Source of the DNA: a virus
Lineage: Duplodnaviria; Heunggongvirae; Uroviricota; Caudoviricetes
Virus record (IMG/VR): IMGVR_UViG_2529292909_000015
Direction: 5' to 3' (one strand)
DNA: 4,570 nucleotides
Part shown: positions 1 to 4,570 of the stretch, in pieces
Position numbering within the stretch: the first letter of the stretch is position 1
How the letters are laid out: every line of letters begins with the position of its first letter
Translations under genes and position numbers: made by a program
Notes under the pieces: generated by a model
Database searches by the model: none
Told to the model about the DNA's origin: nothing
Seen by the model: the letters and a program-made list of their open reading frames with translations, nothing else

Positions 1-330
1 ATGGTAAAATGTAATATAATAAACTTACTTTTTTATCATTTTTCCACTTTAACAACATTTTGCTCCACTTTTCCACGACCAAACAACTTGAAATCTGGTT
101 AAAATAACACGCAACACTATTCTTCTTCCTTGAGTCCGCCCGGAACTCGAAAAACAAACCGAGTTAAAGCCATTTTTCACAAAATCGATTTTGGGTCTCA
201 CCAAAGTTACGGGGTTGCATACGCATTCGTTTATTTTCGAACGTGTACATACAAATATGCACAAAAATAATCAAAATTATTTTCTGAGATGCATTATGAT
301 ATGAACACCAATTTCGTATAGAGTCTCACT

Positions 331-921
331 ATGTCTCGAATTTTTGCTTACTGTCGGATATCAACGCTGGATCAGACCACCGAAAATCAACGCCGGGAAA
401 TCGAAAGTGCAGGTTTTAAAATCAAACCTCAGCAAATAATCGAAGAACACATTAGCGGCTCAGCAGCAACCAGTGAGCGTCCTGGTTTTAACCGGTTGCT
501 TGCTCGCCTGAAATGTGGTGATCAATTGATTGTGACAAAACTGGATCGCCTTGGTTGTAATGCAATGGATATCAGGAAAACAGTGGAACAACTGACCGAA
601 ACAGGTATCAGAGTGCATTGCTTAGCATTGGGGGGCATTGACCTGACCAGTCCAACAGGAAAAATGATGATGCACGTAATTTCAGCAGTCGCTGAATTTG
701 AACGAGACCTTTTACTTGAACGCACTCATTCCGGGATAGTAAGAGCCCGCGGCGCAGGGAAACGTTTTGGTCGACCACCTGTGTTAAATGAAGAACAGAA
801 ACAGGTGGTATTCGAACGAATTAAGTCAGGTGTAAGTATAAGTGCCATTGCCCGGGAATTCAAAACCTCGCGGCAAACCATTTTAAGAGCCAAAGCAAAA
901 CTTCAGACACCTGACATATAA
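331..921 (+). CDS. pinQ: Serine recombinase, DNA invertase of the Pin/Gin/Hin/Cin family (196 aa)
   Basis: ORF 331-921 translates to [15 protein letters not shown]...; N-terminal resolvase/invertase catalytic domain with the conserved Y-x-R-x-S-T-x-x-Q motif (presumed catalytic Ser11) and a C-terminal helix-turn-helix ([20 protein letters not shown]). Recognised as the PinQ/PinR-type invertase of E. coli lambdoid cryptic prophages; the Q symbol is chosen from the Qin-like neighbourhood (nohA/ynfO/ydfO-like genes downstream). Confidence 0.9.
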
Positions 922-1018
922 AAAATAATCTCGGTGTGAGATGCTTTACGTCTTCCAAGCCCCCTTCCTTGCCGTAAATGGAGAGATACATCTAATTATA
1001 GAATTTATATGTTTTACC

Positions 1019-1594
1019 CTACGGCAGTGCTGGCCATTCAATATCCGGTGCAGTTGATGTATCAACACGGTTCAGCAACACCCGATACTTTTTCCAGGCT
1101 TCCAGCAACAAGGTTTCTTCCTCCGTTGCGATCTCCAGATCCACAGCATCCTGAAGCGGCGCTATATGCTCACTGGCTATCTGCATCAGGCTGTTTTTTG
1201 TTTCTTCCGCCTCCCGGATCCGGAACAGTTTTTCTGCTTCCGTATCCTTCACCCAGGCTGTGCCGTTCCACTTCTGATATTCCCCTCCCGGCGATAACCA
1301 GGTAACATTTTCCGGTAACGGACCGAGTTCAGAAATAAATAACGCGTCCCCTGATGCCACGTCATAAACCGTTTTACCCCGATGATCTTCAACGAGATGC
1401 CACGATGCCTCATCACTGTTGAAAACAGCCACGAAGCCTGCCGGAATATCTGGCGGTGCAATATCGGTACTGTTTGCTGGCAGACCTGTATGAGGCGGAA
1501 TATATGCGTCACCTTCACCAATAAATTCATTAGTTCCGGCCAGCAGATTATAAATTTTTATGGTCCGTGGTTGTTCACTCATTCTGAATGCCAT
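1019..1594 (-). CDS. tfaQ: Tail fibre assembly protein (Tfa family chaperone, 191 aa)
   Basis: Minus-strand [27 protein letters not shown]...EWPALP recognised as the TfaQ/TfaR-type tail fibre assembly protein. ATG at 1594-1592 is preceded by a GAGG Shine-Dalgarno-like element and overlaps the stop of the upstream stf tip ORF (TAATG), indicating translational coupling. Stop codon TAG at 1021-1019. Confidence 0.88.
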
Positions 1595-2198
1595 TACGCA
1601 AGCCTCACAATATAGTTAAATGCGATGTTTTTGACGGTGTTTTCCGCGTTACCAGCAGCGTTAACGGTGATGGTATGTCCATGTGAACCAATCGCAACGG
1701 AGTGCGTATGAGCACCAATACCGACAGTATGTGCGTGTGCACCTGCGCTTGCAGCAGTACCCGATACAGAGTGCGTATGAGCGCCTGCAGAAGAAGTGTT
1801 AACACTGTATTTAGAATAATCAGGTGATCCACTTCCCGGAGCACCACTGGAACCACCTGAAACAAATGTCATCGAATGGGTATGTGCACCGGCTGTCCCC
1901 ATGCATTTACCGCCCGGACTGTCAGCCTGTAATTTCCCAGCGCCAGCTGCGTGAAGCGATATGTGGTTTCCGTCGTCCGGGCCGTGCTGACCAACCGCTC
2001 ACTGCCGTCGTCCGCTGCCACGGTCAGGCGAAGCATAAAGCTCACCCCCTTCACCACCTTCGGCGTGTCCCAGCGCGCCAGCACCTGGTATTCCCCGCTG
2101 TCTGCGGTGACTTCTGCGGTCAGGTGCTGAACTGCTGGCGGCGTGACACCATTCACCGTGCCGCTCTGGTCACCGTCAAAGTGCGCCCCGTTATCAGT
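1594..2198 (-). pseudogene. stfQ: Composite tail-fibre remnant: internal J-like (tail tip, fibronectin-III-like region) fragment (about 2198-1893) joined out of frame to the C-terminal receptor-binding tip of a side tail fibre protein Stf (about 1892-1594)
   Basis: Minus-strand frame open 2198-1872 encodes ...TVNGVTPPAVQHLTAEVTADSGEYQVLARWDTP...[27 protein letters not shown], which matches my recollection of an internal segment of lambda J, then runs into a stop after 7 unrelated codons. A different frame (open 1998-1597, ATG at 1902) encodes ...[10 protein letters not shown]...[10 protein letters not shown]...[50 protein letters not shown], the HxH-repeat C-terminal tip typical of lambda Stf / T4 gp37-type fibres. 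No N-terminal or shaft portion of Stf is present, and the two fragments are in different frames. Confidence 0.7.
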
Positions 2199-2698
2199 TC
2201 ATCCAGCGCGGCTGCTTTGTTCATGGCTTTGATGATATCCCGTTTCAGGAAATCAACATGTCGGTTTTCCAGTTCCGGAAAACGCCGCTGCACCGACAGG
2301 GGGATCCCGTCGAGAATACTGGCAATTTCACCTGCGATCCGCGACAGCACGAAAGTACAGAATGCGGTTTCCACCACTTCAGCGGAGTCTCTGGCATTTT
2401 TCAGCTCCTGTGCGTCGGCCTGCGCACGCGTAAGTCGATGGCGTTCGTACTCAATAGTCCCTGGCTGGAGATCTGTCTCGCTGGCCTGCCGCAGTTCTTC
2501 AACTTCCCGGCGCAGCTTTTCGTTCTCAATTTCAGCATCCCTTTCGGCATACCATTTTATGACGGCGGCAGAATCATAAAGCACCTCATTACCCTTGCCA
2601 CCGCCTCGCAGAACGGGCATTCCCTGTTCCTGCCAGTTCTGAATGGTACGGATACTCGCACCGAAAATGTCAGCCAGCTGCTTTTTGTTGACTTCCAT
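2153..2698 (-). CDS. nohA: Small terminase subunit Nu1 homologue (DNA-packaging protein NohA-like, 181 aa) with a non-native C-terminal tail
   Basis: Minus-strand ORF MEVNKKQLADIFGASIRTIQNWQEQGMPVLRGGGKGNEVLYDSAAVIKWYAERDAEIENEKLRREVEELRQ... is near-identical to lambda gpNu1 as I recall it, through ...KRDIIKAMNKAAALDELI; the last 10 residues (TGRTLTVTRAAR) diverge because the reading frame runs into J-like DNA. The N-terminal winged-HTH cosB-binding region is intact. Start ATG at 2698-2696, stop TGA at 2155-2153. Confidence 0.9.
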   Translation of the reverse strand: MEVNKKQLADIFGASIRTIQNWQEQGMPVLRGGGKGNEVLYDSAAVIKWYAERDAEIENEKLRREVEELRQASETDLQPGTIEYERHRLTRAQADAQELKNARDSAEVVETAFCTFVLSRIAGEIASILDGIPLSVQRRFPELENRHVDFLKRDIIKAMNKAAALDELITGRTLTVTRAAR

Positions 2699-2699
2699 T

Positions 2700-2915
2700 G
2701 TTCATTCCACGGACAAAAACAGAGAAAGGAAACGACAAAGGCCAAAAAGCCCGCTTTCAGCACCTGTCGTTTCCTTTCTTTTCAGGGGGTATTTTAAATA
2801 AAAACATTAAGTTACGACGAAGAAGAACGGAAACACCTTAAACCGGAAAATTTTCATAAATAGCGAAAACCCGCGAGGTCGCCGCCCCGTAACCTGTCGG
2901 ATCACCGGAAAGGAC
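2700..2915 (-). other. Lambda-type cos region: cosB (R1 about 2726-2741, R2 about 2763-2778, R3 about 2820-2838, A/T-rich IHF-type spacer between), cosN (2876-2887) and the cosQ-side right-end sequence (about 2888-2915)
   Basis: The reverse complement of 2698-2887 matches the lambda left end as I recall it (GGGCGGCGACCTCGCGGGTTTTCGCTATTTATGAAAATTTTCCGG...GAAAGGAAACGACAGGTGCTGAAAG...TGTCGTTTCCTTTCT...ATGGAAGTC) with only a few substitutions. The reverse complement of 2888-3086 matches the lambda right end (...GATGATAATCATTATCACTTTACGGGTCCTTTCCGGTGATCCGACAGGTTACG). The window therefore contains a closed (prophage-configuration) cos junction. Confidence 0.85.
2876..2887 (-). other. cosN cohesive-end sequence (5'-GGGCGGCGACCT-3' on the minus strand)
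   Basis: Plus strand 2876-2887 is AGGTCGCCGCCC, the exact reverse complement of the 12-nt lambda cohesive end, flanked by CGCGGG on the cosB side and CGTAACC on the cosQ side as in lambda. Confidence 0.85.
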
Positions 2916-3086
2916 CCGTAAAGTGATAATGATTATCATCTACATATCACAACGTGCGTGGAGGCCATCAAACCACGTCAAATAATCAATTATGACGCAG
3001 GTATCGTATTAATTGATCTGCATCAACTTAACGTAAAAACAACTTCAGACAATACAAATCAGCGACACTGAATACGGGGCAACCTC

Positions 3087-3320
3087 ATGTCAACGAAGAA
3101 CAGAACCCGCAGAACAACAACCCGCAACATCCGCTTTCCTAACCAAATGATTGAACAAATTAACATCGCTCTTGAGCAAAAAGGGTCCGGGAATTTCTCA
3201 GCCTGGGTCATTGAAGCCTGCCGCCGGAGACTGTGCTCAGAAAAAAGAGTTTCTTCTGAAGCAAACAAAGAAAAGAGTGACATTACTGAATTGCTCAGAA
3301 AACAGGTCAGACCAGATTGA
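3087..3320 (+). CDS. ynfO: Small basic protein, YnfO/YlcI-like (77 aa), predicted ribbon-helix-helix-like DNA-binding fold
   Basis: ORF MSTKNRTRRTTTRNIRFPNQMIEQINIALEQKGSGNFSAWVIEACRRRL...; Arg-rich N-terminal arm, then an alternating strand (RNIRFP), a helix ending in Gly (NQMIEQINIALEQKG) and a second helix (NFSAWVIEACRRRL), the pattern of Arc/MetJ/CopG RHH proteins. GGGG about 7 nt upstream of the ATG could serve as a Shine-Dalgarno. Position (first gene beyond cos, opposite strand to Nu1) and size fit the Qin ynfO / DLP12 ylcI class. The fold assignment is inference. Confidence 0.75.
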   Translation: MSTKNRTRRTTTRNIRFPNQMIEQINIALEQKGSGNFSAWVIEACRRRLCSEKRVSSEANKEKSDITELLRKQVRPD

Positions 3321-3362
3321 AGCAATTTAGATAATCGTGCAGACTACGCCCCCTCATATCAC

Positions 3363-3788
3363 ATGGAAGGTTTATCTATGGATCAGGTAGTCATTTTTAA
3401 ACAAATATTTGATAAAGTTCGAAACGATTTAAACTATCAATGGTTTTATTCTGAGCTAAAACGTCACAATGTCTCACATTACATTTACTATTTAGCCACA
3501 GAGAATGTTCATATTGTATTAAAAAATGATAATACAGTGTTATTAAAGGGCCTAAAAAACATTGTGTCTGTCAAATTTTCAAAGGATAGGCATCTTATAG
3601 AAACGACCTCTAATAAGCTGAAATCCAGAGAGATCACATTTCAGGAATACAGAAGAAACCTTGCTAAAGCAGGAGTTTTTCGGTGGGTTACAAATATCCA
3701 CGAACAAAAAAGATATTACTATACCTTTGATAATTCATTACTATTTACTGAAAGCATCCAGAAAACTACACAGATCTTACCACGCTAA
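3363..3788 (+). CDS. ydfO: YdfO/YbcV-like prophage accessory protein of unknown function (141 aa from ATG 3363; alternative start ATG 3378 gives 136 aa)
   Basis: [68 protein letters not shown]...QILPR; no predicted transmembrane segment and no catalytic motif I recognise. The internal ATG at 3378 has a much better Shine-Dalgarno (GGAAGG at 3365-3370, 7-nt spacer) than the first ATG. The gene is markedly AT-rich relative to the lambda-derived DNA to its left. I recall the YdfO/YbcV family as DUF1398, but that label is from memory. Confidence 0.8.
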
Positions 3789-3796
3789 ACCATAAC

Positions 3797-3825
3797 GTCC
3801 GGCTTCTCTCACTCCTGAGCCGGAC
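3797..3825 (+). other. Stem-loop immediately downstream of the ydfO-like stop (8-bp perfect stem GTCCGGCT/AGCCGGAC, 13-nt loop)
   Basis: Inverted repeat read directly: gtccggct (3797-3804) and agccggac (3818-3825). No U-tract follows, so it is not a canonical intrinsic terminator; it may be an RNA 3'-end stabiliser or a protein-binding site. Confidence 0.3.
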
Positions 3826-3894
3826 TGCATTGGTTTAATAAAAACCATCAACAATTGTGATTTAGATATTCGGAACCATTCAAATATAACAAAA

Positions 3895-3917
3895 CCCCGT
3901 AAAAACGAGGTTTATGG
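3895..3917 (-). terminator. Candidate intrinsic terminator for the minus-strand gnsB-like gene (weak, possibly bidirectional)
   Basis: Hairpin ccccgt-aaaa-acgagg (3895-3910; 5 of 6 stem positions pair) followed on the minus strand by a U-rich tract (TTTTGTTATATTTG) about 30 nt downstream of the gnsB-like stop codon; on the plus strand it is followed by TTTAT. Confidence 0.3.
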
Positions 3918-3939
3918 ATAAATTTTATTATTGAATACA

Positions 3940-4090
3940 TCAGATTAAATTAATCTTGACATCATAGCTTTCAAGACCCGTCATTTTTTCCCGTGCGGTA
4001 AACTGAATACTGGTAACTTCTTTCCCGGTCTTTTTCTTAAGTTCAATAATTTTTTTGTTATATATTCAGAAATATCTGCTTCTGCTTTTG
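3940..4090 (-). pseudogene. gnsB: gnsB-like gene remnant (GnsA/GnsB family): 5' end removed by the IS1 insertion and reading frame broken in a homopolymer run
   Basis: Minus-strand translation gives KAEADISEYITKK (frame ending at the A7 run, plus 4050-4056) and, one frame over, IIELKKKTGKEVTSIQFTAREKMTGLESYDVKINLI-stop (stop at 3942-3940). Joined, these align with the GnsA/GnsB sequence as I recall it (MNIEELKKQAETEIADFIAQKIAELNKNTGKEVSEIRFTAREKMTGLESYDVKIKIM). The first 8 or so codons and the promoter are replaced by the IS1 terminal inverted repeat, which begins at 4091. Confidence 0.6.
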
Positions 4091-4105
4091 GGTAATGACT
4101 CCAAC

Positions 4106-4570
4106 TTATTGATAGTGTTTTATGTTCAGATAATGCCCGATGACTTTGTCATGCAGCTCCACCGATTTTGAGAACGACAGCGACTTCCGTCCCAGCCGTG
4201 CCAGGTGCTGCCTCAGATTCAGGTTATGCCGCTCAATTCGCTGCGTATATCGCTTGCTGATTACGTGCAGCTTTCCCTTCAGGCGGGATTCATACAGCGG
4301 CCAGCCATCCGTCATCCATATCACCACGTCAAAGGGTGACAGCAGGCTCATAAGACGCCCCAGCGTCGCCATAGTGCGTTCACCGAATACGTGCGCAACA
4401 ACCGTCTTCCGGAGCCTGTCATACGCGTAAAACAGCCAGCGCTGGCGCGATTTAGCCCCGACGTATCCCCACTGTTCGTCCATTTCCGCGCAGACGATGA
4501 CGTCACTGCCCGGCTGTATGCGCGAGGTTACCGACTGCGGCCTGAGTTTTTTAAATGGCGGAAAATCGTG
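4106..4570 (-). CDS. insB: IS1 transposase InsB reading frame (insB', C-terminal 155 codons; 5' end outside window)
   Basis: Minus-strand frame reads [77 protein letters not shown]...[12 protein letters not shown]-stop, recognisable as IS1 InsB; stop TAA at 4108-4106. The ORF-track entry 4106-4483 is the Met-initiated portion of the same frame. Confidence 0.9.
4528..4570 (-). CDS. insA: IS1 InsA, C-terminal end (5' end outside window)
   Basis: Minus-strand frame reads ...[13 protein letters not shown]-stop with TAA at 4530-4528, matching the known InsA C-terminus that overlaps the start of the insB' frame. Confidence 0.8.
4546..4552 (-). other. IS1 programmed -1 ribosomal frameshift motif (A6C) at the insA/insB' overlap
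   Basis: Minus-strand sequence TTTAAAAAACTCAGG (plus strand GTTTTTT at 4546-4552) sits in the insA/insB' overlap, where IS1 is known to produce the InsAB' transposase by -1 frameshifting. Confidence 0.8.

Follow-up and report, generated by a model that had tools for sequence, protein, structure and literature searches.

We find that pinQ and its flanks (about 218–964) probably derive from one end of a Tn5403/Tn2503-type transposon of the Tn3 family, and that this fragment would carry out little or no strand exchange. The window, that is, the whole 4,570-nt stretch of DNA that was analysed, is the left end of the E. coli cryptic prophage Qin and holds pinQ, tfaQ, an stf stub, nohA, ydfO and IS1. 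The module would consist of a decayed three-subsite res that includes the pinQ promoter, the tnpR gene itself, and the relic of a 38-bp terminal inverted repeat, and we show that the same res-tnpR block is common to sequenced lambdoid phages, Rac and Qin. The first-pass annotation had described pinQ as a full-length Pin-type invertase with an HTH, of the kind that switches an adjacent fibre gene. The open reading frame is indeed complete (331–921, + strand) and encodes a 196-aa small serine recombinase with Pfam Resolvase (3.6e-36) and HTH_7 (3.8e-11) domains, but the protein belongs to the Tn3-family TnpR clade and lies outside the Gin/Pin-type family.

A likeness to the known invertases is easily seen. 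Gin of Mu, Cin of P1, PinE of e14 and Hin of Salmonella are, like PinQ, small serine recombinases with an N-terminal catalytic domain and a C-terminal HTH, and Gin, Cin and PinE adjoin fibre cassettes much as PinQ adjoins tail-fibre genes in the prophage. Against the solved structures the best match of PinQ is also Gin (109 bits), with gamma-delta resolvase at 82 bits. The identity of PinQ to PinE is, however, only 41%, that to Cin 40% and that to Gin 36%, whereas these three share 75–82% with one another. PinQ is 83% identical to plasmid TnpR proteins encoded divergently from intact Tn3-family (DDE_Tnp_Tn3) transposases (pOkiPb01706_1, where the intergenic region measures 160 bp, and pECOED and pRM10386-2), 77% identical to the TnpR of a Shewanella transposon and 73% identical to that of Tn2503. 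The TnpR/res modules of the Tn5403/Tn2503 type, minimal IR-tnpA-res-tnpR-IR elements of enterobacterial plasmids, are thus 73–83% identical to PinQ at the amino acid level, as measured against the plasmid, Shewanella and Tn2503 proteins. At least 5000 plasmid records carry PinQ homologues, 239 of them at 80–90% identity, and related transposons occupy 205 plasmid places in complete genomes; no homologue was found near tail-fibre genes outside Escherichia. Inverted repeats in Budvicia (L024) that seemed to bracket the recombinase belong to a neighbouring Tn3-type insertion beside a frameshifted copy.

The DNA-binding domain and the 5′ coding region set PinQ apart from Gin, Cin and PinE as well. 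The PinQ HTH is nearly identical to that of transposon TnpR proteins, and its recognition helix, SRQTILRA, is of the transposon resolvase type and differs from the VSTLYK of Gin and PinE. The first 110 nt of pinQ share 60–63 identities with cin, gin and pinE, compared with 84–89 of 110 among those three genes. It is within this stretch that P1 annotates the cin recombinational enhancer, and the region appears not to be conserved in pinQ. PinQ further differs from the Fis-dependent invertases in having no gix-type sites, no alternative fibre cassette and no orientation polymorphism.

The approximately 115 bp upstream of pinQ (218–320) are colinear, in an almost gap-free alignment, with the three-subsite res of Tn3-family transposons. 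A res profile built with nhmmer from nine non-phage res regions matches the window at 235–323 (E = 1.5e-9) and phage 2H10 with E = 1.3e-13, the latter being the single match in a 46-kb genome. In the Tn2503 paper the corresponding intergenic region is presented as a res made up of three imperfect dyads. Subsite A, the equivalent of the crossover site (218–243, + strand), is a 9+8+9 dyad, CATACGCAT-TCGTTTAT-TTTCGAACG, which matches the TGACCGAAA-N8-TTTCGTACA of Tn3-family res regions column for column. No 26-bp dyad of the PinQ type scores higher in the window, yet subsite A reaches only 3.3 bits against 26–29 in the references, with half-sites at −4.1 and 7.3. Subsite B (258–289, + strand) is, by alignment, a 9+14+9 dyad, TGCACAAAA-N14-TTTCTGAGA, with half-sites of 3.0 and 1.0 bits. 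Subsite C (299–320, + strand), also placed by alignment, consists of two half-sites in direct orientation, ATATGAACA-CCAA-TTTCGTATA; its right half, TATACGAAA, is the best preserved of all at 12.7 bits, and its left half scores −10.8. Reference half-sites score 10.4–16.0 bits. The invariant CGAAA core has been lost from four of the six pinQ half-sites.

A candidate −10 hexamer of the pinQ promoter, TATGAT (295–300, + strand), lies between subsites B and C, and every one of the 15 aligned homologues has TATAAT or TATGAT here. A consensus promoter scan did not list this hexamer and offered TGTACA-16-AATAAT at 244–271 instead. The upstream plan of the Tn5403/Tn2503-type modules is the same throughout, namely a 26-bp dyad, a 32-bp dyad, a TATAAT-like hexamer, a direct half-site pair and the start codon. 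In Tn3 and gamma-delta, too, the gene is preceded by a multi-subsite res that overlaps the gene's promoter, with half-sites similar in flavour, and the window contains CGTTCGAAA, which is identical to the right arm of site I in Tn3. The Tn3/gamma-delta subsites measure 28, 34 and 25 bp, whereas the pinQ res has sites of 26 and 32 bp plus the direct pair. No second PinQ-type crossover site or res copy was found in the whole 2H10 genome, where the next-best dyads reach at most 4.3 bits. A strong TGACCGAAA half-site at 593, inside the coding region (13.0 bits), was set aside, as it lacks a dyad partner and chance alone would supply about one match of this kind in a sequence of this length. A literature search for the half-site strings returned nothing relevant.

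At the other side of the gene, a probable relic of the Tn3-family 38-bp terminal inverted repeat (930–964, − strand) reads GGGGGCTTGGAAGACGTAAAGCATCTCACACCGAG. About 22 of 30 aligned bases are those of GGGGTCCGCTTGGAAAACGGAAAATATCCCACGCTAAG, with a 3-nt deletion, and the relic is in the syntenic place and the right orientation with respect to the 38-bp repeat GGGG...ACGCTAAG. A terminal-repeat profile by itself gives a weak match here (7.9 bits, E = 0.38), although it is still the top match in the window. What leads us to accept the relic is its syntenic position together with its continuity with the blastn alignment to the plasmid element, which runs at 82% identity over 251–960, past the stop codon, and ends at the outer GGGG of the repeat. 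In Tn5403/Tn2503-type elements the 38-bp terminal repeat follows the stop codon by a few bases, as the putative relic does in pinQ. Those elements sit on plasmids with their transposase, whereas the pinQ module sits in the b region of lambdoid phages without one: a tblastn search of the window, Rac, Qin and the 2H10 genome with a 994-aa TnpA found neither tnpA nor a remnant of it, and the repeat profile gave no match to a second terminal repeat. The pinQ module is a fragment, not a transposon.

The catalytic domain of PinQ also departs from an active resolvase. The first-pass annotation called the recombinase intact, with its catalytic motif; this holds for the nucleophile Ser11 (codon at 361–363, + strand; resolvase S10 by alignment), but the conserved LDRLGR reads LDRLGC. 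The cysteine, Cys76 (codon TGT, 556–558, + strand), occupies the position of the catalytic Arg71 of Tn3 and gamma-delta resolvase, a PDB alignment pairing KLDRLGC with KLDRLGR. Every phage or prophage copy has Cys76 at this position. Across 120 cluster representatives, cysteine is found only in five phage-type clusters and arginine in 112, and the plasmid copies have a CGT codon where both phage lineages have TGT. Y6, R8, S10, R45, D67 and R68 (resolvase numbering) are conserved in PinQ, and the D36 equivalent is Glu throughout the PinQ clade, transposon copies included, so that the complete serine-recombinase active site (Y6, R8, S10, D36, R68 and R71 in Tn3 numbering) is not present in PinQ. 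R71 mutants of Tn3 resolvase lose recombination but keep DNA binding (PMC2794168). By extrapolation from Tn3 resolvase, which is about 32–35% identical to PinQ (gamma-delta and Tn3 together at about 32%), the cysteine may have the same effect in PinQ.

The layout of the surrounding genes is in keeping with a positional association of pinQ and the tail fibre. The tail-fibre assembly gene tfaQ (1019–1594, − strand) is intact, as was first described (191 aa; Caudo_TAP, 2.4e-43), and is the only tfa in the window; it is a neighbour that lies outside the recombinase module. The stf gene is indeed reduced to a C-terminal stub (1594–1902, − strand) with a Phage_fiber repeat, in which only the last ~104 residues of a StfR-like fibre are left (1597–1902; 73% identical to StfR residues 1017–1120). 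The window holds no second tfa or stf, which bears out the earlier observation that an alternative tfa′/stf′ module is missing. pinQ and tfaQ are convergent, and no terminator was found between them in a scan. This orientation had been contrasted with that in Mu G/gin and e14 P/pin; the orientation itself is correct but is not diagnostic, since the cin gene of P1 is oriented into its C segment, with cixL at the cin 3′-end. Phages 2H10 and Turner and prophage Rac have the order J-lom-stf-tfa followed by a convergent pin, with a single stf-tfa pair, a full-length stf (about 1117–1120 aa) and no second cassette. As lambdoid phages with a full-length fibre share the layout, no switch has collapsed here, contrary to one of the two outcomes first envisaged.

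We conclude that an ancestral lambdoid phage carried the module in its accessory b region, just downstream of tfa, and that the transposase half has gone. The proximity to the tail fibre is therefore one of position and not of function; an invertible fibre segment never existed at this locus, and gix/hix sites are not to be expected. Genomes that carry the upstream region but not pin do not help to place the left junction of the captured module, as the upstream 330 bp nearly always co-occur with pin (2783 vs 2751 genomes). By analogy with Tn3 and gamma-delta, PinQ may bind the remaining half-sites, the best of which lies just upstream of the start codon, and repress its own promoter. Recombination at the pinQ locus is unlikely because Cys replaces Arg71, the crossover subsite is badly decayed and each phage genome has a single res relic. 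PinQ would then be retained as no more than a DNA-binding protein, with strand exchange slight or absent. The earlier suggestion that pin is a relic can be kept in this form, as a relic of the res-tnpR-terminal repeat end of a Tn3-family transposon and not of a fibre switch.

Crossover sites of the Gin/Pin type were searched for with a matrix built from eight gix/cix/pix/hix sites, which was used to scan the window, the complete genome of 2H10 and the prophages Rac and Qin. Known sites score 21.7–29.5 bits with their own system left out of the matrix (hixR, 8.7), and the e14 pix sites score 31.0 and 29.6 bits with the same matrix. The best 26-mer in the window reaches 4.8 bits, where shuffles give a maximum of 2.9 ± 3.6, and nothing was found in the whole 2H10 genome, Rac or Qin (maximum 6.8 bits), which agrees with the failure to see such a site on first inspection. 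The three candidates named at that time, 85–107, 267–292 and 919–944, had been called poor matches and score −15.4 to −26.8 bits, at chance; 267–292 falls within the subsite B relic, and 919–944 overlaps the pinQ stop codon and the inner part of the terminal-repeat relic. The top pseudo-match of this matrix, at 3896–3921, is a hairpin that follows ydfO and resembles a terminator, one of its half-sites being shifted, and a generic repeat search of the window gave only short chance pairs. That there are no recognisable sites at all is nevertheless incorrect, as decayed res-type sites exist at 218–320.

PinQ has been published as an active trans-acting DNA invertase, which has no target in Qin but inverts the 1797-bp P segment of e14 at pix, so that StfE2 blocks T2 adsorption. 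This is the strongest competitor of the transposon-end reading, and we consider it possible but improbable. The case for it is experimental: T2 survivors overproducing PinQ have an inverted P segment, qPCR gives 88% inversion with pCA24N-pinQ compared with 26–30% in controls, deletion of pinQ lowers the inverted fraction, no effect of PinQ is seen in strains deleted for stfP, stfE or e14, and pinQ/pinR are induced by T2 (PMC12529663). Site A of the PinQ clade and the gix-type sites also have the same 26-bp dyad geometry. If the published effect is direct, PinQ must be catalytically active despite Cys76. The earlier alternative that Pin acts on sites elsewhere in the genome agrees with this claim but is at odds with other observations. 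The P segment is locked in a pinE mutant that still carries pinQ and pinR, and we did not find PinQ overproduction in a pinE-null strain in that report (PMC12529663). Under the half-site model of the PinQ clade, the two pix sites come out at −28 and −31 bits, where genuine sites reach +26 to +29, and among random 26-mers they rank only at the 94th–96th percentile. Further points against it are the resolvase-type recognition helix, the cysteine in place of the catalytic arginine and the divergent 5′ region of pinQ, and taken together the sequence evidence lends little support to inversion of the P segment catalysed by PinQ. Trans-acting prophage invertases do exist: Fin of Fels-2 acts on the Salmonella H segment, and PinE complements Gin and Hin. 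The published model for PinQ (PMC12529663) resembles these cases in that a prophage recombinase acts elsewhere in the genome, but Fin and PinE are close members of the Gin/Hin family with near-identical sites, whereas PinQ belongs to another clade and its half-site is unlike pix.

Population data bear on whether PinQ does anything at all. pinQ/pinR is present in about half of the complete E. coli genomes (2751/5426), and in 2672 of these 2751 the block from 120 to 1130, from res through pin to the tfa 3′-end, is colinear with no orientation polymorphism; a published survey that queried Qin and Rac likewise found inversions only in e14 (PMC12529663). Between the two Cys-bearing phage lineages 16% of residues differ (dS 0.22) and dN/dS is 0.34–0.38; the reading frame is open and Cys76 is present in both. 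This dN/dS of around 0.35, together with an ORF that is intact in more than 2600 genomes, suggests that some function has been retained, one that the transposon-relic account does not name. One way to supply it, which we hold to be rather unlikely, is that PinQ/PinR is an exapted, catalytically attenuated resolvase, in which Arg71 changed to Cys before the lineages split and which is under purifying selection as a DNA-binding factor, its phenotypes arising through binding or through interference with PinE. If this were true, the bias of the e14 P segment, T2 resistance and host-gene repression would not come from inversion catalysed by PinQ, and another mechanism would have to be sought for the "first recombinase-activated phage defence".

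We give about the same low weight to the opposite view, that the module is a functionless passenger that has escaped disabling mutations so far because the Rac/Qin-type copies are very young. The 2657 records that carry pin at 99% identity or more fit such a view, as do the decayed res and the loss of the catalytic arginine; among near-identical, very young prophage copies, intactness of the ORF across genomes says little. It does not sit well with two lineages 16% apart that keep both frame and Cys76 under the constraint given above, nor with the deletion phenotypes reported in the literature (PMC12529663; bioRxiv 10.1101/2022.03.29.486199). Still more doubtful is a working resolvase that acts on phage-genome multimers through its own res, or in trans on res sites of the Tn5403/Tn2503 type. 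The intact ORF, Ser11, the TnpR-like HTH and purifying selection would suit it, and substrates exist, related transposons being common on E. coli plasmids (the 205 places and 239 records mentioned above). Against this, every phage copy has Cys in place of Arg71, the crossover subsite has decayed to 3.3 bits, most half-sites have no CGAAA core, and resolution of lambdoid concatemers would bring no obvious benefit. Finally, a collapsed tail-fibre switch, in which pinQ once inverted an stf/tfa cassette pair since deleted, has next to no probability and is already contradicted: pinQ adjoins tfa and a truncated stf as Gin, Cin and PinE adjoin fibre cassettes, but PinQ is of a different clade, its module bears transposon res and terminal-repeat relics, gix-type sites are missing from 2H10, Rac and Qin, 2H10, Turner and Rac have a full-length stf, convergent pin and no second cassette, and there is no orientation polymorphism.

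Overall, the locus is ordinary and largely known, and the gain is a useful reclassification of pinQ as a Tn3-family resolvase fragment; beyond this, it is an ordinary decayed mobile-element fragment. The label "DNA invertase" is attached to pinQ/pinR everywhere and has spread to resistance-plasmid resolvases, the tnpR of Tn5403 having been called "pinR" by automated annotation (PMC13253593). Once pinQ is read as a fragment left by a Tn3-family resolvase module, it is clear why an invertible segment was never found beside it, and PinQ is predicted to bind at the TGTMCGAAA half-sites in 218–320. The missing catalytic arginine bears directly on the 2025 claim that PinQ inverts e14 DNA as an anti-phage defence.

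The pinQ locus is shown to be a fragment of a Tn3-family transposon, comprising res (the multi-subsite resolution region upstream of tnpR), tnpR itself and a probable terminal-repeat relic, situated downstream of tfa in the lambdoid b region and without a partner site for inversion. The 4,570-base window is 99.8–100% identical to the left end of the cryptic prophage Qin of E. coli. It opens with the last codons of ydfK and contains pinQ (331–921, +), tfaQ (1019–1594, −), a stub of the side tail fibre gene stf encoding its C-terminal end (1594–1902, −), part of the Ig-like domain of lambda J (1869–2156, −; Ig_J, 5.9e-35), the Nu1 homologue nohA (2153–2698, −), ynfO and ydfO, and finally IS1 (approximately 4090–4570; DDE_Tnp_IS1, 2.9e-74). 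The first-pass annotation described pinQ as full length and tfa as intact, and both descriptions hold; Resolvase and HTH_7 domains are present in the pinQ product. It was also right that the fibre is cut down to its tip, about 104 residues of an StfR-like protein, and that an alternative tfa'/stf' module is lacking, as a second tfa or stf was not found in the window.

The J fragment overlaps the stf stub at one end and the nohA stop at the other (1594–2156, −), and the tfa start is 559 nt from the nohA stop here vs 913 nt in K-12 MG1655, about 354 nt fewer, reflecting a further stfQ deletion in the window's strain. Most E. coli genomes match positions 1–4090 and cease to match roughly where IS1 starts (~4090), the insertion downstream of ydfO being common to only a few strains. 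Rfam IS009 (RF02111) matches 1053–1251 (−) over the full model length (221.5 bits, E=3e-55), wholly within the tfaQ coding sequence and on its strand. Upstream of nohA, the exact lambda cosN cohesive-end sequence GGGCGGCGACCT lies at 2876–2887 (−), near a perfect 15-nt inverted repeat (arms 2723–2737 and 2765–2779) similar to the hairpin of the lambda cos/Nu1 leader. Thus, Qin retains a cos site beside its Nu1 homologue, and every head and tail gene between Nu1 and J is deleted.

A collapsed inversion switch had been suggested, partly because pin converges with tfa. Orientation is not diagnostic, as in P1 the transcription of cin runs into the C segment and cixL covers the 3′ end of the gene, and the convergent stf-tfa-pin order is ancestral, being common to Rac, 2H10 and Turner, all with a full-size stf. 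In Rac the order is stfR (1120 aa), tfaR, convergent pinR and ynaE; in the lambdoid phages 2H10 and Turner it is J, lom, stf (~1117 aa), tfa, convergent pin and a ydfK-like gene, with int further on, and an alternative fibre cassette is absent from both phages. Eleven deposited phage genomes encode a protein 98.5–99.5% identical to PinQ. Among complete E. coli genomes, 2751 of 5426 carry pin, and in 2672 of these 2751 the block 120–1130 (the sequence upstream of pin, the gene itself and the 3′ end of tfa) is colinear, so there is no sign of orientation polymorphism at pin in this set; a published BLAST survey likewise reported none (PMC12529663). The layout is therefore ancestral rather than collapsed, and the adjoining fibre genes are unrelated to the function of the recombinase.

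The earlier failure to find a convincing gix/hix-type site was confirmed with a matrix built from the cix, gix and pix sites of P1, D108 and e14, together with hix. The best 26-mer in the window reached 4.8 bits, a score matched or beaten by 27% of shuffles, vs 21.7–29.5 bits for known sites with their own system left out. The partial sites proposed at 85–107, 267–292 and 919–944 scored −15.4 to −26.8 bits, which is chance level. A wider search for well-conserved sites peaked at 6.8 bits across the complete 2H10 genome, 10 kb of Rac including full stfR, and Qin; the e14 pix sites scored 31.0 and 29.6 bits with the same matrix.

Judged by its sequence, PinQ is not a Gin/Pin-type invertase, and the name "Pin" is an accident resting on 38% BLASTP identity to PinE. 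In global alignments PinQ is 36–41% identical to PinE, Cin and Gin, which share 75–82% among themselves, and its HTH recognition helix is almost identical to those of transposon TnpRs, unlike that of Gin or PinE. Homologues occur in at least 5000 plasmid records, 239 of them at 80–90% identity, and those of other genera, at 55–78%, never adjoin Tfa or Stf genes. A 77% homologue in Shewanella is divergent from a DDE_Tnp_Tn3/DUF4158 transposase, a 73% homologue in Y. pestis Java 9 is tnpR of the arsenic transposon Tn2503, and an 83% homologue on the E. coli plasmid pOkiPb01706_1 forms a pair with an intact gene for a 994-aa Tn3-family transposase, a 160-bp spacer lying between them. The pRM10386-2 element is a minimal transposon of 3.8 kb with 38–40-bp repeats at its ends. 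The Tn5403 resolvase has already been labelled "pinR" by automated annotation (PMC13253593).

Some homologue loci are rearranged. In Erwinia oleae (L019 1268–2652) a pair of PinQ-clade genes with 72% and 78% identity to PinQ lies head to head, 203 bp apart, with mirrored res-like upstream regions, in a 566-nt inverted repeat (74%) with an inner 67-nt repeat. A 5379-bp Photorhabdus cinerea contig, whose recombinase has a scrambled C-terminal HTH, ends in a perfect 127-nt inverted repeat overlapping the 3′ end of that gene; this may reflect an inverted duplication or faulty assembly. In Budvicia aquatica (L024) a 49-nt inverted repeat pair (7876–7924 and 11219–11267) with Tn3-family ends GGGGTCCGCTTGGAAA...ACGCTAAG encloses IS110-family transposase genes, and one arm immediately precedes a frameshifted PinQ-clade gene, an arrangement suggestive of nested mobile elements. 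The homologues P0003 and P0005–P0008, all from short contigs or single genomes, join a plasmid-type N-terminal part with Arg at the R71 position to a phage-type C-terminal part ending QTPDI, and could be recombinants of plasmid-borne transposon copies with prophage pin genes, or assembly chimeras.

Both flanks of pinQ carry transposon relics. About 115 bp before its start align almost gap-free with the tnpA-tnpR intergenic regions of Tn3-family relatives, in which a 9+8+9 dyad TGACCGAAA-N8-TTTCGTACA is separated by 14 bp from a 9+14+9 dyad; a conserved TATAAT comes next, and two directly oriented half-sites sit immediately ahead of the start codon. In Tn2503 the intergenic region was named res, with three imperfect dyads. 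A profile built from nine non-phage upstream regions only matched the window at 235–323 (E=1.5e-9) and 2H10 (E=1.3e-13), once per phage genome, and had no match in e14. The relics of subsites A, B and C lie at 218–243, 258–289 and 299–320, with a TATGAT hexamer at 295–300 between B and C. They are decayed, the six half-sites scoring −4.1, 7.3, 3.0, 1.0, −10.8 and 12.7 bits vs 10.4–16.0 for reference half-sites, and those of 2H10 are somewhat better preserved. Downstream, an 82%-identical alignment to the plasmid element (251–960) extends beyond the pinQ stop codon as far as the outer GGGG of the terminal inverted repeat in the plasmid; 930–964 matches about 22 of 30 positions of that repeat, with a 3-nt deletion. 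Taken alone this relic is weak (7.9 bits, E=0.38), and we accept it because of its position, orientation and contiguity with the plasmid alignment. The supposed crossover site at 267–292 thus falls within subsite B, and that at 919–944 beside the terminal-repeat relic or inside it. The window, Rac, Qin and 2H10 contain no remnant of tnpA.

Between the two phage lineages, the upstream region (L039 1–164 vs window 167–330) differs by 4 substitutions and one 2-nt indel in ~165 nt, whereas the adjacent gene has a dS of 0.22, suggesting either that the upstream sequence is constrained or that a mosaic junction lies at the start codon.

The catalytic motif, previously called intact, reads LDRLGC rather than LDRLGR in every phage or prophage copy checked (the window, PinQ and PinR of K-12, 2H10 and Turner), unlike in PinE, Gin, Cin, gamma-delta resolvase and all other family members. 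Cys76, which occupies the position of gamma-delta R71 in a PDB alignment, is encoded by TGT where plasmid copies have CGT, and recurs in cluster representatives covering ~3900 sequences. The same Cys is present in another phage lineage, of 84% identity and likewise with the gene beside tfa, so the change is older than the split of the two. Tn3 resolvase carrying R71A or R71K no longer recombines and cleaves ~1000-fold or more slowly still, yet it retains site binding and synapsis (PMC2794168). The dN/dS ratio is 0.34–0.38 between the two Cys lineages vs 0.15–0.16 against plasmid copies; constraint is relaxed yet still present.

Strand exchange at the locus is unlikely because the crossover subsite is degraded, there is a single res per genome and the catalytic Arg is missing. 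We propose that the conserved TATGAT serves as the pinQ promoter and that PinQ may bind the surviving half-sites and repress its own expression, as in Tn3 and gamma-delta. A live rival is that PinQ acts in trans on the P segment of e14, since its overproduction is reported to shift this segment to 88% inverted and thereby to block T2 adsorption (PMC12529663). We nevertheless consider this rather improbable: in the same study a pinE mutant still carrying pinQ and pinR has the P segment locked, and we found there no overproduction of PinQ in a pinE-null background; a PinQ-clade half-site model gives pixL −28 and pixR −31 bits vs +26 to +29 for genuine sites; and Cys76 replaces the catalytic arginine. 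The claim is in any case compatible with a Tn3-family evolutionary origin of pinQ.

The puzzle of the orphan invertase is thus solved in an ordinary way. The locus is well known, and that it lacks a local target has been published before; the transposon origin, with the relics of res and of the terminal repeat, and the fixation of Cys in place of Arg appear undescribed in the literature searched. Both bear on the 2025 defence model and are open to cheap, decisive experiments.

Follow-up and report, generated by a model that had tools for sequence, protein, structure and literature searches.

The closest described relatives of the site analysed here are the cos regions of phage lambda, of phage 434, of the defective prophages of E. 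coli K-12 and of cos-type PICIs. In lambda, cosN comprises 12 bp plus 2 bp on each side, and R3 spans bp 50-65, of which bp 55-63 are contacted by TerS (PMC9026076). I2, a bent and AT-rich segment at about lambda bp 18-50, lies between cosN and cosB, and an unaltered cosN-to-R3 spacing is a requirement (PMC4856287). The terminase keeps to the cosB-bearing end, which is the end that is translocated (PMC4856287), while the C-terminal 30-40 residues of TerS are needed for binding of TerL (gpA) (PMC9026076). Phage 434 shares the packaging specificity of lambda (Feiss et al., PMC4669245). The defective prophages of K-12 contain cosN-lambda, which is the reason why lambda workers choose E. coli C as indicator (PMC4669245). 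When a phage of like specificity infects the cell, packaging is initiated at such a prophage cos and gives rise to stalled, tailless particles, and recombination may follow (Feiss et al., PMC4669245 section 18). DLP12, one of the K-12 prophages, recombines experimentally with infecting lambda; junctions are clustered at cos, with half of the lambda-prophage recombination junctions at or adjoining it, a pattern for which the authors propose that terminase cuts both cos sites (PMC3945230). As regards Qin, that study tested tfaQ rather than cos (De Paepe 2014, PMC3945230). Cos-type PICIs (EcCICFT073 and relatives) are chromosomal as well, carry lambda-like cosQ and cosN and depend on a helper terminase (PMC9026076), a dependence which Qin would share; unlike Qin, they have a non-lambda cosB, an Rpp protein that redirects TerS, and the ability to excise and replicate.

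Here, we analysed a stretch of 4,570 nt (the window), in which genes were assigned from the list of open reading frames together with database matches (Table 1). Judged by its gene content, the locus is the cryptic lambdoid prophage Qin of E. coli, with the gene order pinQ-tfaQ-stf-nohA-cos-ynfO-ydfO. The assignment draws on the order ydfK-pinQ-tfaQ-stf-nohA-ynfO-ydfO-gnsB, adjoining ydfJ and without large terminase or head genes, and on 100% identity of window positions 1-4090 to many complete E. coli genomes annotated as Qin at this place, e.g. that of strain ML35. In the K-12 reference record, the homologous region is labelled 'cryptic prophage Qin' and the nohA product 'putative prophage DNA-packaging protein'; the noh genes are named as Nu1 homologues.

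Table 1 Features of the window, with variants given relative to lambda.
Feature	Position	Strand	Remarks
pinQ	331-921	+	
tfaQ	1019-1594	-	
Side-tail-fibre fragment (stf)	1594-1902	-	
J fragment (tail-tip gene)	1892-2195	-	lambda 17302-17605, 92% identity (BLAST against lambda 15400-22800); Pfam Ig_J
nohA	2153-2698	-	Nu1 (small terminase) homologue, 181 aa; annotated nohA in RefSeq genomes
Intergenic region nohA/ynfO	2699-3086		
R1 (cosB)	2722-2738	-	lambda 151-166 with C151T; identical to annotated 434 R1
C151T	2738		
R2 (cosB), inverted	2764-2780	-	exact 16-mer of lambda R2 (109-124); identical to 434 R2
T102C	2786		
I1 (cosB), IHF binding site	2802-2814	-	TAACTTAATGTTT; identical to lambda 74-86 and to curated 434 I1
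A73G	2815		
R3 (cosB)	2823-2838	-	AGGTGTTTCCGTTCTT; lambda bp 50-65 with C53T; identical to annotated 434 R3
C53T	2835		
I2	2839-2870	-	sequence unchanged; lambda 1-52 without mismatch or indel
cosN	2874-2889	-	GGGCGGCGACCT plus 2 flanking bp per side; identical to lambda 48501-48502 and 1-14
cosQ (packaging-termination subsite)	2911-2917	-	GGGTCCT; identical to lambda 48473-48479
ynfO	3087-3320	+	
ydfO	3363/3378-3788	+	
gnsB, IS1-interrupted	from 4091		

BLAST comparison with lambda revealed two deletion junctions. At the first, lambda nt 703, within Nu1, is joined to lambda 17302, inside J; at the second, lambda 17605 continues at about lambda 21824, and the C-terminus of stf together with tfa corresponds to lambda 21824-22535. 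The Nu1/J junction amounts to a deletion of roughly 16.6 kb, which took away A and every head gene along with the tail-shaft genes and J in its 5' part. Since Nu1 homology breaks off at nt 703 of lambda and runs there directly into the J fragment, neither gene A nor any of the head genes is left, which bears out the original prediction of a prophage devoid of large terminase and head genes: nohA abuts the J fragment and none of these genes lie in between. In ML35, the annotation treats the fragment as a pseudogene related to J, and the exact nohA-J junction of the window occurs in 89 complete E. coli genomes. The Qin copy of K-12 MG1655 (cos-nohA, b1548) agrees with the window in prophage, chromosomal location and gene order and is 99.4% identical to it over window positions 2186-4090. 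In contrast to the window, which keeps a 304-bp J fragment, K-12 Qin has no J fragment and a longer stfQ, and its NohA has 189 aa, with lambda homology up to nt 719 and another tail, whereas the NohA of the window has 181 aa. The deletion end points of the two Qin variants differ likewise (window 1783-2185 versus K-12 5074-5856 in L014).

Further features of the locus were noted alongside. The homology to lambda stops at window position 3249, inside ynfO (window 3087-3320 versus lambda 48303-48070); the record of phage 434 includes a ynfO-like (DUF3950) open reading frame that NC_001416 does not list on this strand. Uninterrupted, as in other genomes, gnsB would cover positions 3940-4113 on the minus strand; here it is broken close to its 5' end by an IS1 element that starts at 4091 (junction 4090/4091; window 4091-4570), and this exact gnsB::IS1 junction was found in none of the complete E. 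coli genomes of the collection, so that the DNA may stem from a draft genome or from an IS1-rich lineage resembling Shigella. Inside tfaQ, a full-length Rfam match to IS009 (RF02111) was obtained at 1053-1251 on the minus strand with 221.5 bits (gathering score 117). IS009 is a candidate small RNA family, and its match sits within a tail-fibre-assembly gene.

To place the subsites of cos, we relied on published landmarks (PMC9026076, PMC4856287) and on the curated features in the record of phage 434. By this anatomy, the minus strand of window 2722-2917 is a complete lambda-type cos, consisting of cosQ, cosN, I2, R3, I1 with its IHF site, R2 and R1. Read on the minus strand, positions 3249 to 2186 are collinear with circularised lambda (48141-48502 followed by 1-703); the 1064 aligned nt contain 18 mismatches and a single gap of 1 bp. 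This collinearity, at 98% identity, takes in the 5' region of Nu1 and the ynfO-like region at the right end. On the cosQ side, identity is 100% over 336 bp (lambda 48167-48502, window 3223-2888). The 12-nt cohesive end GGGCGGCGACCT has a single exact match, at 2876-2887 on the minus strand, with lambda-identical flanks; about 5e-4 such matches would be expected by chance in the window according to our own arithmetic. Order, architecture and spacing are the same as in lambda, cosQ, cosN, I2, I1 and R2 are base-identical, and the distance from cosN to R3 is unaltered, there being no indel over lambda 1-52. The cosQ sequence is also identical to the curated cosQ of phage 434, which is placed 24-30 bp from the right end, and a repeat finder independently paired R1 with R2 as the perfectly matching 15-nt arms, 27 nt apart, of an inverted repeat. 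With cosN, the position of cosQ, I2 including its spacing and the cosB order R3-I1-R2-R1 all present, membership in the lambda-type cos sites is indicated by sequence. A scan with the strict IHF consensus (WATCAANNNNTTR) gave no match, even in lambda's own left end; because the consensus misses that site, I1 was judged by its identity to lambda and to the 434 annotation. A weak terminator-like hairpin (5-bp stem followed by a T-rich tail) lies at 2739-2752 on the Nu1-sense strand, in the R2-R1 spacer, and is probably incidental. Identity, anatomy and deletion junctions are in each case direct observations.

The original prediction had proposed a complete lambda-type cos with an exact 12-nt cohesive end and with all elements conserved, in the interval 2700-2915. 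Completeness and cohesive end were confirmed, as all subsites were found and every annotated one equals its curated counterpart in phage 434. Conservation held in substance, with an identical cosQ side and an exact R2, but was not base-perfect, as R3 carries C53T and R1 carries C151T. The interval does take in the site, but cuts off 2 bp of cosQ and includes bases of the Nu1 leader (2700-2721), which do not belong to cos. The alignment to lambda that had been suggested as a check was carried out and gave an identical cosN, an exact R2 and an R3 unchanged at positions 56, 58 and 59, where harmful mutations are known (PMC9026076; also PMC4669245).

On the cosB side (lambda 1-190), the sole differences from lambda are C53T, A73G, T102C, C151T and a 1-bp deficit at 137/138, by which the R2-R1 spacer is shortened. 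C53T concerns the fourth nominal base of R3, and C151T the first nominal base of R1, at its edge. Neither falls within bp 55-63, which TerS contacts, or within the corresponding part of R1 (contacts according to PMC9026076), and bp 54-65 of R3, including the contact segment, are identical to lambda. C53T was the variant that needed attention, because lambda has a conserved C here in each of its R elements (R3, R2 and R1). Could the site then be a dead relic, cos-like in appearance and non-functional through C53T, C151T, the spacer or its chromosomal context, i.e. single copy, topology or occupancy by NohA or nucleoid proteins? Conservation of C53 in lambda favours such a reading, as do the particular weight of R3, the most critical of the R elements, and the importance of cosB geometry (PMC9026076). 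However, viable phage 434 (OL657226, curated) has the same R3, R1 and spacer, along with identical I1, R2 and cosQ and an equal R2-R1 spacing, and its Nu1 protein equals that of lambda across all 181 residues. A seed-constrained search found the 53T version of R3 in 22 deposited phage genomes, classical phage 434 included; given these 21 phage records besides 434 and the lambda-identical TerS of 434, C53T was dropped as an inactivating change. All five variants together were present in the complete phages 2H10 and PhiR70_1 in an alignment of nine complete lambdoid phages, and both have full Nu1-A-W-B-C-D-E modules and a TerS identical to that of lambda over residues 1-66. The spacer that is 1 bp below lambda was seen in all nine other aligned phages and in phage 434, so that the short form is the common state and lambda the outlier; the site corresponds to window position 2751 (lambda 137-138), where the lambda reference NC_001416 carries the extra base. 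Moreover, helper terminase efficiently uses a passive, repressed prophage cos in the dilysogen assays of Feiss (PMC4669245). C53T or the shorter spacer may affect efficiency, yet phage 434 shares both. At the level of sequence, no difference separates the Qin cos from cos sites that work with lambda TerS, and we regard the dead-relic explanation as unlikely.

Not every part of the region follows 434. Compared to the window, phage 434 shows eight differences in the left-end DNA between the subsites and nine more in a stretch of about 85 bp of the cosQ side, in which the window does not depart from lambda. Between the window and K-12 Qin, 12 differences were counted over positions 2186-4090, and seven of these fall inside 124 bp of cosB (2712-2835; Fisher p = 2.5e-6 for an interval chosen post hoc). 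The cosB haplotype of K-12 (54A/134A/145G/176G) equals that of phage PhiR42_1, whereas the haplotype of the window is nearest to 2H10/PhiR70_1. This pattern would fit cosB having been exchanged, repeatedly or patchwise, between Qin and phages that are active, but does not prove it.

We favour, with a probability of roughly 85%, the reading that the Qin cos would be inert in cis, could be used in trans by a terminase of lambda/434 specificity, and would then give rise to stalled packaging and a recombinogenic end. For cleavage, packaging and recombination, we infer the course of events from lambda biochemistry and the cited literature. In cis, no activity would be expected, since there is no TerL: in contrast to lambda, the cos of Qin is not followed by gene A or head genes, and the prophage keeps only a NohA remnant, with the gpA endonuclease/ATPase, portal and capsid genes deleted. 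In trans, a lytic phage of lambda specificity would supply TerS, which would bind R3 and R2 across an IHF-bent I1 and thereby place TerL at cosN, with predicted nicks at 2888/2887 on the minus strand and 2876/2875 on the plus strand. The terminase would remain on the cosB end and spool nohA, stf/tfa, pinQ and ydfK, and then host genes. As the cosB-bearing end is the one translocated, packaging would proceed from cosN via cosB to Nu1, towards decreasing coordinates; the Nu1-to-pin direction given in the original prediction is thus in agreement with the terminase staying on that end (PMC4856287). We used ML35, which is identical over window positions 1-4090, as surrogate genome for the DNA beyond the window. 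Its 50 kb on the spooled side hold nohA, stf/tfa, pinQ, ydfK, ydfJ-ydfG, dcp, the mar and lsr operons and hipBA, and no second cosQ-cosN was detected in these 50 kb. Once the head is filled, translocation would stall and leave a tailless, non-infectious particle; this would be the product, and not a transducing phage, because termination needs cosQ and cosN and none lie within a headful. The earlier reading was supported by the sequence in other respects, but had left termination out of account. As a possible alternative outcome, a downstream crossover with phage DNA could yield a recombinant phage (PMC4669245 section 18). The unprotected cosQ end, for its part, would be exposed to nucleases and to recombination with the infecting phage, from which mosaic phage-prophage recombinants may arise. 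A single-copy, unreplicated chromosomal cos is a poor competitor against the hundreds of cos sites on phage concatemers. A literature search for a direct test of the Qin cos found none; it did not reach Espion et al. 1983, reportedly the paper that defined Qin, or Kotani et al. 1992, which is said to deal with lambda terminase acting on the E. coli chromosome.

The NohA protein of the window (181 aa) differs from lambda Nu1 by A75T, L132I and P170T and by the replacement of residues 172-181 with out-of-frame J-derived sequence, which matches the scrambled C-terminus that had been predicted. It aligns to Pfam Phage_Nu1 (PF07471) over profile positions 1-164 of 164 (E = 3.9e-101). The claim of an intact N-terminal DNA-binding domain was upheld as well, with residues 1-68 identical to PDB 1j9i, the winged-HTH DNA-binding domain of lambda TerS; over residues 1-98, a single change (A75T) was found relative to PDB 6hn7. 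The C-terminal TerL-binding domain, on the other hand, is not intact (P170T; residues 172-181 replaced), and the ability of NohA to recruit TerL appears doubtful, since this binding is mediated by the C-terminal 30-40 residues of TerS (PMC9026076). DLP12 of K-12 (cos-nohD) resembles Qin as a cryptic prophage with a lambda-type cos and a Nu1 homologue. Unlike Qin, it has 3.35 kb in common with lambda, which include R, Rz, some of A and a complete nu1 that is functional in lambda, whereas in the Qin copy the C-terminus of Nu1 is truncated or altered and A sequence is lacking.

But, could cos and the C-terminally altered NohA have been maintained in order to harm superinfecting lambdoid phages? 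The cos site might act as a packaging sink or decoy, and NohA might occupy cosB or, being defective in TerL binding, poison terminase assembly. We found the cos segment, at a coverage of at least 80%, in 3981 of 5426 complete E. coli genomes (about 73%), with a median of two copies that usually adjoin nohA, nohD or an intact terminase gene, and such a widespread and well-preserved segment would fit a selected function. So would a NohA with a perfect DNA-binding/oligomerisation region that has lost the last ten residues of its TerL-binding C-terminus (C-terminal role: PMC9026076), and a lowered yield of viable progeny through initiation events of this kind (Feiss, PMC4669245). However, the prevalence count pools Qin, DLP12 and intact prophages and is therefore no evidence of selection on Qin. 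The C-termini of nohA and the deletion end points differ between the two Qin variants, which resembles decay and not design, and a scan of positions 2600-3400 found no sigma-70-like promoter for nohA. Against hundreds of phage copies, one chromosomal cos would also be a weak sink, and lambda grows well on K-12, although this strain carries both the Qin and the DLP12 cos sites. We thus consider maintenance for such a function very improbable. A wider version, an anti-lambdoid device kept by selection in which NohA blocks cosB or poisons terminase, cos diverts proheads and the site serves as entry point for swaps of cosB haplotypes, fares hardly better; if true, proheads of lambda/434-type phages would end in dead-end particles.

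Of next to no probability is a satellite-like mobilisation, in which cos would let Qin or a part of it be packaged and transferred by a helper in the manner of PICIs: E. coli PICIs with lambda-like cosQ and cosN are indeed packaged by lambda/phi80 helpers (PMC9026076), but the cosB of Qin is of the phage type and adjoins a Nu1 homologue where PICIs have a non-lambda cosB and rpp, ML35 offers no second cos within 50 kb, and excision and replication functions are absent from the window and the neighbouring ML35 DNA. Identity as a cos-type PICI was rejected, too, in view of the phage-type cosB, the Nu1 homologue and the lack of an integrase/replication module in the window and the ML35 flanks.

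The preferred reading, a site inert in cis and usable by a helper terminase in trans, was put forward in the original prediction as a scenario of its own, and in this respect it is not new: PMC4669245 contains the same scenario, and PMC3945230 pursued it for DLP12. Both consequences, abortive particles and recombination, are described there (Feiss 2015, PMC4669245; De Paepe 2014, PMC3945230, the latter for DLP12). The Qin cos is a long-known, very common and ordinary finding. Beyond correct annotation, its importance is small, and it constitutes a relic of the textbook type. The cosB-clustered differences between Qin variants add a small extra hint of phage-prophage exchange. Practical relevance is modest and relates to possible contamination of packaging or transduction experiments and to hot spots of exchange between phages and prophages.

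Follow-up and report, generated by a model that had tools for sequence, protein, structure and literature searches.

The 4,570-nt stretch of phage DNA analysed here (the window) carries two small genes side by side next to its cos site, and their arrangement raises the question of whether they form a dedicated two-gene system or are separate genes that adjoin. The earlier note on this DNA had likened them to type II toxin-antitoxin and small regulator-effector pairs.

The two genes beside cos are ynfO and ydfO

Both open reading frames, at 3087–3320 (77 aa) and 3363–3788 (141 aa), are present on the plus strand and co-oriented as first described. The DNA of the interval is 100% identical to that of an annotated E. 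coli genome in which ynfO is annotated, and about 89% of complete E. coli genomes contain a match to the cassette. The inducible phage PhiR42_1 has a cassette of about 98.5% identity. The two genes are the catalogued E. coli K-12 y-genes ynfO and ydfO of a Qin-type lambdoid prophage, and as such are already known:

3087–3320, plus strand: ynfO, 77 aa, YlcI/YnfO family (DUF3950); Pfam PF13132, E 2.7e-21
3378–3788, plus strand: ydfO, 136 aa, DUF1398; Pfam PF07166, E 1.7e-46

YnfO lies above the family thresholds of both PF13132 (75.6 bits, cutoff 25) and NCBIfam NF041551 (36.6 bits, cutoff 30). YdfO covers PF07166 over its full length (profile positions 1–119 of 119), which confirms its place in DUF1398 (YdfO/YbcV), a small, phage-restricted family with a solved structure (PDB 2HH8, identical to YdfO at 140 of 141 residues). 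DUF3950 and DUF1398 are both catalogued as families whose function is not known, in agreement with the earlier note. The conserved start of ydfO is the ATG at 3378, which is preceded by AAGG at 8–9 nt and gives a product of 136 aa, as does the RefSeq annotation; the alternative ATG at 3363 is not conserved, since locus L137 has ATA in its place and lambda has it in another frame. The gap of 42 nt given previously is correct for the raw reading frames, but measured to the conserved start it is 57 nt. Substitution patterns indicate that ynfO and ydfO are real protein-coding genes under purifying selection, with a dN/dS of 0.11 over the first 50 ynfO codons (against an Stx-phage copy) and of 0.16–0.18 for ydfO.

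Each gene belongs to its own mosaic block

Orthologues of both genes (an unnamed orf and lambdap78 in lambda; ylcI and ybcV in DLP12) lie between the lysis genes/bor and cos in the same orientation, and in lambda YnfO residues 1–54 are 98% identical and lambdap78 is 79% identical to YdfO. In the Qin type the genes are 57 nt apart and the YnfO tail comprises 28 residues, whereas in lambda and DLP12 a gene on the opposite strand intervenes and the YnfO tail is short (TSEKRAYTSIKSDEE). Lambda matches the window with its right end, at 2600–3249 (98% identical) and 3304–3807 (84% identical); the homology breaks at 3249, within the YnfO tail, and in lambda about 614 bp with the opposite-strand gene ybcW/lambdap79 take the place of 55 bp in the window. 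The contrast once drawn between the cassette and the "lambda-derived DNA" to its left thus falls away, the cassette itself being lambda-homologous in its 98% and 84% blocks.

Phage L137 is homologous to the window at 2600–2920 and 3307–3805 and has other DNA in place of ynfO; L137-type phages retain DUF1398 with its own upstream segment and no ynfO. DNA homology to Stx phage 2851 covers exactly 3087–3227, from the ATG to codon 47, with wholly different flanks. The ydfO block brings with it roughly 70 nt of its own upstream DNA, including a PdhR-type box. Among close phages, ynfO and ydfO have each been gained, lost or replaced independently.

Base composition also divides the cassette. GC content is 0.316 in ydfO, 0.357 in the ynfO tail and 0.493 in the ynfO N-terminal domain, compared with 0.54 in nohA and 0.456 in the whole window, such that the description of the cassette as AT-rich applies to ydfO and to the ynfO tail but not to the N-terminal domain. 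The view that it is a horizontally acquired "moron" divides in the same manner: ydfO is accessory-like in its low GC, its presence, absence or replacement among related phages, its own upstream segment and its trailing hairpin, but the ynfO N-terminal domain, at a GC of 0.493, does not conform in base composition. The morons bor and lom resemble these genes as late-region accessory genes that are low in GC, vary in presence, are controlled by host regulators and are read counter to late transcription or independently of it, and bor adjoins the DUF1398 gene in both lambda and L137. Bor and Lom are envelope proteins with described lysogen phenotypes; unlike them, YdfO lacks a signal peptide and membrane features. 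Taken together, we consider it probable that ynfO and ydfO are two independently exchanged accessory modules that abut in this lineage, in a Qin-type cryptic lambdoid prophage. Each gene recombines separately and occurs widely without the other.

YnfO combines a conserved N-terminal domain with an exchangeable tail

The ynfO coding region falls into two parts:

3087–3236, plus strand: conserved N-terminal domain of YnfO, codons 1–50, with a basic arm, an NIRFP strand candidate and two helices; putative RHH domain
3237–3317, plus strand: variable C-terminal tail of YnfO (Qin type), AT-rich (GC 0.357), at the mosaic junction

The N-terminal domain is nearly invariant among 31 homologs. Across 38 sequences from eight genera, I15, R16, F17, P18, F37, S38, W40, V41 and C45 are invariant, and YnfO carries the family motifs IRFP ... 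NFS-W-V-x-x-x-C. At least six different C-terminal tails follow this domain; tail type tracks the junction and not the DUF1398 variant, and next to the Qin-type tail a DUF1398 gene is always present. One could read the conservation as a DNA-level function of cos-adjacent sequence, with the ynfO reading frame itself non-functional, given that all of the conserved part is found no farther than 350 nt from cos and that the tail varies. This is already contradicted and extremely improbable: the Stx-phage homology runs precisely from the ATG to codon 47 between entirely different flanks, dN/dS is 0.11 or lower, homologs with 38–44% identity retain these motifs in six further genera with no cos nearby, and ylcI is transcribed, ybcW and ylcI giving convergent overlapping transcripts in RNA-seq (PMC12288877).

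An RHH fold for YnfO is plausible, given weak but mutually consistent profile matches and a two-helix core in the AlphaFold model. The monomer is predicted with moderate confidence (block-mean pLDDT of 69–85 over residues 11–50) as an extended arm followed by helices at residues 19–32 and 34–73; the strand is not formed, as a single chain of an obligate dimer would lack the sheet. Structure prediction, which the earlier note had suggested, therefore yields the arm and the two helices but no strand in the monomer. In hhalign, NIRFP of YnfO falls in register with NLRWP of Arc, only at P = 0.004, and five RHH-type Pfam families (Arc, RHH_5, NikA-like, CopG and HicB-like) are among the sub-threshold matches of DUF3950. 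The best Foldseek match of YnfO is the ParD2 antitoxin, which is non-significant. PDB profile searches with two YnfO alignments returned no RHH proteins, and Pfam searched with YnfO alone at E up to 10 returned DUF3950 only. The idea of an RHH-like 77-aa protein is plausible from the arm, the two helices and the NIRFP register, but no RHH sequence or structure match reaches significance. DUF3950 proteins resemble Arc and Mnt of P22 as small phage proteins with a basic N-terminal arm, an N-[IL]-R-[FW]-P strand motif and two helices; they differ in having no significant sequence or structure match to them.

Two leads on this family were set aside. A profile scan of genome contigs with the YnfO alignment recovered, for the most part, what looks like contamination of unrelated assemblies by lambda control DNA rather than true relatives, and ylcI "mutations" in two evolution studies are functionally uninformative and probably paralog mis-mappings.

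The pairing is lineage-specific and the toxin-antitoxin reading is unsupported

The pairing of ynfO with ydfO is lineage-specific. Of 77 close loci, 76 contain both genes, as does every judgeable lambda-type locus; pairing is seen in 0 of 30 judgeable distant DUF1398 loci and in 0 of 11 distant DUF3950 loci. Phage records contain DUF3950 in 155 cases and DUF1398 in 43, and at least 112 of them have DUF3950 without DUF1398. A first viral scan, made with a mixed DUF1398 alignment, recovered near-identical loci only and was rejected.

The constancy of the pair among close relatives, the co-orientation of the genes with no significant RNA structure between them and the invariable presence of a DUF1398 gene beside the Qin-type tail would all suit a dedicated regulator, YnfO, acting on the DUF1398 gene in lambda- and Qin-type phages, the two forming a unit there only. 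Set against this are the L137-type phages, which keep DUF1398 and its upstream segment but replace ynfO, the opposite-strand gene and convergent transcript that lie between the two in lambda and DLP12, the separate upstream DNA with a PdhR-type box that travels with ydfO, and a tail type that follows the junction. We therefore regard such a lineage-specific regulator and target as rather unlikely.

A type II toxin-antitoxin system would cast YdfO as a new-family toxin and YnfO as the RHH antitoxin that neutralises it through its variable tail. As in ParD/ParE and CopG-type modules, a small RHH-like gene comes first, upstream of a slightly larger one, and has a variable C-terminal extension, as RHH antitoxins do; the non-significant ParD2 match and the HicB-like and CopG antitoxin families among the sub-threshold Pfam matches point the same way. 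Unlike in those modules, the partner of ynfO is not conserved, is no known toxin and is tolerated when expressed alone. YdfO matches DUF1398 only in Pfam, with no toxin family, and neither YnfO nor YdfO matched the PADLOC defence models at E up to 1, such that the toxin-antitoxin-family signals consist only of sub-threshold matches of DUF3950 members to RHH-type antitoxins. DUF3950 is missing from all 30 judgeable distant DUF1398 loci and from the L137-type close relatives, the many phage records with DUF3950 alone show the converse, an opposite-strand gene splits the two in lambda, and in the Qin type the genes are separated by 57 nt with no overlap. Cells overexpressing YbcV from the ASKA library clone are viable (PMC2853380), and the structure of YdfO was solved alone, which we take to mean that the protein was over-produced alone; tolerance of overexpression by DUF1398 proteins is implied by these two observations. 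Because the pairing is lineage-specific, the genes are split in lambda, no defence or toxin-antitoxin match rises above threshold and overexpression is tolerated, the toxin-antitoxin reading of ynfO and ydfO is unsupported and, in our estimate, very improbable. The broader reading as an obligate regulator-effector pair is likewise unsupported, the adjacency being confined to one lineage and interrupted in lambda and DLP12.

Published Fur and FNR sites lie between cos and ynfO

The region upstream of ynfO, and that upstream of ydfO, contains the following sites (no strand assigned):

2876–2887: cosN, 12-nt cohesive-end sequence, AGGTCGCCGCCC on the plus strand
2911–2917: cosQ, AGGACCC, complement of lambda GGGTCCT, located by pattern
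2924–2938: Fur box, perfect 7-1-7 palindrome TGATAATGATTATCA, 156 nt upstream of the ynfO ATG
3013–3026: FNR box, TTGATCTGCATCAA, centre 67 nt upstream of the ynfO ATG
3301–3317: PdhR-box-like sequence, AACAGGTCAGACCAGAT, at the 3′ end of ynfO and upstream of ydfO

The sequence at 2876–2887 matches the lambda cohesive end exactly and is taken to be cosN, and AGGACCC at 2911–2917 is taken to be cosQ. The genes indeed lie just past cos, with the ynfO ATG 199 nt beyond the nick, and homology to the ynfO-less phage L137 stops at 2920, just past cosQ.

That the block upstream of ynfO starts immediately past cosQ, and that packaging genes of two unrelated module types (Nu1/A in lambda and Qin; HNH-TerS-TerL in Stx phages) have DUF3950 directly upstream of them in divergent orientation, would suit a YnfO that binds by cosQ/cosN or represses spurious divergent terminase transcription, with ydfO an unrelated passenger. 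Such a guard would protect the lysogen from accidental cos cleavage. In satellites, however, DUF3950 adjoins a primase operon and not packaging genes or cos, and the only operator identified near cos is the Fur box that Fur itself binds. As minimal cos, cosQ-cosN-cosB is usually regarded as sufficient, and ynfO would fall outside it. A role in guarding cos or packaging thus appears distinctly unlikely.

The Fur box is a single exact match, with 0.03 expected by chance, and corresponds to the 22.3-bit Fur site credited to nohA at −233, which is gel-shifted by Fur (PMC2189734). The FNR site labelled "nohA/ydfO" by ChIP-chip and EMSA (PMC1802558) maps to 3008–3031, and both sites have likewise been reported at nohB in DLP12 (PMC2189734, PMC1802558). 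For both published sites, ynfO is a more plausible target than nohA. The PdhR-box-like sequence sits at the start of the ydfO mosaic block 3304–3807 and exactly matches the site listed for the ynfO>ydfO<gnsB gSELEX peak; in a pdhR mutant, ybcV mRNA is 10-fold lower (PMC7660256). A consensus promoter scan of 2700–4100 found no sigma-70-like promoter, so both proposed promoters are placed from the transcription-factor sites alone.

DUF3950 genes run divergently in Stx phages and satellites

In Stx phages DUF3950 is divergent from HNH-TerS-TerL, and in satellites of six other genera it is a lone opposite-strand gene divergent from the primase operon. The satellite intergenic regions hold one to three copies of a 14-bp palindromic motif, which is enriched 110-fold; the region upstream of ynfO in the window is without this motif. 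A lone gene divergent from a replication operon with repeated palindromes recalls the master repressors of phage-inducible chromosomal islands (PICI), such as staphylococcal Stl. DUF3950 has no homology to Stl, however, and AlpA or some other factor might just as well bind the satellite repeats.

A tentative reading of these arrangements, which as a whole we hold to be doubtful, is that DUF3950 proteins are RHH repressors, each read against the main flow of its element and guarding the module immediately downstream. In lambdoid prophages the guarded module would be terminase and cos; in Gram-negative phage-inducible islands it would be the primase operon, and there DUF3950 would bind the conserved [AG]GTG-N6-CAC[CG] triplet and supply a repressor that the islands are not known to possess. 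Through the sites credited to nohA, Fur and FNR would govern DUF3950 expression in E. coli prophages. Lambda DNA is injected right end first, and the DUF3950 gene could for this reason also be among the earliest available for expression.

ydfO is followed by a stable hairpin and is induced by an ionic liquid

Directly 3′ of the ydfO stop codon lies a candidate terminator:

3786–3837, plus strand: hairpin with an inner stem at 3797–3825; possible terminator without a clean U-tract

The hairpin has a minimum free energy of −21.9 kcal/mol (z = −4.25), with 0 of 200 shuffled sequences folding as well; a strict terminator scan did not call it. Expression of ydfO responds strongly to at least one external condition, its mRNA being induced 116-fold by an ionic liquid (PMC4077768). 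The claim in that paper that YdfO overexpression confers oxidative-stress resistance is a mis-citation, as Wang 2010 reports YfdO of prophage CPS-53 and never ydfO.

Several labels and matches for YdfO were discarded. The old name "putative envelope protein" was rejected as unsupported, and no support was found for the PHROG label "head protein" for DUF1398. An AlphaFold model built from a 24-sequence alignment reached a pLDDT of 45.8 and was unusable for fold comparison; Foldseek with this model missed the protein's own structure, 2HH8, and all of its matches were therefore dropped. A phmmer match to the parafibromin N-terminal domain (E 0.014) was spurious and disappeared with two family profiles.

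Proposed roles of YnfO and YdfO

For the two exchanged modules, the following picture emerges. Both genes occupy the variable junction that separates the lysis genes from cos, and both are read antisense to the phage late transcript. YnfO is most likely a small, dimeric DNA-binding regulator; its conserved 50-residue N-terminus is probably an RHH domain, and its tail would be whatever the neighbouring DNA module encodes. The gene is probably expressed from a host-controlled promoter with the published Fur and FNR sites, and the protein probably represses its own promoter, the adjacent divergent module, or both. YdfO is most likely a stand-alone accessory protein, which we infer to be non-toxic, non-enzymatic and cytoplasmic; with its own upstream control segment (the PdhR-type box) and its trailing hairpin, ydfO would be expressed from the prophage under particular host conditions. 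As nothing blocks read-through from ynfO into ydfO in the Qin arrangement, the two may share transcripts there, with no dedicated system required.

As such, a tempting toxin-antitoxin annotation is removed from a widely matched E. coli cassette, and experimentally verified Fur and FNR sites are re-assigned from nohA to the more plausible ynfO. For DUF3950, a role emerges that can be tested, that of a small regulator binding DNA in lambdoid phages and phage satellites; if true, it would bear on how Gram-negative satellites stay silent.

Flanking DNA

Outside the ynfO/ydfO pair, the right part of the window provides context:

3940–4090, minus strand: frameshifted remnant of gnsB, truncated by IS1; annotated in matching genomes as GnsA/GnsB family
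4091–4570, minus strand: partial IS1, with InsB at 4106–4483 (Pfam DDE_Tnp_IS1, E 2.9e-74)

None of the complete E. coli genomes contains a collinear match to the exact IS1/gnsB junction, at which the IS1 terminal sequence occupies 4091–4117.

The locus is the end of a Qin-type prophage

The window is the terminal part of a Qin-type cryptic lambdoid prophage, with the following layout.

331-921, + strand: pinQ
1019-1594, - strand: tfaQ
Between tfaQ and the small terminase gene: tail-fibre and J remnants
2153-2698, - strand: Nu1-type small terminase gene, nohA-like
After the nohA-like gene, before ynfO and ydfO: cos
3087-3320: ynfO, 77 aa, YlcI/YnfO family
3378-3788: ydfO, 136 aa, DUF1398
3' of ydfO, at the right end of the window: gnsB remnant, then partial IS1

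The 77-aa YnfO matches DUF3950 in Pfam (E 2.7e-21) and exceeds the family cutoff of NCBIfam NF041551, while YdfO matches DUF1398 (E 1.7e-46); both families were already known, as the earlier note had supposed. At 140 of 141 residues the second product is identical to 2HH8, a solved structure titled 'hypothetical protein ydfO'. Over 2700-4090 the window is 100% identical to E. coli strain MDK6L1, whose annotation names the genes ynfO and ydfO; 4844 of 5426 complete E. coli genomes match this segment, and the inducible phage PhiR42_1 has the cassette at 98.5% identity.

The two ORFs lie at the positions first assigned to them, 42 nt apart. The 3363 ATG of the second, however, is not conserved, being ATA in L137 (a relative that lacks ynfO and keeps DUF1398) and out of frame in lambda, whereas ATG 3378 is conserved, is preceded by AAGG at 8-9 nt, and agrees with the 136-aa RefSeq annotation. 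Therefore, ydfO spans 3378-3788 and the gap to ynfO is 57 nt. An AT-rich composition holds for ydfO (GC 0.316) and the last 28 codons of ynfO (0.357), but not for ynfO codons 1-50 (0.493, near that of the adjacent phage genes). Purifying selection acts on both genes, with dN/dS of 0.11 for the ynfO N-domain against an Stx phage copy and 0.16-0.18 for ydfO.

ynfO and ydfO are separate mosaic blocks

Comparison of related loci shows that ynfO and ydfO are separate mosaic blocks. The lambda right end is 98% identical over 2600-3249 and 84% over 3304-3807, which contradicts the proposal that the cassette is set off from a lambda-derived left flank; its accessory nature was nonetheless rightly sensed. 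Homology to lambda is interrupted at 3249-3304, where 55 bp in the window stand against ~614 bp in lambda that encode the opposite-strand gene ybcW/lambdap79. In L137, homology ends at 2920, right past cosQ, and restarts at 3307, with other DNA in place of ynfO; ydfO is retained there together with its own upstream segment of ~70 nt. In Stx phage 2851, homology is limited to 3087-3227, from the ynfO ATG to codon 47, between unrelated flanks. Residues 1-50 of YnfO are nearly invariant among close relatives and the tail exists in at least six versions, the tail type tracking the recombination junction and not the DUF1398 variant. A 14-nt direct repeat, TGCTCAGAAAAAAG (3234-3247) and TGCTCAGAAAACAG (3292-3305), flanks the Qin-specific segment that substitutes for the ybcW region of lambda and may mark a recombination junction.

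Pairing, counted with family HMMs, holds in 76 of 77 judgeable close DUF1398 loci, in none of 30 distant DUF1398 loci (24-47% identity) and in none of 11 distant DUF3950 loci. In a phage genome collection, the YnfO-like N-domain occurs in 155 records versus 43 for DUF1398, and Stx-converting phages have the former and lack the latter. Distant DUF1398 genes occupy other accessory positions: adjoining cos and terminase, in an N-terminally extended form; adjoining integrase at the icd attachment site; and in a Salmonella prophage beside a gene read as sopE. The main rival, in which ydfO is a specific regulatory target of YnfO in the lambda/Qin lineage, fits the close loci and seems unlikely to us. 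Our preferred reading, held with moderate confidence, is of two independent accessory modules, in which YnfO would be a probable ribbon-helix-helix (RHH)-type DNA-binding regulator under Fur/FNR control and YdfO a non-toxic, stand-alone DUF1398 protein with a control region of its own.

In three otherwise different lambdoid phage loci (L160, L161 and L165), DUF1398 (~4896-5477; 24-30% identity, N-terminal extension of 25-40 residues) lies with cos/small terminase on one side and the lysis genes on the other; because these copies are so distant, the cos-adjacent position is kept far outside the ynfO-pairing lineage. RefSeq phage records and PHROGs (PHROG 413) label DUF1398 'head protein', including lambdap78 of lambda (NC_001416.1 47045-47452), and older records have 'putative envelope protein'; since support was found for neither label, both look like propagated annotation errors. 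Lambda right-end sequence also turns up in many assemblies, among them those of Streptomyces, Cohnella, Flavobacterium and Pseudomonas (L010-L044), often on contigs of ~3.5 kb or 48 kb. The probable source is control DNA from sequencing runs that has contaminated public genomes, and these sequences swell protein-cluster lists with error-ridden variants.

The pair does not behave as a toxin-antitoxin module

An RHH-like protein encoded ahead of a slightly larger one had suggested a type II toxin-antitoxin or regulator/effector layout. Distant loci lack the pairing, the genes are split in lambda, and YdfO matches DUF1398 and no other family; PADLOC defence models match neither protein. The solved YdfO structure is taken as a sign of over-production without a partner, and cells with the ASKA clone of the paralog ybcV are viable and show a glycogen phenotype (PMC2853380), which counts against toxicity. 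Neither of the two defining toxin-antitoxin features tested was found, given no toxin match, tolerated expression, a pairing that is not conserved and the separation of the genes in lambda, and we regard such a module as highly improbable. The locus holds two known genes in accessory DNA, not a two-gene system. A statement that YdfO overexpression raises oxidative-stress resistance (PMC4077768, citing PMC3105296) was discarded as a gene-name mix-up: the cited paper concerns YfdO of prophage CPS-53, and ydfO is absent from its text (PMC3105296).

YnfO is a likely RHH protein placed like a regulator

The YnfO N-domain likely adopts the RHH fold. The AlphaFold model has an extended basic arm and helices at 19-32 and 34-73, with moderate confidence, at residues 11-50 only, and Foldseek returns only RHH-type folds (ParD2 antitoxin, TCP domain), yet at E >=8. 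In hhalign alignments, NIRFP falls in the expected register with Arc NLRWP (P = 0.004) and Mnt FNFRMP (P = 0.038). Starting from a Pasteurella homolog, a search recovered 42 diverse DUF3950 members (38-44% identity) in which the IRFP and FS-WV motifs are invariant; the sub-threshold Pfam matches of 38 members repeatedly include five families of RHH type (HicB_lk_antitox in 5 members, NikA-like, RHH_5, Arc, CopG_antitoxin). These signals are mutually consistent and none reaches significance; the RHH-like character first noticed is thus at most likely.

DUF3950 is divergent from Nu1/A with cos between in lambda and Qin, and in Stx phages it diverges from the HNH-TerS-TerL packaging genes, 42 nt away. 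A further setting is integrase-alpA-primase elements resembling phage-inducible islands, which were found in Proteus, Yersinia, Salmonella, Xenorhabdus, Gilliamella and Pasteurella. In these satellites (L167, L169-L180), it alone runs on the opposite strand, except that in Yersinia two small co-oriented genes come after it; it sits between alpA and the small-gene/primase operon and diverges from that operon across ~150-220 bp. The 220 nt upstream of its start (5001 in most of these loci) contain 1-3 copies of [AG]GTG-N6-CAC[CG], at about -109, -86 and -39, enriched 110-fold versus the remainder of the loci. This placement would suit a small regulator and the arrangement looks like a repressor-operator switch, of which we found no description in the literature searched, though AlpA or another protein could bind the repeats instead. 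A role of DUF3950 as guard repressor, acting on lambdoid packaging modules and on satellite replication operons, is possible but doubtful.

Antisense to DUF3950, a Pasteurella locus (L167) has a long ORF at 2583-3257, - strand, that bears the annotation 'transcriptional repressor', and a single Proteus genome (L169) has another at 4631-5467, - strand. They share 32% identity and have no Pfam domain; in sister Proteus genomes the ORF is broken, and both are probably artefacts of conserved DNA.

Reported host regulator sites precede each gene

At 2924-2938, TGATAATGATTATCA forms a perfect palindrome, of which chance would give 0.03 matches; it is the 22.3-bit Fur site 233 bp upstream of nohA for which Chen et al. 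obtained a gel shift (PMC2189734). TTGATCTGCATCAA (3013-3026) is the FNR site 'nohA/ydfO' of Grainger et al., found by ChIP-chip and EMSA, whose fusion covered the nohA direction only and was weak and FNR-independent (PMC1802558). Neither paper mentions ynfO (PMC2189734, PMC1802558). Relative to ynfO, the Fur site is 156 nt upstream and the FNR site 67 nt upstream. Judged from this arrangement, ynfO, whose annotation is presumably later than both papers, would be a more plausible target than nohA.

Where the ydfO block begins, AACAGGTCAGACCAGAT (3301-3317) is the PdhR-type box reported for the locus, and a pdhR mutant has 10-fold less mRNA of ybcV, the DLP12 orthologue of ydfO (PMC7660256). 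Ionic-liquid shock raises ydfO mRNA 116-fold (PMC4077768), and RNA-seq shows convergent, overlapping transcripts of ybcW and ylcI, the ynfO orthologue (PMC12288877). A stable hairpin lies 3' of ydfO (z = -4.25), and none was found between ynfO and ydfO.

Other features of the window

The gnsB remnant (3940-4117 region), which annotation places in the GnsA/GnsB 'addiction module toxin' family, carries a frameshift and has lost its 5' end to IS1, whose terminus runs from 4091; the gnsB/IS1 junction is collinear in none of the complete E. coli genomes of the collection searched. Within the tfaQ coding region, a full-length match to IS009 (Rfam RF02111) at 1053-1251 on the - strand, which scores 221 bits where the gathering score is 117, is a candidate small RNA.
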